Positions 1 through 60,047 of a DNA stretch of 60,047 nt are shown here, in pieces. A model generated the notes under the pieces. That model was not told the DNA's origin. It worked only from the letters and a program-made list of their open reading frames with translations, and did not search any database. This DNA is from a virus. Lineage: Duplodnaviria > Caudoviricetes. The stretch spans positions 1-60,047 of IMG/VR virus record IMGVR_UViG_3300044823_000503; one strand, given 5' to 3'. Numbering within the stretch: the first letter of the stretch is position 1; every line of letters starts with the position of its first letter. A program made the position numbers and the translations under genes.

Positions 1-1
1 C

Positions 2-628
2 CGCCTGCTCGGCCTCTACACGCGGGTGGGGAGCCCCGATGACCCCGTCCACCACATCCAGGTGTACGGCGGCCCAGTCGGCGAGGTGGACGAGGACCCC
101 GTGATGGTGGCGTACCACGAGTACGGCCACCTCATCTACGACGACCCCGACCACCAGGGGGTGAGATTCGAGACCGCCTTCGGGGTGATCATCTCCGAGA
201 CCGAGATGGAGACCCGGCTGCGGGCCTCGGGGCAGCTCGGCGCGGAGCACGCCCCCGGGTGCGGCGGCCCGACCTGCCAGCTGGAGGGCGAGCTCGCCCG
301 TTCCATGGCGGCCCTGGACGGGCTCCGCCAGCGCGCCCACATGCAGCACAAGATCCCGCTTGGCCTGGGTGGGCGCATCCCCGAGACCCGGGATCGCCTC
401 GAGGTGGCCCGGAGCTGGTTGTCGCAGGCGGGGGCGCTGATGCCCGACCGCCAGGGCCAGGTGCGGAGCATCGAGCGCCTGATCTCCGCCTCCCAGGAGG
501 CGCTCACGGGCGAGGAGCTGGGTCCTGACGATGTCGGCCGGGCGTATGCGGCCGTGTACCGGGCCTGGGACGCCTCCTATGACTTCGCCCATGCGTACCA
601 GCTCCGCACCAGGTACGGGATCGGCTGA
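2..628 (+). CDS. Zincin-like metallopeptidase with helical C-terminal domain (5' partial)
   Basis: Frame is open from the window start: RLLGLY...HIQVY...VAYHEYGH (HExxH, minimal-zincin layout). C-terminal half is paralogous to 26120-26637. Confidence 0.7.
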   Translation, partial: RLLGLYTRVGSPDDPVHHIQVYGGPVGEVDEDPVMVAYHEYGHLIYDDPDHQGVRFETAFGVIISETEMETRLRASGQLGAEHAPGCGGPTCQLEGELARSMAALDGLRQRAHMQHKIPLGLGGRIPETRDRLEVARSWLSQAGALMPDRQGQVRSIERLISASQEALTGEELGPDDVGRAYAAVYRAWDASYDFAHAYQLRTRYGIG

Positions 629-667
629 GCCTATTCCCGTGGAGCGGGGTGGCGCATAATCGGCGCC

Positions 668-1624
668 GTGACCTCCGGTTTGATGCTGGACACTGCGGGT
701 CCGCCGTCGCCCGCGCAGTGGGTGGCGGATCTGAACGCGGCCAACGCCCAGGTCGGTGCGGTGTATCCGTGGGGCGGCGGAGGAGTGCACTACAGCGACC
801 AGCATGTGGCGTTCGCCCGGGCCGCCGGCAAGTTGATCCTCCCGATCCCAGTGCCGGGCTCCTCGCCGCCCGCGCTCGCCACCATCCTCGCCGCCTGCGC
901 GGCGCTCGGGATCGTGGGCGGGCCGATCTCCTTCGATGTGGCGATCGGCGACAACGCCTTCAGCGACTGGCCGCTGCTCGCCGCCTGGATCACCCAGGAG
1001 CTGGGACCGGGCTGGCGGGGCGGCCCGTACTGCCAGCAGTCGGTGCGGCCCAGCTGCCCCGAGGGGTGGTGGTTCGTCGCGGGCGGGACCAAGGCGCTGC
1101 CGGCGGGGGCATCCGCCTCGCAGTACGGGAAGTTCACCGGCCCGTCAGGCGTCGTGTATGACATCAGCACCATCGACCTCAGTCTCTGGTCGACCTCCGC
1201 AGGAGATGAAGCCATGTTCTATGACAGCGTCCACGGCCTCTGGTGGAGTGCCTGGGTGGGAGCCGACTCGCAGGTCTACTACCGCAAGGCCGCCACCGTG
1301 GCAGGCCTCTATACCGCCCCGCTGGCGCAGCCCACGGGCGGCGCGCCGGGGACCAAGAAGGTCCTGGGCGGCGGCGTCGACGCCTCCGGCAATGTGGCCT
1401 TCGCGTTGCACGGCGGCAATGACACGGTCTGGTACATCTCGACCCCCGACGACGGCGTGACCTGGGTGGTGGGCAATGACGCCCAGGCGACCCTGGTGCC
1501 GCCGGCGGACATGGCCCAGGTGCAGGCGGCCATCGCCCAGATCCCGGCGTCCGGCACCCCGGCGGGGCACACCCACGATCTGACCATCGACGGCGTGGTG
1601 GTCCCGACCGGCCCGGCGCAGTAG
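668..1624 (+). CDS. GH25/DUF1906-like glycoside hydrolase (putative lysin)
   Basis: GLMLDT...GAVY...LILPI...ISFDV...GPYC...SQY...YDIS pattern of GH25-like barrels. Leaderless start (CATAAT-N7-GTG). Confidence 0.5.
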   Translation: MTSGLMLDTAGPPSPAQWVADLNAANAQVGAVYPWGGGGVHYSDQHVAFARAAGKLILPIPVPGSSPPALATILAACAALGIVGGPISFDVAIGDNAFSDWPLLAAWITQELGPGWRGGPYCQQSVRPSCPEGWWFVAGGTKALPAGASASQYGKFTGPSGVVYDISTIDLSLWSTSAGDEAMFYDSVHGLWWSAWVGADSQVYYRKAATVAGLYTAPLAQPTGGAPGTKKVLGGGVDASGNVAFALHGGNDTVWYISTPDDGVTWVVGNDAQATLVPPADMAQVQAAIAQIPASGTPAGHTHDLTIDGVVVPTGPAQ

Positions 1625-1633
1625 CGGGCGAGA

Positions 1634-1810
1634 ATGGACCCGGTGATAGCGGAGGTGGGGACGTTTGTGCCCCCGCCCGCCTATCACAGCAATCGAGAGA
1701 TACGCGAGCGCGACCGTGGGCGGCGGCGCCTGGACGGTCACCAGAAGCAGCGGGCCGAGACCGCCCGGCAGAGAGCGGAGGCGCAAGAACGCAAGGGAGG
1801 ACACCGATGA
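1634..1810 (+). CDS. Small charged hypothetical protein (58 aa, not in ORF track)
   Basis: MDPVIAEVG...KGGHR; ATGA overlap with the next gene. Confidence 0.5.
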   Translation: MDPVIAEVGTFVPPPAYHSNREIRERDRGRRRLDGHQKQRAETARQRAEAQERKGGHR

Positions 1811-2103
1811 GTTTCGCGATCAGGGTCAAGGCGGGCGCCGATGACGTCGTGAAAGCACTCCAGGGGGAGTGGAACCGGCTGGAGGGAGTGGCCCCCGCCA
1901 CCCTCCAGCACGCCCAGGACGGCATTGACGCGGTGGAGAAGCTGATCTCCCTGGGCCACCTGGGGAGCCGGTCGGGGGAGCACCTCGAGGTGTCGGTCGC
2001 CGGTCACGCGGGCACGGGCCCGGCGGCGGGCGACCCGTCGTCGCTCACTGTGACCGTGCATGAGGTGCCCGCTCCGGCGCCTACCACGGAAGTGCCGGCA
2101 TGA
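1807..2103 (+). CDS. Hypothetical protein
   Basis: GGAGG RBS, coupled at both ends. Confidence 0.65.
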   Translation: MSFAIRVKAGADDVVKALQGEWNRLEGVAPATLQHAQDGIDAVEKLISLGHLGSRSGEHLEVSVAGHAGTGPAAGDPSSLTVTVHEVPAPAPTTEVPA

Positions 2104-2582
2104 TCGGCCCCGAAGACGAGATCACGGTCGGGGCGCGAGAGCCCGTCTCGCCGCCGCCGGAGGCCGCCAGCGCACCGCCGGAGGAGGCGCCGGAGCGCCT
2201 GCATCCCACCCGTGCCGAGGCGCTGGGAGTCCTGTCCGGGGCGGTGGCGGCGGTCAGCGTGGGGGTAGGGCAGGCCATCGCCGACCGCATCCGTGGCCCT
2301 GTGCCCCCCGACCGCAGCGTCCCGGTGCCCGGGAGCATCCTCTGTCGTGGCTGCGCGGAGGATCTCCGCAGTCTGCGGATGGTCTCCGTCCGGTTGCGCG
2401 AGCACCTCGAGGTGACGGCAGAGCACGACCCCTGGCCGCTCGGTCTGCAGATGGCCCTGGATGATGTGGACCGGAGTCTCAGCAACGTGGCGGCGGGCCT
2501 GCGCCATCTCCACGCCATCCAGGGGCTGACCGCCCCGGCGGAGCCAACATCCCCAGCCGCCGCGTCAGAGGTCTCCGCATGA
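2100..2582 (+). CDS. Hypothetical protein
   Basis: ATGA-coupled at both ends, CxxC. Confidence 0.6.
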   Translation: MIGPEDEITVGAREPVSPPPEAASAPPEEAPERLHPTRAEALGVLSGAVAAVSVGVGQAIADRIRGPVPPDRSVPVPGSILCRGCAEDLRSLRMVSVRLREHLEVTAEHDPWPLGLQMALDDVDRSLSNVAAGLRHLHAIQGLTAPAEPTSPAAASEVSA

Positions 2583-2788
2583 TGCTGATCCGCCTGACCG
2601 ACAAGGAGGACGGGACCCCGATCCTGCTCAACCGGGACCTGATCCTGGCCGTCGACCCGGGTGAGGATGTCCCTGGGCTTGAGGGGACCATGGGCAGTTC
2701 GGGGGTGGTGGTCGAGATGGTGAACGGCACCCAGATCACCGTCAGCGAGGAGTTCGAGACGGTCGCCGAGATCGTACGGGGCGACTGA
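2579..2788 (+). CDS. Small FlbD-like protein
   Basis: MLIRLT...PILLNRDLILAV...NGTQITVSEEFETV resembles the FlbD-like fold. Confidence 0.5.
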   Translation: MMLIRLTDKEDGTPILLNRDLILAVDPGEDVPGLEGTMGSSGVVVEMVNGTQITVSEEFETVAEIVRGD

Positions 2789-2829
2789 GTGGTGAAGGGC
2801 GGCCCGTCGGGGCCGCCCTCCCAATTAGA

Positions 2830-3240
2830 TCAGGCGGGCTCAGCCTCGGGAGCGGCCTCGGGGGCTGCCTCAGCGGGGACCACGACCGGAGCCGGGGCGT
2901 CCGCGAAGCTGGCAGTGACGGTGACGGTCGCCGCATCGCCGCCCGCGACGACCGCGACCGCGAAGGGGGGCGAGAGCTTGACGTTGCCGTCCGGGTCGGT
3001 GGCGATGGCGGCCACAAAGGCGCTGCCCGCCGCCACGGCGGTGGCGGTGCACGAGGTGCCCGAGCCGGCCAGGGAGCTCAGCACACCGCTAGCCGCGGCG
3101 ATGCCGGTGCTGTTGCCGTCGGCGTCCACGGCGCCGTCGACCTCGGCCCAGGTGATGACGGCGAGCGCGTCGTCCTGCCCGGCCGCGTCATCGGCGACGG
3201 CCAGAAGGGTGAGTATCTGTCCAGTGCGTCCAGCGAGCAT
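2830..3240 (-). CDS. Ig-like beta-rich hypothetical protein (start uncertain)
   Basis: Ala/Val/Thr-rich beta pattern, acidic APEA tail, GC3-biased codons. Confidence 0.5.
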   Translation of the reverse strand: MLAGRTGQILTLLAVADDAAGQDDALAVITWAEVDGAVDADGNSTGIAAASGVLSSLAGSGTSCTATAVAAGSAFVAAIATDPDGNVKLSPPFAVAVVAGGDAATVTVTASFADAPAPVVVPAEAAPEAAPEAEPA

Positions 3241-3370
3241 GATGCGGAACCTCCAGCGGCGCCGATGCCAGGGGAGGTGGCGGGCGTGGCGGCGCAGCAC
3301 GGGGCGAACATAGCACGGCCCGCAGCCCCCCGATACGGATCGGTGCTGGGCGGCGTACCATCCCGGTTGC

Positions 3371-4054
3371 ATGGCTGGCTACCCGCCGGGGACGAAACTG
3401 CGTTGCACGGGCTGCGGTCGCGAGGACTATGCCGCCCGCATCCTCCGCCACCAGGGCAACACGAAGAACTGTGAGAACGCGGAGGTGGAGGTGGTGCGGG
3501 GACCGATGCAGCGGGGCCGGCCGCTGGGGGTGCCCAGCACCCTGCCGGAGCAGATCACTGGCGAGAGCTCGGGCGGCGCTGCACCTGATCCGCCGCCCGA
3601 GCCACCCGACGACCCGCCCGCGACAGCGCCGCCCCCCCGTCAGCAGGGGCCTCGGCCGGCCAGTGAGGCGCCGCCCCGGGTGCCGCTGAGCCGCTCCTCC
3701 GCGAAGGGCCGCGACGACGACGACGAGCCGAGTGGGGCGATGGGTGTGCAGGGCAAGCTCCACACCGAGTCCTGGCCGGTCGCCGAGGATGCCCGGGTGC
3801 GGATCACCTGCTATGTCCTCCCCGAGACATTTGCCCTGATAAACGCGATCATGAAGGCCGGTGAGGATCTGCCCATCCTGGACGAGGTCAGCTATGGCGG
3901 TGTGTTCGACGCCGTCATGGTCGGATTCATGGCCCAGGCGGGCGGCGTGGATGCGGAGGGCAATGTGTACGGGTATGAGGTGGGTCTGATCCGTCAGCTG
4001 ACGGCGCGGCGGCCGCTCGTGGTGGCGCCGGCGGGAGCGAGGTTGCCGATATGA
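3371..4054 (+). CDS. Hypothetical protein with N-terminal zinc finger
   Basis: CTGC...H...C motif, Pro-rich linker. Confidence 0.65.
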   Translation: MAGYPPGTKLRCTGCGREDYAARILRHQGNTKNCENAEVEVVRGPMQRGRPLGVPSTLPEQITGESSGGAAPDPPPEPPDDPPATAPPPRQQGPRPASEAPPRVPLSRSSAKGRDDDDEPSGAMGVQGKLHTESWPVAEDARVRITCYVLPETFALINAIMKAGEDLPILDEVSYGGVFDAVMVGFMAQAGGVDAEGNVYGYEVGLIRQLTARRPLVVAPAGARLPI

Positions 4055-5157
4055 GCGAGCCCAGGGTCAAGCGCTGGCTGCGCGACCGGCCTCTCTTCCC
4101 GATGGTGGATGCCACCCAGGCCGGGCCGGTGATCCCGGTGGCCGCGGGCCCCCCCCCGCAACTGTCGGCGCGGGAGTTCCGGGAGCAGCAGCGTGCTGAG
4201 GACGAGGCCGAGGAGGAGGCCGCTGAGCGCGCTGGCCGCCGCCGCCTTCGCCAGTTGGAGCAGCGGGTGGCCGAGGCCCGCGCCCTGAAAGCGCTGGAGC
4301 GCATGAATGGCGACGCCGATCCCCAGGGGGGCGCCATCGCCCAGATGCTGGGCCAGGTGCTGCAGGAGATCCGCTCGGACCGCCAGGCGCTGACGGAGAC
4401 GATCAAGGGCTTCACCACGGGCCAGCAGGACGCCCAGGTCCGGACCCTTCAGACGGGCATGGACAAGCTGGACGCTCGCTTGGCGGAGTTGCTCACCGGC
4501 CGCACCACGGCGGCGGCCCAGGTCTCGCCCATCCAGGCGCTGACGGCCAACGCCGCCGAGATGAAGCAGGCCAAGGACGCCCTCCTGGAGGTGTTCGGGC
4601 TGACCCCGGCGGTCGGTGAGGGTGCGCCGGGGGGGGCGAGCGGCGATGTCCGGACCATGAACCGCGAGGATGCGATGCGCTGGCTCTCCATCGAGGAGGA
4701 GGTCGCGGACAGGCGGGCGGAGCGGATTGAGCGACGGGAGCAGCGGGACTGGGAGAAGGAGCAGGTGCGCAAGGAGTTCGACCTCAAGCGCGATCGGCTC
4801 GACCGCGCCTTTGGCAAGCTCGATCAGATCGCCGTGCCGGCGCTGGCGCTCCTCTTGGGCGACCGGGTCAAGGGACTGTTCGGTCCCAAAGGCGAGGCCG
4901 CCGCGGAGGCGGATGGCGAGGGTGGCGAGCCCATGGGCCGCTGGCAGTGCGACAACTGCGGGCTGATCCAGCCCCACCGCTTGAGCGACACCGAGGTCAG
5001 CTGCACCCAGTGCGGGCAGCCGTCCACGCTCCGTCCCCGGGACACCCCGCCGTCAGCTGCGCTCCAGGTGGTGGACGGGGGCCAGGCATCCCCGCCGCCG
5101 GCAGCGCCACCGCCACCCGAGGTCGATGACGGCGACGATGGCTGGACCGGCCAGTGA
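4051..5157 (+). CDS. Coiled-coil protein with C-terminal zinc ribbon
   Basis: E/R/Q-rich helices, CDNC...CTQC. Confidence 0.75.
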   Translation: MSEPRVKRWLRDRPLFPMVDATQAGPVIPVAAGPPPQLSAREFREQQRAEDEAEEEAAERAGRRRLRQLEQRVAEARALKALERMNGDADPQGGAIAQMLGQVLQEIRSDRQALTETIKGFTTGQQDAQVRTLQTGMDKLDARLAELLTGRTTAAAQVSPIQALTANAAEMKQAKDALLEVFGLTPAVGEGAPGGASGDVRTMNREDAMRWLSIEEEVADRRAERIERREQRDWEKEQVRKEFDLKRDRLDRAFGKLDQIAVPALALLLGDRVKGLFGPKGEAAAEADGEGGEPMGRWQCDNCGLIQPHRLSDTEVSCTQCGQPSTLRPRDTPPSAALQVVDGGQASPPPAAPPPPEVDDGDDGWTGQ

Positions 5158-5341
5158 TGGTGACCCTCATCCTGGTCGCGGCGGGCATGGGCGTGCTCAT
5201 CCTGGTGGGCCTGGACTGGAGCACGGAGGGTCACCCGCGGGCGGTGCGCTGTAACCGCTGCGGCTGTGTGCTCGAGGGCTGGCCGGAGCCACGACCGGGC
5301 GGGATCATCTGCGCGCGGTGCTCGGCGATGGATGGGCCAGG

Positions 5342-5845
5342 GTGAGGGCGGCCGTCCGCCTCAACCTCGGGTCAGGGGATCACCCGGCGCCTCCGCCCTG
5401 GATCAACATCGACATCAATGAGGAGTGCCATCCCGATCTGGTCGCCGACTGCCGTGCGCTGCCGTTTGCGACGGGGTGTGCGGAGCGGGTGTACTGCGGG
5501 CATTTCCTGGAGCATCTCCCGCTTGACGAGGTGGGGCCGACGCTGCGCGAGGTGGCGCGGGTGCTCGACCCGGTGGGCGGCCAGCTGTGCGTGGTAGGGC
5601 CCGACTGCGACCGGGCGCTCGCCTTCGATCCCGAGACCGCGCTGGGGGCGCTCTGGGGCGCCCACCGCTGGGCGGGTGACGAGCACCGCTGGGCCTGCAC
5701 CGAGGAGCGCCTCCTCCGCCTGGTCCTCGCGGCGGTGCCCTCGGCGGTGGCCGTGCCCATCGCGGAGGTACCCGACGGCTGGCCGGTGACCAGCCGGATC
5801 GGCTGGCAGTGCGCGGTGCTGGCTCCGGTCAGGCTGCGCACATGA
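5342..5845 (+). CDS. Class I SAM-dependent methyltransferase
   Basis: RLNLGSG...WINID...ADCRALPF...GHFLEHL...RVL. Confidence 0.85.
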   Translation: MRAAVRLNLGSGDHPAPPPWINIDINEECHPDLVADCRALPFATGCAERVYCGHFLEHLPLDEVGPTLREVARVLDPVGGQLCVVGPDCDRALAFDPETALGALWGAHRWAGDEHRWACTEERLLRLVLAAVPSAVAVPIAEVPDGWPVTSRIGWQCAVLAPVRLRT

Positions 5846-6432
5846 TCCCGAAGATCCTCCACCGCGTGGTTCCCGCCCAGACGAGCGACGAGATCGAGGG
5901 ATGGTGGCGGGGCTGGCAGGAGCTCCACCCGGGCTGGGAGTTCCGCACCTGGCGGGATCTGCCCAACGCGGAGGAGTTCCCGCTCACCACGCCGTACATG
6001 GACGAGCGCTGCCTCGGCATCCAGCGGACCGACCTCATCCGCCTCGAGGCGCTCCTCATCCACGGTGGCATCTACCTGGACGACGACGTGGCCCCGGTGC
6101 GCCCGCTCGATCCCCTGCTCAGCCTGCAGGGCTTCAGCGCCTGGGAGAGTTCAAGCATCGTCTGCACTGCGGTGCTGGGGGCTGAGCCTGGCCATCCGGC
6201 CATCGCCGAGGCGATGCGCCGTGCCATCCAATGTGTGGAAGACGGTCGGGGGGCGTGGCAGACGGGCCCGGGCACGGCCACCGAGGTGTACCCGAACCGC
6301 ACCGACTGGCTGGTCCTGCCCCCCGCCACCTTCTACCCGTACTACATCGATGAGAGGTGGCGGCGGGGCGAGGACTTCTCGAAGCTCCCCTGGTGCTTTG
6401 GCGTTCACCACTGGTTTGGGTCATGGCTGTGA
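5842..6432 (+). CDS. GT32-like (DXD) glycosyltransferase
   Basis: MIPKILHRV...TDLIRLEAL..HGGIYLDDD...TGP...HHWFGSW. Confidence 0.9.
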   Translation: MIPKILHRVVPAQTSDEIEGWWRGWQELHPGWEFRTWRDLPNAEEFPLTTPYMDERCLGIQRTDLIRLEALLIHGGIYLDDDVAPVRPLDPLLSLQGFSAWESSSIVCTAVLGAEPGHPAIAEAMRRAIQCVEDGRGAWQTGPGTATEVYPNRTDWLVLPPATFYPYYIDERWRRGEDFSKLPWCFGVHHWFGSWL

Positions 6433-6472
6433 AGTTGAACCTTCAGATGCTTTTCCAGGTGCGACCTATACC

Positions 6473-6961
6473 ATGAGATTGAATATTGGAAGCGGCACGC
6501 ACCCGACGCCGGAGGGCTGGATCGCCATTGACAGCCTGCCCCAGCCAGAGCGCGTGGACGTCATCGCCGACGCTGGCGATCTACCCTTCCCGGACGGCTG
6601 CGCGGAGCGCCTGTACGCCGGCCATCTCCTGGAGCACATCCCGCTCGATCACCTGGGCGCGGTGCTCGGCGAGTGGCGGCGCGTGCTGGCACCCGGCGGC
6701 ATCCTGGGGGTGGTTGGGCCCGACATCGACCGCGCCGTCAGCCAGGGCGAGTCGCAGGGCCTGCTGGAGGCGATCATCGCCCATGGCGAGGGGCCGGGGG
6801 GCCACGCCTGGACCTGCAGCGCCCGTCTTGTCGACTACCTCCTCCGCCTCCACGGCTGGACGCCCGAGGAGGTCCCGGTGGCGACCCTCTACCCGCCGGA
6901 GTGGCCCAACCCCGTGCCCGGCGCGGGCTGGCAGCTCGCCTTCCTGGTCCGGCCCGCATGA
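6473..6961 (+). CDS. Class I SAM-dependent methyltransferase, paralogue of 5342-5845
   Basis: MRLNIGSG...ADAGDLPFPDG...GHLLEHI...RVLAPGG. Confidence 0.85.
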   Translation: MRLNIGSGTHPTPEGWIAIDSLPQPERVDVIADAGDLPFPDGCAERLYAGHLLEHIPLDHLGAVLGEWRRVLAPGGILGVVGPDIDRAVSQGESQGLLEAIIAHGEGPGGHAWTCSARLVDYLLRLHGWTPEEVPVATLYPPEWPNPVPGAGWQLAFLVRPA

Positions 6962-7740
6962 GCGTCGTCGCCGTGGGGACCGTCCGCGACGAGGCCGACA
7001 TCATCGGCACCACCGTGGTGCACATGCTGGCCGAGGTGGACCTGGTCATCCTCGAGGATCACCTGAGCGTGGATGCGACGCCGCACATCCTGGCGGCACT
7101 CGATCAGATCTACCCGGGCCGTCTCCTGCTCCAGCGCGACCCCTCACCGCTCTTCGACCAGGCGGGCCGCATGAACGCCCTGGCACGGCTCGCCCGCGAT
7201 CGCGGCGCCGACTGGATCGTGCCCTTCGACGCCGATGAGATCTGGTACTCGCCCACCGGCCGGCCGCTCCGCGAGCTGCTGCCGGAGTTGCCAGCGGATG
7301 TGTGTGCGGCGACGGTCTGGGAGCACACCCCCGACGCTGCCGACCCGACCGCCATCTTCCGGCGCCGCCATGTGCTGCCCTGGCCGTGGGTGAAGGTCTG
7401 CTACCGCCCCACCTACGACACCCGGCTCTGGATCGGCCAGCACGGCGTGGACGGCGCGGGCGAGCGGGTCGATCACGATGCCGTGGCGATGCGCCACCTC
7501 CCCTGGCGCAGCGAGGCCCAGGCGCGCCGGCGCGTCCACCGCGACGCCACCGACGAGCTGGGCGGTGCGGCCGGCCTGCACACCCTGAACACCTCGCTGT
7601 ATCGCGGATATGTCGAGGACGAGGCGCAGTTCCTGGGACTCTGGGCCACCGTCACGACGGCGCCCTGGACCGACGATCCCGTACCCGTGCGCCTCCCCGC
7701 CCTCGGCACCAGCTACGGCGCTGGCGACGACCTGGCGTGA
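6958..7740 (+). CDS. GT2-like glycosyltransferase
   Basis: VRDEADII...DHLSVDAT...DWIVPFDADE. Confidence 0.85.
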   Translation: MSVVAVGTVRDEADIIGTTVVHMLAEVDLVILEDHLSVDATPHILAALDQIYPGRLLLQRDPSPLFDQAGRMNALARLARDRGADWIVPFDADEIWYSPTGRPLRELLPELPADVCAATVWEHTPDAADPTAIFRRRHVLPWPWVKVCYRPTYDTRLWIGQHGVDGAGERVDHDAVAMRHLPWRSEAQARRRVHRDATDELGGAAGLHTLNTSLYRGYVEDEAQFLGLWATVTTAPWTDDPVPVRLPALGTSYGAGDDLA

Positions 7741-9593
7741 TGCGTTTCATCCATCCCTACACCCGTCTCCGCGAGGAGGTGACGGCACGCCTGGAGGCGA
7801 GCGGCCACCCCTTCGAGCGCTGCGACCTCTCGGGATCGATCTTCGACTACTCGGCGCTCATGGAGGGCCTCTGGCAGCCGTCCACCCCGGGCGTCGTCCT
7901 CGTGGAGCACGACGTGGTGATCGAGCCCGGCGCCATTGACGAGTTGCTCGCCTGCCCAGAGGACTGGTGCGCCTTCCAGGTCACCTACCTGGGCCAGGAG
8001 GGAGGGCACCCCGGTCTCGGCTGCGTGAAATTCTCCCAGGCTCTCATCGCCCGCCACCCCGACGCCATGGAGCTGGCGGGGCAGATCTGGGATCAAGAGC
8101 ATCAGCCCCGGCATTGGTGCCTGACGCCCGATGCACGCGTATTGACAGCGGATCTGCGCTGGCTTCCCCTTGGCGAGGTGAAGGTGGGCGATCATCTCAT
8201 CGGAGCCGATGAGGAACGCAGCCACGCCCCGATCCGCCCCTACCGCCGTTACCAACCCTCCACCGTGGAGGCCGTCGCCACCACGACGGCGAAGGTTCTG
8301 CGCATCATCCTAGACGACGGTACCGAACTCCGGGCAACGGCGGATCACCGCTTTCTCGGGAGCCGTACCCAGACGCGGGGGGAGATGCGTTGGCTTCGTG
8401 TGAAGTGGAAGGCGGCTCGCGACCTAGAGCCTGGACGCGATCTCCTCTATCGCTATCTGACGCCTGCGGCAGCTCTGGCGACGCGGGATGCGGGCTACCT
8501 GGCTGGCCTGTTCGATGGCGAGGGCACGATGAGTCGCTCCAGCAATGATCTTGGCTTCTCTCAACTCCCCGGGCCCACGCTGGATGCGGCGGTCGCGACC
8601 ATGTCCCGTCTCGGCTTCCGAGTGCATGTCGCTCCCAACGGGGTGGGCCCAAGGTTCGGGCGGCGAGTGCAGGTGGCCAAGATCAACGGGGGCATGGCCG
8701 AGCGTTTGCGTTTCCTCGCGGCGGTAAGGCCAGAGCGGCTCATCGCGAGGTTGGACATCCAAAGGCTCGGGTGGCTGGAGGCGCATGAGCGTCTCCGCGT
8801 GGTGTCGGTGGAGCCCGCTGGGGAGCAGGACGTGGTCCAGATGCAGACCAGTTCGGGGACCTATCTCGCAGAGGGCTTTCTTTCCCACAACTGCCGGATC
8901 GACGCCTGGCTGCAGCAGCTCGTGCTCCCCGGCGTGCCCGCGTCGGCGCTGGGGGCCAACGGCTTCATCCCCGACCCTGCCGCCCCAAGGGAGACCCAGC
9001 ACATCCACGGCCCGCCACTCCTTCACCTCCGGGACGGCACCGGGCCGCCCATGCCGGCGCACGGCTGCGGGCCCAAGGTGGGGGCCATCTTCGCCACTGA
9101 CGGCGAGCTGATGCCGAGCCGGTTTGTGGGGTCGCTGGTCAATGTCCAGCTGCCGCTCGGTGGCTGGCACAAGGCGGTCGCCATGGATCCGTCGGGCACG
9201 GGTGTCGGCATGGCCACCGCCGTCCACGGCTTCCTCAACATGCCCGGCTGGACGCGGCTCATCCTCTGGCATCCCTCCGTGATCGGCCAGCCCGACTGTA
9301 TCATCCGCCACGCCGCCCACACCGTTGCCGTGGTCACCGGCATGGAGAGAGAGACCGAGCGTGCCGACTTCGGCATGGTCAGCTTCGAGCGCTCCATCCT
9401 GGAGCGCTGGCCGACCGATGCGCTGCGCCTGCTGGGCATCCACCGCGGCCACCCCGACCCCGAGGCGGTCATCACCACCACCCGTCTGCTGGGCGGCGAT
9501 GTCCAGAAGGACACCGAGATCCCTCTGGTGCACGTCGCCCCCGAGGCCCGCAGCAACATGCTCCTCCTGCCCGGCCGGGACTTCCACCGATGA
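7740..9593 (+). CDS. GT-A-like glycosyltransferase interrupted by an intein
   Basis: Extein VVLVEHDVV...GLGCVKFS; second degenerate GT-A-like domain at the C-terminus; sits in the GT cluster. Confidence 0.6.
   Translation: MRFIHPYTRLREEVTARLEASGHPFERCDLSGSIFDYSALMEGLWQPSTPGVVLVEHDVVIEPGAIDELLACPEDWCAFQVTYLGQEGGHPGLGCVKFSQALIARHPDAMELAGQIWDQEHQPRHWCLTPDARVLTADLRWLPLGEVKVGDHLIGADEERSHAPIRPYRRYQPSTVEAVATTTAKVLRIILDDGTELRATADHRFLGSRTQTRGEMRWLRVKWKAARDLEPGRDLLYRYLTPAAALATRDAGYLAGLFDGEGTMSRSSNDLGFSQLPGPTLDAAVATMSRLGFRVHVAPNGVGPRFGRRVQVAKINGGMAERLRFLAAVRPERLIARLDIQRLGWLEAHERLRVVSVEPAGEQDVVQMQTSSGTYLAEGFLSHNCRIDAWLQQLVLPGVPASALGANGFIPDPAAPRETQHIHGPPLLHLRDGTGPPMPAHGCGPKVGAIFATDGELMPSRFVGSLVNVQLPLGGWHKAVAMDPSGTGVGMATAVHGFLNMPGWTRLILWHPSVIGQPDCIIRHAAHTVAVVTGMERETERADFGMVSFERSILERWPTDALRLLGIHRGHPDPEAVITTTRLLGGDVQKDTEIPLVHVAPEARSNMLLLPGRDFHR
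8118..8891 (+). mobile_element. Intein (258 aa) with LAGLIDADG homing endonuclease
   Basis: Starts CLTPDARVLTADLRW; block B LRATADHRF; YLAGLFDGEG; ends YLAEGFLSHN followed by Cys+1. Confidence 0.92.
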
Positions 9594-9883
9594 CCCCGGG
9601 CGACGCCATCTGGATCGTGGCCGGCGTCCTGCTCGCCATCGTGGCCTGTGTGTGGGTCTCGCGGGGCAGGACCCACCGCAGCCCGATCAGCTTCGCCAAC
9701 CTCGAGCAGCGGCCCTGCGCCTTCTGCGGCGCGCCCATCCCCCCCGGGGTGCCGCCATCGGTCGCCACCTGCGAGGCCTGCGCGGTGGCGCTCTCGGAGC
9801 TCGTGTGCTGGTGGCGGGGGCAGTCCGAGGGCACCCGCCACTACCGCCTGGCCGCCTGGCGCAAGGGGGTCCGGGGGCGGTAA
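9590..9883 (+). CDS. Membrane-anchored zinc-finger protein
   Basis: N-terminal TM segment, CAFC/CEAC. Confidence 0.6.
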   Translation: MTPGDAIWIVAGVLLAIVACVWVSRGRTHRSPISFANLEQRPCAFCGAPIPPGVPPSVATCEACAVALSELVCWWRGQSEGTRHYRLAAWRKGVRGR

Positions 9884-9981
9884 CCGACGGACGGCCAGTG
9901 GTACCCTGGGGAGCACCTGGCCGGGCGGTGTATCGGCTGTCACGGCGGTACTCTGTCCCGCCCGGCCAGGCTCGCGGCTCC

Positions 9982-10016
9982 GATCTCCCAACGGCCCCAC
10001 CGCGACGGGGTACCCT
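9982..10016 (+). promoter_or_regulatory. Viral promoter GATCTCCC-N21-TACCCT
   Basis: One of 8 spaced copies; GTG follows 6 nt after the -10. Confidence 0.7.
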
Positions 10017-10022
10017 GCCCAC

Positions 10023-10364
10023 GTGGCGACGCTCTATGACATCGGCAAGGCGGCATCGCTGCGCCCGCCGTCCGGCCAGGGGTTTACGCTCAAGTGGAGC
10101 CAGCTGCTGGGCCAGGGGCCACCCTCTCAGAAGGCATACGCCGACCGCATCGGCATCGGAGTCTGGGTGGTGGTTGGGCTCACTCTCGGCGACCCGCCCC
10201 AGCCGGAGCAGGTGGCGGAGGAGATGATCTCCGCCGGCATCGCCACCGGCGTGTACGAGATGGAGATCTGGGAGCAGGATCAGACCATCCTGGGCACCGG
10301 TGCGATCAATTTCTGGTACATCACCATCTATGCTCCCGGGCCCAACGCAGGAGAGGCTTCCTGA
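10023..10364 (+). CDS. Hypothetical (probable virion) protein
   Basis: MATLYDIGKAASL...; leaderless start after the conserved promoter. Confidence 0.6.
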   Translation: MATLYDIGKAASLRPPSGQGFTLKWSQLLGQGPPSQKAYADRIGIGVWVVVGLTLGDPPQPEQVAEEMISAGIATGVYEMEIWEQDQTILGTGAINFWYITIYAPGPNAGEAS

Positions 10365-10849
10365 TGCCAGCATTGCCGATCGGCGCGATCATCCTCGCCA
10401 TCTTCGCCATCGCCATCCTCGATCCCGCCGTGCAGAAGCGGATCGAGTCGGTGCTCTCCGGCTTCGGCAGCGCCGCCGCCAGCGGCCCGATCTCGACGGC
10501 GACCAAGTGGTGGCTGCTCGCCGCCGGCGCCGTGGGGGCGCTCGGGGTGGGGTGGTGGGTGGTCCAGACCAAGATCGCCAAGCACGAGGGGTACGATGTG
10601 GCCCCGCCGCCGGTCGAATCCATCGGGGTGCCCGCGCCGCCCACCTTCGGGGCCTCGGGTGGCTTCACCGCCAGCAGCCAGGGCGGCATCGGCCTGAAGC
10701 AGGAGGTCACCGCCACGGGCGGCGGCACCACGGGCCGGGGCGGCTTCGGCCAGGTGACCAAGCGCGAGGCCAAGCCCAAGGCCGAGCCTCCAGTTGCGGC
10801 CCCGATCACGCCGTCCCGGCGCAGCGGTCTGGGCGGCCGGGCCGCCTGA
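10364..10849 (+). CDS. Two-TM membrane protein with basic tail
   Basis: Two hydrophobic helices, GGAG RBS. Confidence 0.7.
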   Translation: MPALPIGAIILAIFAIAILDPAVQKRIESVLSGFGSAAASGPISTATKWWLLAAGAVGALGVGWWVVQTKIAKHEGYDVAPPPVESIGVPAPPTFGASGGFTASSQGGIGLKQEVTATGGGTTGRGGFGQVTKREAKPKAEPPVAAPITPSRRSGLGGRAA

Positions 10850-11019
10850 GAGGATCGCGAGGATCGCATGGACCGCCGCCGCGATCTCGCCGTCTTGGGC
10901 ACCGGGGTGATGCTGGGGGTGATCGCTCTCGAGGCGCACTTCCTGATCCGCCAGGCGGCCCGGGTCTGGATCCCGACCCTGCTGGGCCGGCGGTTGGAAG
11001 CTGGCACCATCCGGCTGCC

Positions 11020-11053
11020 GATCTCCCGCAGCGCCGCCCCCCCGTGATGTAAT
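11020..11053 (+). promoter_or_regulatory. Viral promoter GATCTCCC-N20-TGTAAT
   Basis: ATG of 11061 follows 7 nt after the -10. Confidence 0.7.
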
Positions 11054-11060
11054 CGGGGCC

Positions 11061-11492
11061 ATGCGAAAGCTCGACTTCGTCCCACCGCTTCTGGGCGTGG
11101 GCACCGGCCTGGCCGACGGTGCCGTGGTGGAGTGGCTCACCCCCCACTTCGCGCAGGCCCCGGGCGTCTTCCGCCTGGCGGAGTTGCTGGTCGGCGCTCT
11201 GGGCCTTGGCCTGGAGTGGGATGACGACCTCAGCTACGGGCTCATCACGGTCGCGACCAACCGTCTCGCCGGTCAGGTGATCCCCGCCATCGCCCAGCGC
11301 AACGCGGGCACCCTGCTGGCCGCCGACATCACGCCGGCCCGTGGCCGCGGCGTGCGGGTGACCAAGCCCACGGGTGCCCGGGCCGCCGGCTGCACCAGCT
11401 GCGGCGATGTGGCCTCCCCGCCACCGGTTCCGGTGGTCGTGAACCGCCCCTACCCGGGCGGCGACATGATCTCGCAGCCAGGGCTGCTCTGA
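11061..11492 (+). CDS. Putative virion membrane protein, ends ISQPGLL
   Basis: Gly-rich hydrophobic segments; paralogue of 11676-12164. Confidence 0.7.
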   Translation: MRKLDFVPPLLGVGTGLADGAVVEWLTPHFAQAPGVFRLAELLVGALGLGLEWDDDLSYGLITVATNRLAGQVIPAIAQRNAGTLLAADITPARGRGVRVTKPTGARAAGCTSCGDVASPPPVPVVVNRPYPGGDMISQPGLL

Positions 11493-11554
11493 GCTGTCCC
11501 CCCTCAAGGGGCCGGGTAAGTTCTCCACCCGGCCCCGAACGGGAACTCCGGGGC

Positions 11555-11588
11555 GATCTCCCGCAAACCGAAACGGCCTGGGTACCAT
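11555..11588 (+). promoter_or_regulatory. Viral promoter GATCTCCC-N20-TACCAT upstream of the capsid operon
   Basis: Exact motif and spacing. Confidence 0.7.
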
Positions 11589-11595
11589 CGGGTGG

Positions 11596-11648
11596 TCACG
11601 CTTTGGGAGAGCGCATCCGGTCTCGGCCAAACCCGTCCCAAAGCGTGA
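11596..11648 (+). repeat. Perfect 13-bp inverted repeat (5' UTR hairpin)
   Basis: TCACGCTTTGGGA (11596-11608) and TCCCAAAGCGTGA (11636-11648). Confidence 0.85.
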
Positions 11649-11675
11649 GGCCTCCGGGGAAGCGGCTCCCAGAGC

Positions 11676-12164
11676 ATGGCGACATATCAGCCATCGCCAA
11701 CTGGAGGTCGTGGGGCCGTGTACCGCTTCCCATTCGCCGTCCTCGGCACCGAGGCCGTGCTCGGCGTCGGCAAGGGCGTCTCCACATCCTGGGACATCGA
11801 TCGCTGGCAGCGCAATCCTGCCAACACCACGGGCACGCCGACGCCGCCACTCTCGTTCATCGAGAACTCGGGGCTGGATGTCGGCATCGGCGCGCTGCTC
11901 TTCGGTCTGGTCGGCCAGATCGCCGAGTGGCCGCACTCCGACGTCTCGGAGTCGCTCATGGGTGGAGGCGCCCTGATCCTCTCTGAGGTCATCACAACGG
12001 CCGTCGCCCAGCGCGGCAACAAGGGATACATCACCCCGTCGACCGGCACCGGGGCTCGCCTCGCGGGTCGCGCCGGCCACGGCCACGGTGAGCGGGCGGC
12101 GGGCCTCGCGGCTCCGGCCGCGCGCAGCGCGTTCCTCCAGGTCAGCCAGCCCGGCCTCCTCTGA
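11676..12164 (+). CDS. Putative virion membrane protein, ends VSQPGLL
   Basis: VLGVGKGV and EWPHSDVSESL align with LLGVGTGL and EWDDDLSYGL of 11061. Confidence 0.7.
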   Translation: MATYQPSPTGGRGAVYRFPFAVLGTEAVLGVGKGVSTSWDIDRWQRNPANTTGTPTPPLSFIENSGLDVGIGALLFGLVGQIAEWPHSDVSESLMGGGALILSEVITTAVAQRGNKGYITPSTGTGARLAGRAGHGHGERAAGLAAPAARSAFLQVSQPGLL

Positions 12165-12255
12165 GCAGGGTTCTGCACAACGTCACCCATCCGACACCGC
12201 CACGCCCGGTGATCTCAGAGGCACTCACCGGCAACGGGGCTGAGGACATCTGACC

Positions 12256-12849
12256 ATGACCCTGATCGCGATCACGCCAGAGGCGAGTCTCAACCCGGGC
12301 CAGCTGAAGCTGCTCCGGGACACGGCCTGTTCTGTGGCCCAGAGCTCGGCGCGGGGTGCGTCCAACGCGGACCTGACCACGCGCCCGATCACCCCGACCG
12401 ACTGGTACGGGACCCAGTCGGCCGTCTTCGGCAACGGGGTGGCGGTCATCGCCAACACCCCCACCGTGGACACCGCGGTGGCCCGTGTCCCGCAGGCGAC
12501 CTCCTGGGTCGTCTTCGGGTACGGCGTGCTGTACCCGTCCGCGAGCAACCTGCCCTCCATCCAGGAGATCTGGATCGGCACCGGCTCCCAGGTCTTCGCC
12601 AAGATCCGGCTGGACCCGCTGCACGCCGAAGGGGCGTTCACGACCAGCCGTGGCCGGATGGGGTACTTCGACCCCATCTACTTCATCGCGAACTCGAAGC
12701 CGACGATCACCTACGTGACCAGCAACAGCCTCTTGGCGGCCAACGCCGAGACCTACGCCCTGGTCGGGATCATCGCCGAGCCTCCGATCACGGTGGTCAA
12801 CCAGCCGGCGGTGGCGCCGGGCCAGCCCGCCAGCCAGGCGGCCGGCTGA
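12256..12849 (+). CDS. Putative single-jelly-roll major capsid protein
   Basis: 197 aa, N-terminal helix then beta-rich, strong codon bias, GAGGA RBS, flanked by membrane and spike genes; paralogue at 44800-45492. The fold is inferred. Confidence 0.5.
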   Translation: MTLIAITPEASLNPGQLKLLRDTACSVAQSSARGASNADLTTRPITPTDWYGTQSAVFGNGVAVIANTPTVDTAVARVPQATSWVVFGYGVLYPSASNLPSIQEIWIGTGSQVFAKIRLDPLHAEGAFTTSRGRMGYFDPIYFIANSKPTITYVTSNSLLAANAETYALVGIIAEPPITVVNQPAVAPGQPASQAAG

Positions 12850-12941
12850 GCCTCCTTTCGCACTGAAGCCGACCAGCCAGCCCCCCGCCGCGGGGGTGCT
12901 GGCGTCGGCCGTTCACAACCAGGATTCACGAGGTAGCGTCG

Positions 12942-13754
12942 ATGCGATCGACTGGACGCGAGCGATTTTTCCGTGGCGGATGGAACACCCTCGAGCCGGG
13001 TGACCTCTGCATCCTGGTGGACGGCACCGCATGGAGCGGCCTCCCCGTCTATGACGTGGTCCAGGCCCGGGGCCTCAACTCGCTGGGCGAGTCCCCGGGC
13101 GGTGTCACCGTGATCTGGGCGGTGAGCTCGCCGTACCCCCCCTACAAGCTCGACCCCAAGGCCAACGTCGGTCAGCTCGGCGCGGGCGGGCAGACCCCGC
13201 TCATCGCTCCCGACGCCTTCCAGCTCCAGACCAATGAGCTGGTGCAGGCCCGCTTCAAGATCAAGCTCATCGACACGATGGCGGGCAGCGGCGCCAAGGT
13301 CGGCAACTTCGACCTGAACGGCTATCTGCCGGGCGCCAGCCTGTACTGGGGCACGACCCAGACCACCGCGCCGCTCAACGCGCGGATGCAGATGCCCGAT
13401 CCCGCCGACGCCATCTCGCTGCCGGTGCAGGACGCCAACATGGCGCTGCCCTCGGGGTACGCCCACGACGACGGCTTCCTGTTCGCCGAGACCACCGAGA
13501 TGTTCTGGCAGTACAACATCATCCCCCAGTTCCGCCTGACCTGGAACGGGGCCGCCGCGACCCCGGCCGGGATCGCGGTGGCGCTCGAGGTGCAGGGGTA
13601 CGACTACATCCTGCGCCCGCGTGGGGGCAGCACCCAGGGCCGCAACGCCGTGATCGGCGGGGTGGCCGTGAGCGTGCCCGATGGCGTCTCCCAGGACGAC
13701 ATCATCCCCATCCCCGTCCAGGCGCTGGCTGGCTCCGCCGCCCGCGGGCAGTAA
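12942..13754 (+). CDS. Putative second capsid/structural protein
   Basis: 270 aa, beta-rich, strong codon bias, directly after the candidate MCP. Confidence 0.45.
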   Translation: MRSTGRERFFRGGWNTLEPGDLCILVDGTAWSGLPVYDVVQARGLNSLGESPGGVTVIWAVSSPYPPYKLDPKANVGQLGAGGQTPLIAPDAFQLQTNELVQARFKIKLIDTMAGSGAKVGNFDLNGYLPGASLYWGTTQTTAPLNARMQMPDPADAISLPVQDANMALPSGYAHDDGFLFAETTEMFWQYNIIPQFRLTWNGAAATPAGIAVALEVQGYDYILRPRGGSTQGRNAVIGGVAVSVPDGVSQDDIIPIPVQALAGSAARGQ

Positions 13755-13761
13755 CCGGCCG

Positions 13762-14250
13762 ATGAGCATCTCGCCCCCCCCGCGGGCACGTCCACCGTTC
13801 CCCGCCGCCGCCGCCCGGGCGCTGGAGGCGGCCGGAGTGCCAGCCGCCCCCACCGGCGGTCCTGCGGCGGTGGAGGTGCGCCTTCCCGCCGACCTCATGG
13901 CCCTGCTGCGCCACTACTTCGCCATCGCCGCCGACGGGGAGACCCGCGCCGCCACCCTCAACGACGGCCTGCCGCGTCAGATCGCGTTTCTCAATCGGAA
14001 GAGGGTGGCCCTCGGGATCTTTCCGGTCACCAGCGGGGCTTCGGTCTTCTGGGGTTTCTCCGACGCCGTGACAGCGGCACCGACCGGTCGGATGCCGGGC
14101 ATCCCCATCCCCGTCTCCGGCGGCTACATCTACGGGTCCGCCTACATCGGCCCGGTGTGGCTGGTCGCCGCCGCCGGTTCCGCCTTCCCGCTGGATGTTC
14201 GCGTCGTGGAGCACTCCGAGGTCGAGTACGATCCGCTGACAGGGCGGTAA
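13762..14250 (+). CDS. Putative vertex/penton-like beta-sandwich protein
   Basis: LNRKRVALGIF...YIGPVWLV resembles the C-terminal domain of 15797 (NGNRRGLLIF...WTGIIFL). Confidence 0.45.
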   Translation: MSISPPPRARPPFPAAAARALEAAGVPAAPTGGPAAVEVRLPADLMALLRHYFAIAADGETRAATLNDGLPRQIAFLNRKRVALGIFPVTSGASVFWGFSDAVTAAPTGRMPGIPIPVSGGYIYGSAYIGPVWLVAAAGSAFPLDVRVVEHSEVEYDPLTGR

Positions 14251-14257
14251 CCGAACC

Positions 14258-14884
14258 ATGGGAGGCGCACTTCAGGTCGTCCCCAGCCCCAATCTGGGGT
14301 TGCCCGCCGACCTGGGTGGTGCCACCGCCCCCACCCGTTACGTGGGTGGCACGGTCTCCGGTGCCCCCACCTCGGGAACCTTCCAGGCACGTGACTTTGT
14401 GGTCGACGGGTCGGGTGCGATCTGGGTTTGCACCACGGCCGGGTCGCCGGGGTTGTGGAACAACGCCGGCGACGCTGCCAACCTGGTGACATCGGTCTTC
14501 ACCCGGACCGGGCCCGTGGTTGCCACGGCTGCCGACTACGCCGCCTTCTACCCGGCTCTGGGCGCTACGGCGAGCGAGGTGGAACTCACCGCGGTCACCC
14601 CCACGAACGTCGTCACCCTCACCCCCGCCGGCGCCGGGAACTTCCGCGTCGGCATCTATTTCCGCGTGGTGACCGCGACCACCACGGTGACGCTCACGGT
14701 CAGCTGGACCGACGTCACCGGAGCCCAGACGCTCACCCTCCTGAACGGGGTATCCGAGGTGACCGGGTCGTATGCGCTCGCCGAGTTCATGGTCAACTCG
14801 GTCGCGGCCAACGCGATCACCGTCACCTTCACGGCGGGCACCGTCAACCGGGTGTACGCCTCCGCCTCGATCCAGCAGGGCTAG
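14258..14884 (+). CDS. Beta-rich structural (spike) protein
   Basis: GAPTSGTF...GSPGLW and VTSVFTRTGPV fibre-type motifs. Confidence 0.65.
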   Translation: MGGALQVVPSPNLGLPADLGGATAPTRYVGGTVSGAPTSGTFQARDFVVDGSGAIWVCTTAGSPGLWNNAGDAANLVTSVFTRTGPVVATAADYAAFYPALGATASEVELTAVTPTNVVTLTPAGAGNFRVGIYFRVVTATTTVTLTVSWTDVTGAQTLTLLNGVSEVTGSYALAEFMVNSVAANAITVTFTAGTVNRVYASASIQQG

Positions 14885-14887
14885 CCG

Positions 14888-15304
14888 ATGGCTGCTGCCA
14901 CCCTTCTGGACGTCGCCACCCCGGCCCCGGCCTTGGCCGCTGCGGCGGGGAGCACCGGCACGGCGCCGCCGACCATCCTGGTCGCGGGCGCGGCGGTGAC
15001 CATGACCACTGCGGGCACCGGGTACAACCTCAACTCCATCTCCCTGGGCGCTGGGCTATGGGCGGTGGTCGGCATCGGGGGGGTCACCTCGGCGGGCACG
15101 ATCACCGCGTACTTGAACGCAGCGACCGGGACAGCCGCCAACTCCTGGCCCACGGTGACGACGGGGACAGGCGTAGAGCCTGCGACCGTGACGATCGCCG
15201 CCGTGATCCGCCTCACCACGACCACCACGGTGTACCTGAATGCCACTTCTGGAGCCGCTGCGGAGACCGGGTACGGCATCCTCCGAGCGGTGCAGATCGG
15301 TTAG
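14888..15304 (+). CDS. Beta-rich structural protein
   Basis: Thr/Ala/Gly-rich, lies in the structural operon. Confidence 0.6.
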   Translation: MAAATLLDVATPAPALAAAAGSTGTAPPTILVAGAAVTMTTAGTGYNLNSISLGAGLWAVVGIGGVTSAGTITAYLNAATGTAANSWPTVTTGTGVEPATVTIAAVIRLTTTTTVYLNATSGAAAETGYGILRAVQIG

Positions 15305-15357
15305 CTGAGAGGACGTACCTGTGTCGATCTCTCCTTCCGCTTCCGGCCTGGTGGACG

Positions 15358-15795
15358 GTGAGCGCTGATCCCACCACCTCACTCGCGGTTGCGGACAGCC
15401 TGCTCGCCCAGGCGGCGGCGGCGTCCGACGAGGGCGACTGCATGGAGCTGCTCGCGGCCGCGAGCCAGGCGCTGGCCGACGCCGGCGCCGACCTCGAGGC
15501 GGCGGGCGACATCTCCCAGGCCGATCAGGCCCGGTCGCTCGCCAGTGAGCTCTCCCGCCTGGTGGCCGCTTCCACCCTCCCCGGCTGCCTGACCCTCCGT
15601 CAATTCCAGAGCCAGGTGGTCGCCGCCATCGCGACCGACGCCGCCCGCATCTCGCCATCGGCGGCGCAACTGGGCGTGCCCGGTGGTCCCGGATCCGGGC
15701 TGGCGGCCGCGCTCGGCCTGGGCGGCGGCGCGCTCGCCATCCTGCTGATCGGGGTCGCGTCCCGGCGGCAGCGGCAGGACCGCTCGAGGGGCTGA
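15358..15795 (+). CDS. Helical protein with C-terminal TM anchor; paralogue of 41366-41905
   Basis: STLPGCLTLRQFQSQ vs GTVPGGMSLADFQSQ. Confidence 0.65.
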   Translation: MSADPTTSLAVADSLLAQAAAASDEGDCMELLAAASQALADAGADLEAAGDISQADQARSLASELSRLVAASTLPGCLTLRQFQSQVVAAIATDAARISPSAAQLGVPGGPGSGLAAALGLGGGALAILLIGVASRRQRQDRSRG

Positions 15796-15796
15796 G

Positions 15797-16867
15797 GTGT
15801 CGCTGGCCGGCCCCATCATCGCGCTCACCTCAGGCGGCACGGCCCCGATCCCCGCCCCCAAGGTCTCGACGCCCCCCTGCACCGCGCTGCTCCAGAATGT
15901 CTCGCCCTTCGCCCTCCAGGCGCAGGTGCAGGGCGGCACCATCTGGGTCGCCCCCTACGTCCAGCAGTCCGTCCCCTGGTCCAACGCGGTGGGGATCACG
16001 GTCACCGCTGAACCCATCATCACGAGCCCGGTTGGAGCTCCCGCGACCCTCCTGGTCACCTTCTACGACCAGGGCGAGGCCGTCCCCGCCAACGGGCCCA
16101 TCACCGGCTACACCTCGATCAGCGGCGCGACCATCAACGCGAGCATCGCCGGGCCCCTCACCGTGAGCTTCGCCCCCGGCACGACCGTCTCCATCGGCGG
16201 CTCGGTGGCGACCACCATCGACACCTCAGGCGGCCCCGTGCTGATGACGGGGACCGTCGCCATCAGCAGCGGGACGGTCAACGTCGGCACCATCGCCGGG
16301 GCCGTCTCCATCGCCGCCAATCAGGTGGTGGCGGTGCAGAACACCTCGGGCGGGACGGTCCAGGTCGGGGGCACGGTGGCGATCAGCTCCGGCACGGTGA
16401 ATGTGGGCACCATCTCGGGCTCGGTCACCATCGCGAGCGGCAGCGTGAGCGTCTCCGGCACCGTGGCCATCTCCTCGGGGACCATCAACATCGGCACCAT
16501 CTCGGGAGCGGTGTCGCTGACCAGCGGCACCACCATCATCACCGAGACCGGCTCGCTCACCGACATCACTCCATCCGGCAGCTATTCGGTTTCGTACGGC
16601 ACCTCGGGCGGGACGGGCAACTGGTACCAGGTTCTTGCCGCCAACGGCAACCGTAGAGGGCTGCTCATCTTCGCCAACTGGAGCAACGCGGTACAGGTGG
16701 GGGTGGGCCTGGGGACGACCGGCTATTTCAGCATCGTCTTGAACCCCGGCGACTACTGGGAGATGCCCGCCCCCATCTGGACTGGCATCATCTTTCTCTT
16801 CTGGTACGGCGGAACCCTCTCTGGCGGCTTCGTCAACAGCTACTACATTCTCACCGAGATAACCTGA
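15797..16867 (+). CDS. Spike/fibre protein with GTVAISSGTVNVGTI repeats
   Basis: Three near-identical beta repeats and an aromatic C-terminal head domain. Confidence 0.75.
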   Translation: MSLAGPIIALTSGGTAPIPAPKVSTPPCTALLQNVSPFALQAQVQGGTIWVAPYVQQSVPWSNAVGITVTAEPIITSPVGAPATLLVTFYDQGEAVPANGPITGYTSISGATINASIAGPLTVSFAPGTTVSIGGSVATTIDTSGGPVLMTGTVAISSGTVNVGTIAGAVSIAANQVVAVQNTSGGTVQVGGTVAISSGTVNVGTISGSVTIASGSVSVSGTVAISSGTINIGTISGAVSLTSGTTIITETGSLTDITPSGSYSVSYGTSGGTGNWYQVLAANGNRRGLLIFANWSNAVQVGVGLGTTGYFSIVLNPGDYWEMPAPIWTGIIFLFWYGGTLSGGFVNSYYILTEIT

Positions 16868-17155
16868 ATGTCGATGACACCGTTCGGCCCAGGGCACACC
16901 TGGATGTTGGCATCGCAGGAGGCACTGCCACGCGGTGGCGCGCGTCTGGTCGCGGCATGGTCGAGTTGCGCTCGCTGCGCTGGGGGGTGGGCACCGTCAG
17001 AGCCAGCCCATTGCGCCGCAACGGCGGAGTGGCTGACGGAGCATCCAGGCGACGACGGGGCCTGTCACTGCCGCCAGCACAGCGGCGTGGACGCGGCGAG
17101 GGTCACCGTCATCGGTACCTTCGCGCCTCCGTCCGCGCAGGGAGGTGGGAGATGA
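16868..17155 (+). CDS. Cys/His-rich fibre-associated protein
   Basis: CxxC...AHCxxTAEWLxxHPGDDGACHCxxH, shared with 18768-19283. Confidence 0.65.
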   Translation: MSMTPFGPGHTWMLASQEALPRGGARLVAAWSSCARCAGGWAPSEPAHCAATAEWLTEHPGDDGACHCRQHSGVDAARVTVIGTFAPPSAQGGGR

Positions 17156-18771
17156 CCCAGGTCATGGTCTCCGTCACCCCGGGAATGAACTGGCTGGGCC
17201 CGTGGTCCGCCACCACCGCGTACGCGCCGACCAACGTCGTGAGCTTCGCCGGCAGTTCCTATCTCTGCATCGCCGCCAACACCAACCAGCAACCCCCCAA
17301 CGCGACATATTGGAACCTCGTGGCGGCGTCGGGTGCAGGGGGAACGCCGGCGACCTCAGTCACTGGCCCGGACGCCTTCGGCGCTTCCCCCGTCGTGGGC
17401 GTGGGGACCGCCTTCGCCCGCCAGGATCACGATCACGGCCTGCCGTCTGCACCCGCCGACCTCCCCCTCGCCGGCGGCACCATGAGCGGGGCCATTGCCA
17501 TGGGGGCGCACAAGATCACCGGGATGGCCAACGGGGCGGCGGCGCAGGACGCGGCCACCTTCGGCCAGCTGCCGAGCGTCCCCGGCCCAGCCGCCTCCGT
17601 GACCGGCCCGGACGCCTTCGGGGCCTCCACGGTGGTCGGGATCTCTGCAGCCTACGCCCGCCAGGATCACGACCATGGCCTGCCCGCCTCGCCATTCAAC
17701 TGGCTGGGGGCCTGGTACAGCGGCACTGCGTACGTGGCGGGCGACGCCGTCGGCAGCGGTGGCTCCTCGTACATCTGCATCCTCGGCAACACCAACGAGG
17801 TGCCTCCGAACGCCACCTATTGGAACCTCCTGGCCCAGGAGGGGACCGCGGGAGTGCCGGCGACCTCGGTCACTGGCCCGGACGCCTTCGGCGCCTCAGC
17901 GGTCGTGGGCGTGGGGACCGACTTCGCCCGCCAGGATCACGGCCACGGGCTGCCCGCAGCGCCCGCGGACATTCCACTCTCCACCGTCACCGCTGCGGGC
18001 GATCTGATCCAGGGGACAGGTTCGGGGGCGGTGGCCCGGCTTGCGCTGGGCACCCTCCACTACATGCTCGCCGCCGGGGCTACCGCTGTGGGCTGGGTGG
18101 CCTCGGCGGTCTCGACCCTCACGACGGCTGGCGACCTCCTCTATGCGAGCGCGGCGAACACCCTGGCGCGGCTGGGAATCGGCGTGACGGGGCAGGTGCT
18201 GACCGTGGTATCGGGAGCCCCAGCCTGGTCCGGCGGCACAGTGAACGGCGGCCCTCCGAGCGGCTCCGGCGCCTATGCGGGCGAGCAGATTCAGGACACC
18301 AAGTACGGCGTGGTCTGGTGGTGGGACGGGAGTGCCTGGCACGCCAACGGACCAGGGCTTATCAAGGCCGAGATGTACCGCAATGCTGCCTGGACGCCAG
18401 CGAACAGCGGCATCGCCATTCCTTATGACACCCCGTTCAGCGACCCCCTGAGCCTTATTACGATCGCCAGTCACTACTTCAAGTGCCCCATCGCTGGGGA
18501 TTATCGAGTGGCTGCCGATGTCTCCCAGTCAACCGCAGGCGCAGCCACGTACATTCAGTTGTTGTGTAGCGGTTCTTCAGTGTCAGGCAGCAGGGTTTTT
18601 GCAGGGAGCACAAGCGGGGTGGTGGGTGACTACGGCGGGACAGCGGGGACGGTGCGAGTCTCGTGCGCCGCTGGTGATGAGTTGACGATCCTCTTCTACT
18701 GGAGCAACGCCTACGCCATGCAGGTGGGTGCTGAATGGGCCTGGGCACAATTCGAGTTCGTGTCCTCATGA
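17152..18771 (+). CDS. Receptor-binding fibre: 2 CBM5/12-like repeats, 3 SVTGPDAFGAS...ARQDHxHGLP repeats, C1q-like tip
   Basis: NWLGxW...Y...GSSYxC...PPNATYWNL twice; FKCPIAGDYRV; lower GC in the tip domain. Confidence 0.75.
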   Translation: MTQVMVSVTPGMNWLGPWSATTAYAPTNVVSFAGSSYLCIAANTNQQPPNATYWNLVAASGAGGTPATSVTGPDAFGASPVVGVGTAFARQDHDHGLPSAPADLPLAGGTMSGAIAMGAHKITGMANGAAAQDAATFGQLPSVPGPAASVTGPDAFGASTVVGISAAYARQDHDHGLPASPFNWLGAWYSGTAYVAGDAVGSGGSSYICILGNTNEVPPNATYWNLLAQEGTAGVPATSVTGPDAFGASAVVGVGTDFARQDHGHGLPAAPADIPLSTVTAAGDLIQGTGSGAVARLALGTLHYMLAAGATAVGWVASAVSTLTTAGDLLYASAANTLARLGIGVTGQVLTVVSGAPAWSGGTVNGGPPSGSGAYAGEQIQDTKYGVVWWWDGSAWHANGPGLIKAEMYRNAAWTPANSGIAIPYDTPFSDPLSLITIASHYFKCPIAGDYRVAADVSQSTAGAATYIQLLCSGSSVSGSRVFAGSTSGVVGDYGGTAGTVRVSCAAGDELTILFYWSNAYAMQVGAEWAWAQFEFVSS

Positions 18772-19283
18772 GCGCGATATACGGCATCCCCGGCCATGTC
18801 TGGGAGTTGGACGCAGCCAAGCTCACGGCGGCGATGGTGCGGTCCACGCCACCAGCCGCATCCGATGGCGTGCGGCGCCCGACGGTTCCTTCCGGCGCCG
18901 CCTACATCGACATGGAGGCTGCCGATCCGTGGTTGGGATGCAGGCGGTGCGGCGCCCCGTATCCGGGCAGGGCCGGGGTGATGCCGGCGCACTGCCCGCC
19001 GACCGCTGAATGGTTAGCCCGGCATCCCGGCGACGATGGCGCCTGCCACTGTGCAGAGCATGATCCACCGGCGCCGCCGCCCAGCATGTCTGAGGCGACG
19101 TCGATCCACACCGCGGGCTGGCTCGCCGAACTCGGTGACCTCTACCAACTGCAGGATCACGACGCCCCCACAGTGGTGCAAGAGGCGGTAGCGGGCCGCA
19201 TCGCAGAGATCGTGGCGCTGCTCGCGTCCAGCCCGGGCCAGGGCAACTTGCCGGCGCCATCCGCTGATGCCCCTCTGGGATAG
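18768..19283 (+). CDS. Cys/His-rich fibre-associated protein (paralogue of 16868)
   Basis: Same HPGDDGACHC motif; ATGA-coupled to the fibre gene. Confidence 0.65.
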   Translation: MSAIYGIPGHVWELDAAKLTAAMVRSTPPAASDGVRRPTVPSGAAYIDMEAADPWLGCRRCGAPYPGRAGVMPAHCPPTAEWLARHPGDDGACHCAEHDPPAPPPSMSEATSIHTAGWLAELGDLYQLQDHDAPTVVQEAVAGRIAEIVALLASSPGQGNLPAPSADAPLG

Positions 19284-19288
19284 CCCCG

Positions 19289-19837
19289 ATGTCGCCGCTC
19301 TGGCACGCGAACAGGCCCAACGTCAGAGGCAACGCGGGACCGCCGGCTGGGGCCACCACGGGATATCTGGTGCCAGTCGGGGATACGGGATTCATGGTGT
19401 GGGCGGCGGCGGTGGGGTTTCTCATCCCTGCGGGTCTGAGCGGACCCACCATGACCATCTCCGGCGTCGGGTTGTATTTGCGCGGGGCGGTCGGAGCGAC
19501 CGCATCTGGCTGCCTGTGGTCCAACACCCATACCCTCATGGCCTCCGGTCCCGCCGTCGCCCTTCCCGCCTCCATCGGCTGGGTGTGGTTGCCCGTCGCG
19601 TGGAGGGGAGCGCAGAGTCTCGCTCCGGCGTACACGGGGTGCTGGATCGTCGGCTCCTTCTCCATCCAGAACTACGGCGTCCCGGGGCCAGCCTATATCG
19701 AGGCCACCGCGAGCGCCACACCAGGCAACCTTCCCGGTACCTTCCCCGCTGCCGTCGACAACTTCCCCGACTACTACATCTGGAAGTACCCGATTCAGAT
19801 GCGCCAGCGCGCCCTCGGCAAGGCGACCCACCCGTGA
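19289..19837 (+). CDS. Beta-rich structural protein
   Basis: Composition and operon position. Confidence 0.55.
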   Translation: MSPLWHANRPNVRGNAGPPAGATTGYLVPVGDTGFMVWAAAVGFLIPAGLSGPTMTISGVGLYLRGAVGATASGCLWSNTHTLMASGPAVALPASIGWVWLPVAWRGAQSLAPAYTGCWIVGSFSIQNYGVPGPAYIEATASATPGNLPGTFPAAVDNFPDYYIWKYPIQMRQRALGKATHP

Positions 19838-19844
19838 AGGGCGT

Positions 19845-20135
19845 ATGATCCGCTCCGTGCCAAAGACGCGCGGAGCGCCCCCAGGGCCATCGGCGGGCAG
19901 TCACCCAGTCCCCGCCCCTGCCGCGTCGGCAGCGCCGGGCGTCACCATCCCGCCCCGCCTCGCCCAGCAGATCGGGCGTGAGCATCTCCAGCACCTCAAT
20001 GAGCGGGGTGACCTCGAGGCGCAGATTGAGCAGCTCCAGATGAGGCTGATGATCTCGGAGCGTCGGTGTGCCGACCTGGAGGCGCAACTCGCGCCGCCCG
20101 AGAGCACTGAGTCGCCGCCGGAGGAGCCCAGATGA
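19845..20135 (+). CDS. Short coiled-coil protein
   Basis: Heptad pattern, coupled to the next gene. Confidence 0.55.
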   Translation: MIRSVPKTRGAPPGPSAGSHPVPAPAASAAPGVTIPPRLAQQIGREHLQHLNERGDLEAQIEQLQMRLMISERRCADLEAQLAPPESTESPPEEPR

Positions 20136-20500
20136 GATGGGCCTTCGGTGCCAGCACGAAGGCGGGGGAGACCATCGACCAGACCCTCCGCACCACCTGG
20201 GCCAACCTCAAGACGACGCACTGCCTCAGCCCTTCGGCACTCACCGAGAGCCATGTGACCGAGGCCATCCAGGGGGCGCTCGCCCTCATCGGCACAGGTC
20301 TCTTCGGCACCCGGCACTCGGTGGGGGTGGGGGGCACGACGGTCGAACCCGGGGATCCGGTGAGCGTGCCGCCGGAGTTGCACCAGATCATGGTCTCGGT
20401 GGCCCAGCTTCCCGATCTGCCTGCCGCATCTGCTGTGTCGGTGGCGGCACCCCCGACCCCAGCGCCGATAACCGCACCGCCAGCCGCTCCCGCCGGGTGA
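20132..20500 (+). CDS. Hypothetical protein, similar to 1807-2103
   Basis: MRWAFGASTKAGETI...WANL...SVGVGG resembles MSFAIRVKAGADDV...WNRL...EVSVAG. Confidence 0.55.
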   Translation: MRWAFGASTKAGETIDQTLRTTWANLKTTHCLSPSALTESHVTEAIQGALALIGTGLFGTRHSVGVGGTTVEPGDPVSVPPELHQIMVSVAQLPDLPAASAVSVAAPPTPAPITAPPAAPAG

Positions 20501-20738
20501 AGGTAGTCGCCGGGCCGCCCGGCCGGGTACGATAGCCGCCGATGAAGCCCCGGTGTGAGGCGTGCCAGGCCCCCGACCCCGTCGCCCTGCGCCAGCTCCT
20601 GGAGCTCGGCCTGCAGGAGAAGCCCGACCCCGAGGGCTCCGCGTTCAAGGCCCCCGACCTCTGTCCCCGCCACCGTCGCGCCCTGGCCGCCTTCGCCGCC
20701 CGGCTGGGCGAGGATGGCCGGCTGCTGTCGGGCACCGC

Positions 20739-21071
20739 GTGAGCCCCCTCACCCTCCCCGAGATCGTCAGCCGGCTGGACGCCCGGCTCGGCCGCGCCCC
20801 GCGCGCCAAGGCGCAGCGGCTCGCCTCCCTCCATTTCCACCTCACCGGGCCCGGCGGCGGTGACCTCTACGTGGCCGTCGGCAATGGCCTGGCCATGGCC
20901 AGTCAGAAGAAGGGCCCCCTCCCCGTCGACTGCACCATCCAGTTGACCATAGCGGACGCTGAGGACCTCCTCGAGGGGCGGCTGGACGCCGTCAAGGGGT
21001 ACTTCAGCGGCAAGATCAAGATCACGGGAAGCAGGGACCAGGCGATGCGCCTGGGTGATCTCCTGCGCTGA
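20739..21071 (+). CDS. SCP2 sterol/lipid carrier domain protein
   Basis: FHLTGPGGG...DCTIQL...LLEGRLDAVKGYFSGKIKITG...AMRL. Confidence 0.85.
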   Translation: MSPLTLPEIVSRLDARLGRAPRAKAQRLASLHFHLTGPGGGDLYVAVGNGLAMASQKKGPLPVDCTIQLTIADAEDLLEGRLDAVKGYFSGKIKITGSRDQAMRLGDLLR

Positions 21072-21152
21072 TCCCGTGAGCTCCGCGCCGTGCTGGCCCG
21101 CACAGCGTCACGGAGCGCACTCCGCTTACCGCCTTCGCCCACTCTGGTGCGA

Positions 21153-21707
21153 TCAGAGGATGCCAGGTGCCGAGACGACCATCCCCGTAACCCCCGGGCA
21201 GGCCGTCCCACAGGCGCAGCCGCCGATCCCGTTGAGGCAGAAGACGCACGAGCCGCCGACGATCCCCGGGCCCACGCCACCACCCGGGCAGCACTGCGCT
21301 TGGCACCCGGTGATCTCAGGCGGCGTCCAGGTGGTGGAGGTGCAGCCCGGCTGGCCCGCGAAGTGGATCGAGCCGGGGGGGCAGCAGCCCCAGAGGTTGA
21401 GACCCGGCCCCATGTCGCTGTACGGGCCGCTGTAGTCGCCGCAGTCGCCCGTGCCGGTGCACTCGCAGGGGCAGGGGTACGGCTCGTCGGCGGCGAGCGC
21501 GCAGACCGGCCCCATCTGCTCATACGTTTGCCCGGGAACATTGACTCCGGTGCCGACCTGTTCCCCGGTGTAGACCTGGCCCTCGGGGCAGCAGCCGCCC
21601 GGGGGCGGAGAGGGCGGCGCGGCACCTCCGCTGATCGCCGCCGCGGTCACCAGGACGGCCACTAGCGCCCCCCCTCCGATGAGGGCGCCCTTCTCCACGC
21701 GATCCAT
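21153..21707 (-). CDS. Cys-rich membrane-anchored protein, ends VSAPGIL
   Basis: N-terminal TM segment, about 17 Cys; leaderless after the conserved promoter. Confidence 0.7.
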   Translation of the reverse strand: MDRVEKGALIGGGALVAVLVTAAAISGGAAPPSPPPGGCCPEGQVYTGEQVGTGVNVPGQTYEQMGPVCALAADEPYPCPCECTGTGDCGDYSGPYSDMGPGLNLWGCCPPGSIHFAGQPGCTSTTWTPPEITGCQAQCCPGGGVGPGIVGGSCVFCLNGIGGCACGTACPGVTGMVVSAPGIL

Positions 21708-21714
21708 GTTCCGC

Positions 21715-21748
21715 ACGCTACCAGCCGCCCCATAGCGGCAGGGAGATC
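21715..21748 (-). promoter_or_regulatory. Viral promoter GATCTCCC-N20-TAGCGT
   Basis: ATG follows 7 nt after the -10. Confidence 0.7.
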
Positions 21749-22112
21749 GGAGGACGGGTTGGGCCGGTTCGTCGGAGAGGGCAGGACCGGATCGTCAGCA
21801 TGGAGAGACATGGTGCGTCGGCATGGGTATGGCATGGACTGTCGGGCCGGGCGGGGGTTGGAACGGAGCGTCGGGTGTGGAGAGGAAGGGGAGGGATCGT
21901 CGGGGCGGGACGGCTTGGATCGTCGGGATGGGTGGGGGTGGTGCGTCGGGATGGTTCGGCAGGGACTGGCGTGGACCGTCGGCTGGGTGTGGACAGGTTC
22001 GTCGGGTAGGGGCGGGTTGAGACGGTTTGTCGGATGTGGTATGGCATGGATCGTCGGATGGGGTCGGATGGGGCAGGTCGGGTGCGTCGGGTGCGGCGTG
22101 GGCTGGAGCGTC
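21749..22112 (-). ncRNA. Array 1: 14 units of GAC-(NNN-CC)4-6, putative guide RNA array
   Basis: + strand GTC at 21771, 21794, 21817, 21841, 21870, 21899, 21922, 21945, 21978, 22001, 22029, 22053, 22086 and 22110, separated by GGNNN pentamers. Begins at the stop codon of the RAMP gene. Confidence 0.8.
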
Positions 22113-22761
22113 AGACCGGCCCGAAGCTGTCGATGGTGAAGGTGCCCGACCCCTGCGAGCGGTCACTGCCGATGCCGTTGAACCTCATGTACTCCAGCAT
22201 CGCCTCCAGCTGCTCCTGCGACCCCACCTTGCTGACGCCGTCGTCCAAAACCCGGATGGTGAACGTGAGCGGCACGTTGTCGGCGTACTCGAAGCGCTTG
22301 ATCGAGGTCCGAGGCCCCTGCATGGTCATCACCGTGAGCGGCCTGTCGTCCACCTGGACCGGAACGGTGATCGCGACCACCTTCTCCAGCACGAAGATCC
22401 GCTCCGCCACCTTGGACCGGAACGCCTTGACCCCGAGCGCATCCTTCAGGATGTTGGCCGCCTCTTTGAGCGCCCCCTTGAGGCAGCGCCCCTCGTACCC
22501 GGGGGTGCCGTCCGGGAGGCGGTAGAAGACCACCCCGTGGATCTCCTCGGCGCTCAGTTGGGCGGCCGTGGCGGCGTGCTCCTCGCGGGCCGACGACGGC
22601 GTGAGCGGCACGTCGGCGAGCTCCGCCGGCATCTCGGCCGGCACCTTCATGCGGGCCGCTCGCGCCTCCAGCCAGCTGTCCAGCATCTTCTCCTTGGCGG
22701 GCACGCCGGCGACCAGGCGGTCGACGGTGATGCTGAGCGAGTAGTCGATCCAGGTGAACAT
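22111..22761 (-). CDS. Stand-alone Cas7/Csm3-like RAMP protein
   Basis: GTPGYEGRCLKGALKEAA matches the RAMP 'IPGSSLKGALR' motif; C-terminal Gly-rich loop GIGSDRSQGSGTF; AAGGAGG RBS. Confidence 0.8.
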   Translation of the reverse strand: MFTWIDYSLSITVDRLVAGVPAKEKMLDSWLEARAARMKVPAEMPAELADVPLTPSSAREEHAATAAQLSAEEIHGVVFYRLPDGTPGYEGRCLKGALKEAANILKDALGVKAFRSKVAERIFVLEKVVAITVPVQVDDRPLTVMTMQGPRTSIKRFEYADNVPLTFTIRVLDDGVSKVGSQEQLEAMLEYMRFNGIGSDRSQGSGTFTIDSFGPV

Positions 22762-22799
22762 GGTTTCCCTCCTTGGGAGATTGAGGATCTGGGCCGGGG

Positions 22800-23153
22800 T
22801 CAGTCCCCCGGCGCCTCCGAAAAGTCAGGGGACAGGCTCGCCGTCCAGAGCCCGAGATCCTCCACATGGCAGCTAAACCCGCTGCTCTGCAGGGGGCCGG
22901 GTGACACCAGCCTCACCACGGGCTCTCCAGGAACGACCAACCTCCCAAAGCTGCCTTCGCTCCAGGAATCTGGCGCGGCGAGCGATGCGACGATGACCCG
23001 CAGGCCGACCACGGCGCCGGGCAGCAGCCCCAGGCTGCGCATGTCTGCACACCGCTGACAGCCATCCTCTGGGCTCGGCTCTGGGCCGCCGTATGATCTC
23101 TGGCCGCACTCGGTGCAGTGGGTTGTCCATTGGCGACCGACCTCAAGAGACAT
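22800..23153 (-). CDS. Zinc-finger hypothetical protein
   Basis: CTEC...CQRC, GGAGG RBS. Confidence 0.55.
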   Translation of the reverse strand: MSLEVGRQWTTHCTECGQRSYGGPEPSPEDGCQRCADMRSLGLLPGAVVGLRVIVASLAAPDSWSEGSFGRLVVPGEPVVRLVSPGPLQSSGFSCHVEDLGLWTASLSPDFSEAPGD

Positions 23154-23554
23154 GACCTCTGCATCCTCCCTATATCACGGTTCCCCGACTCCTCAGCCTG
23201 AGGGACGTTGTCGTCCGGATGCGCCTCCTGGATCGCCTGCAGGCCAGCCGCGAGGCCGCCCTGGTACGCCCGCTCCCACGATTCCTGGGCGGCGCGCCGC
23301 GCACCGCTCTCAGTCGCCAGCATGGCCTCCACCGTGAGAGTTGGCGGCACGATACCGAAGAGGAGGGCGAGCACCTCATGGCCGGCCTGGTCGAACGCCC
23401 TCAGGTACGGCCTCAACTCCTCGGGGCAACGGTCGAATGTATCGAGGAACAACCCGCCCGTTTGGACGTGCAGCACGCTCCCTACGGTGTCCAGGAATTT
23501 GTGCCGGCTGGCCTCGAAGCTCTGGATCACCAGCATACGGTCGTGGTCGGTCAT
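22913..23554 (-). CDS. Hypothetical protein (3' part overlaps the next gene)
   Basis: GGAG RBS; first ~125 aa look protein-like. Confidence 0.5.
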   Translation of the reverse strand: MTDHDRMLVIQSFEASRHKFLDTVGSVLHVQTGGLFLDTFDRCPEELRPYLRAFDQAGHEVLALLFGIVPPTLTVEAMLATESGARRAAQESWERAYQGGLAAGLQAIQEAHPDDNVPQAEESGNRDIGRMQRSCLLRSVANGQPTAPSAARDHTAAQSRAQRMAVSGVQTCAAWGCCPAPWSACGSSSHRSPRQIPGAKAALGGWSFLESPW

Positions 23555-23666
23555 CGGATCGTCTCCATTGCTCGAAAGGGCACGATCTCCCGGCGTCGGG
23601 AAACGCTCGGTGACCGCACCCCCGCCTCATCATCCATCCCGATCTCTCCCAAAGCGTCGGATTTTA

Positions 23667-23710
23667 CCGTCGGGAATCATAGCGCACTCCCCGACGGATT
23701 GCCGTACACT
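23667..23710. promoter_or_regulatory. Divergent promoter region with an 8-bp inverted repeat
   Basis: CCGTCGGG...CCCGACGG (23667-23697); -10 TATGAT on - (23676-23681); -10 TACACT on + (23705-23710). Confidence 0.55.
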
Positions 23711-23719
23711 TTCGGCCGT

Positions 23720-23861
23720 GAAGGCTCACCCCGCTCCTCACACCGACTCTCCCAGCCACCCCACGCCATTCCAGGACGACGTACCGCCCCGCCCCATCCC
23801 AGGCCGACTATCCGACCCGACCCGGACTGACAGACCGCCCCACTCCATGCCGATCCGCCCC
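23720..23861 (+). ncRNA. Array 2: 4-5 units of GAC-(NNN-CC)4-6
   Basis: GAC at 23745, 23778, 23806 and 23829 (units of 33, 28, 23, 33 nt); starts about 9 nt after TACACT. Confidence 0.75.
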
Positions 23862-24029
23862 GGGGGTCGCCCCGGCCAGGTCGTCCCGCGCAGCGGCATC
23901 TACGGCGCCGGGGGCCGGGAGACAACGCTCCGGCGCGGCGTTCGCTTCCCCCCCTGCCCCCCGGGGCTGACCTGGGAGCCGGTGCGCGTCACCGGCGCAG
24001 AGCAGCATCGCCAACCCCCGGCTGGCTGA
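23847..24029 (+). CDS. YjzC-like small protein
   Basis: PGQVVPRSGIY...ETT...GVRFPPCP...W. Confidence 0.6.
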   Translation: MPIRPGGRPGQVVPRSGIYGAGGRETTLRRGVRFPPCPPGLTWEPVRVTGAEQHRQPPAG

Positions 24030-24868
24030 TGGCGGCCGATACCTCCACTGCGGCCCACCCGCGGCGATACACCGAGGCGGAGCTCGTCCAGATGCTCCGC
24101 AAGCGCCACGCCCGGCTGGGCAACGGGGGATCGGGGGAGTACGCCTTCCTGACCCAGGTGCGCGACGCGGCCGGCTTCTACGGCTCCCGGACCCTGGACG
24201 TGGTCACCCTCAGCCTCTGGCCGTCGCGGGGCATGGAGCTCCACGGCTATGAGGTCAAGGTCAGCCGGGCCGACTGGATCCGCGAGCTCCATGAGCCCGC
24301 CAAGGCGGAGGCGTTCGTCCAGCGGCTCGACCGCTTCTCCCTGGTCGTCGCCGACGAGGCCATGGTGGCTCCCGGGGAACTACCGCCCGGCTGGGGGCTG
24401 ATGGCAGTGCGGGGCGGCCGCCTGGTCACTGTGGTGCAGGCCCCCAATCTCCGCCGGGGAAAGGAGCCGCCGCCGGTCAGCCGCTCCTGGCTGGTCTGTC
24501 TGCTCCGTGCTGCCGGCGCCGTCCCCGAGGTCGACCCTGCCGAAGCCCGGGCCGCCCGCGATGAGGGCTTGGCGGCGGGGCGCTCTCAGGCGGAGCGTGA
24601 GGTGGTCAACCTCCGGGCGGAACTCGGGAATGAGAGAGGGCGGAGGGAAGAGGAGGCCGCCGCCCGCCGCGCCGTCTTCCAGGCGCTGGGCATCGGCGGG
24701 ACCGGAGGCCATGAGGTGGAGGCGCTCCAGGCCATCGCCAGCGCCGTCCGCACCGTGGTGGTCGCCGATCACGGCGTGGAGACGGCCAGGGCGCGCCTCG
24801 AGGGCCTCGCGAGTGTCGCTGAGGACTGCGCCCGCCGACTGCGCCAGGGGATCGAGGCCGCACAGTGA
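24029..24868 (+). CDS. MmcB-like PD-(D/E)XK nuclease with coiled-coil tail
   Basis: RTLDVV..LWPSRG..LHGYEVKVSRADW...ELPPGWGLM. Confidence 0.75.
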   Translation: MAADTSTAAHPRRYTEAELVQMLRKRHARLGNGGSGEYAFLTQVRDAAGFYGSRTLDVVTLSLWPSRGMELHGYEVKVSRADWIRELHEPAKAEAFVQRLDRFSLVVADEAMVAPGELPPGWGLMAVRGGRLVTVVQAPNLRRGKEPPPVSRSWLVCLLRAAGAVPEVDPAEARAARDEGLAAGRSQAEREVVNLRAELGNERGRREEEAAARRAVFQALGIGGTGGHEVEALQAIASAVRTVVVADHGVETARARLEGLASVAEDCARRLRQGIEAAQ

Positions 24869-25458
24869 GCCTCATCGGCTACGCCCGCGTGAGCAAGGAC
24901 GATCAGAACATCAACCTCCAGGTGGACGCGCTGCGCGCCGCCGGCTGCGACGCCATCTTCACCGAGTGGGCGAGCGGCGGCGACCTCAAGCGTCCCCAGC
25001 TGCGCCTCTGCCTAGAGACGGTCGGGCCCGGCGACACCCTGGTCGTCTGGAAGCTCGACCGCCTGGGCCGCTCCCTGCGCCAGCTCATCTTCCTGGTCCC
25101 GGAACTGGACGCCCGAGGGGTGAAGGTGCGCTCGCTCACCGATCCGTTCGACACGAGCAACGCCGCCGGCCGGTTCCAACTCGGGATGCTCGCTGTCCTC
25201 GCCGAGTATGAGCGCGACCGAATCCGTGAGCGCACCAAGGCCGGCCTCGAGGCGGCCGCCCGCCGCGGCCACCGGCCCGGGCGCCACCGGGTGATCTCGG
25301 ATCGGCGGCTTCAGGTGGCCCAGGAACTCATCGCACGCGGCCAGTCGGTGGCGGAGGTGGCGCACTCCATCGGGGTGGCCCGCACTACCCTCTACGACGC
25401 CCTCAGACGCTCTCTGGAGGGCAATGATATACATGGCTCACCCGGTGCTGGGCTATGA
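24865..25458 (+). CDS. Small serine recombinase (resolvase/invertase)
   Basis: IGYARVS..DQ...RPQL...GDTLVVWKLDRLGRS...ERT..GL; C-terminal HTH. Confidence 0.95.
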   Translation: MSLIGYARVSKDDQNINLQVDALRAAGCDAIFTEWASGGDLKRPQLRLCLETVGPGDTLVVWKLDRLGRSLRQLIFLVPELDARGVKVRSLTDPFDTSNAAGRFQLGMLAVLAEYERDRIRERTKAGLEAAARRGHRPGRHRVISDRRLQVAQELIARGQSVAEVAHSIGVARTTLYDALRRSLEGNDIHGSPGAGL

Positions 25459-26018
25459 TAGGGCCTCCCGTGCGACGGTGGCAGGAATCCGAACGTGGAG
25501 ACCCCCACTCTTTCTATGAGGTACCGAGGAGCCTGATGCCGCGCATCCCCGATGTCCACCTCCAGTCGGTGGTGGCCGAGAAGCGCGGATTCAACCCGTC
25601 GACCCCTGGGGTGGACTGGGAGAGGTACGGACGCGAGGTCGAGTACCGGATGGGCCAGGGGCAGATGCCGGCGACCCCTGACCAGGTCAAGGGGGTCATG
25701 AGTGGACAGCAGGGGGTGCAGCCTCCGAAGGCGGCCGCGAGCACTCCCCAGATGACGTCACGAGCACGCCCCGTGCGCCCCCCTGCTTTCCCCTCTCCTC
25801 CGACCAAGGAACCCCGGCGGGTCAGGATCGGGGGTTTTGAGGTCCGTGTGATCGAAGATCCCCGGGCAGCCAACCGGCCCCAGCGACACCACCACAAGGG
25901 CCAGACGACCTCTGGGTACTACCGGCGCAACGGCAAGCTGACCGTCGCCGGCGAGCTGGAGCGCCGCCGCCGCCAGGCGAGGAAGCAGCCGCGGCGCGGT
26001 GACGGCACCTTCCGGTGA
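25455..26018 (+). CDS. Basic hypothetical protein (may start at 25536)
   Basis: Arg-rich C-terminus ending RRGDGTFR. Confidence 0.55.
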   Translation: MIGPPVRRWQESERGDPHSFYEVPRSLMPRIPDVHLQSVVAEKRGFNPSTPGVDWERYGREVEYRMGQGQMPATPDQVKGVMSGQQGVQPPKAAASTPQMTSRARPVRPPAFPSPPTKEPRRVRIGGFEVRVIEDPRAANRPQRHHHKGQTTSGYYRRNGKLTVAGELERRRRQARKQPRRGDGTFR

Positions 26019-26637
26019 TGCGGATCGTCAACCGGACCCCGTACCCGGTGGCGACCGTCCGCCGCATCATCCTTGCCGCGATGCCGGCACGGGGGCGTTC
26101 TCCAATCGTGGTGGTCGCGTTGAGGACCACGTGTCCGAGATCGCGCTCCACGAGGTGGGCCATCTCATCGACCCCGAGGGCAACCCCGACTACGCCGCCG
26201 AACTGGCCGTGGCGCCCATCGAGGAGGACCCCGCCGATGTGGTGGCGACCCTCCAGGGCGTGGATGCCCACTGCCACTTCTGTGAGGCCTCCAATGGCCT
26301 GGCCATCTGCACCATGGACATGGACGGCACCCGCCAGCGCGCCCACCTGCGCCACCAGGTGCCCCGCGGCCTGGGCGGCCTGATCCCGGCCACCCGCAAG
26401 CGTCTCCTGGTCGTCCTCCACGAGCTGGACGAGGCGGAGCCGCTCCTCCCTGGACGCTCCGGACAGTTCGACATGGTGAGAGAGATGATCGGGGATTGCC
26501 AGGTGGCGCTCTCCGGCAATGCGCTCGGCCCCGATGACATTTCCCAGGCTCACAAGCTACTCTACAGAGCGTGGGATGCGAACTTCGATCTGGTCTGGGC
26601 CTACTACATGCTGGTCCTGTACGGACAGGCGGAGTGA
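26018..26637 (+). pseudogene. Zincin-like gene split across two frames (junction ~26120)
   Basis: Frame A MRIVNRTPYPVATVRRII matches the N-terminus of 39393-39782; frame B ALHEVGH...RAWDA matches 2-628. Confidence 0.6.
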
Positions 26638-26638
26638 C

Positions 26639-28276
26639 GTGGGCGGCCTGATCGCGGCGATCCTCGCCTGGATCGCCCGGCTCTTCGGCCGGACGCCTGC
26701 ACCCAAGCCCGCTCCGGTGCCGGTTCCGGTACCAACACCTCCTCCGGCACCGACCCCCGTGCCGACACCGGCCCCGGTGCCCGTTCCCTCGCCTCCGACC
26801 CTCGCCAGCGCCAGGTTGACAGCCTCCATGACCGGCACCACCGGCATGGCGGTGCTCCTGTTCGTCGACTCGGCGGGCGACCAGACGGAGCCGCCCGCGG
26901 GCGTGGAGGGGGTCTTCACGAGCGCCAGTCCCTCCCTCACGGTGGGAGCGGCGGCGATCGTCGCGGGCAGCGATACCCCGTGGGACGATACCCTCCAGGC
27001 CCCGCTCGCCGTCGCGTCCGGAACCGCCCCCGGTCAGTACAGCGTGGGCATCGCCGCCCTCCTCACCGGCCCCGGTGGATCGCCGCTCTCGCTCGCCAGC
27101 GGGCAGCCCTTCCCGCCACCGGCACCGGCCGAGGCCAGCTTCACCGTCCCCGAGCCGGTTCCACCTCCCCCGGTGATCGTGCCCGGCGAATCCGGCATCG
27201 ACGCCGAGATGATCGACACCCTGCCGGCTGGCATCCTGGCCGCCGCGAACGTGCTCTTCTTCTACGGCTCCCCCTTCGGGTCGACCCAGGGGCCGGCCCG
27301 GGTCACTCCGGCCGCCTTCGTCAACGGCCAACTCGCGAGTGGCAAGCCCTGCTGGGGCATCTATTTCCCGGGCTGCGACCCCGCCCAGGCGTACGCCCAG
27401 GCGATGTCCGCCCCCGCCGACACCGGTGTCGTCATGGACCTGGAGCCGCAGCACGAGCAGGACGCCCAGAGCCTCCTCTGGTGCCAGCAGTTCGGTGCCT
27501 ACATGCTGGCGCACGGCATGCCCTGTGCCATCTACTCGCACCAGGCGACCTGTGAGGCGCTCGCCGCCTATTACGACGCCCAGTGGTGGGATGGTCAGGG
27601 TCAGCCGACCGTCGTGCCGGTGAGGACCGCGATCCAATACGGTCAGCAGGTGGTGGGCGGGACGCCGTATGACACCTCGGCCTGCGACACCTACTTCCTG
27701 ACCGCTGCTCCGGCTCCGCCTCCGCCCCCCAGCCTCATCTCTCTGGCCGCCTTCGTCGCCCAGGACAACGGCCAGCTGGTGACCGTGCCGGGCTGGCCGA
27801 CCGAGCCCGAGTGCACCGACCTGGCGCTCTCCTGGCTGATGTCCCAGGGCATCTCGGGGGGTTCCGTGCACGGCAACGCCGTGCAGTGGGCCTCCGAGAG
27901 CATCCCGGGCTGCCAGTGGATCCCCAACTCCCCGACCAACATGCCGGCCCCTGGCGATGTCCCGGTCTGGGGCCCGTACGCACCGCTCGGGGTGGGTGCC
28001 GACGGTCACGTGGACATCGCGTACCAGGCGATCGCCGTGATGAGCTTCCTCGGTTTTGATCAGAACTGGCCGACCGGCAGCCTGGCCCACCTGCAGACTC
28101 ACTCGTACGGTGGCGTGCTGGGCTGGCAGCACCCGACGACCGGTCTGGGACGTGCCATCCTGCGCCTCATCGTCCGCCCACAGCGGGACCGGGCGGTCTG
28201 GGTGCCCTACCCGGAGTGCCGCAAGGACGCGCTCTGGGTTCCCGACGCCAAACTCTCGAGGAGGATCGCGGCGTGA
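26639..28276 (+). CDS. Modular cell-wall hydrolase: Pro linker, Ig-like, GH25-like and CHAP domains
   Basis: CHAP: ECTDL...GNAVQW...PGDVPVW...GHVDIA...DQNW; central VMDLE...IYS...QY. Confidence 0.75.
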   Translation: MGGLIAAILAWIARLFGRTPAPKPAPVPVPVPTPPPAPTPVPTPAPVPVPSPPTLASARLTASMTGTTGMAVLLFVDSAGDQTEPPAGVEGVFTSASPSLTVGAAAIVAGSDTPWDDTLQAPLAVASGTAPGQYSVGIAALLTGPGGSPLSLASGQPFPPPAPAEASFTVPEPVPPPPVIVPGESGIDAEMIDTLPAGILAAANVLFFYGSPFGSTQGPARVTPAAFVNGQLASGKPCWGIYFPGCDPAQAYAQAMSAPADTGVVMDLEPQHEQDAQSLLWCQQFGAYMLAHGMPCAIYSHQATCEALAAYYDAQWWDGQGQPTVVPVRTAIQYGQQVVGGTPYDTSACDTYFLTAAPAPPPPPSLISLAAFVAQDNGQLVTVPGWPTEPECTDLALSWLMSQGISGGSVHGNAVQWASESIPGCQWIPNSPTNMPAPGDVPVWGPYAPLGVGADGHVDIAYQAIAVMSFLGFDQNWPTGSLAHLQTHSYGGVLGWQHPTTGLGRAILRLIVRPQRDRAVWVPYPECRKDALWVPDAKLSRRIAA

Positions 28277-29172
28277 CCTACGTACCCTTCCACACCCCGG
28301 TCACCTCCACCAAGTTCGGCCACGTGGCGATCGCCCGGCCCACGCGGCCGGAGAGGATGTACCTCTTCAACGGCGACCCGACGACGCTTCGGGTCTCGGA
28401 TTGGGAGTCTCCTGTCCCAGTTCTCGACCAGGAGGACCTCATCGAGCAGGGCATCTCGACCAACCTGCTCATCCCCGGAGCCCCCCGGGTGGACGCGCTC
28501 GGCTCCTGCACCTGCAACGGCGGGGCGGCCCATTTGGGCGAACGGCTGCACGCGGCAGGGGCCGCGGCGTCGGTCGCGGCTGTGGCAGGTCAGCAGCTCA
28601 GCTTCACCGACCCGGTGCAGGCCGAGCGGTTCGCCATCTGCACCTATCACGCCGTCACTGACCTGACCGGGCAGCCCTCCGAGGAGTGGCCGCCCACGGA
28701 CTGCGGCTCCAATGAGTACTACGTGGGGCAGTACTTCCAGCGCCTCAATTTCATCCAGGGCAGCCAGGAGCCGACCACGCTCGCCTCGCTGCTCTCCCTG
28801 CTCCAGACCGGCTCGGTGGCGGTGGGTGGGCCCTGGCTCAACGCTTGGATGACCCCCAACGCCCAGGGATTTGTGGATGGGGACGGGTCGCTGGAGGCCT
28901 GGCAGGCGGCGCTCGCCTCGGGGGTCGCCGGCGGCCACGAGACGCTCATCTCGGCGATCGAGGCGATCGCCATGCTGACCCTCAGTCAGGTGGACCTGAC
29001 CAAGACCATCCTTCGGTGCCGGAACTCCTGGTCCAAGAGCTTCGGCGATCAGGGCTCATACCGCCTGCACGCCTCGACGTACAGCTACGCGTTGGCCCAG
29101 TGGCAGTTCGACCGCTTCACGGTCGCCGCTCGGCCCCGGCCCCAGCCGGCACCGCTCCCGGTGGCGGCATGA
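28273..29172 (+). CDS. Papain-like (C1) cysteine peptidase
   Basis: VLDQ...GSCT, GGHE, RNSWSKSFGDQG. Confidence 0.8.
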   Translation: MTYVPFHTPVTSTKFGHVAIARPTRPERMYLFNGDPTTLRVSDWESPVPVLDQEDLIEQGISTNLLIPGAPRVDALGSCTCNGGAAHLGERLHAAGAAASVAAVAGQQLSFTDPVQAERFAICTYHAVTDLTGQPSEEWPPTDCGSNEYYVGQYFQRLNFIQGSQEPTTLASLLSLLQTGSVAVGGPWLNAWMTPNAQGFVDGDGSLEAWQAALASGVAGGHETLISAIEAIAMLTLSQVDLTKTILRCRNSWSKSFGDQGSYRLHASTYSYALAQWQFDRFTVAARPRPQPAPLPVAA

Positions 29173-29380
29173 GGCGCCTGACCAGGTTCTCGCTCGGCAT
29201 CACGCTCGCCTTCGCGGATGGTCTCCTCGAGGGCTGGCTGGAGATGGTGGAAAGGCGACGCAAGGAGACACGACATGAGTAGGCGACGTGACCTCGTGAT
29301 CGGCATGGCGGCGGGTGCCTATCTGGCCCACCGGGTGGGCCGGGCGCTCCGGCGCTTCGCCAGGGCACAGATGAGGGCCC

Positions 29381-30365
29381 TTACCCTTCGGAGGAAGCGG
29401 CCACCGAGGGGCGGCAGGTAGGCGGCTCAGGGTTCGTTGTCGACTATCCGACAGGTGTGACCGATTGGCGCGTTCGGTATGTAGTCACCTGTAAGCACGT
29501 TGTTGAGGGGGGCGGCCATTGGGTGCGGCTCAACCATCAGACGGGCACGCATATCGTTCACATACCTCCCGTACCTCCCGACGGCCCTAACCCTGACCAC
29601 TGGGTGCCCGCTCCAGGCGACGATGACTTTGAGGTTGCCCCCCTTCGGCTTCCCAGCCATGTCGCGCCGTACGCACTTGAGTTGGATGTTGTCGCTCTGA
29701 CTCAGGAGAAGGCCGTCGCCTTGAAGGTTGGTCCTGGTGACGAGGTGTACATGGTTGGTAGGCTTCTTGCGCACGCTGGGCGGGTTACTAACAATCCCGT
29801 AGCGCGCTTCGGGAACGTCTCCCTCATGCCCAACGTAAAGGAACTGGTGCGCGACGGTAGGGGAAAGGACGTTGAGGCGTACCTGATCGAGATGCGGTCA
29901 CATGCCGGCTTCAGTGGCTCTCCAGTCTTTCTCCTTATCCCGCAGGGGACGTTCCGGGGCGAGATCGGTGATACCTCATTGGAGGATCAGTACACGCGCT
30001 TTCGCCTGTTGGGGATTGACACGGGGCACAAGCTGGATCACCTAGATGTGCTCTCCCGCACGTCAAGCGGCTGGGAGAAGCGCCCTGATCTCGACGTGGA
30101 GCACTTCACGGACGTTGCGGTCGTGGCGCCGATTTGGAAGGTGGTGAATCTGTTGGAACGGGGGGACTTCGCTACGGAACGCCTACGAATAGGAAGAGAA
30201 ATGGAGAGATTGCGTGGCAATGAGCGGGCCGTCTCGGATGTGGCTTCCGATGGCTCCGAGTTCGCTCGGTTCCAAGAGTTGACGAGCAAGCTCCTGGAGG
30301 TCCCGAAGACAGAGCTGGATGCCAAACTGCGAGCGGAGAAGGGTGACGATTCTAGCGCCCAGTAA
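29381..30365 (+). pseudogene. 5'-truncated trypsin-like serine protease (IS passenger)
   Basis: GGSGFVV...VTCKHV...GFSGSPVF. Homology continues upstream of the first start codon (29457). Lower GC. Confidence 0.6.
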
Positions 30366-31275
30366 GCTCCGCGTAGGTGAGGCGTCGGCCAGCCGCCATG
30401 CTCAGGACGGCGGCGAACCTGCCCAGGTCGGTGAGGTCACGCATGTTGTATGTGAACACGCGCTCATCCAGATACCGAAACAGATGGAAGGGCTCGACGC
30501 TCACGTAGGTACCGTGCAGACCCCGCTTGAGCAGGCTCCAGAAGTTCTCGATCCCGTTGGTGTGAACCTGGCCGCGGACGTAGCACTCGGCATGATCGAC
30601 GGTCTCGTGGGTGAACTCGCCAGCGAGACCAGTGTAGGAGTCGAGCGCGTCCGTGTAGACGGTGGCACCGGGAGCGACGTGCTGCTGGACGTGGCGGTGC
30701 AGGGTGGCCCTGGTGCGGTCCGGGATCACGGCAGCGCGGACCGCGCCGGGGCGCTGGAGAACGCCCGCGACCGCAGCCTTGTCCATCCCGCCCGTGCCGT
30801 GGATCTTGCGGATGCGGTCGGTCTTGTGCATGTTCCGGGCCTTGCCACCGATGAAGGTCTCATCGACCTCAACGGTGCCGTCGAACTTGTCGAAGCTGCC
30901 GGTCTGCATCGCCAGCCGGATGCGGTGGAGCATGAACCAAGCCGACTTCTGAGTGACCCCAAGAGCGCGGGCCAACTCGTGCGACGAGATGCCGTTCTTG
31001 GAGTTGGCGATCAGCCAAACGGACGGAAGCCACTTGTCCAGGCCGAGCGGCGAGTCCTCGAAGATCGTGCCCACCTTGACCGAGAACTGCTTCTTGCACG
31101 CCTTGCACTTCCACAGGCGGCGGGTGCTTAGGTATGAGAGCGCCGTCCCGTCGCAGCGCGGGCAGACCGGGCCGGTCGGCCAGCGGAGGCCAGCCAGGAA
31201 CTCGGTGCCAACGTCCGGGTCCGAGAAGTAGCGGATCGCCTGGAGGAGGGTGGTGGGGAGGTCTTTCCTTGCCAT
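30352..31275 (-). CDS. IS1595-family transposase
   Basis: RWPTGPVCPRC...CKAC zinc ribbon; VEVDETFIGG; YTD; HTNGIENFWSLLKRG; YLDE. Confidence 0.95.
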   Translation of the reverse strand: MARKDLPTTLLQAIRYFSDPDVGTEFLAGLRWPTGPVCPRCDGTALSYLSTRRLWKCKACKKQFSVKVGTIFEDSPLGLDKWLPSVWLIANSKNGISSHELARALGVTQKSAWFMLHRIRLAMQTGSFDKFDGTVEVDETFIGGKARNMHKTDRIRKIHGTGGMDKAAVAGVLQRPGAVRAAVIPDRTRATLHRHVQQHVAPGATVYTDALDSYTGLAGEFTHETVDHAECYVRGQVHTNGIENFWSLLKRGLHGTYVSVEPFHLFRYLDERVFTYNMRDLTDLGRFAAVLSMAAGRRLTYAELTGR

Positions 31276-31394
31276 ACGGTGAGTTTACTACGTCGCCGCG
31301 GGTGTGTCAACTATATCGTTCCCCTCTGGAGGCTGGGCAGGACGGTCCGACGGGCTGACTGCGGATCACCGTCACTCCGAGACCGATGCGCAGC

Positions 31395-31610
31395 TCATGC
31401 CGCGTCGCCGGCGGGCGGGGGCAGGATCTCCTCGAGGGGGACGCCCAGCGCTCGGGCCACCGCCATGGCGTAGGCGACCAGCGGCTGACGCTCGCCACGC
31501 TCCCACCTGGAGATCACGGAGCGATCCACGTGCGAGCGCCGGGCCAGTTCGACGGTGGTCCAGCCGCGCGCCGTCCGGAGCGCACGCAGTCGGTTCGTGG
31601 CGACTTCCAT
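31395..31610 (-). CDS. XRE-family HTH regulator
   Basis: RLRALRTARGWTTVELA...ISRWERGERQP...ALGV. Confidence 0.9.
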   Translation of the reverse strand: MEVATNRLRALRTARGWTTVELARRSHVDRSVISRWERGERQPLVAYAMAVARALGVPLEEILPPPAGDAA

Positions 31611-31633
31611 GGGCGTCATCATACCGATACAGT

Positions 31634-31683
31634 GTGTCACTTGACAAGTGCCACCTCCAGGGCTTAGGGTCGTGTCAGTTGAC
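31634..31683 (+). promoter_or_regulatory. Early promoter with operators
   Basis: TTGACA (31641)-N18-TAGGGT; palindrome CACTTG-A-CAAGTG; GTGTCASTTGAC twice. Confidence 0.7.
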
Positions 31684-31735
31684 CAAGAGGCAAGCGCCGG
31701 CCCCCCAACCACGGCGCAGAAGAGGCATGGAACCA

Positions 31736-32193
31736 TGACAGATAACGTCACCGGGATCGCCCCGAAGGGGGAGGCGAGCGTACCCGTTACCCACCTACAC
31801 CGGGCCCGGTTCGATCGCAAGACGTCGGCAGCGCTCTGGATTCTGTGCTTCGGCGACGTGCCGGCGGACACCCAGACTGTGCGCGCCGTCCATGACCGTT
31901 GGACCGACCGTGACCAGGTAGGCTCCTGGCCCGGCTGCCCGCTGCGCGGCGAGCACGAGCCGGTCGAGATCGTTCCCCTGGCTGGCGGCTACTTCGAGCC
32001 GGCCGCCGAGCGCGAGGCCAGCGAGCAGGAGGCCGCCGGACTGGCGGAGTTCCACTCGCACTTCGACCAGCCCTGCGAGTTCCCCACCTGCGCGGGGTGC
32101 GGGGGTTGCACCGAGGAGGGCGGCCACCGCCACGCGGGCCGCGCCTACTGTGGCAACTGCGGCGAGAAGCGCGTCCTCGAGGCGGCGCAATGA
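31736..32193 (+). CDS. Cys-rich early protein
   Basis: First gene after the early promoter, CxxC pairs. Confidence 0.55.
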
Positions 32194-32880
32194 AGCGCCT
32201 CGCCCTCATCTCGCTGCTCGCCCTGGTCGGAGGTTTCGCCTCGGTCAACGTCTTCGCGACGGAACTGGATGGGCTGAACGCCCTGCCGGCTGTGTCAGTC
32301 CCGGCCGCCGGCATCACGCAAGTGAGCGGGCCGCTGTGCGGGACGTTCGCGGATGCCATCGAGCACGTCACGGAGTGCTGGACATGACCGCCCTGGACTG
32401 GCCGCCCCCTCAGCCGGAACCCGACTTCACCATCACGCTCACCTCGCGGCCACCCGTCCGCATCGTCAAGGCGCAGTGGCCCATCCTCGCCTCCTCCACC
32501 CATTGGATCGAGGTCGGGGGGAAGACGGCGGTGTCCCTCACGGTCCGCCAGCGCATCGACGGGACCGGGGCCATCGTGTACGGAGTGCTCCTCCCCGGCG
32601 ACCTCCCCGGCCGTCGCCGGGGGGTGCTCCTGCAGCGCCCCCTCATCATCCCGACCGCCTGCCGGGGGGTGGCCATGGACCTCCTCCCCGACCACGCTCA
32701 GATCGCCTCCGACCTCGCCGAGGCCGTGATCGCGAAGCTCCCGGCGGAGAGGCTGCCATGACCGCCCTGGCCGCCACCGCCGCCCTCCTCATCACCACCG
32801 CCGTCGGCCTCGCCGCCACGCTCATCACGGCACTCGCCGTGCTGGATCGGCGGCTGGCCCACCACCACTGAGGCACAAAG

Positions 32881-33585
32881 ATGTTCAAGATCCTCACCGG
32901 AATCCTCCTCGCCGGGCTCGCCCTGGCGGGCTTCAACCTGGTTGGCGGCAAGCCGCTGCTCCAGCCCTTCTACACCGGGCCCCTGCCCGTGCTGAGCAGC
33001 CCCGCCGCGACGCCAACGCCCACCCAGGCGCCCGCCGCCCCTCGGCTGCTCACCCCCACGGCCGCAGCCTCGCCAACCGCGACGCCGACCGCCTGCCCGG
33101 GCGACTGCTCCACCGATGAGGGGGGCGCCGGAATCACGGCATCTCCCACCGCCACGCCGACGCCAGCAGCCGCGCCGACGACCGTCACATGGACGGCGGC
33201 GGACTGCTCCTGGGCGGCCACCACCCTGGCCCAGGATGCCGGCCTGGACAGCGCCGAGGCGGCCGCGCTGCAGGCGGGCACCGACACCCGCTATCCCCTC
33301 TCCGATGTCCCGTACTACCGCGCCGAGGCCGCCGACTGGACGACGCTGGCGGTATGGATCGCCACCGCCTGCGCCAGCACCACCGCGCCCCCCGCGAGCG
33401 AGATCGCTCAGGGCGAGGGCTGGCTGGAGGCGGCATACCAGAGCCACGTGGCTGACGCTCTCCAGAATCCCGGGGACGCCGCCTGGGACACGCAGTGGGA
33501 GCAGAGCTACCAGCGGCTGATCGGGATGCTGGGCACCGCCGTCAATGACGACTGTGCCGACGGCGCGGCCTGCGCGGCGGCGTGA
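32881..33585 (+). CDS. Secreted Pro/Thr-rich protein
   Basis: Signal peptide, PT repeats. Confidence 0.65.
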   Translation: MFKILTGILLAGLALAGFNLVGGKPLLQPFYTGPLPVLSSPAATPTPTQAPAAPRLLTPTAAASPTATPTACPGDCSTDEGGAGITASPTATPTPAAAPTTVTWTAADCSWAATTLAQDAGLDSAEAAALQAGTDTRYPLSDVPYYRAEAADWTTLAVWIATACASTTAPPASEIAQGEGWLEAAYQSHVADALQNPGDAAWDTQWEQSYQRLIGMLGTAVNDDCADGAACAAA

Positions 33586-34085
33586 CGGTGATGAAGATGC
33601 GCCACATCCTCGCCGCCACCCTGGCCGCCCCCGCTCTCTTCATGGCGGGCTGCGCACTTTGGCCCGTCAGCCCCACGCCCATCACCGCCACGCCCGCACC
33701 CACGGCCGCGACCACTATCGCCACCGCGTCCCCGGTGGTGCCGCCGGCCACCTTCATGGCGCCGCCGCCTCCCACGCCGACGCCTCTGCCGCTCGTGGAG
33801 TGCATCGATCTCCAGACGCAGACGGGGGTCTTCTGCGCTGGGGACTCAACGTGTGCCAACTGGTCAGGCTGGACGGCCGGGGACCCCATCCCCGCCTGCA
33901 TGACCACCGTCGTGGTGTGCCTCTCCTGGCCGCCGCCCACCGGCTCGGAGCCGTGTGAGGGCATGGTGCTGCCCACCCCGCCCAATGCCCTGTACAGCCC
34001 TCCTGGGGTACCCTCGCTGATCGCCATCCCCCCGGTGCCCACCCTGGCGCCGCTCCCCTCTCCCACGCCAACTCCATCGCCGTGA
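33582..34085 (+). CDS. Pro/Thr-rich putative lipoprotein
   Basis: LFMAGC lipobox-like motif. Confidence 0.55.
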   Translation: MTVMKMRHILAATLAAPALFMAGCALWPVSPTPITATPAPTAATTIATASPVVPPATFMAPPPPTPTPLPLVECIDLQTQTGVFCAGDSTCANWSGWTAGDPIPACMTTVVVCLSWPPPTGSEPCEGMVLPTPPNALYSPPGVPSLIAIPPVPTLAPLPSPTPTPSP

Positions 34086-34419
34086 CGGAGAGAAATGATG
34101 GAACAGAGAGACAGGGACAGACCCTGCGCGTGGTGCGGCCGGCGAGCCTCGCTCCGTTTCCGCTGGATCGCGCCGCCCGCCCAGGGGCCGCACCCGTGGC
34201 GGCCCATATGCGACAGCTGTCTCCGTGGCCTCGAGGAGGTCGCGCCGACCGCCAACCGCTGGGAGGTCGCCCCACTATGAAGGTGCTGCTCCTGCCTGTC
34301 CGGCGCCCCCGCTGGCGACGCGACGCCATCATCGGCTGGGTCGGTGCGATCCTCTTCGGCATCGTCTTCTGGACCGCCCTGATCTGGGCGATCATCTGGT
34401 GGGTGCACGGAGGAGCCTC

Positions 34420-34869
34420 ATGAAGGCGCTGACGATCATCCAGCCGTGGGCCTCGCTGATCGCGGCGGGGGCCAAGACCATCGAGACGCGCTCCTGGTCG
34501 ACGCGGTACCGTGGCCCGCTCGCCATCCACGCGGCCAGTGGGCGCCCCACCTCTGCCTACTTCGACGCTCAGAGGGATCTCGCCCGGCGGCACATGGGGG
34601 TGGAGGCCGACCAGCTACCGAGCGGCCAGGTGGTCGCCGTGTGCATGCTCTTCCGCTGCCTCCCCATCGATGATCCCTCTGTCCGCCAACTCCTGGCCCG
34701 CCGCCCGCCCGAGCGGCCGCTGGGCGACTACAGCCCCAACCGGTGGGCCTGGGTGTTGAGCGACATCCACCGCCTGGACGCGCCAATCCCGGCCACGGGC
34801 CATCAGCGGCTCTGGAAGTGGACGCCGCCCGACGGCCTGCTCCTGACGTGGACGACGCACCATGGGTGA
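34420..34869 (+). CDS. ASCH domain protein
   Basis: MKALTIIQPWASLI..GAKTIETRSW...YRGPLAIHA...GHQRLW. Confidence 0.92.
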   Translation: MKALTIIQPWASLIAAGAKTIETRSWSTRYRGPLAIHAASGRPTSAYFDAQRDLARRHMGVEADQLPSGQVVAVCMLFRCLPIDDPSVRQLLARRPPERPLGDYSPNRWAWVLSDIHRLDAPIPATGHQRLWKWTPPDGLLLTWTTHHG

Positions 34870-35222
34870 CATGCTCCCACCGCACCAGTGCGGGCGGCAC
34901 GGGTCGTGCGCGGACGGTATCCACATCGACCACATCTGGGTGGCCACCCGTACCGACTCCGAGGGCACCTTCGCGCTGCCCACCCCGGAGCAGTGGCATG
35001 AGCTCGGCACCCTGCTGATCCAGCGCGAGGGCGTCTTCCCGATCCTGCTGGAGCTGCTGCCCAACATGACCGTCCCGCCGGGGACTCCGGTGGGATCGGT
35101 GTGCTGGCGCGTCACCTACGCTCACGACCTCGAGGTGGCGCGCCGGCGCGCCGCCTACCTTTCCCAGGCCGGCCTCGGGGACGGCTACAGCTTCCCGGCA
35201 GAACCCGACACGGAGGATCCTC

Positions 35223-35777
35223 ATGGGCATGTACAACCTCGTCTTTGAGAAGCACGGCGGCGAGGATGTCCTCGCCCTGCTGGGGCTGACCGCCCCCGGC
35301 GTGGGCCGCTTCCGTGACGCCTGGGTGGAGCGCACCGAGACGGGCCGGTTCCGGATCGCCGTGTACACCCGCAACGGCGGCGACAACCGCACCCACTGGG
35401 AGCACACCTACGACCTCAACACCGAGGGTCCCGGGTGCCCCTGCCCTGGCTGCATCATCACGTACCGCCTGCCCCACCACCCCTGCTACCTGAGCGACCG
35501 GGACGGCGATTTGGACAACACCTATGCGACTGTCTACTTCCGCCTGCCCACCCCGGCCGAGTGGGCGGAGATGGGGCTGCCGGCGGGCGTGGATATCGGC
35601 CAGCTGGCGGCGCAGATTGCCCGCCCGGTGGTGGACATGGACAGGGAGTGGAAGGAGCGCCTGGCCGCCCTCCAGTCGGGGGCGCCGCTACCGCCCGGTC
35701 TGAAGCACCTGGGCGAGCGCATCACGCTGGCCATGGACGACCCCGAGGGAGGGTCGGTCATGGTGGGGGAGCCGTGA
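35223..35777 (+). CDS. Phage hypothetical protein
   Basis: GRFRDAW...VYTRNGGDNR...DNTYATVYF; GGAGG RBS. Confidence 0.7.
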   Translation: MGMYNLVFEKHGGEDVLALLGLTAPGVGRFRDAWVERTETGRFRIAVYTRNGGDNRTHWEHTYDLNTEGPGCPCPGCIITYRLPHHPCYLSDRDGDLDNTYATVYFRLPTPAEWAEMGLPAGVDIGQLAAQIARPVVDMDREWKERLAALQSGAPLPPGLKHLGERITLAMDDPEGGSVMVGEP

Positions 35778-36796
35778 GCGGCCCCGAGATCTCCCGTCAG
35801 GGGGTCGTCTCGCCACCCGCCGCCTGGCCCCGTAACGACGACGGCGTCCAGGTGCCACGGCGCACCCAAGGCAGCATGGCCCACGGGTACAGCGCCCACG
35901 ACTTCGCGCTGGTCTGCCGGGTCTGCGGCGATGAGTGGGAGAACAATGAGCCCATCGGCATCGTGGCGGCGCATTTCCACCAGCACCACTCGGCGGTACC
36001 CAAGGTCACCTTCGCGCTGCTCTGGCTGGGCCGAGGCCCGGCGCCCGGCTCGCCACGATGACCCCGCAACCGCGCGCCATCTGTCGGCCTGCGCGCTGCC
36101 ATGGCTGCGGCGCCACGATCACCGAGTACGTCAAGCTCACCTTCAGCCTGTGCTCACCGGATCTCCGGCGGGACTATAGGCCGCGCATCGTCTGCCCCGA
36201 CTGCATCGGTAGGCCGAGCGGGGAGCTGCTCGGAATCACGGTCCTGGTGAAGAGCGACATGCACGCCGCTGCCGGGGACTTCGTGGCGGACATGACGGGA
36301 GGATCCGACGATGCTCGTGCCCAGGGGGATGGCCGAATCCGAGTACGCTCCGGCGGTGGAGACGTGACCTTTCGTGCTGATAACACCGATTCGACGGGAG
36401 CTAGCGATGTCTGAAACTACGCATAGGTACGTCTGCGAGAGTTGCGGGTGGGCCTGCGTCGCCCAGGATGACATGGAGTTTCCAGAGTGCGACAACTGCG
36501 GCGACCCGTTGGAGCGTGAGGACGAGCCGGAGCCGGTTCGTGCTGGCGCTCCAGATCGCGGCCGTGATGAACGCGCCGACTGCGATGGGGATGGCCCATC
36601 GACCGATCTTCCACCACCACGAGGCAGACCGAAGCCTAGAGCGGGCGGCGAGGTCATTCTGACGGTCGTCGTGGACGGCCACGTGGTGGCCACGTATCAT
36701 CCCGCCTACCCCAACCTCATCATCGGAGACACCGACAAGCCGTACCCGCCCAACGTCGCCGGTTGGGAGATCCGCATCTGGAGGGGGCCACTAGAG

Positions 36797-36863
36797 TTGT
36801 GCCAGCCGCCGAGCGGCAGCTGGACACTGACCAGCGACCCCACAAACCGAGTCGGCATCAGCT
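36797..36863 (-). repeat. 67-nt inverted copy of 9106-9172 (63/67 identical)
   Basis: Direct alignment by eye. Confidence 0.9.
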
Positions 36864-37211
36864 TCCCCGCTGCGTACGACGATGTCCACGTCCTCATGGG
36901 AACGATGGACAGCCTGCCCAGCGACGATCAGGTGCGGGACTTCGTCCTGTGGCGCATCGAGCAGTGTCGAAAGGCGGGCCTCGACAAGGTCAACTCAGCA
37001 CCCGCCGCTACCTGACGGTGGCCTTGATGACGGCACGCCCCGGCCCGGAGCGCTGCCCGTGCGGGCAGTCCCTCCACTACACCGACCCCCGGAATCAGGC
37101 TGCGGTGGAGACGATCATCGCCCAGCTGGGACCGACGATCACCGTGCAGGTCGGCGGCCACTCATACCAGGTCCCGGGCTCACCCCTTACTCACACTCAC
37201 ACGAAGGAACA

Positions 37212-37694
37212 ATGATGGCAGATACACCGACCGAAGCGACCGAGACAGAATCCTGGTGGCAGGATAAAGCCGTCTTCAAGGGATTTGGGAGTTTAGGACG
37301 GAGAGGGCAATTCACAATCGAAAAATGCGATTACTTAGGCGGTTATTCGGAGAAGCCGAAGCCGCGCAAGCTTAGCAACGCCTTCATGAGGCTCAGCCAA
37401 GACGGGATATTTCACAGGGCGGGAATCCACACCTTCACGATCCCGTGGGAACAGGTGGCCTCCATTGAGATCGAGGGGCCAGATCAAGCTGGACAGCGAG
37501 TAACCTTGACACGGGTGCTCGCGATCGGCATTTTTGCGCTTGGAGCGCAGAAGAAGCAAAAGTCTGCGGTAATCGTCGTGGGGCTCAGGGATGGGAGCGA
37601 AGCTTACTTTCAGACCCGCGAATACATGGCGTTTGACCTTCAGGCTCGGCTGGGGCCGATCATCAATCGGCTTCACCGCGCCGAAGGTACCTGA
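37212..37694 (+). CDS. Low-GC membrane-associated phage protein
   Basis: RVTLTRVLAIGIFALGAQKK; AAGGA RBS. Confidence 0.7.
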   Translation: MMADTPTEATETESWWQDKAVFKGFGSLGRRGQFTIEKCDYLGGYSEKPKPRKLSNAFMRLSQDGIFHRAGIHTFTIPWEQVASIEIEGPDQAGQRVTLTRVLAIGIFALGAQKKQKSAVIVVGLRDGSEAYFQTREYMAFDLQARLGPIINRLHRAEGT

Positions 37695-38547
37695 TCGGAG
37701 CGGAGGATCGAATGGGGTCTGCTTAGAACCTGGGCATGTCGCGAAACTGCCCAGCACTTTCAACGGAGGGCACTACATAAGGACGCAGTTGTGAAGACGA
37801 CCTCGCATGCTGCCGCAGGCAGCTACCGCGATCTAATGGCTAGCCTCACGGAGCAACTACAGTCATGGATCGCTGATCCCGATTGGGACCAACCTACCAC
37901 CGATAGGTACAACGAGGGGATATCGCTCCTCGCCAAGCTTATGAACATCGACGACGAGGGCGCACGAACCCTTGTCGTGCAGCAACTTCACTGGAGTACA
38001 ACTACATGACAACTCAACTCGCTTCCGAAAAGGTCATCGTGCAAGCACCGATGAGCTACACAGGTGCCACGAAGCGCATCGTGCGTCTCGCGCGTCGCCT
38101 CGCTTCGTGGCCCAACGTTTGGGTCGCGCCACTACATCGCCCTCCACGGGCTGCGGGCCCGCGACCTTCCCCAGCTTGCCCGCGTCCACGGCTGGGCCAG
38201 GGAGAGGACACCTGAGCGCCCTTGAGGACTGCGGGTGGCCGTGGTGCCGACGGCGGCCGTGGTGCTCCTGCCGGGTGCTGGACGGTATCGCCCAGGCCGC
38301 TGCGGTGGGGCTCCGCGAGGCCCCGGGGAATGGTCGTCCCATCCCTGAGCTCGACGCCTGGCTGCTCGAGCGGGGCGGCAGGGGCGAGGCGTTCAGCGGC
38401 AGGCCCTGCCGTGCGTGTCACGGCCGGGGCGGCTGGGTCACGCCGGGCGTCGTCGTGACGTGCGGCACGTGCGAGGGGAGCGGAACTGTCCCCAAAGGGA
38501 GCCGAGAGGAGCGGTAGGGGGCGGGCTGGGCACCCGTCCCCTCCCGG

Positions 38548-38667
38548 TCACTTGCGCTTGAACTGGCCGAGGCGGTTGCGCGCCACGCGGCTGCGCGAGC
38601 GGCCCTTCTTGGCCTTCTTGTGGCCCTTTTTCCCGAGGTGGGTGTGGGGGTGCGAGTGCCTGTACAT
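38548..38667 (-). CDS. 39-aa highly basic protein (not in ORF track)
   Basis: MYRHSHPHTHLGKKGHKKAKKGRSRSRVARNRLGQFKRK; GGAGG 7 nt upstream. Confidence 0.7.
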   Translation of the reverse strand: MYRHSHPHTHLGKKGHKKAKKGRSRSRVARNRLGQFKRK

Positions 38668-38772
38668 AGACACGCCTCCGTCGAGCCCCGTCCCGGCGCT
38701 GCCCACCGGCACCGTACCACGCCCCGGCCGTCCCGTGGAGCATCGACGGTGCGGTGTACGGTCGCCTTCCGG

Positions 38773-39186
38773 CTACGGCACGTGGACCCCCGAGGCACCC
38801 GCCGCAAGGCCGCCGGCGACCCCCGCCAGCACGGCGATGATGAGCGGTACCCAGAGCTGCCAGATGAGCCGGTAGCGGTGGCTGGGGCCCGCCTGCTGGA
38901 GCTCGGTGACCACCGCGAGGAGTCCATGCACCTCGTCGCGGATGTCCCCCAGGATGCCCTTCAGGCCGATGGCGGGATCACCCACGAGGTCGCGGCGGAG
39001 CTTCTCCTGGTCGAGCCGGAGCATCCCCGTCGCGCCGTTCAGGTCGTGCTCACGCTCGAAGTGGCACTCGCTGTCCCCCTCCATGACCTCCATCCGGTAC
39101 ACCAGGTCGGCTTCGCGGGGACGCTTGGGCCGGCGATGGGGCCGGGGGGTGAGCAGGACGCCAAGGGGGGATCCCTCGCGCATCAC
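38773..39186 (-). CDS. Membrane protein with C-terminal TM
   Basis: Hydrophobic C-terminus. Confidence 0.55.
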   Translation of the reverse strand: MMREGSPLGVLLTPRPHRRPKRPREADLVYRMEVMEGDSECHFEREHDLNGATGMLRLDQEKLRRDLVGDPAIGLKGILGDIRDEVHGLLAVVTELQQAGPSHRYRLIWQLWVPLIIAVLAGVAGGLAAGASGVHVP

Positions 39187-39392
39187 GGCTCAGCACCCGG
39201 CGTCCGTCGAATCGTCAATGGGCGGCGGGCACCGGTACCGGGATCTCTCCACCTCATCGACTGCCCGCCGGACGTGGATATCCACGCGGCGCACCCGGTC
39301 ACGGAGCTCGCGCATCACCTCATCGGCATCCCGGGCCCGGTGGGCGGCAGCCAGGGTGGCAAGGGGAACGGGGAGTCCCCAGCTCATGGGCA

Positions 39393-39782
39393 TCAGCGCC
39401 TCGCCCGTGAACGGCCGCGCCGGCGGGCATGGCGGACGGCATGGCGCTCCGCCCGCCGCTCGCAGCTGCCGCCCCGGCACTCCTCGGTCGGGTGCTGGAA
39501 ATGCCAGTCCTCATGGCCCGCGCTCTTGGCGAGCTGCTCCTTCCAGGTCCTGGCTCCCACCTGGGGATAGGCTGAGGGCGGGTCCAACCAGATCTTGATC
39601 GGCTGGCTGCTGTCGAACGGGGTGAAGGCCATGTCGCCGGTCGGGTCGCGCTGGGGCAGCACGATCACCCGGGGGGGCTTGGCCCGCCAGCCCGCCATGC
39701 AGCGCACCACGATGGCCCGCACCTCAGCGGTCGGGTACCCCGTGCGGTTCTCGACCTCCACCCCGGGTCGCAGAAGCGGCAT
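39393..39782 (-). CDS. HExxH metallopeptidase-like protein
   Basis: AGHEDWH...CERRAE; GGAGG RBS. Confidence 0.6.
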   Translation of the reverse strand: MPLLRPGVEVENRTGYPTAEVRAIVVRCMAGWRAKPPRVIVLPQRDPTGDMAFTPFDSSQPIKIWLDPPSAYPQVGARTWKEQLAKSAGHEDWHFQHPTEECRGGSCERRAERHAVRHARRRGRSRARR

Positions 39783-39794
39783 GGCACGCCTCCG

Positions 39795-40778
39795 TTAGGA
39801 CGCGGGCGCGGCGGCCCGCCGGCGGCGTGGCTTCGGGGGCTTGGCTGACGGTGCAGCCGTGCGCGGGGCTGTGGCCGCCGGCTGGACGGCGGCCCGCTTG
39901 CGGATCCGCTCCGTCATCTCCCTGGCCAGTGCTGGGTCCTCTCGTTCCGCCCAGGCCACCTGCTCGGCGTCGCGGATGGAGGTGCTGTGCGGGGCCACCT
40001 CGCGGGCGATCCGCTCCGCGTCAAGGGCGGATGTCCCGTGGCGGGTCTGGAGCACCTTGCTCATCACCTCGCGCCGCTGGTCCTGGGTGTAGTGGGGGAG
40101 CTCGATCTCGATGAAGCGGTCACGGAGTGCCGCCGACATGCGCCCTGGATCATTGGCGGCGGCGATCACGCGCAGATCCTTGGTGATCTCCTGGATGTTG
40201 CCCATCTTGGCCGTCGACACCCGCCCCAGCATCAGCTCGAGCAGCGCCTCCTGGGCGTCCCGGTCGGCCTTCTCGATCTCATCGATGAAGAGCACCCGGA
40301 CGCGCGGGTCGGCGACCACGTGGGCGAGCGCCGCCGGGGTCATCTGCTTGCCGTCGACGTACCTCCCCTCCTCGGGGAGGGCCTCGCGGGTCGCCTGCAT
40401 GAGGATCGACTTCCCGGTGCCGGGGTCACCCACCAGGAGCACCGACTGGGGCGCCTCGCCCTCCACGCACATGCGCACGATGCCGCGCTCATAGTCCAGG
40501 CCGACGACGGTGTCGAACACGCCCGCCGGCAGGGTGAGCCGCTGGCCCTCGAGGTCGGCCGCCTCCTGTTCGGCGATCACCTGGCTGCCGATGGTATCGC
40601 CCAGGTGAAGGCTCTCGGTGAGCGGTGGCAGCGGCCCGTACTTGGGCACCTCCTCGGTGACGAAGGTGCCGGTCATCCGGCCGGCGAGCGCTCCTCGAGC
40701 GGCCTCGCTGACCATCGTGAGCGCCCCACGCGTGACGAAAGTGGCAACCTCGCCGGCCGCCTCAGGATCAAGGGCCAT
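39795..40778 (-). CDS. AAA+ ATPase
   Basis: GDPGTGKS, VLFIDEIEK, IAAAN, ALRDRF. Confidence 0.9.
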   Translation of the reverse strand: MALDPEAAGEVATFVTRGALTMVSEAARGALAGRMTGTFVTEEVPKYGPLPPLTESLHLGDTIGSQVIAEQEAADLEGQRLTLPAGVFDTVVGLDYERGIVRMCVEGEAPQSVLLVGDPGTGKSILMQATREALPEEGRYVDGKQMTPAALAHVVADPRVRVLFIDEIEKADRDAQEALLELMLGRVSTAKMGNIQEITKDLRVIAAANDPGRMSAALRDRFIEIELPHYTQDQRREVMSKVLQTRHGTSALDAERIAREVAPHSTSIRDAEQVAWAEREDPALAREMTERIRKRAAVQPAATAPRTAAPSAKPPKPRRRRAAAPAS

Positions 40779-40786
40779 CGCGCCCT

Positions 40787-40820
40787 ATCGTACCCGCCAC
40801 CGCCAGAGGGCGGTGAGATC
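40787..40820 (-). promoter_or_regulatory. Viral promoter GATCTCAC-N20-TACGAT
   Basis: One mismatch to the box; ATG follows 8 nt after the -10. Confidence 0.6.
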
Positions 40821-40823
40821 GCG

Positions 40824-41369
40824 TCAGCCGAGGCCGACGTCCACGTGCACCATGCCGCCCTCGGCGCCACTCTCGACCGAGGTCACCCCGGGCAGCTCCG
40901 CCAGCTCCTGCGGGAGCGACAGCGGCTCCCGCCCCGTCGCGATACTGACCGGCCCCTCGATCTTCACGGAACTGAGCGCAGGCGGCAGGGGCGGGGGAAC
41001 GGCGGGAGTGGGGGCACGGCGCACCTGGACGGCCCGCTGCAGGCAGAAGACCGCGAGCGCCAGACCGGTGCCGGCCAGGTTCACGACCTTGAGCGATACG
41101 CCCACCTGGCCGAGATTGGCCCCCACCACGGCCCAGGAGCCCTGGACGGAGAGCAGCGCCGTCTCCAGCCCGTACGAGTCGGCGGTCGCCGCCGCCTTGA
41201 CGCAGAGCGATGCCAGCGCCAAGGCCGCCGCCGCCCCGCTCACCACCTTGACCGACATCCCGAGCCCCGGCAGCTGGGCCGCCACGATGGCCCACACCTG
41301 GAGCACGACGCACAGCGCCCCCTCCGCCGACTTGAGGTCGCGGGCGATCTGGAGGCGGAGGGCGGTCAC
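40824..41369 (-). CDS. Multi-TM protein with internal duplication (holin-like?)
   Basis: WAIVAAQL..LGMSVKVV and WAVVGANL..VGVSLKVV. Confidence 0.6.
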   Translation of the reverse strand: MTALRLQIARDLKSAEGALCVVLQVWAIVAAQLPGLGMSVKVVSGAAAALALASLCVKAAATADSYGLETALLSVQGSWAVVGANLGQVGVSLKVVNLAGTGLALAVFCLQRAVQVRRAPTPAVPPPLPPALSSVKIEGPVSIATGREPLSLPQELAELPGVTSVESGAEGGMVHVDVGLG

Positions 41370-41905
41370 TTCCTGGGGTAACGCAGCGCGGTCACCGGCA
41401 CCCGGCGCGCGTGGGGCGGCCGCGGGTACTTGCCCCGCCGCTCCAGGGCGTCGATGCCGAGCGCGATGGCGAGGATGCCGACGGCGGTGCCGGCCAGCCC
41501 CCAGAAGACGAGATTGTCACCCTTCCAGGCCTCCTCCTGGCCCTGCGCCCACTCCGCGATCGGCTCCAGGCGGACCTCCACGAGAGCCCCCTGGAGCGGC
41601 AGGAGCTGCTGGCTCTGAAAGTCCGCGAGGCTCATCCCACCCGGCACCGTCCCCGCCTGGGTCATCCCGCGGATCACCGCCAGCACGGAGCCGCAGACCT
41701 CCGCCGCCACCCCGAGGCCCGCTGACTGGTAGTCGGCGCAGGCCCAGCCGAGCCACTCCTGCACCTGCCAGAGCGCCGCGAAGCACTCATCCTCGTACGG
41801 GGCGTGGATCGCCTCCTCGAGGTACACCTGAGCGGCCACGAGGTCGGCGGAGGCGCCGGCCAGGGCGTCGGCGGGCAACGGCAGGACCGCCAGAGCGTCG
41901 CTCAT
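41366..41905 (-). CDS. Helical TM-anchored protein, paralogue of 15358-15795
   Basis: Alignment by eye; preceded by GATCTCCC-N21-CACAAT (41913-41947). Confidence 0.7.
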   Translation of the reverse strand: MSDALAVLPLPADALAGASADLVAAQVYLEEAIHAPYEDECFAALWQVQEWLGWACADYQSAGLGVAAEVCGSVLAVIRGMTQAGTVPGGMSLADFQSQQLLPLQGALVEVRLEPIAEWAQGQEEAWKGDNLVFWGLAGTAVGILAIALGIDALERRGKYPRPPHARRVPVTALRYPRK

Positions 41906-42341
41906 GCCAGCGATTGTGACAGGGTCAGAGGCGGTCAGTGGGAGATCGCGGCCCCCTGGTCAGACCCTGCCTCAGGACGCCTTCGGAAGCTGCGGGCGGG
42001 CGGCGAGAATCCCCTTCAGGTACGTCTGGTACGGGATGCCCACGCGCGCCGCTTCGGCCTTCAGGCTGCGCAACAACTCGGGCGGCATACGCAGCCCCAC
42101 CGGGACCTAGGGGGTGGCCGACCCCTGGCGGAGCCGCGCGACGTACGCCTCGAACTCCGCGCCACTCATCGCCGCATACGGATCGTGGAACGGGTGCCTG
42201 CGTGCTCTCATCGCTTCCTTCCCTCCGGGTGTGCCCGAGAGCCAGCGCTACCACGCCCAGATGGGGAACGGCCCGCCCGCAGACAGCCAACGCCGGCCGT
42301 CCCGGCGGGCCGCGATCCTCGCCCCCAGTGTACCAGCCGGG

Positions 42342-42875
42342 TCACGCCGGCATCTGCCGCTCGAGCGTCCAACCGCCCCGGCCGGGGCCGAGCGCATAGA
42401 CGGTGGCGGGCGAGTCCCACTCCTCGTCAGTGCCCATGTCGATGTCGGCCCGGGTGAGCGCGTACGCCGCCGCCCCCGAGCAGAGAGCGGTCCCCTGGAG
42501 GCCGAAGCGCAACCGCGAGCCGGTCGCGAACATGAGCACCTCGCTGGCGATCCCGACCCAGCCGTACCCCTCACCATCGACCGCCAGCTCCTGCATGGCG
42601 GCGACACAGGCGGCCGCGCCGGAGGGGCCGTATGGCGGCATCCACGCTGCCCAGGCCACCCAGCCCTGCTCCTGATCCAGTTTCCAAGGCACGACCCCGG
42701 TGGGACGCGCCTCGATCACCTCGCCCGGTGCCACGCAGACCGCCACATGGTTCCAATACGCGGGGTCACCTGGACCCCGGGCCCGCCCGTACCGGCGCGC
42801 CTCGCCGAACCGGATCAGCGCCGGCCCCACCCCCGCGTTGCGGACGAAGATGATCGCGCCCGGGCTGACGTTCAC
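42342..42875 (-). CDS. Permuted papain-like NlpC/P60 (YiiX-like) enzyme
   Basis: PGAIIF...WNHVAV...VIEA...GYGW...LCS (His precedes Cys). Confidence 0.75.
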   Translation of the reverse strand: MNVSPGAIIFVRNAGVGPALIRFGEARRYGRARGPGDPAYWNHVAVCVAPGEVIEARPTGVVPWKLDQEQGWVAWAAWMPPYGPSGAAACVAAMQELAVDGEGYGWVGIASEVLMFATGSRLRFGLQGTALCSGAAAYALTRADIDMGTDEEWDSPATVYALGPGRGGWTLERQMPA

Positions 42876-43087
42876 TTGGCGGGGCCCGCGCGCCCCCGGA
42901 TGATGCCGCCCGAGGCGACCAGAAGCGCCGCCACCGTCCCCAGAGGGATGGCCTGCTCCACCGCCTGGCTCTCCGTCTGCGCCGGCCGGCGGGTGAACAC
43001 CCGCGCCGCCTCGAGAGCGATGAAGAACAGCCCCATCATCATCAGGCCGTCGCCCGCCACCTGCTGCCGCGTCGCCGCCATGGCAGG

Positions 43088-43474
43088 CTAGAGGATGCCG
43101 GCAGCGGAAAGCTGCATGGCAGGCGCGGCGCGTTCCACCATGCGCCGGGACGGCGTCACCTCGCCCGCCGCCACATCGCCGAAACCGGTCAAATTGTTCT
43201 CCGCTGCGGCGACCCCGTTCACCATCGCGGAGAGCACCACCCCGCCGATGGTCGCCGCCACCGTCCCCACCCAGTTCCACGCGCTGAGGTGGTGGCCGGG
43301 GGGCTCATCCTTCACGAGCAGCGCGATGCCGCCGCCCGCAGTGGCCAGGGAGGCGATCCCGACCCAGGCGCTGGTCGAGCTTCGACCCTCCGGCACGGCG
43401 AGATAGACGGCGTCGATCACCCCCGCGCCGGCTCCAGCCCCGAGCAGCGCCGCCCCTATCGCGTGGTGGGCCAC
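43088..43474 (-). CDS. Three-TM membrane protein, ends LSAAGIL
   Basis: GAGGAG RBS, hydrophobic segments. Confidence 0.65.
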   Translation of the reverse strand: MAHHAIGAALLGAGAGAGVIDAVYLAVPEGRSSTSAWVGIASLATAGGGIALLVKDEPPGHHLSAWNWVGTVAATIGGVVLSAMVNGVAAAENNLTGFGDVAAGEVTPSRRMVERAAPAMQLSAAGIL

Positions 43475-43484
43475 GGCGTGCTCC

Positions 43485-44759
43485 TCAGAGGATGCCCGGC
43501 GAGGACACCGCCAGCGCCGGCGCGGCCACCATGCCCGATGCCGAGCCACCGGGGATGTGGCCCTGGCCCCAGTAGCCGACGATGTCGGTGTAGAACTCCG
43601 AGCTCGCCGCGAAGGCCATGGCCAGCGCCATCCAGCCGCGCTCCTCGATGCTCGATCCGCCGAACGCCCCGGCCCCCTCCGGATCTCCATAGATGGCGAG
43701 CCAATTCTGTTGGGTCGCCACCCAGTTGGGATCGATGGGCCGGTTGAGGATGAGCTGGAAGGCGGCCGGGATCCACTGGTACGCTCCGATCGGCTGGTAC
43801 GAGTCCGGCCCGTTGGGGGTTTCCGCCCCACAGATCCCGTATTGATCGGGGTCCGGGACCGCGATGGCGTTGCCACCAGCGGCCACGGTGATGCGGTTGA
43901 AAAACTCGCAGCCCGCGTCGGCGATGATCTCGTACGCCACGGTGGCGATGCCCGTCGAGGTCCCGATCGGCGCGTTGTAGATGTTCGTCCAGTGCTGGTC
44001 ATTGGGCTCGTTGCACGGCCAGCGACCGAGCAGCACGCGGAAGACCAGGGAGGCGATCTGCGTGCTCTCGCTGGCCCCGGCATACCAGGCGGGCGAACTG
44101 GGCGAGGTGCCGGGGTCGCTGCCCACGCACACCCCGGTCGGGGTCGGCGTGGGAGTGGCCGTGCAGAGCGCCGGCCCCAGCACGCAGGTGCTCGAGCCGT
44201 CGATGTCGGCACCCTGCGAGCACGAAGCCAGGAGCGCCTGCATGGTCGCGTCCGAGACGTTCGTGACATGGGAGGCATCGCTGCAGTACCCACAGGCCGC
44301 CAGCGCCGCCAGGGATGTGATGCCGTGCATCACTCCATTGGAGTCGACGGCATACATGCTGCCCGTGGTGGCGTCGCGGATGATGCTGCCCGCCGGTGGA
44401 CAGGTGGGCGTGAGCACAGGCACGGGGATGGGCTGGCAGCCGGACTGGTCAGCGAGCGGCTCCAGGCCAGGGGCGCAGGAGAGGCACTGCGAGATGGGAT
44501 TTCCTGTAGAGCGCACCGTGCCCGACGGGCAGGGGACGCACCCCGAGGCCCCCGCCGGGAGGTACTGCCCCGGGGGACACGATGAGGGGGAGGGCTTGCC
44601 CCTCGGCCAGAGCAGCCAGGCGAGCAGCGCCGCGAGGCTCACCCCGCCCACACCGAAGGCCACCTTCTCGCCGGTGTGAGAGCTCGGCCGGTTGACCGGC
44701 TTGCGGCCACGGGACGGGGTGAGCGGCGCGGGAGCGAGGGCGACGGCCTGCGCGGGCAT
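43485..44759 (-). CDS. TM-anchored Cys-rich protein with DUF4214-like repeats, ends VSSPGIL
   Basis: FRVLLGR...HW and FQLILNRPID...W...FAASSEF; promoter GATCTCCC-N21-TACCAT (44767-44801). Confidence 0.65.
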   Translation of the reverse strand: MPAQAVALAPAPLTPSRGRKPVNRPSSHTGEKVAFGVGGVSLAALLAWLLWPRGKPSPSSCPPGQYLPAGASGCVPCPSGTVRSTGNPISQCLSCAPGLEPLADQSGCQPIPVPVLTPTCPPAGSIIRDATTGSMYAVDSNGVMHGITSLAALAACGYCSDASHVTNVSDATMQALLASCSQGADIDGSSTCVLGPALCTATPTPTPTGVCVGSDPGTSPSSPAWYAGASESTQIASLVFRVLLGRWPCNEPNDQHWTNIYNAPIGTSTGIATVAYEIIADAGCEFFNRITVAAGGNAIAVPDPDQYGICGAETPNGPDSYQPIGAYQWIPAAFQLILNRPIDPNWVATQQNWLAIYGDPEGAGAFGGSSIEERGWMALAMAFAASSEFYTDIVGYWGQGHIPGGSASGMVAAPALAVSSPGIL

Positions 44760-44799
44760 CGCGCCGATGGTACCGCCATGCGGCGACCTCGCAGGGAGA

Positions 44800-45492
44800 T
44801 CAGGCCGGTTCCCCGCCCACCTCCTGGAGCTGGCGCCGGAAGTGCGCCTCGTCACCGGGCCGGTCGGGATCGCCCCAGTCCGGCGCCGGTTGGGCCTGGA
44901 TGCCTCCGTACCCTATCACCGGGTACTGGGGGGCCACCATGAGCGGGGGCTCCGCGATCACGCCCAGGAAACAGAACTCCTCCCGACCGGCGCGGAGGTC
45001 ACGGCTGGCCAGCATCGACAGCACGAGCCGCTGGGTGGGGGCGATGTAGACGGGGTCGAAGTACCCCACCCGCTGCGACGGGTAGCGGAGCACACCGTGC
45101 TCATCCCGCTCATCGGGGGGATATGCGTAGAGGGGGGCCAGCTGGAGCTCGGCGAAGGCCACGGCCCCCGTGCCGAGGCGCATGGCGTCGACCCGGGGCC
45201 AGCGGCTGAGCGCCTCATACCCGTACAGGACGATCGCGGCCCGGGGGTTGCCCTGCGTCCCCGGGAAGACATTGTGCGCCCAGGTGTCGGCCCGCAGCGC
45301 CACCGGGTTGCGCAGCCGCGCCACCGCCCGCTCGCCTCCGAGCAGATCGGCTGCCCCCACCGCCCGCACCGTCAGATCCTCGTAGCCGTCGCGCCCAGCG
45401 AGTTCCTGGGCCATCCTGATCGCGGTACGGCGGAGTTGCTGCACCTGCTGCGGCGTCACCGCCGCCTGCGGGACGACGATGATGGCTGGCAC
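44800..45492 (-). CDS. Paralogue of the candidate capsid protein 12256-12849
   Basis: DLTVR/DLTTR, LGTG..FA..L.PL, RVGYFDPVY/RMGYFDPIY, GVIAEPP/GIIAEPP. Confidence 0.75.
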   Translation of the reverse strand: MPAIIVVPQAAVTPQQVQQLRRTAIRMAQELAGRDGYEDLTVRAVGAADLLGGERAVARLRNPVALRADTWAHNVFPGTQGNPRAAIVLYGYEALSRWPRVDAMRLGTGAVAFAELQLAPLYAYPPDERDEHGVLRYPSQRVGYFDPVYIAPTQRLVLSMLASRDLRAGREEFCFLGVIAEPPLMVAPQYPVIGYGGIQAQPAPDWGDPDRPGDEAHFRRQLQEVGGEPA

Positions 45493-46085
45493 TAGTGCTG
45501 CACGACGCCGACGCGCAGGAACCTGCCCGGGTCGTGCTCCAGCAGCAGCTTGGTCGAGAGCAGGGTGTCGCTTCGCGGCTGGATCACCTGGGGCACCACG
45601 CAGAGCGCGAAGGGCAGTTCGCGCCCCTCCCAGAGCGGGCTCGCGGCATAGCCATTCCACCCCGGCACCCGCCAGCGCCGGTACAGAAACTCTGGGTGCC
45701 AGGCCTCGGGGAGGGTCACCGTGAAGCACGCCCGCTCCGCAAACTCAGCGCTCTGCTCCGCCGTCAGATGGCGGAGGAGCAGGAGGCGGGCCACCTGCTC
45801 CGCATCGGCCGTCACTGGCGCACCGTGTCCCACCGCCGGCTCGAGGTGGCCCCGCAACACCTCGGGGCCGATCTCGTCAAGGGTCGGAGGCGGCCGATGA
45901 CGTAGGTGCGGCCAGCCCCAGTACGAGCACCAGTTGACGAAGGCCAGCCCAGCCCCAGCGAACGCCACGGCGGCAAGGAGTGACCCCGGCAGCGGCCACC
46001 GCGCGGTGTCACTGGCGATGCCCCCGAAGACCATCGCGGTCAAGCCCGTGCCCGATCCCAGCAGGCTCAGATCAGCCCGGTTCAT
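45492..46085 (-). CDS. Membrane-anchored phage hypothetical protein
   Basis: Two N-terminal TM segments; ARLLL..HLT.EQ...DTLL..KLLLE.D..RFL. Confidence 0.6.
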   Translation of the reverse strand: MNRADLSLLGSGTGLTAMVFGGIASDTARWPLPGSLLAAVAFAGAGLAFVNWCSYWGWPHLRHRPPPTLDEIGPEVLRGHLEPAVGHGAPVTADAEQVARLLLLRHLTAEQSAEFAERACFTVTLPEAWHPEFLYRRWRVPGWNGYAASPLWEGRELPFALCVVPQVIQPRSDTLLSTKLLLEHDPGRFLRVGVVQH

Positions 46086-46096
46086 CCGGTCGTGTC

Positions 46097-46330
46097 TCAG
46101 CCTCCCTGGACAGGCGCGATGATGGTCGTCTCCACGGCCTGGGGGTCGAATGCCTTGATCCTGGTGCTGACCCCCTTGCCGTAGTCGGCAAAGGCGGCGT
46201 GACCCCTGCCCATCAGACCGTCGAACACCGCCCGGGCGGCATCCACCTCCGCCGGCGCCTTGGGGTTGAAAGTGATGGGCGCGTCCCCACGACGCCCCAG
46301 GACACGGATCACATGCTCAGCCATGGTCAT
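46097..46330 (-). CDS. Small protein ending in di-Gly (APVQGG)
   Basis: GGAGG RBS; GD...EVDAARAVFD.L..RG...FDP.A. Confidence 0.7.
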   Translation of the reverse strand: MTMAEHVIRVLGRRGDAPITFNPKAPAEVDAARAVFDGLMGRGHAAFADYGKGVSTRIKAFDPQAVETTIIAPVQGG

Positions 46331-47231
46331 CCTCCAATTGATGGTTTGCTTGCGCCGCCCGGACTGCCCGCGCGACGCCGTCTGCGATGGAGATCTGCGG
46401 GCTGTAGACGCTCTGGAGAAGTGTGACGTCGGCCACCCGGTAGGGGACCCCCACCGGTCGGTCGGAGCGGTGGAGGATCGGCCTCTCCCGCCCCGCCGCA
46501 CACATGGCCAGGTTCGCAACCTCGTCCACCGATGTGCCCACTCCCGTGCCGATGTTGACCGGCCCGTCCACGCCCTCGTCAACCAGCGTGAGGACCGCCG
46601 CCACGCAGTCATCGACATGGACGAAGTCGTGGGTCTGGGTGCCATCGCCCCACACCTCGAGCGCCTCGCTGTCGGAGACGGCCCGCTCCACAAACACCGG
46701 CACGACGTGACTGGTCTCCTGGTCAGAGCCGTATACGGAGAAGGGGCGGATGACGGTCACCGGGATGCCGGCGGCGCGCACGCTACCAGCGATCACCTCC
46801 CCGGTCAGCTTGACCCAGCCGTACGTGGCGTCGGCCTGGCCGTGGTAGTCGCGGATCACGGCATCGACCTCGGACAGCGCCCGGCCCGGGCGCTGGTTGT
46901 GCAGCGGGTAGACGCAACTGGAGGAGAAGTACACGATCCTGCGCGGCCGGACGCGCAGCGCCCACTCAAAGAACGCCCCATCCAGCTGCGCGTTCATGGC
47001 TCCGATCAGCGCCGGGAACCTCGTGATCCCCTCGATCCCACCGGTGAGCGCCGCACAGTGCACGGCGAGGTCGAAGGAGCCCAGCTCGGGCAGGCGCATG
47101 CGGCAGTCCCCACCCAAGTTCAGGTCGAGCCCCACCACCGCAGCGTCCTCGTACCGCTCCCGACACGTCGCCATGAGGTGCCGGCCGATGAAACCGCCGC
47201 TGCCCGTGACCAGGATGCTGCGCGGTCTCAT
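46317..47231 (-). CDS. NAD-dependent epimerase/dehydratase
   Basis: ILVTGSGGFIG, FSSSCVY, YGWVK, WGDGTQTHDFVHV. Confidence 0.95.
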   Translation of the reverse strand: MRPRSILVTGSGGFIGRHLMATCRERYEDAAVVGLDLNLGGDCRMRLPELGSFDLAVHCAALTGGIEGITRFPALIGAMNAQLDGAFFEWALRVRPRRIVYFSSSCVYPLHNQRPGRALSEVDAVIRDYHGQADATYGWVKLTGEVIAGSVRAAGIPVTVIRPFSVYGSDQETSHVVPVFVERAVSDSEALEVWGDGTQTHDFVHVDDCVAAVLTLVDEGVDGPVNIGTGVGTSVDEVANLAMCAAGRERPILHRSDRPVGVPYRVADVTLLQSVYSPQISIADGVARAVRAAQANHQLEDDHG

Positions 47232-47396
47232 GGCTTGCTCCTCGCCGCACGGTCCGCCTGGACGCCCAGGAGGTCGTGCTCCACGATCACCCGATCAACC
47301 CTCACAGTCCGAGCGTACAGGACGGCGCGGATCGCCTGGGCCTCCTCCGCGAGCAGCTCCACTGTCACCGTCCAGGTGACCGTGACCGCGATGGGG

Positions 47397-47921
47397 TCAG
47401 CCATCCGCGCTCCCTTGGATGTTTCCGACATCGCGACGCTCCTGGTCGTATAGCTGCAACGCGGCGTCGACGCGGTTGCGGAGGTGGTCAAGCCGCTGGT
47501 CGCTGAGGGCCGCAGCGGGGCCGACAATCTCCCGGATCTCCCACAGCAGCCGATCCACCTCGGTGGGCACGCGATCTGTCGGCGGGGGCTCGAGCCCGTC
47601 AAGTTCATCCCGGGTCTCGGGCACCACGGGCTTGTGGTATGAGGCGCTCACATAGAGGGCGTAGATGGTGGCGGGCATGACATAGATGGCCCCGCAGTGG
47701 GGGCACTTCACGGCGTAAGCGAAGAAGCCGTCGAAATGGCCGTCGCCGCCGCACTGGCCGCAGGTGAAGTCGAAGCACACGTCCGTGCCCTTCCACTGCA
47801 AGAAGATATCCGCCATCCCGCCTGGCGCCAGCCCGCGCTCGTCGTACTTGACGGCCACGACCTCGGCGGTCGTCCACATACCCTCTCCGCTCAGGTCGGG
47901 CGCGGTCTCGGTCTCAGTCAT
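47397..47921 (-). CDS. Zinc-ribbon phage protein
   Basis: FLQWKGTDVCFDFTC..C...CPHC. Confidence 0.65.
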   Translation of the reverse strand: MTETETAPDLSGEGMWTTAEVVAVKYDERGLAPGGMADIFLQWKGTDVCFDFTCGQCGGDGHFDGFFAYAVKCPHCGAIYVMPATIYALYVSASYHKPVVPETRDELDGLEPPPTDRVPTEVDRLLWEIREIVGPAAALSDQRLDHLRNRVDAALQLYDQERRDVGNIQGSADG

Positions 47922-47959
47922 GCGTCTGCTCCTGGGAATCTCTGCTACGCGGCTCGTTA

Positions 47960-48679
47960 TCAGTTACCGGCGCCCACCGTTCGGTAGTCGAGAGTCCATT
48001 CCTCACCGATGACCTCGGAGACATGGACGCGGGCGGCCACCTCCTCGATGATCCGGCGCGTGGTGGCGAGCCCGAGAAGTGGCTCCTCACCGATCAGCGC
48101 GAGCAGGGCGTTGCCGACCTCCTCGGCCGCCGCTGAGTCGAACACCCCCGCGCCCTCTGGTTTCTCCCAACAGACAGAGGCGCGGCCAATGGCCTGCATG
48201 ACCGCCGACCGAAGCGGCAGCGTTCCGTCGTGCTCGCGGGTAAAGGTGAAGGTCACGGCTTCTCCCTTGGCATCTCCCGTCTCACGGTCCAAGTGCCGTC
48301 CTGCGGGCCGTGCCCACAGCTCGGCAATCTCCCTGGTCAGCCGGGTACGAGCCCTGGACGTTTGCTGCCGAGATTCAAGGTCGGTGCCGTGGTGCTCCCT
48401 CAACTCGAAGAGGTATGAGTCGAGCGCGCCCATGATCCGATCGGCCGCAGCCAGAGCCAGAGCGGCGTCGAGCGCGGCGTCCACCCTGGCGGCCGCGGCG
48501 ACGTCCCAGGGGGCGAGTTGCGACGAATTGATGGCGAGCAGGCCGCCGCTATCTAGGTCCACCCACACGCGGCCAGCTAGCGCGTTCAACACGGAACCGT
48601 CAGACATCTTGGTGATCTCGCCGCGCACCGTCCCTTTGACAGCTACCACGTCTCCAGGCTTCGGGGTCCACTCACTCAC
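47960..48679 (-). CDS. Hypothetical protein starting MSEWTPKPGDVV
   Basis: 5' 31 nt shared with 51402-51740. Confidence 0.6.
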   Translation of the reverse strand: MSEWTPKPGDVVAVKGTVRGEITKMSDGSVLNALAGRVWVDLDSGGLLAINSSQLAPWDVAAAARVDAALDAALALAAADRIMGALDSYLFELREHHGTDLESRQQTSRARTRLTREIAELWARPAGRHLDRETGDAKGEAVTFTFTREHDGTLPLRSAVMQAIGRASVCWEKPEGAGVFDSAAAEEVGNALLALIGEEPLLGLATTRRIIEEVAARVHVSEVIGEEWTLDYRTVGAGN

Positions 48680-48953
48680 GTTCGCTCCTCCGGTCGGGTG
48701 GCCAATCGGCGCTCGGCCTCGGCGATCATGGCCTTGGCGTCGAGATGCACAACTTGTGCTCCCTTCAACTCGGGCGGCAACACGTCCGCGATGGGTCCAA
48801 CGACTGTCGGGTATAGAAGCGACGCGCAGCCATCGCAGAGAAGCCGTGAGACATTCTCTATGCTAACCTGAATCATCCCGCCCCCACCGAAAGCTCGCCA
48901 ACACAGCGAGCAGGCTTTCCCGGCGGACACGCTCAGTGGCTCACTCACAGCGT

Positions 48954-50375
48954 TCACGGCGTTCCGTCTCCCAGAGCAGACAGCGGTCTAGTTGCGACCT
49001 CGCAGCCCAGCCCGATCCGCTGGCGGGCCTCCTCGACGTACTCCGGCTCCCTCTCGATCCCGATGCAGGAGAACCCGTTGCCCAGGCAGGCTATTGCCGT
49101 GGTGCCTGTGCCCAGGAATGGATCGAGCACACGGCCTCCGGGCGGGGTGACCAGCTTCACCAGCCAGACCATCAGCGCAAGGGGCTTCACGGTCGGGTGC
49201 TTGCTCCTCCCCGCCATCCCCTCGGACCGCTCGGCGGGGCCGGCCTTCGCCGTGAAGTAGAAGCGAGAGGCACCGCCAGTGTCACCGTAGAAGGGTGCGG
49301 GCACGGCAGTTCCTCGGCGCGCTCCGTAGGCAACGCCGCGCCCGTACGGCTCCTCGAGGCTCGGCCCGCTCGCCCGACCCGAGGCGCCGCGCTCCTTCCC
49401 GCTCTGCTCGTCGAGCATCCGCACCGGGCAGTCCTCGGAGCACTCCCAGGCGGGGATCGTCTCCGTGCCATCGGGATCGCGGAAGCCGGGGTGCTCATGC
49501 GGAACGTCCGAGTGTGCGATGCCCTGAGTGCTGTGCCGCATCTGGTGGGCCGTTGCCCCGATCACCTTGACCTTCCGCGTCCCCACCTCCCGGCACTCCG
49601 GGGTGTGGGAGAGCACCACGTTGGCGGGCCAGCGGCCGGCCTTGGTCTGACCGTGGTACTCGATGCCGTCTTTCTCAGGTCGCCAGTTGCCGCCCGTGCG
49701 GTTTTGGGTGGCGCCGAGCTTGCGCCTGGTGACCGTGTAATCCTGCGCCTCCGTGCCCCCGAGCCGACAGGCGTCGACGTTGATGCCCCCGGTGCCGTGG
49801 GCCAGCACGTTCGCAGCGACGCTCCGCGCCGAGAGCGGCTTGCGGGCCAGGACCCAGAACTCCGCGGCCGGCTTCAACGCCGTGCCGAATCCCTGCCATC
49901 TGACCGCCTCCCCGCTGATCGCCTCCCCACTCCTGTAGCCGGAGTATGTGCCAGGGCCGTTGCCCGCTCCCCCGGGGACACGCGGGCGCTCCACTCCCGC
50001 CGCCTTGTCGATGGCCTTGGAGATGTCCAGCGACTTGGGAAAGCCCTGTCCGAACAGGTGGACGATGGTGTCCCTGATCTCGAACCCGGCATCCTCGATC
50101 GCCCCCGCCAGCCGGTGATGGGTCCGGGACCCGCCCGCCGCCAGCAGGTGTCCGCCAGGCCTGAGGACGCGCAGCACGGCCTCCCAGGTGGCCGGGTCGA
50201 AGGCCACATCACCCGTGTCCCAGGTCTTGCCCATGAAGCCGCCGGCCTGTCCCGGGACGAACCTCTTGGACGTGGTGAGGGCGTAGGGAGGGTCGGTGAC
50301 CACGGAATCGACGGAGTCCGAGGGCAGGGTGGGCATGACCTCTCGACAGTCGCCCTGGTGGATGACGACGCTCAC
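48954..50375 (-). CDS. N6-adenine/N4-cytosine DNA methyltransferase (beta class)
   Basis: VTDPPY near the N-terminus; HPTVKP...VLDPFLGTGTT near the C-terminus. Confidence 0.93.
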   Translation of the reverse strand: MSVVIHQGDCREVMPTLPSDSVDSVVTDPPYALTTSKRFVPGQAGGFMGKTWDTGDVAFDPATWEAVLRVLRPGGHLLAAGGSRTHHRLAGAIEDAGFEIRDTIVHLFGQGFPKSLDISKAIDKAAGVERPRVPGGAGNGPGTYSGYRSGEAISGEAVRWQGFGTALKPAAEFWVLARKPLSARSVAANVLAHGTGGINVDACRLGGTEAQDYTVTRRKLGATQNRTGGNWRPEKDGIEYHGQTKAGRWPANVVLSHTPECREVGTRKVKVIGATAHQMRHSTQGIAHSDVPHEHPGFRDPDGTETIPAWECSEDCPVRMLDEQSGKERGASGRASGPSLEEPYGRGVAYGARRGTAVPAPFYGDTGGASRFYFTAKAGPAERSEGMAGRSKHPTVKPLALMVWLVKLVTPPGGRVLDPFLGTGTTAIACLGNGFSCIGIEREPEYVEEARQRIGLGCEVATRPLSALGDGTP

Positions 50376-51067
50376 GGCGTTCCGTCTCCCAGAGCAACCC
50401 TCAATCGGGTTCCGATCCAGCGGGTGTACGCGGGCGGGATGGCCTCATTCAACTCCTCGCGGCTCGTCGGCCAGTTCATGTCCATCGCTATGCGGCCCTC
50501 ACGGAGCGCGTAGGTGTGGCCGACGATGGTCAGCGTCCCCGGCAGTCGGTTGTAGCCGCTCCACGATTGGCCGGGGGCGTGCTCTGGGTGCTCTGGGTGC
50601 TCTGGGTGCTCCCAGCCGCCCAACTCAAAGGCACGGTGTCGCAGGATGGGCAGCCCGAACATCTGGCCACACAGCATGATGTCGGCGCGGAGCGGCGCCT
50701 GGGGGACGTTTTCCATCACCCACGGCAGCCCGCTGGCCATCAGCCGCTGGCGCATGGGTTCGATCAGGTCGGGATAGTTCTCAGCCACCCTCTGGTAACG
50801 GCTGATGGGAGAGAACCGCTGGCATGGCATCGAGGCGTGAATAAAGGCGAAATGGTCGAGGCCCGCCAACTGCCACCCCCAGGTGCCCCCGGCGAGCAGG
50901 CGGTCCATGAGGGCCAGGGCGTCAGCCTGGATGAACGCGTCCCCGCCGTAGTGGGGCTGCGGCTCGATGTCCACTCCGACCACCCGGAATCCCGCGCGGC
51001 GATAGCCCTCCGTTGCCCCTCCGACACCGCAGCCCAGGTCAAGTGCGATGGGGCGATCATCAAGCAT
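50372..51067 (-). CDS. Short C5-cytosine DNA methyltransferase
   Basis: LDLGCGVGG...GVDI...ASMPCQ...VMENV...RHR.FE. Confidence 0.85.
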   Translation of the reverse strand: MLDDRPIALDLGCGVGGATEGYRRAGFRVVGVDIEPQPHYGGDAFIQADALALMDRLLAGGTWGWQLAGLDHFAFIHASMPCQRFSPISRYQRVAENYPDLIEPMRQRLMASGLPWVMENVPQAPLRADIMLCGQMFGLPILRHRAFELGGWEHPEHPEHPEHAPGQSWSGYNRLPGTLTIVGHTYALREGRIAMDMNWPTSREELNEAIPPAYTRWIGTRLRVALGDGTP

Positions 51068-51114
51068 CAGCGTCTCCCAGAGCAGCCAGGGCATCGGTGA
51101 TTTCAGACGGGTTA

Positions 51115-51405
51115 TCAGGCATCGACCAACTCCCCGTCCCTGATCCACCCGTGCCAGTGGCCGATGGCATTGATGGACGGGCTCACCGTGAGGTTCGGCG
51201 GGATGCCCGTCACGTCCCACATCGCCTGGCCCTCTGCCCGGTCGGTGGTCGTCCAGATGCCAGCGGCACCGGGGAGCACGATGGCCCACGCCTCGCGCCC
51301 GTCGTCGTCACGCTCTGGGACTCGCCACATAGCGCCCCACCACTTCTCCTCGCGCCAGGGCCACCCGTAGACGGGCTGATCTACGACCCGAAGCTGGACG
51401 CTCAT
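51115..51405 (-). CDS. DUF6527-like small protein
   Basis: WDVTG...LTVSPSI....WHGWIRDG. Confidence 0.6.
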   Translation of the reverse strand: MSVQLRVVDQPVYGWPWREEKWWGAMWRVPERDDDGREAWAIVLPGAAGIWTTTDRAEGQAMWDVTGIPPNLTVSPSINAIGHWHGWIRDGELVDA

Positions 51406-51740
51406 GGGGTCGGCTCCTCCGGTCGGGTGGCCAGGGAGGCGGCGAGAGCGGCGTGGAGTGCCGTGTCTGCGATATCGCACGCCTGCCCCAGCGGGTTCAT
51501 CACCTCGTGGTGCGCCATGCGCCCAGATGCTTCGTCCCAGGCGGCCAGCGCCACCGCACACGCCTCGACGGCAACCTCTAGCGCCTCCAGGGCAGCTATG
51601 CGCTCGGGAAGAAGGACCTTCTCGGGGAGCGTCTGCCAGAAGTGTCCTCTGGACTCCGATGCAAGGGTGCCGTTGGGGTTCGTGACGATACGACACTCGA
51701 TCCACACGACGTCTCCGGGCTTCGGGGTCCACTCACTCAT
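51402..51740 (-). CDS. Hypothetical protein MSEWTPKPGDVV...LATRPEEPTP
   Basis: Both ends are repeated at 48648-48704. Confidence 0.6.
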   Translation of the reverse strand: MSEWTPKPGDVVWIECRIVTNPNGTLASESRGHFWQTLPEKVLLPERIAALEALEVAVEACAVALAAWDEASGRMAHHEVMNPLGQACDIADTALHAALAASLATRPEEPTP

Positions 51741-53658
51741 GGCTCCCCTGGGCTCAGTCGGGAAGCTCGACATGCACCGTCCTCCCGGTGGCGTCGTACC
51801 GATAGACGGCGCAGATGCCGTCGTCGTGGTCCACGTCGGCGACATAGGTCCATCCTTCGGGGCACACGATCTTGCTCCAGTCCTTCGCCCAATGCGGCTC
51901 GTCGGTGAAGTCCGCGAATTCTGTCTGGCTCATCGCCACCGCCTCCTCCTGGTCGGGGCCACCACCGAGGTGAGGTGACGCTCACCCAGCGCGCGCGCCT
52001 TCGGCTTGGTCTCGGCCAGCGCATCCCATTCGCAGGAGATGCACGTGGCCCGCCAGGCCGGGAGGATCCCATGCCGGCGCAGGAGGACATAGCCGCGGCA
52101 CGGTTCGCTCATGACGGACGCCTCAGTCCGTGGCTGCGGAGGCAGGCGCGGACATCGGCGAGGCGGGCGGCGAGCAGCTCCTCCATCGCCCCCGCGTACA
52201 GGAGGTACGTGGCACGGGCGACGAAGGGCCGGGCCTCGGCACGCTGCAGCGAACTGGCCCGCCGCCCCGCCTGTCCAGAGATCTGGTCAACACTGAGTTC
52301 CACGCGGTGGCGGAGAAGGCGCAACTCCTCACCGGGAACGCCCGAATCGCGGAAGCGGGGTGGCGCCGCCCGGCCAGCCAGCATCCGGCGCCGGCTCGCG
52401 TTGCCTTTCTGTGCCGCCTTGGAACGCTCGTGAAGGGTGGAGCGCGCCGCAGTCACGAGAAACTGCTCGGTGGGGGGTGCAGTGTCTTCGTTCATGGCAG
52501 CAGCGCCAGGTGGGTGCCCCACTCGGCCATGGCCGGGCCGAGATCGCAGCCCGTCAAGATCACCCCGCAGGCGCAATGCACCTCCACGGAGACGATCTCG
52601 GCGCCGAAGCGGAAGGGCGGGGCGATGATGGTGCCGTCTCTCAATACGGCCCGGATGCGGTCGAGCTTGTGGCCGAGTGGCACGCAGTCGTGCTGGAAGT
52701 CCTCCCCGCAACGCGCGCAGTGGACGTGGGCCAGGATGGGGCTGCCGCCGGGTACGTCGCGCAGCAGGCTGGTATCGAAGCTCATTTGATCCCCAGTGTC
52801 TGGGCGGCGGTATCGAGGCGGCGCCACAGCCCGTCCTCGCCCTTGCGGCCGTCGGGATGCGCCGCCTTGGCGGCCATGCGGTAGAAGGCGGCCCGGTACT
52901 CGATCCTGATGGCGGTCACGGCGTGTCATCCCGCGACGGCGTCACCATCTGCAGGCAGCGCCGGATCCGCTCCGCCAGCTGGATCAGGAGGCGGCGGAGA
53001 TCCTCGAGGGCGGTGGCCTGCTCAGCCTCGGGGCCGAGGCTGACCGGCTTCCACCTGGCCCGGGCACCGCAGGGGCACTCCGCCGCAGCGCCCAGCGCCC
53101 CCTCGGGCAGCGCCACCGCCTGCCAGCGGTGGACATGCTCGGAAATCCCTCCGGGCGTGATCCGCACCCAGGCGGTGCTGGGCAGGAAGGTGCCGTCCAC
53201 CCAGCGGCCCTGCCGCCCCAACGGGGGCAGCTCGCGGGCCACATCGGTGAGCGTGCGGACCATCTCAGGCATCGGGCGGGCCATCCAGGACACGGTGCCG
53301 GTACTCGGCCCAGGCCGCCTCCACGGCGGCGGTGTGGGCGCTCCGGGCGGCCTTGTACCGGTCCTGCAGGATGATGGAGGCGCGGCTCGCATCCGAGGCC
53401 GTGAGGTACTCGACATAGGCGGCGTCGAGGGCGGCCCGCCAGGAGGTGCTGGCTGCGAAGAGGGCAGTCCGATGCCACGCCTGGAGAGGGGTGCAGGGAG
53501 GATCGGCGCCGCCGCGCTGCGGTTCCACCACCGCACTGTACCGCCCCGTAGGCACGTGGTGCAACCCCTCGCCAGAAGCGTGACAAACGCCCCAGATGGT
53601 GCTAGTGTGTCGATCTTGGGGCGGGTTAGATCCTCGCCATTCGAAGGGAGGCAGAATC

Positions 53659-54843
53659 ATGCCGAATCGATCCATGCGCATCCGGCGCTGGGCAGCGCCA
53701 CTTGCGGCGGCCCTCGCCCTGGGAGGCGGGGGCGCGCTCATCCTGGGCGGGGCGAGCACGGTCCTCGCCTGGTCGCCCGGGTCGCTGACGCTCACGGCGC
53801 TCTGCGCGCCGACGGAGTCCACCTACGCTTGGCAGATCGGGGCCACGGAGCACGAGACCAACTACAACGTCGACTTCTCGTACAACGGGGCTACCTGGGC
53901 TGCCGACACGCCGCTCGATCACACCACCCAGCCCTATTCGGTCGGCGGCTTCTATGAACTGGACACGGTGCGGACGGGCGTCACCCACTTGTGGATCCGC
54001 TGGGACAGCGACCACGACATCGTCGTCGGGCCAGTGAACGCAGACGGGGATCTCTGCGTCCCGCCGACCCCGACGCCGACCGCGACCCCCACGCCGACGC
54101 CAACCGCGACGCCGACGCCAACCCCGACCGCGACACCTACTCCGTGCCCCACCTGCACGGGAGCGGATGCGACTGAGCCGGTTGTCATCGACTACGACTC
54201 CGGTTCTGCAGTGTGCGATCCGGTCTATTCAGGAAGCCCGTGCTTCGGGCCTCCCAACACCGGACTGAACGTCGGTGACACCACCACCCTGACCGTGACT
54301 GCTGAGCAGGACGGCACGGAGAATCCCGACCTGACGACCACGCTCTCGTGGGACGGGCTGATGACCTTCGTCAGCAACGGGGATAGTTCAGCGGTATGCA
54401 CTGGCGGATCCAACAGCGAAAGCTGCACCTACACCGATGCCGCCCACCAGTACAAGAGCGATAGCTTCACCTTCACGGTGGGCGCGAACGCTCCGGGTAC
54501 TGTGGTGACTACCGATATCACGGTGCAGACAGCCTCAACCCCAGGCGGCGATGACGGATGCACGGCCACAGGTCAGGCGATGATCACCATGGCTGAGCCG
54601 GTTGCCACTCCAACACCGACCGCAACTCCGACGGCTACCCCGACGCCAAGTGCGACGGCAACGCCGACCCCGACCGCAACCCCAACGCCGGTAGCGGCGA
54701 CGGTTCCGTCAACAGGTGGCGGAAACGGCGGTGGCGGCGGCCTGATGGTCGACCTGGGCATCGTGCTCATGGTCTGCGGCCTCGCCCTGCTGGGCTTCCT
54801 GGCGCTCCGGCGCCGGGTCGGCCTGCACCCGGCGGCCATCTAA
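53659..54843 (+). CDS. Secreted Pro/Thr-rich surface protein with sortase-like anchor
   Basis: Signal peptide, (PT)n linkers, VPSTG + TM + RRR. Opposite strand to its neighbours, lower GC, downstream hairpin. Confidence 0.75.
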   Translation: MPNRSMRIRRWAAPLAAALALGGGGALILGGASTVLAWSPGSLTLTALCAPTESTYAWQIGATEHETNYNVDFSYNGATWAADTPLDHTTQPYSVGGFYELDTVRTGVTHLWIRWDSDHDIVVGPVNADGDLCVPPTPTPTATPTPTPTATPTPTPTATPTPCPTCTGADATEPVVIDYDSGSAVCDPVYSGSPCFGPPNTGLNVGDTTTLTVTAEQDGTENPDLTTTLSWDGLMTFVSNGDSSAVCTGGSNSESCTYTDAAHQYKSDSFTFTVGANAPGTVVTTDITVQTASTPGGDDGCTATGQAMITMAEPVATPTPTATPTATPTPSATATPTPTATPTPVAATVPSTGGGNGGGGGLMVDLGIVLMVCGLALLGFLALRRRVGLHPAAI

Positions 54844-55094
54844 GGGCCCCCCTACTCCGGGGAGGGGTTCAACGCCCCTCCCTTCGGAGTTGGGACATCC
54901 GCCCAGCGGCTTCCCGAAACGCCCAGTGACGACCGGTTGCTGGTGCGGTACGGTGCCGGGTGGTGGGAGCCCGTGCTCGCGGTAGCCACCGAACGCTGAC
55001 CCGGCCTGGGGCACTGGGCGGGGATGGCGATCGGTGCGACGGGGGCGGGAGCAACCCGGAGTGCGGCTACCGCGCCCCGGGGGCACCTCCCCCG

Positions 55095-55970
55095 CTACCC
55101 GCTCCCGAGCCGTGGCCCGGAGATCATCCGCGAGGCGGTGAGCGCGGGGAGAGCGATGGAGCGGGTGAGACCGCCGCCCAGCGCCGGCACGCCGCCCGGC
55201 CGGAGCACGGCGAGGGTGTCGCGGGCCGCCCCCTGGCCCCAGCCTGTCCGGGAGACGGCATAGGCGGTGCCGACCAGGCCGGCCAGCGAGAGCAGGCCAA
55301 ACGCGACCACCGAGGCCCGGGCGAGCGGTGCCCCTGCCCCCGGCGACACCGGGATGAACGGCGGGACACAGAGCCCGCCCAGGCAGTCCCAGTCGGTCGG
55401 GCAGGAGGAGACGCACACCCCGCCGGAGCAGACCGAGCACTGGTCGCAGACGGGGCAGGGGACGATGCAGGCGCCGGAGCTGCACACCTCGGGGGCCACG
55501 CAACGGGAGACGCAGGTCCCCGACTGGCAGGAGGAGCAGGAGTCGCAGACGGGGCACGGCGGCGGCGAGGGGGGCGCCGGGCCGATGGGAGGAGGGAGGC
55601 TGGCGATGGCCGCCCGCACCGCTCCCAGGTTGCCCTGGTAGCAGCCGTCGTTATAGGTCGACCAGGCCCCGAAGGAGGTGCCGGCGTTGCTGATCGTCCA
55701 GCCGAGCGTGAAGGCGCAGCTGGGATCGACGGCGCAGCCGCTCGTCCCCGGATGGCAGGGCTGGAAGACCTGGAGCACGCCGCAACTCTGGCAGCCTGAG
55801 GAGCACCCGCAGCCGCAGCAGTCGGGGTTGCAGCCGGTCTCACAGGCGCTCCCCACCCCGCACTCGCACATGGAGATGGCGACGATCACACTCAGCGCCT
55901 CGATGGCATCGGAGTTCCGAAAGCCGGCGTCATAGGCGTGCTGAACGCGCTGCGCCACAGATACGGTCAT
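55095..55970 (-). CDS. Cys-rich lysozyme-like transglycosylase with TM anchor
   Basis: VAISMCE...GVLQV...DP...ISNAGTSFGAWSTY; two CPVCDxCSxC repeats. Confidence 0.7.
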   Translation of the reverse strand: MTVSVAQRVQHAYDAGFRNSDAIEALSVIVAISMCECGVGSACETGCNPDCCGCGCSSGCQSCGVLQVFQPCHPGTSGCAVDPSCAFTLGWTISNAGTSFGAWSTYNDGCYQGNLGAVRAAIASLPPPIGPAPPSPPPCPVCDSCSSCQSGTCVSRCVAPEVCSSGACIVPCPVCDQCSVCSGGVCVSSCPTDWDCLGGLCVPPFIPVSPGAGAPLARASVVAFGLLSLAGLVGTAYAVSRTGWGQGAARDTLAVLRPGGVPALGGGLTRSIALPALTASRMISGPRLGSG

Positions 55971-56803
55971 GCGTCGCCCCCGAACCCCTGCCCCGCCGAC
56001 GTCGCAGAGGGGGTGAGGGCCATCTCCGTGCCTGCCGTGGCCCGCCGGGCAGGGCTTCTCGACGCTCCCCCTCCCAGGCCCGGGCCTGGACGCCGACGCA
56101 CCGCTTGCCACGCCGCCAGCGCGGTCAAGGCGGCGAGCACCAGGCCGGCGGCGACCGCTGGCTCGGCGCTGGGCGTTGCGGGCGGCGGCGAAGGCGAAGG
56201 CGAAGGCGCGGGGGCGGGCGGCGGCGAGCAGAGACCCCCGGCGCAGGCCCAACCAGCCGGACATGAGGAGACACACCGGGTGCCCTGGCAGACCGAGCAC
56301 GAGTCGCAGACGGGGCTGCAGGTGGGCGGAGGCGGGGCTGGCGCCGGAGCGGGCGGCGAGGCGCTCGGGTGCTGCCAGCCCACCACGCCGTTGTAGTCGG
56401 TGTGGGTGACCACCTGGCAGCAGAGGTTGCAGCCCCAGTTGTTGGCCAGCGAGACGATCTGGGTGGGAGTGGCCGAGAGACAGAGGTCCACGTGGCCGTG
56501 ACAGCCGACCCCGTGATACCCGCTCTGGAAGACCACCAGGTCCCCCGGCGAGGGGAAGTTGCTCTGCCCGTTGGCTATCCAGGTCCAGCCCGCGTAGCCG
56601 CTCCCCTGCCAGCACACCCCGTCACAGTGATACCCGTTCCCGCCGCAGTTGCCGCAGGAGTTGCAGGGGGTGCCGAGCCCGAGGTTCCTGCACCAGAGGC
56701 AGGCGAGCGCCGTGCACTCGCCGTCCGGGAAGCCGCCGCAGCCACCCCCGACACCCGTCTGCCCCGAATACTGGGCCGCGAATTGGGCAGGCGATAGCAC
56801 CAT
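55967..56803 (-). CDS. Cys-rich CHAP amidase with TM anchor
   Basis: ECTAL...PSPGDLVVF...GHVDL...NNW...GVVGWQHP; promoter GATCTCCC-N20-TAGCAT (56811-56844). Confidence 0.75.
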   Translation of the reverse strand: MVLSPAQFAAQYSGQTGVGGGCGGFPDGECTALACLWCRNLGLGTPCNSCGNCGGNGYHCDGVCWQGSGYAGWTWIANGQSNFPSPGDLVVFQSGYHGVGCHGHVDLCLSATPTQIVSLANNWGCNLCCQVVTHTDYNGVVGWQHPSASPPAPAPAPPPPTCSPVCDSCSVCQGTRCVSSCPAGWACAGGLCSPPPAPAPSPSPSPPPATPSAEPAVAAGLVLAALTALAAWQAVRRRPGPGLGGGASRSPARRATAGTEMALTPSATSAGQGFGGDA

Positions 56804-57556
56804 GGCCCCGATGCTACGGGCCACCTCGGGGTCGCGGGGAGATCAGCCCGCGCCCGGCCTCCTCAGCGGCCGGCCGTCAGCCGGAAGGACGGCGTGAGGG
56901 CGTCACCCAGCATGGGCCGGCGCACCAGGCCCTCCTGGATGGCGAGCAGCGCCTCGTGGAGGTCGACGGCACTCGGCCACGCGTCGCCCCAGACGGTGCA
57001 CCCGCCCATGGCGGCGTACAACTCCACCAGGCGGGGGGGGGCCAGGGCGTTCGGCCCCTGCGTTTCGGCCAGCAACTCACAGGCCACCAGGAGCCGATCC
57101 GTGGCTTTGAGAAGGGCCCGGCGCTGGCGGCGCTGGATCTCCCCCTCTTCGGCGAAGACCAACTCCACCTGGGCGGGCTCCAGCACCTGCTTGCGCTGCG
57201 CGTGCCAGGAGCACTGACCGCCCGGGCGGAGCGACGGCCGGCCGCAGTGCGACACCCGGCACACGCCCAGCGCCTGAGCCGCCACCGTCACCGGTCGCGT
57301 CCCGCCAGCGCCTGGAGGCGGCCCAGGGCGGAGAGGGCGGCACGAATGTCCCCCGCCGCTGAGAAGACCGCCCCGCCCGTCTGCTCGAGCGCCTCACAGA
57401 ACTCCGCCAGCTCGCCCTCCATCTTGGGGTTGGCATCCAAGAGGATGTCGACCGCCGCCTTCAGGTCACGGCGCGCCGCGGACTCTGGCTTGGGTGCAGG
57501 CCGTCCCACAGCCCCGCATTGTGCGCCGCCGCTACCCTCCCGTGCACCCTTCGCTC

Positions 57557-57844
57557 TCAGTGGGTGAGCCGCCGCTCCGCCTCCTCCAGGTCCGTCTCGG
57601 TCACCATACCGCTCATCTCAGCCGCCTTCTCGGCCCGCCGTCGGGCCCGCGCGATCATCCTGGAGACCACCGGCTGCTTCACTCGCAGCAGGATGGCGGC
57701 CTCACTCACCCCCAGCCGCTGAGCCCCCACCTCCACGATGAGGATCGGCAGGATCCTGCTCTGCAAATCCCTCGCGGCGGCGAGGTATCGCTGTCGTTCC
57801 TCACCGAAGCGCTCCAGGGTCCGCTTCGGATCCGTTTTAGCCAC
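57557..57844 (-). CDS. HTH DNA-binding protein
   Basis: GVSEAAILLRVKQPVVSRMIARARR. Confidence 0.7.
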   Translation of the reverse strand: MAKTDPKRTLERFGEERQRYLAAARDLQSRILPILIVEVGAQRLGVSEAAILLRVKQPVVSRMIARARRRAEKAAEMSGMVTETDLEEAERRLTH

Positions 57845-58073
57845 CGTGCTGGGCCGTCTCACGCCGCCGACGCGCCCTGGAGATCATCCGCGAAGCGGTG
57901 GACGGGTTCACTCTCAATATCTGCGCCACTTTGGCCGCCGACCAGCGGCCCGCATCAACCTCCTCCATGACGGTGGCCAAGATCTCAGCCTGGAGCCGTT
58001 GGGCGGCCTGAAGTTCAACTCGCCGGGCCGCACCCAGGCGTTTCAACTCCGCCCGAACGTCCTCCTTTTCCAT
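57837..58073 (-). CDS. HTH DNA-binding protein, tandem paralogue of 57557
   Basis: SAAKVAQILRVNPSTASRMISRARR. Confidence 0.7.
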   Translation of the reverse strand: MEKEDVRAELKRLGAARRVELQAAQRLQAEILATVMEEVDAGRWSAAKVAQILRVNPSTASRMISRARRRRETAQHGG

Positions 58074-58121
58074 CGTGGCCGTACCCTACCACGCGCTCCA
58101 TACCCTGTGCATTCGGGGAAT

Positions 58122-58254
58122 ATAGCCAGGCTATGGCGATATAGCCAGGCTATGCATGCCCAGTGCCCAGGCTATATCGTCTCCATAGCCTGGCTATGGT
58201 GAATTCAAACCCTGCTTCCATAGCCTGGCTATGAAGGCTCCATAGCGTGGCTAT
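58122..58254. repeat. Six copies of the palindrome ATAGCCWGGCTAT
   Basis: 58122, 58141, ~58165 (partial), 58185, 58220, 58242 (1 mismatch). Confidence 0.9.
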
Positions 58255-58502
58255 ATCGCCATCCTGACATGCCCAAACGGAGCGAACATCCTCACACCTT
58301 GGAAATCAAACGCGTCACGGTCGTATTCGGCTTACACCTTGCAACCCTTGGAAGGCATTTAAAGTGCTTACGCGCACCCATGCGGGCAGGGAGAACCGAC
58401 CAATGCTGAGAGCCGCTGCGAAGAGAGCCATTAATAGGCCCGGTCGCTGTTTTGACTGTATGCCGATCTCAGAAGGCAGCCCGTCAGGGGCCAAGGGTTG
58501 CC

Positions 58503-59003
58503 CTACCGAACGGGTGGCGGGGGCTCCAGATGGGGGTTTTCGACCAGCTTTGGCAGGAACGCCTGCGGATCGCGCCAAGCGAGACCCCGCCAGTGGGTCC
58601 GATTGGCGTCCTTTCCGGAGCGAAACTGGGCGAAGCCGTATTCGTTCAGGCGCAGACCGAGGAGACGCCGAGAGGGTGGCCGGCTCGGTCTGCCGAGCCC
58701 GTTCACCGACCACCAGGCGCAGAACCGCTCCCAGACCTCGGCGGAACCGAGGTGGGAGGTGGCGTCGACCAGGCACTCCTCCTCGATGAAGCCCGCCTCG
58801 GGGTCCAGCCCCTGCTGCCGCCAGGTGAGCGGGGCGTCGGGATCTGGCTGAGTGTCGGGCGCGGGCGTCGGCGGCTTCCCGTTGCCAGCCCTCACCACCG
58901 CAACCATGGTCCGGAGCACCCCATCCCAGAGCGGCTCGAGGTCGAGCAGCTCATCGACCAGGGCATGAACCTCCGCCCGCTGCGGGGTGGTCGAGGCGGT
59001 CAC
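58503..59003 (-). CDS. Stand-alone winged-helix domain like the C-terminus of D5/P4 primase-helicases
   Basis: FIEEEC...VWERFCAWW..NG...R.LG.RL...GF...R...WRGL. Confidence 0.6.
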   Translation of the reverse strand: MTASTTPQRAEVHALVDELLDLEPLWDGVLRTMVAVVRAGNGKPPTPAPDTQPDPDAPLTWRQQGLDPEAGFIEEECLVDATSHLGSAEVWERFCAWWSVNGLGRPSRPPSRRLLGLRLNEYGFAQFRSGKDANRTHWRGLAWRDPQAFLPKLVENPHLEPPPPVR

Positions 59004-59989
59004 CGGTATCCGGCCCGCACCCGGTACCGGCCGCCGCTCACCCGCTCCAGCCCACCGCCCTCCACCAGGGTGGAGAGGTGGGTGAAGATCCGGCTGATGT
59101 CGTCCTCCCCCAGTGCCTGGGCCACCTCATGAGCACCGAAGTTGCCCGTGAGGCTGAGGCAGGCGTCCAACACCATGGCGCGGGTGAGGATACCGCCGTT
59201 GCTCATGGTCGTGGCCCGCCGGCGCCCCGCCTCCAGCGCCAGATCGGGGAATCGCTCCGCTAGGTGGCGCGGGTCCCCGCGCAGATCGGAGAGGGCAGTG
59301 GACACGGTGGCGGCCTGGAGGGCGCGATCCCAGGCTTGCCGGCGGAGGTCAGCCGTGATCTTGTCCCCGGCACGAAACGTGACGCGATCAAGGTGGGCAG
59401 CCGCCTTTATACTGGCGCGAACGGGGGTAGCGGTCGGCGAGCGCCCTTCAGGGGCCCCTGTTGAGTGGCCCGACCGAGAAGCAAGGGCGGCGTCCTCGGA
59501 CGCGGGGGCGCCGCCCGGCTCCTGCCGGAGTGTTCCACGGGGAACATGACCGTGGATGGCCCGGAAGCGCCCCCGGGCGAGGTGGTCGATCTCCCCGGCG
59601 TCCGCGAGGGCGTTCAGGTGGACGCGCACCTCGTCCCATGCTCCGACGCTCCTGGCGCGGAGCTGCTCCGCGATGGCCATGGTCGTGAAGGAGAGTGCAT
59701 GCGTGCGGCAGGCGGCCAGGACGCGGCCCCGGCTGACCGAGGTGGGGGGGACGGGGGGCGGCTCCGGATCATCCCGGCCGCCCCCCTCATCGGCGGCCGG
59801 TGGGGTTGTGCCCGCCACCCTAGCCGCCGGCTCTATGGGATCCTCGGCCGGATCGTCGCACAGCCCCGCCTCGCCGACGCGGAGCCCGACAAACACCTCC
59901 ATGGCGCGGAGTGCCTTGTCGGCGGCATCGACCCGGGCGAGCAGGTTCTGCCACCTCGCCCTGGCCTCCACGCACTCGCGCGCATCCAT
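59000..59989 (-). CDS. Protein with two winged-HTH repeats
   Basis: VLAAC...AIAEQL...HLNALADAGEI..LARGRFR and VLDAC...EVAQAL...HLSTLVEGG.LERVSGGRYR. Confidence 0.6.
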   Translation of the reverse strand: MDARECVEARARWQNLLARVDAADKALRAMEVFVGLRVGEAGLCDDPAEDPIEPAARVAGTTPPAADEGGGRDDPEPPPVPPTSVSRGRVLAACRTHALSFTTMAIAEQLRARSVGAWDEVRVHLNALADAGEIDHLARGRFRAIHGHVPRGTLRQEPGGAPASEDAALASRSGHSTGAPEGRSPTATPVRASIKAAAHLDRVTFRAGDKITADLRRQAWDRALQAATVSTALSDLRGDPRHLAERFPDLALEAGRRRATTMSNGGILTRAMVLDACLSLTGNFGAHEVAQALGEDDISRIFTHLSTLVEGGGLERVSGGRYRVRAGYR

Positions 59990-60047
59990 AGGGATGGATG
60001 ATTGCACGAAACCATACCACAACCGAGGTGGCAAAACGTGCAAACTA

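Follow-up and report, generated by a model that had tools for sequence, protein, structure and literature searches.

The locus considered here raises a double question: what system is formed by a lone RAMP gene of a phage and the five-base repeat tracts around it, and which strand of these tracts would be its RNA? The window, that is, the whole 60,047-base stretch of DNA analysed, is the record of an uncultured phage with tail-fibre, endolysin, invertase and methylase genes (PHROGs). Contigs of close relatives of this phage are binned with Dormibacteria genomes, and the phage is a high-GC one from soil. An earlier note on this DNA had likened the locus to the viral VIPR systems; such systems have indeed been published, in four 2026 bioRxiv preprints (e.g. 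10.64898/2026.04.26.720920). VIPR is a very compact, recently described system for RNA-guided binding of DNA, and an ancestral role with respect to CRISPR effectors has been proposed for it. The locus is a VIPR system, a further member of the published kind. Taken as a whole, it is best explained as a VIPR-type RNA-guided DNA-silencing locus with the C-rich strand as guide, a reading to which we give a probability of about one half.

Organization of the locus

The features on which the argument rests are as follows.

22111-22761, minus strand: vipr-like gene for a 216-aa single-RRM RAMP of predicted Cas7/Csm3 fold, with the G-loop G-I-G-S-D-R and a long beta-hairpin thumb
21756-22114, no strand assigned: array 1, with GG pentamers on the plus strand and CC on the gene strand (pattern scans)
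23745-23861, no strand assigned: array 2, four runs, inverted relative to array 1 (pattern scans)
23593-23720, minus strand: conserved non-coding block of 128 nt (comparison with relatives)
22800-23554, minus strand: two overlapping ORFs upstream of vipr (ORF list, frame-specific GC3)

The vipr-like gene has GC contents of 0.63, 0.44 and 0.96 at codon positions 1, 2 and 3, and a Shine-Dalgarno-like AAGGAGG can be read 7 nt upstream of its ATG. Upstream, ORF 22913-23554(-) has a frame-specific GC3 coding signal just down to about 23200, and ORF 22800-23153(-) contains a CxxC...CxxC pattern. Neither is a recognisable vap gene, as judged from sequence, because they belong to no known family (Pfam, PHROGs) and are not conserved in relatives: tblastn of the two against 66 related loci gave zero matches, and relatives carry two different small ORFs at this position. 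The block at 23593-23720 is 86% identical in relatives while its flanks diverge, and contains a TATGAT box, a GGGAGAG stretch resembling a ribosome site and the start of a small ORF. The block probably supplies the vipr operon with its promoter and 5' leader, and may double as a divergent promoter region; the promoter scan found no sigma-70 consensus in it, so its promoter function is something that we infer. The earlier statement that no other cas gene or CRISPR array is present held: no Cas family was detected in 54 + 4 ORFs (Pfam) or in 27 ORFs (PHROGs), and no CRISPR-like 25-40-nt repeats with spacers were found within the 60-kb record.

A RAMP protein with a Cas7/Csm3 fold

Both RAMP hallmark motifs quoted in the earlier note are present in ORF 22111-22761(-). 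The AlphaFold2 model of the 216-aa protein (pLDDT 86.9, pTM 0.79) consists of strand 1, a helical insert (24-75), a helix (91-109), a long hairpin (136-173), a second helix (182-195), the G-loop (196-206) and a last strand. As had been expected, Csm3/Cas7 proteins are its best structural matches: Foldseek places Csm3 6ifl_F first (E 9.3e-8), and VIA-align superposes 156 residues on 9g9a_D (Z 10.5, rmsd 3.3). A sequence profile matched RAMPs alone in the PDB, among them Csm4 (3.7e-4) and type VII Cas7 (5.3e-4). On the basis of the model we are confident in assigning the protein a Cas7/Csm3 (RAMP) fold. Its family comprises 615 cluster representatives of similar size at E<=1e-3; of the 69 related loci that were detected, 64 belong to viral (IMG/VR) contigs.

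At the sequence level, the Vipr of Escherichia phage SUSP1 is a marginal match. The family profile reached it (36pp) at E 1.4 in hmmsearch and had zero matches in the SUSP1 genome; in tblastn searches of phage records, neither the protein nor a distant homologue led to SUSP1. Alignments by hhalign gave E 0.01 (A1) and 4.8e-4 with a probability of 32% (A2), weak values that cover the C-terminal 45-48 columns; in hhalign, W178 and D177 of SUSP1 Vipr fall on D200 and S199 here. According to the available text of 10.64898/2026.04.26.720927 (section 5), W178 stacks on G2 and D177 bonds G1 of the repeat.

Two punctuated arrays of five-base blocks

Array 1 extends over 360 nt from the vipr stop codon and is built of five-base blocks with two fixed and three free letters. 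On the plus strand each unit reads GTC, then (GG NNN) x 4-6, which on the gene strand becomes (NNN CC) x 4-6, then GAC; the GTC/GAC mark delimits units of 23-33 nt. Sixteen GTC[GA]G marks are present on the plus strand in 21771-22110, spaced by 23, 23, 24, 29, 29, 23, 23, 33, 23, 28, 24, 10, 14, 9 and 24 nt, which gives about 11 full units (23-33 nt) and short degenerate units near the gene; the final mark (22110-22114) overlaps the vipr stop codon (22111-22113). The GG, or CC on the gene strand, is kept in 55 of the 59 blocks, four of these being six letters long. The 360-nt array at the stop codon thus stands as it had been described, and these counts replace the former ones of 14 units and about 59 of 63 conserved blocks.

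Array 2 (23745-23861), which lies within the range of the earlier note and was not separately described there, has GG on the minus strand and CC on the plus strand, an orientation opposite to that of array 1. It occupies the intergenic stretch from which the vipr operon and the gene 24029-24868(+) diverge, and its C-rich strand is co-directional with a coding-like ORF found at the same place in relatives. Array 2 is missing from the 88%-identical relatives, where a 510-nt segment flanked by two conserved blocks takes its place.

These period-5 arrays are far above chance. Runs of at least four GG at 5-nt spacing number 14 on the plus strand of the whole window, nine of them in 21774-22106, and eight on the minus strand, three of them in 23751-23861. 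In the window, (GGNNN)>=3 with GTC after it is found 20 times (12 in array 1, 4 in array 2, 4 elsewhere), as against 4.6 +/- 1.9, with a maximum of 8, in 50 whole-window shuffles; the four further matches are at chance level and provide no orphan array outside these two. At 21981 the period-5 power of GG reaches its maximum of 15.2 (window median 1.8, 99th percentile 6.4), and Tandem Repeats Finder detected fragments of the arrays alone. A coding role for the arrays was rejected because the lengths of the units are not divisible by 3 and the GC3 signal is missing from every frame.

Arrays and G-loop vary together in the clade

That period-5 arrays should recur beside homologues had been proposed as a check, and the same arrays do adjoin the gene in homologous loci, accompanying the RAMP family across 30-88% protein identity and 0.51-0.71 GC. 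In the 88%-identical relative the architecture of array 1 is the same and the free letters are different. Among five near-identical relatives the 651 nt of vipr show 0 differences, and two of these loci differ from a third (L007 and L010 vs L001) by three substitutions that lie in a 6-nt part of the array and change free letters alone. Over 195 runs from 17 loci, all three free positions do vary, as was claimed from the single locus, with entropies of 1.97-1.99 bits; the first free position, at 1.97 bits, makes the consensus NNNGG and not YNNGG. The GAC/GTC punctuation is likewise conserved across the clade, with units of 5n+3 or 5n+4 nt, and the base after GTC is G in 140 of the 195 runs, with a second G next to it in 91.

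We refer to the loci whose G-loop reads x-D-R, instead of having the G-stacking aromatic residue of SUSP1 Vipr, as the x-D-R clade. Counted up to 1.5 kb from the gene and on its strand, at least three C-rich runs are found in 18 of 24 such loci and at least three G-rich runs in 0 of 24, whereas a single one of 36 Q/R-[WFY]-R loci has any C-rich run. A cruder measure gives C at a fixed 5-nt phase in 15/17 x-D-R loci and G in 23/31 aromatic loci. From these sequences, the strand of the repeat appears to be strictly linked to the identity of the G-loop residue which, in the solved structure, touches the fixed bases. In six lineages (the window, the L001 group, L002, L016, L041 and L059) the arrays begin 0-12 nt past the stop codon, and because of this proximity there is no room for a terminator or promoter before the array. 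Neither the x-D-R/C-rich-strand regularity nor the position of arrays at the stop codon is in the available text of the 2026 VIPR preprints.

Proposed mechanism

Vipr of the published type II system forms a polymer on the repeat RNA, with one protomer for each pentamer; the fixed letters sit in protein pockets, while the free letters pair discontinuously with the double-stranded DNA of a competing mobile element and block its transcription. Carried over to this locus by analogy, the C-rich strand would be the RNA, with one subunit gripping each pentamer through CC and the free letters spelling the target. The guide RNA of array 1 would be made as a 3' extension of the vipr mRNA, and that of array 2 from a rightward promoter of the divergent region; cutting at the GAC marks would yield guides of 23-33 nt, i.e. 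4-6 repeats or about one turn of a helical filament. A remodelled G-loop, with Asp where the guanine-stacking aromatic residue otherwise stands, would recognise the fixed CC. Within the VIPR reading we lean slightly towards the C-rich, co-transcribed strand as guide. In its favour we count the link of G-loop type to repeat strand, the start of arrays at the stop codon, the ORFs past the array that share vipr's strand, the alignment of the guanine-contacting W178 and D177 of SUSP1 Vipr with D200 and S199, the poorer folding of the C-rich strand, and the direction of the ORF that relatives have at the place of array 2; the weak sequence similarity to SUSP1 Vipr counts against the reading. The full proposal, that a large Vipr clade with an x-D-R G-loop has switched its fixed dinucleotide from GG to CC and takes GAC-cut guides of 4-6 repeats, each about one filament turn, from the 3' end of the vipr mRNA, is put forward tentatively, at just under an even chance.

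A search for targets of the arrays

The earlier note had asked for a search with gapped patterns, which produced no target: 75 units decoded by 12 rules gave no excess over shuffled guides in 625 kb comprising the window, three whole relatives and the other loci, a small database outside which most natural targets would lie. Pairs of adjacent units with gaps of 0-9 also showed no excess over shuffled guides. A set of 17 hand-listed units under six decoding rules showed none either, two 5-periodic rules matching the arrays alone. Single decoded matches of 15-18 letters would be at chance level in large collections.

Alternative explanations

The same VIPR system might instead draw its guides from the G-rich strand, as NNNGG 'staggered' arrays in which each guide ends in GUCG and its last G starts the next guide; array 1 would then have its own distal promoter, convergent with vipr, and array 2 would be co-directional with vipr. 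We regard this as quite possible, though somewhat short of an even chance. In the available text of 10.64898/2026.04.26.720920 every experimentally mapped vrRNA is G-based and both NNNGG repeats and 1-nt overlaps are described, and the frequency of G and GG after GTC fits a shared G. The flank of the array distal to the gene is conserved between the window and the 88% relative, and the degenerate units are gene-proximal, which would suit a distal leader and thus the G-rich strand; in L013, a hairpin and T-run seen by eye, and absent from the pattern scans, stand on the G-rich strand where the array comes closest to the gene. Arrays 1 and 2 also run in opposite directions, which shows that a single genome can hold either orientation relative to vipr. 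However, the next coding-like ORF past the array is on the vipr strand in 13 of 16 loci (one of the 13 being doubtful), so that G-rich guides need an antisense transcription unit between co-directional genes in at least 12 of the 16; no spacer is left for it before the vipr stop codon, and this reading does not account for why, across the clade, G-loop type and array strand go together. Scans for promoter and terminator patterns around the arrays (window, L013, L016, L011), in which promoters were sought by the sigma-70 consensus alone, found nothing beyond shuffle expectation and hence no promoter-like site for such a unit, and at the distal ends of 15 arrays neither strand consistently shows a T-tailed hairpin. 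In these high-GC phages, moreover, strong folding is predicted for the G-rich RNA (-42 to -67 kcal/mol per 150 nt). Compared with shuffles, the C-rich strand folds worse in 7/7 array segments (z +0.27 to +1.92) and the G-rich strand in 2/7, an asymmetry that stems partly from G-U pairing and for which the SUSP1 control is uninformative (z +0.53 and +0.38 on its true strand). Against the C-rich strand, the three substitutions among relatives hit the two positions read by the canonical G-strand frame, with a chance probability of about 0.3.

Two further explanations dispense with pentamer guides. The arrays could be DNA-level elements, for example protein-binding iterons or G-quadruplex tracts regulating neighbour genes, and the RAMP could have another RNA partner or role. 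The commonest unit has four GG tracts separated by 3-nt loops, just enough for a two-tier G-quadruplex, and the fruitless target search is in keeping with this idea; nevertheless we consider it improbable, given that arrays and RAMP family co-occur over so wide a range of identity and GC content, that the free letters have near-maximal entropy on a fixed scaffold, that near-identical phages differ at free letters alone and that the published family is an RNA-guided system. Still less credible, and in our view highly unlikely, is a decayed or minimal CRISPR-Cas remnant, made of a lone phage-captured Cas7 and a degenerate CRISPR array. The closest structures are type III Csm3 and type VII Cas7, as this would require, but there are neither repeats with spacers nor a second cas gene, the 5-nt rhythm is unlike any CRISPR repeat, and the number of similar-size family representatives and the viral setting of the related loci speak against it.

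Significance

The locus adds a well-preserved VIPR member from an uncultured high-GC soil phage. If its guides are C-rich, the protein-RNA recognition code of the family would be more plastic than the characterised examples, and the non-contiguous VIPR code would have a second, complementary alphabet, which would matter for the engineering of orthogonal VIPR tools. If the guides are G-rich instead, the locus would be an ordinary VIPR member with an unusual convergent layout.

Comparison with known systems

With type III Csm3/Cmr4 and type VII Cas7 the protein shares the predicted fold (VIA Z 10.5 to 9.2, Foldseek E about 1e-7) and the G-loop motif, and, by analogy, it may likewise polymerise on a guide RNA, advancing by a constant number of nucleotides. 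Each step spans 5 nt here and not 6 nt, the context is viral, and CRISPR repeats are absent, as are Cas10, Cas5, Cas6 and Cas11 partners; of the sets that define types III and VII (Cas10/Cas5/Cas11 or Cas14, with a CRISPR array), none was found.

The type II system of SUSP1 (NC_028808.2; PDB 36pp; 10.64898/2026.04.26.720927), as described in the available text, has in common with this locus a 5-nt rhythm, repeat tracts on either side of the gene and a single-RRM RAMP of about 200 aa in which strand 1 is followed by a helical insert and which has a thumb and a G-loop. Its guides have 9-16 YNNGG repeats and a structured tail of about 40 nt each and are G-rich on the gene's own strand, and it includes a vap1 gene. 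Here, in contrast, units of 4-6 abutting repeats are tail-less and do not favour Y, array 1 has its G-rich strand antisense to vipr, the G-loop is S-D-R as opposed to D-W-R, and there is no conserved accessory gene. Membership of type II was rejected on account of the short abutting units, the antisense G-rich strand and the non-conserved upstream ORFs. Rfam found no family and no ribozyme over 21400-24200, and hence no hammerhead as in some published arrays.

The earlier note had proposed a distinct variant, a claim that the literature has largely anticipated. Non-canonical fixed letters are already present in the arrays found with a genomic language model (10.64898/2026.10.21.760802), where Vipr-like folds stand beside 5-nt arrays with fixed letters other than GGY and C-containing cores (GAC/NN, CAC/NN). 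The arrays in the available text of that preprint have three fixed and two free letters and about 10 repeats, and CC/NNN is not among its named examples; the runs described here are short and punctuated, with two fixed letters and three free ones. In 10.64898/2026.04.26.720920, NNNGG, not CCNNN, is given as an alternative repeat (sections 6, 20), and abutting 'staggered' arrays with 1-nt overlaps are described (sections 6, 9, 20 and the legend of fig. S18), not confirmed by small-RNA sequencing there. The available text distinguishes seven types, one of which may include the present clade, and states neither the array strand relative to vipr nor a GTC mark. What our locus shares with these NNNGG/staggered systems is a phage-borne small RAMP without cas genes, tandem pentamers of fixed GG and variable letters flanking the gene, and abutting guides without a long tail, for which the GTCG-G junction fits a 1-nt overlap.

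A Cas7-like RAMP beside punctuated arrays

The virus record that holds the locus is complete, has 60,047 bases and 70% GC, and also carries genes for tail-fibre, endolysin, DNA-invertase, methyltransferase and AAA-ATPase. The features of the locus are as follows.

22111-22761, minus strand: vipr-like ORF, 216 aa; GC3 0.96; strong ribosome-binding site
21756-22114, GG on the plus strand: array 1, consecutive blocks, each with three free letters and a GG, interrupted by a GTC mark every 23-33 nt
23745-23861, inverted relative to array 1: array 2, shorter, same grammar, lying where the vipr operon and the gene at 24029-24868 diverge
21153-21716, minus (vipr) strand: Cys/Gly/Pro-rich 187-aa ORF, starting 40-55 nt past array 1
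24029-24868, plus strand: gene with matches to phage "DNA repair protein" families (phrog_14517, 9.8e-39; phrog_5429, 2.7e-22)
Within 24029-25458, after the preceding gene, plus strand: serine DNA invertase (Resolvase, 4.5e-43)

The vipr product matches no family in Pfam or PHROGs. Its AlphaFold2 model, built with 39 homologues in the input, is confident (pLDDT 86.9, pTM 0.79) and predicts a single RRM in which strand one is followed by a helical insert, the thumb is a long beta-hairpin, and the last strand is preceded by a glycine-rich loop. Type III Csm3 and type VII Cas7 rank first in Foldseek (E 9.3e-8 and below; 142 matches at E<=0.001), which bears out the RAMP identity claimed in the earlier note. 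An independent all-against-representatives structure alignment gives Csm3 chain 9g9a_D as best match (Z 10.5, rmsd 3.3 A, 156 residues) and 14 chains at Z>=8, every one from CRISPR effector complexes; RAMPs are also the only matches in a sequence-profile search of the PDB. Scans of the window likewise confirmed the claimed array beside a stand-alone RAMP gene, with no CRISPR array or cas gene in the window and no Rfam family at the locus. GG is retained in 55 of the 59 blocks of array 1, the final GTC mark overlaps the vipr stop codon, and the array signal is well beyond chance on three separate measures; elsewhere in the window, pattern matches are no higher than chance.

Conservation of the array grammar

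At E<=1e-3, 615 representative clusters match the window protein, and none of the 44 homologues found at E<=0.001 in 90% clusters has a Pfam domain. Among the 69 loci compared (64 from IMG/VR and five from MAGs, two of these labelled Dormibacteria), the anticipated period-5 arrays were indeed found beside homologues, and the grammar holds over a GC range of 0.51-0.71 and at protein identities of 30-88%. Entropy at each of the three free positions is 1.97-1.99 bits (195 runs, 17 loci). The last GG of a run is followed by three free letters and then by G (174/195), T (155/195), C (163/195) and G (140/195), and 269 of the 375 distances between GTC marks are 5n+3 or 5n+4. An 88%-identical phage keeps the GTC-GG grammar of the array with entirely different free letters. 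Among five near-identical copies of this phage, vipr shows no difference over 651 nt. Relative to one copy (L001), two others (L007, L010) carry three substitutions inside six bases of a single array unit (3783-3788), all at free positions, while L008 has no array substitutions and L006 has six more, close to its contig end. Judged from the sequences of L001, L007, L008 and L010, the change at 3783-3788 looks like a naturally re-aimed guide.

Some arrays are elaborate. Locus L016 (0.53 GC) has three long palindromes based on CAATGGCCATGGCCATTG at 1400-1960, ahead of each repeat cluster; they might serve as hairpins for processing or as sites for a protein. Very large arrays occur in L059 (3400-4640; 1.2 kb, runs of up to 11 repeats, mark GTCG, units 5n+4) and in L014 (1030-2930, about 1.9 kb upstream, and 4920-6000, about 1.1 kb downstream).

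Neighbouring genes

The gene pair at 24029-25458 is kept beside vipr in the 88% relatives, from which homologues of the two ORFs upstream of vipr are absent. The 21153-21716 ORF has a conserved 5' flank, but the ORF itself matches no Pfam or PHROGs family, and tblastn against related loci gave no hit. A 28-codon ORF (23551-23637, minus) opens within a conserved block and ends in a stop that shares ATGA with the start codon of ORF 22913-23554; its start opens a 151-aa ORF in relatives, and downstream the coding signal switches frame near 23200. Such an arrangement suggests that a cassette was swapped, that two genes overlap or that there is a frameshift. Farther away, an IS1595-family transposase lies within the phage genome (30352-31275, minus; DDE_Tnp_IS1595, 2e-39, with its zinc ribbon) and has related phage proteins of unknown function in PHROGs. 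Close to the right end (58182-58273), three copies of a palindromic element of about 18 nt (TCCATAGCCTGGCTATGG and variants), spaced 35 and 22 nt, resemble repressor operators.

G-loop type and the guide strand

The array strand follows the type of the glycine-rich loop. At least three C-rich runs lie on the gene strand in 18 of the 24 loci with an x-D-R loop, the type of the window protein, and at least three G-rich runs in none; in the remaining six, the available DNA contains hardly any array or none (no downstream DNA in L009, 327 nt in L020, and 0-1 runs in L003, L004, L015 and L033). Just one of 36 loci of the aromatic type (Q/R-[WFY]-R) has a C-rich run, and a single one. The motif search left nine loci unclassified; a cruder phase-occupancy measure gives the same strand split. 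In the Vipr structure of Escherichia phage SUSP1, the second guanine is stacked on by the aromatic W178 and the first is bonded by the Asp just before it (10.64898/2026.04.26.720927). In sequence alignments, these two residues fall opposite D200 and S199 of the window protein. Residue 92 also splits the groups (family alignment A2, residues 90-92 and 200), with Arg in 42 of 47 x-D-R and Tyr in four of five aromatic-type proteins. Another 41 members of the family have E, N, L, K or other residues at position 200, which may be specificity-determining.

These strand counts and the W178 alignment argue for a guide on the C-rich strand, co-transcribed with vipr, as do the arrays that abut the vipr stop codon in six lineages, their usual position between co-directional genes (13 of 16 loci, one doubtful) and the predicted folding of the C-rich strand, which is weaker than that of its own shuffles in 7/7 segments. 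A guide on the G-rich strand, for which heavy folding is predicted, is only slightly less probable: every mapped vrRNA (the VIPR guide RNA) in the accessible published text is G-based, and the GTCG-G junction matches the 1-nt overlap printed there. The distal flank of the array is also conserved, degenerate units adjoin the gene, and in one relative, L013, the G-rich strand carries a hairpin followed by a T-run. We slightly favour the C-rich, co-transcribed guide, with a probability of about 0.5.

The gapped-pattern search proposed for the units yielded no target: in 625 kb, made up of the window, three whole relatives and the other loci, matches under the decoding rules never rose above shuffled-guide controls, a search of low power because published VIPR targets are in competing elements and not in the phage itself.

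Comparison with published VIPR systems

The likeness to VIPR drawn in the earlier note was correct: four 2026 preprints describe a Vipr RAMP with vrRNAs of 5-nt repeat (10.64898/2026.04.26.720920, 10.64898/2026.04.26.720927, 10.64898/2026.10.15.759431, 10.64898/2026.10.21.760802). The window locus belongs to this class and shows all its testable defining features except a direct sequence link to a published Vipr, which is marginal. PDB entry 36pp is the SUSP1 Vipr. The kind of system was rightly recognized, and the proposal of a separate variant is largely anticipated: the same literature already contains NNNGG alternative repeats and "staggered" arrays in which one guide's end is the next guide's start (10.64898/2026.04.26.720920), non-canonical fixed letters (10.64898/2026.10.21.760802) and systems that lack a second gene. 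The sole point here that we did not find in the available text of these preprints is that G-loop type and array strand are coupled throughout the clade. The window locus differs in type from SUSP1: the long tail, Y preference and conserved accessory gene are all absent; and whereas SUSP1 has its G-rich repeats on the vipr strand, the window locus and its whole clade have them on the opposite strand.

What the first reader, a model, noticed from the sequence alone, without database searches (positions are those of the whole stretch)
23667..23861. Second, inverted mini-array with its own promoter indicates the RNA polarity
Seen: on the + strand, GAC-tctCC-cagCC-accCC-acgCC-attCC-aggac-GAC-gtaCC-gccCC-gccCC-atcCC-aggCC-GAC-tatCC-gacCC-gacCC-ggact-GAC-agaCC... 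This has the same grammar and the same 23/28/33-nt unit classes as array 1, different variable triplets and the opposite orientation. It begins about 9 nt after TACACT. A divergent TATGAT faces the RAMP operon inside an 8-bp inverted repeat. Inference: both arrays are read as C-rich RNA from one divergent control region, and array 2 is an independently expressed guide cassette.
Basis: partly seen in the sequence, partly recalled or inferred. Interest (0 to 1): 0.85.

Follow-up and report, generated by a model that had tools for sequence, protein, structure and literature searches.

The report
Second guide array of phage VIPR
The five-base-phased mini-array is real and is a second guide-RNA array of a phage VIPR system (a CRISPR-related gene silencer first described in 2026), notable because this branch of the family seems to write its guides on the C-rich strand.

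Summary
Observation confirmed. Window 23745-23861 (+) holds four units of GAC+(NNNCC)3-6, with GAC-to-GAC spacing 33, 28 and 23 nt. It uses the same grammar as the roughly 370-nt array 1 (about 21740-22112, minus strand). CC-CC lag-5 pairs: 21 observed against 10.6 in dinucleotide shuffles, and 0 of 1000 shuffles reached 21.

The gene next to array 1 (22111-22761, minus) folds as a Cas7-type RAMP (pLDDT 92; top PDB matches Csm3, Cmr4 and type VII Cas7). In 28 of 37 assessable related phage loci, the same GAC/NNNCC array follows that gene on its own strand.

The system fits VIPR but is non-canonical. It reads NNNCC in gene sense, whereas SUSP1 reads YNNGG. Its units are short and GAC-punctuated, it has no structured tail, and no conserved accessory gene was found.

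C-rich RNA polarity is favoured (about 0.65) by locus architecture but is unproven, because no RNA data exist. Array 2 is absent from the nearest relatives, although they share the flanking control region, including TACACT and TATGAT. It is identical in contigs of two other metagenome runs. No targets were found.

The scan has met this C-type branch before on other DNA.

The parts
23745..23861 (+). Array 2: four units of GAC+(NNNCC)n, with n = 5, 5, 3 and 6. Units start at 23745, 23778, 23806 and 23829. It is a candidate vrRNA array, C-rich on the + strand.
   Evidence: Identical in contigs of runs X2 and X3. Absent at the homologous place in relatives L001 and L008-L012.
23713..23744 (+). Degenerate C-phased lead-in (cggCC..tcaCC..gctCC..acaCC) between TACACT and the first GAC unit.
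   Evidence: and parses. Similarity to the relatives ends at about 23722.
23593..23722 (.). Divergent control region, 86% identical in the nearest relatives.
   Evidence: blastn; alignment A4. Four TANNNT hexamers in 191 nt, against 1.27 per kb per strand in the whole window.
23705..23710 (+). TACACT, a -10-like hexamer facing array 2. Invariant in 4 of 4 aligned sequences.
   Evidence: No experimental support.
23676..23681 (-). TATGAT, a -10-like hexamer facing the vipr operon. Invariant in 4 of 4 aligned sequences. Flanked by the 8-bp inverted arms 23667-23674 and 23690-23697.
   Evidence: The arms are imperfect in the relatives.
22111..22761 (-). vipr-like gene (protein P0001, 216 aa): a Cas7-type RAMP with a thumb hairpin (about residues 136-173) and a G-loop (GIGSDRSQGSG).
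   Evidence: No Pfam or PHROG hit. AF2 pLDDT 92.4. Foldseek matches to Csm3, Cmr4 and type VII Cas7, 170 PDB hits with E<=1e-3. 1958 clusters in the family. Self-association model scores 0.42 against 0.00 for the best control.
21740..22112 (-). Array 1: about 14 units of GAC+(NNNCC)n. The first GAC overlaps the vipr stop codon (TGAC). The array fills the gap up to the next gene.
   Evidence: Polymorphic in other runs: 21866-22042 is replaced by 43 letters and 21908-22110 by 246 letters.
22800..23554 (-). Genes between the control region and vipr: P0002 (22913-23554; its C-terminal half looks non-coding) and an overlapping Zn-ribbon-like ORF (22800-23153). Possible accessory (vap) genes, unproven.
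   Evidence: The relatives carry other genes here.
23847..24029 (+). 60-codon ORF with high GC3. Its stop overlaps the start of the MmcB-like gene (TGATG). Its first 15 nt lie inside the last unit of array 2.
   Evidence: No Pfam hit.
24029..25458 (+). Rightward operon downstream of array 2: an MmcB-like DNA repair protein (24029-24868) and a serine recombinase/invertase (24865-25458).
21153..21716 (-). Cys-rich protein with an N-terminal hydrophobic stretch (P0003). It is the next gene after array 1 on the same strand.

Best explanation
The window is a roughly 60-kb phage contig that carries a VIPR (Viral Interference Programmable Repeat) system of a non-canonical branch.

Inferred from published VIPR systems and from my models: the 216-aa RAMP (Vipr) polymerises on its guide RNA, one protomer per 5-nt repeat. 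It holds the two fixed bases and presents the variable bases to read DNA of a rival mobile element and silence it.

Shown here: the fixed bases read CC in the sense of the vipr gene, all three other positions vary, and guides are short blocks of 3-6 repeats. Each block opens with an 8-nt GAC-NNN-CC handle, giving unit lengths of 3+5n.

Array 1 is co-transcribed behind vipr; its first GAC overlaps the stop codon.

Array 2, the finding, is a second and smaller guide array of four blocks on the other strand. It lies just downstream of the rightward -10-like TACACT of the shared divergent control region, so both arrays would be made as C-rich RNA.

Array 2 was gained recently: the nearest relatives lack it. 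It lies in the leader of the rightward operon and is not a free-standing gene.

The polarity, the transcript starts, RNP formation and the targets are all inferred.
For: Protein:
- RAMP fold. AF2 pLDDT 92.4, pTM 0.83. Foldseek PDB gives 170 hits with E<=1e-3, the top ones being Csm3 6ifl_F (2.8e-8), type VII Cas7 8z4j_J and Cmr4 6s6b_I. The BFVD top hit is named a RAMP superfamily protein, 3.3e-13.
- 23 of 25 family members weakly match the Csm4 RAMP model, best E 8.5e-6, below the cut-off.
- Self-association model: score 0.42, best of 3 controls 0.00. Runs agree in at least 22% of contacts, partner pLDDT at least 71. The mark was reached by 20 of 30 solved pairs and 1 of 23 single chains. The pass may come from likeness to solved Cas7 filaments.

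Link between protein and array:
- In 28 of 37 assessable loci of relatives (25-88% identity), a CC lag-5 array starts within 500 nt after the gene on its own strand.
- Several of the 9 misses still show CGACAAGCC-type units.
- GAC-to-GAC distances of 13-50 nt, pooled over 29 arrays: 204 of 497 are 3 mod 5 and 153 are 4 mod 5.
- The unit consensus is shared across the family.
- Array sequences are not conserved while the grammar is. Array 1 is swapped in part among co-occurring strains.

Published VIPR:
- Vipr RAMP plus 5-nt-repeat vrRNAs, one protomer per repeat. Phage-borne, arrays both upstream and downstream of vipr. Alternative NNNGG repeats and tail-less staggered arrays are mentioned. 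Read in 10.64898/2026.04.26.720920 (Results, and the type-classification method) and 10.64898/2026.04.26.720927 (Results part 1).

Polarity:
- In SUSP1 the mapped vrRNAs lie in vipr sense. In 23 of 24 loci of its clade, arrays read GG in gene sense, and 0 of 24 read CC. Co-orientation therefore looks like the rule, and here it gives CC.
- The first GAC overlaps or abuts the stop codon in 7 of 29 loci.
- Arrays fill the gap to the next co-directional gene.
- Hairpins close the array on the far side in L014 and in phage Mae-JY09.
- TANNNT hexamers: 0 where a G-rich reading would need them (21560-21775 on +, 23870-24120 on -), and 4 in the control region.
Against: - No RNA evidence. No RNA run holds the locus.
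- The published family reads G-based repeats. The G-rich strand here reads GGNNN, which matches the 'NNNGG' class named in the preprint's methods. In some relatives the base next to the pair is mostly G on the C strand (59-62% in L017 and L027), that is GGC, the canonical GGY, on the other strand.
- On the G-rich reading the conserved handle would sit at the 3' end of each unit, like the published 3' tail.
- In L003 and L017 the gene after the array is convergent, so an antisense transcript could read the array.
- L015 has a weak antisense promoter-like site beyond its array, though the region's count of 4 such sites is no more than the shuffle mean of 3.4.
- Neither the window scan nor the L016 scan found a sigma-70-type promoter.
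- Sequence homology to SUSP1 Vipr is not detectable. The family profile finds nothing in the SUSP1 genome. hhalign gives probability 7.6% and E 0.0046, over the G-loop only.
- No target was found.
- Array 2 is missing from the nearest relatives.
- Blocks of 3-6 repeats give only 9-18 informative bases.
Confidence: 0.6

Rival explanations
1. It is the same VIPR system, but the guides are canonical G-type RNAs (GGNNN, the preprint's 'NNNGG' class) made from the strand opposite to vipr. Array 1 would be transcribed convergently towards vipr. Array 2 would be transcribed leftwards, co-directional with and upstream of the vipr operon, like vrRNA1 of SUSP1. The first reader's polarity would then be wrong.
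For: - All VIPR types in print use G-based repeats or a 'related consensus', including NNNGG.
- Vipr pockets described so far read guanines.
- GGC on the G strand is favoured in L017 and L027.
- The handle would sit at the 3' end, like the published tail.
- On this reading array 2 takes the place and direction of SUSP1's upstream vrRNA.
- The next genes are convergent in L003 and L017.
Against: - It needs two dedicated antisense promoters inside or at the start of coding regions. No TANNNT hexamer occurs there.
- Array 1 abuts the vipr stop codon with no terminator between them.
- Array orientation relative to vipr is fixed across relatives of 25-88% identity, including L037 where the arrays lie upstream and still read CC in sense.
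- The SUSP1 clade is strictly co-oriented, 23 of 24 loci.
- There is no pyrimidine preference after GG: 52% Y against 47% R. In SUSP1 the figure is 100% Y.
- Under the hhalign alignment, the G-loop positions that read G1 and G2 in SUSP1 (D177, W178) align to S/A199 and D200 here. That alignment is weak.
Confidence: 0.28
2. Array 2 is not a working guide. It is either a cis-acting Vipr-binding leader, by which Vipr bound to the nascent C-rich RNA occludes the start of the 60-codon ORF and tunes the rightward operon, or a decaying or duplicated fragment of an array with no role.
For: - Its last unit covers the ATG at 23847, and no Shine-Dalgarno sequence precedes that ATG.
- No terminator separates it from the operon.
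- The nearest relatives do without it.
- It has only four blocks, one of them with three repeats.
- No target was found.
Against: - The grammar is intact: 19 of 19 pentamers inside the four blocks end in CC, and the GAC handles are in register.
- It is identical in contigs of two other runs.
- Published VIPR loci also carry a single vrRNA upstream of the genes.
Confidence: 0.1
3. It is not an RNA element at all. The tract would be DNA-level protein-binding repeats (iterons, a centromere, a clt-like site), a proline-rich coding stretch, or chance low-complexity sequence.
For: - The tract is open in a frame from GTG 23718 to 24029 and would read as Pro-rich.
- In L021 and L035 the arrays lie next to replication initiator genes.
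Against: - A 5-nt phase and units of 3+5n do not fit codons.
- Long arrays of relatives carry stops in every frame.
- The statistics exclude chance.
- The strand relative to the RAMP gene is fixed across the family.
- Sequence-specific DNA sites would conserve sequence, not only CC and GAC.
Confidence: 0.03

Closest known systems
VIPR systems, with type II of Escherichia phage SUSP1 as exemplar (bioRxiv 10.64898/2026.04.26.720920 and 10.64898/2026.04.26.720927)
   Same: - Phage-borne.
- One small single-RRM RAMP with a thumb and a G-loop.
- Long non-coding flanks made of 5-nt tandem repeats with fixed and variable positions.
- Arrays both upstream and downstream of the gene.
- Hypervariable array content.
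- Predicted self-association of the RAMP.

   Different: - The sense strand reads NNNCC, not YNNGG.
- No pyrimidine-restricted third base.
- Blocks of 3-6 repeats instead of 9-16.
- An 8-nt GAC handle instead of a structured 3' tail or pseudoknot.
- No gene like vap1 is conserved beside it.
- The upstream array is inverted relative to vipr.
- No detectable sequence similarity to SUSP1 Vipr.

The preprint's supplementary figures S16-S18 and data S4, which I could not see, may already show this clade.
CRISPR-Cas class 1 backbone proteins (Cas7 family: Csm3, Cmr4, type VII Cas7)
   Same: Best structural matches, TM about 0.5-0.58: RRM core, thumb hairpin and glycine-rich loop. They form a filament on a guide RNA.
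   Different: - No CRISPR repeat-spacer array.
- No cas5, cas6, cas10 or cas11 was found among the neighbours scanned.
- The period is 5 nt, not 6 nt.
- The gene is phage-encoded and solitary.
Non-canonical VIPR arrays found by a genomic language model (bioRxiv 10.64898/2026.10.21.760802, passages only)
   Same: 5-nt periodic arrays beside Vipr-like folds, with repeats that are not GGY/NN. The passage cites 21 clusters.
   Different: The motifs named in the passages I read are GAC/NN, CAC/NN, WGT/NN and TGH/NN. NNNCC with GAC punctuation is not named there.
RNA anti-CRISPRs (Racrs; PMC10651486, seen only as a search listing and abstract start)
   Same: Phage-encoded repeat-like non-coding RNAs that engage Cas7-type proteins.
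   Different: Racrs mimic host CRISPR repeats and use host Cas proteins. Here the phage encodes its own RAMP, and the repeats are 5-nt units.

Membership tests
VIPR | Vipr protein: a small RAMP with a single RRM core, a thumb and a G-loop. | tested here: met
   AF2 pLDDT 92.4. Foldseek matches to Cas7-family RAMPs. 216 aa. G-loop GIGSDRSQGSG and a conserved hairpin tip QGPRTSIKR.
VIPR | Sequence or profile homology to a described Vipr (SUSP1). | tested here: inconclusive
   The family profile A2 finds no match in the SUSP1 genome at E<=10. hhalign of A2 against SUSP1 Vipr aligns only 47 columns at the G-loop, probability 7.6%, E 0.0046. The preprint itself says RAMPs share little sequence similarity.
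VIPR | Tandem 5-nt repeats with fixed and variable positions in the non-coding flanks of vipr. | tested here: met
   Found in 28 of 37 assessable related loci.
VIPR | Repeat consensus GGY/NN on the strand of the RNA. | tested here: not met
   The gene-sense strand reads NNNCC. The other strand reads GGNNN with no Y preference (52% Y). In SUSP1, 32 of 32 repeats have Y after GG. The preprint's methods allow 'NNNGG, YNNNG, NNNNG' variants, so this does not exclude membership.
VIPR | Arrays co-oriented with vipr and expressed as small RNAs bound by Vipr. | not testable with these tools
   Placement was tested. Array 1 directly follows vipr, and array 2 is on the other strand. Expression could not be tested because no RNA run is listed for the locus.
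VIPR | Invariable structured 3' tail after the repeat tract (type II). | tested here: not met
   Only an 8-nt GAC-NNN-CC handle recurs. No Rfam family, including hammerhead, is found in 20500-25000. Tail-less 'staggered' arrays are mentioned in the preprint, but the figure was not seen.
VIPR | Accessory vap gene beside vipr. | tested here: inconclusive
   The neighbours (P0002, Zn-ribbon ORF, P0003) have no Pfam or PHROG hit. They are replaced by other genes in the relatives.
VIPR | Carried by phages or proviruses. | tested here: met
   Tail fibre, endolysin-like and invertase genes in the window. 30 IMG/VR loci. Microcystis phage Mae-JY09.
VIPR | Guides match rival mobile elements under a gapped code. 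| tested here: inconclusive
   No match above shuffled guides in the phage itself or in 447 kb of related loci, under 0-skip, two 1-skip and 2-skip rules. Power is low for 8-18 informative bases, and no large collection was searched.
CRISPR-Cas type III | CRISPR repeat-spacer array plus cas10, cas5 and several RAMPs, with 6-nt periodic binding. | tested here: not met
   No repeats of 25-40 nt. A single RAMP, and no cas family among the 30 window proteins scanned. The period is 5 nt.

The most novel reading that the evidence does not exclude
This large branch of Vipr proteins (1958 clusters match its profile) has switched the anchor of the repeat code from GG to CC. Because all three remaining bases vary, it would read its target as contiguous triplets, three DNA bases per 5-nt repeat with no skipped base. 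It would use very short, handle-led guide blocks that are loaded in cis as the ribosome leaves the vipr stop codon. That would be a second, chemically different noncontiguous guide code, with guides also placed in mRNA leaders such as array 2, where they could double as regulators.
Probability: 0.45. Interest if true: 0.75.

Novelty: new variant of a known kind. Interest (0 to 1): 0.5.

Why it matters
VIPR is a months-old class of RNA-guided DNA silencers, proposed to be older than CRISPR. Its known code is GGY/NN.

If this widespread branch, found in soil, peat and cyanobacterial phages, really uses C-anchored repeats with three informative bases, two things follow. The protein pocket that reads the anchor is evolvable, and a second programmable code exists. 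This window gives a natural test case, because its two arrays on opposite strands are served by one divergent control region, so a single strand-specific RNA experiment settles the polarity.

If the RNAs instead prove G-rich, the locus is an ordinary member of the family with antisense arrays.

Tried and rejected
- Fourier power at period 5 showed nothing, because the GAC insertions dephase the signal. I replaced it with lag-5 autocorrelation.
- Pfam and PHROG searches on the RAMP and its neighbours gave no hits.
- Single-sequence AF2 of the RAMP failed, pLDDT 38.
- Rfam found no family in 20500-25000.
- Megablast of 15-35 kb against plasmids and phages gave only a resolvase fragment or nothing.
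- Sigma-70 consensus scans were uninformative.
- RNA evidence: no RNA holder is listed for 21100-24900. All 12 runs are DNA, so expression and strand could not be read.
- Target searches were all at the level of shuffled guides. I tried contiguous complement and CC-masked complement against the phage. I also tried joined triplets (0-skip) and two 1-skip variants against the masked window plus 447 kb of loci.
- Ideas dropped:
  - Iteron, centromere or clt-like DNA sites.
  - A primase GTC site array.
  - A Rho-loading or antitermination leader (lambda N/nut analogy).
  - A Racr-like decoy. The ATTGCGAC-like tags in L007 were recalled from memory as resembling a CRISPR 5' tag and were not tested.
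  - A Pro-rich coding stretch.
  All are less economical once the VIPR preprints were read.
- A YjzC-like reading of the 60-codon ORF, recalled from memory, is not supported by Pfam.
- Literature searches for phage-encoded or solitary Cas7 and for Mae-JY09 found nothing relevant.

Full report
**1. What is there**

The window is the whole record held for this genome, one contig of 60,047 bases, with about 70% G+C. It is phage-like:
- a tail-fibre protein at 16957-18771;
- an endolysin-like domain in 26519-28276, an MmcB-like repair protein at 24029-24868 and a serine invertase at 24865-25458;
- an IS1595 transposase at 30352-31275.

No tRNA was found.

From 23745 to 23861 the + strand consists of four blocks, each a GAC followed by 5, 5, 3 and 6 pentamers of the form NNNCC. 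The GAC-to-GAC spacings are 33, 28 and 23 nt. A larger array of about 14 such blocks lies on the minus strand at about 21740-22112.

**2. More than chance**

A Fourier test fails, because each GAC shifts the 5-nt phase by three. Short-range autocorrelation works:
- CC-CC pairs at lag 5 number 21 in 23720-23880, against 10.6 +/- 2.7 in 1000 dinucleotide-preserving shuffles. None of the shuffles exceeded 18. Array 1 has 49 against 23.6 +/- 3.8.
- Per 100 nt, the two arrays score 20 and 18. The next best place in the window scores 10, and the 99.9th percentile of 14,086 background windows is 11.
- Contigs of two further metagenome runs cover array 2 without a differing letter inside it. It is therefore not an assembly artefact. 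Run X1 may be the source of the window and is not counted.

**3. The neighbouring gene is a RAMP**

The gene 22111-22761 (minus, 216 aa, GC3 0.96) has no Pfam or PHROG match, but it belongs to a large family:
- 44 close homologues;
- 1958 representative clusters at E<=1e-3 with a profile.

With a 125-row alignment, AF2 gives pLDDT 92.4. Foldseek finds 170 PDB chains at E<=1e-3, and the top hits are all Cas7-family backbone proteins: Csm3, Cmr4, type VII Cas7 and Cas7-11. The best viral model is named a RAMP superfamily protein.

A three-copy model supports self-association. The score is 0.42, the best of 3 controls is 0.00, the runs agree in at least 22% of contacts, and the partner pLDDT is at least 71. 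The mark was reached by 20 of 30 solved pairs and 1 of 23 single chains. The pass may reflect likeness to solved Cas7 filaments.

**4. Gene and array travel together**

I fetched 38 loci encoding relatives. They include MAG contigs labelled Dormibacteria, Acidimicrobiaceae and others, 30 IMG/VR contigs, and the isolated Microcystis phage Mae-JY09.

- In 28 of the 37 loci with room to judge, a CC lag-5 array starts within 500 nt after the gene on the gene's own strand. L001/L010 and L004/L005 are duplicate pairs.
- Of the 9 misses, L007, L015, L025 and L031 still show CGACAAGCC-type punctuated units by eye. L028 and L034 have a terminator hairpin and no array. L004/L005 have arrays kilobases away. 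L037 has its arrays upstream, still CC in gene sense.
- Pooled over 29 arrays, GAC-to-GAC distances of 13-50 nt fall at 3 mod 5 in 204 cases and at 4 mod 5 in 153 cases, out of 497. The shared unit is ..CC (C)GAC (a)Ng CC NNNCC NNNCC.
- Long arrays carry stops in all frames.
- Between the window and its 87%-identical relatives, the grammar of array 1 is kept but its sequence and length are not.
- In runs X3 and X4, parts of array 1 are replaced: 21866-22042 by 43 letters and 21908-22110 by 246 letters. The flanks are unchanged.

**5. Identification as VIPR**

My own literature searches for phage Cas7 homologues found nothing. A look-up of earlier notes of this scan named VIPR systems and two preprints, which I then read.

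10.64898/2026.04.26.720920 (abstract, whole Results, one method section, and passages) describes:
- phage-borne loci with a small ancestral RAMP (Vipr), usually one accessory gene (vap), and vrRNAs made of 9-16 YNNGG repeats followed by a structured 3' tail;
- targeting of double-stranded DNA by the variable NN with one skipped base per repeat;
- natural targets in rival phages and satellites;
- seven types, including tail-less 'staggered' arrays and alternative NNNGG, YNNNG and NNNNG repeats.

10.64898/2026.04.26.720927 (abstract and Results part 1) shows:
- one protomer per repeat in a helical filament;
- G1 read by H17 and D177, G2 held by R138 and W178;
- a pyrimidine-only pocket for the third base.

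I could see neither figures nor supplements.

The present system matches in protein fold, size, phage carriage, the 5-nt repeat arrays on both sides of the gene, and hypervariability.

It differs in the following ways:
- the repeat reads NNNCC in gene sense;
- no position is pyrimidine-restricted, with information of 0.02, 0.01 and 0.07 bits at the three variable positions over 1600 pentamers, against 1.46 bits after GG in SUSP1;
- the blocks are short and led by a GAC handle;
- it has no tail;
- it has no conserved neighbour gene.

Sequence homology to SUSP1 Vipr is not detectable.

**6. The polarity question, which is the point of the finding**

As a control I located the SUSP1 locus (record KT454805.2, genes 28031-29061 on the minus strand). 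Its arrays read TNNGG on the strand of the genes, both upstream and downstream. In 23 of 24 IMG/VR loci of the SUSP1 clade the arrays are GG in gene sense, and in none are they CC.

Co-orientation of arrays and vipr is thus the rule where RNAs were mapped. Applied here, it predicts C-rich RNA.

Further points for C-rich RNA:
- The first GAC overlaps or abuts the vipr stop codon in 7 of 29 loci surveyed, as TGAC or TAG-GAC. It also does so in L015 and L016, as TAGAC, by eye.
- Arrays fill the gap up to the next co-directional gene in the window, L002, L021 and L035.
- Hairpins close the far end of the array in L014 and Mae-JY09.
- In this window, all four TANNNT hexamers near the arrays lie in the divergent control region, two on each strand. 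None lies in 21560-21775 (+) or 23870-24120 (-), where G-rich transcripts would have to start.

This is where the second, inverted array helps:
- With C-rich RNA, both arrays sit inside the two transcription units that leave one control region.
- With G-rich RNA, both would be antisense to everything around them.

Points for G-rich RNA:
- All published codes are G-based.
- GGC is favoured on the G strand in some relatives.
- The handle would then be 3', like the published tail.
- In L003 and L017 the next gene is convergent.
- No promoter was found by consensus, and no RNA data exist.

I put C-rich at about 0.65.

**7. Array 2 itself**

The 130-nt control region (23593-23722) is 86% identical in the nearest relatives (L001, L008-L012), and TACACT and TATGAT are invariant in it. 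Similarity stops at about 23722, and the relatives have no array after it. The genes between the control region and vipr are also different in the relatives.

Array 2 is therefore a recent gain in this lineage. It is stable in the three runs that cover it. No terminator follows it, and its last block overlaps the ATG of a 60-codon ORF coupled to the MmcB-like gene. It therefore lies in the leader of the rightward operon.

No other locus has a strong inverted array within 6 kb; the maximum score is 11.

**8. Targets**

None of the blocks matches the phage itself or 447 kb of related loci better than shuffled guides, under four pairing rules. With 8-18 informative bases per block this test has little power. 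I did not search the large collections.

**9. Verdict**

The system is a VIPR system, published in 2026 and met several times already by this scan on other DNA, including notes on the same C-type branch. It is a non-canonical variant whose RNA polarity, code and targets remain to be shown.

Noticed in passing
window 21866-22110: Array 1 is polymorphic among co-occurring strains. In runs X3 and X4 a contig replaces 21866-22042 with 43 other letters (the dominant form in X3, depth 371). In X3 another contig replaces 21908-22110 with 246 letters. The flanks are identical.
   Followed up: partly
window 23847-24029 (+): A 60-codon ORF with very high GC3. Its stop overlaps the start of the MmcB-like gene (TGATG). 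No Shine-Dalgarno sequence precedes it and it has no Pfam hit. The 3' part is 70% identical in L008 and L012.
   Followed up: partly
window 22800-23554 (-): The 213-codon ORF P0002 looks coding only in its first 120 codons or so. A Zn-ribbon-like ORF (CTECG...CQRC) overlaps its tail in another frame. The nearest relatives carry unrelated genes here, one of them a small membrane protein.
   Followed up: partly
window 21153-21716 (-): A Cys-rich (about 20 Cys) protein with an N-terminal hydrophobic segment. It directly follows array 1 and is conserved in the close relatives. No family hit.
   Followed up: no
L038 6670-7186 (Microcystis phage Mae-JY09, PP395641.1 38460-38976): The unannotated last 500 bases or so of this isolated cyanophage hold a CCGAC-punctuated C-rich array behind a Vipr-like 'hypothetical protein', closed by a strong hairpin. 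This is a cultured system in which the polarity could be tested.
   Followed up: partly
L037 1781-5983: In this relative the CC-type arrays (about 1.5 kb in three stretches) lie upstream of the RAMP gene, not downstream, and are still CC in gene sense.
   Followed up: no
window 21740-22112, two blocks of array 1: Two blocks share nearly the same variable triplets (GAT/AGT, ATG, ATA). Joined, they contain TATGAT, the same hexamer as the leftward -10-like box of the control region. Both have a one-base slip after the third pentamer.
   Followed up: no
window 30352-31275 (-): An IS1595-family transposase (DDE and zinc-ribbon domains) inside the phage contig, in a stretch of lower G+C (0.63).
   Followed up: no
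window 16221-16521 and 17177-17986: Tail-fibre region genes built of diverged tandem modules (94-nt units; 240/270/510-nt units), with CBM_5_12 and YadA-stalk-like hits.
   Followed up: no
L016 1400-1440 and about 2000: A perfect 24-bp palindrome (TGTCAATGGCCATGGCCATTGACA) interrupts the array of this relative and recurs in part at its end. It may be an operator or a processing site.
   Followed up: no
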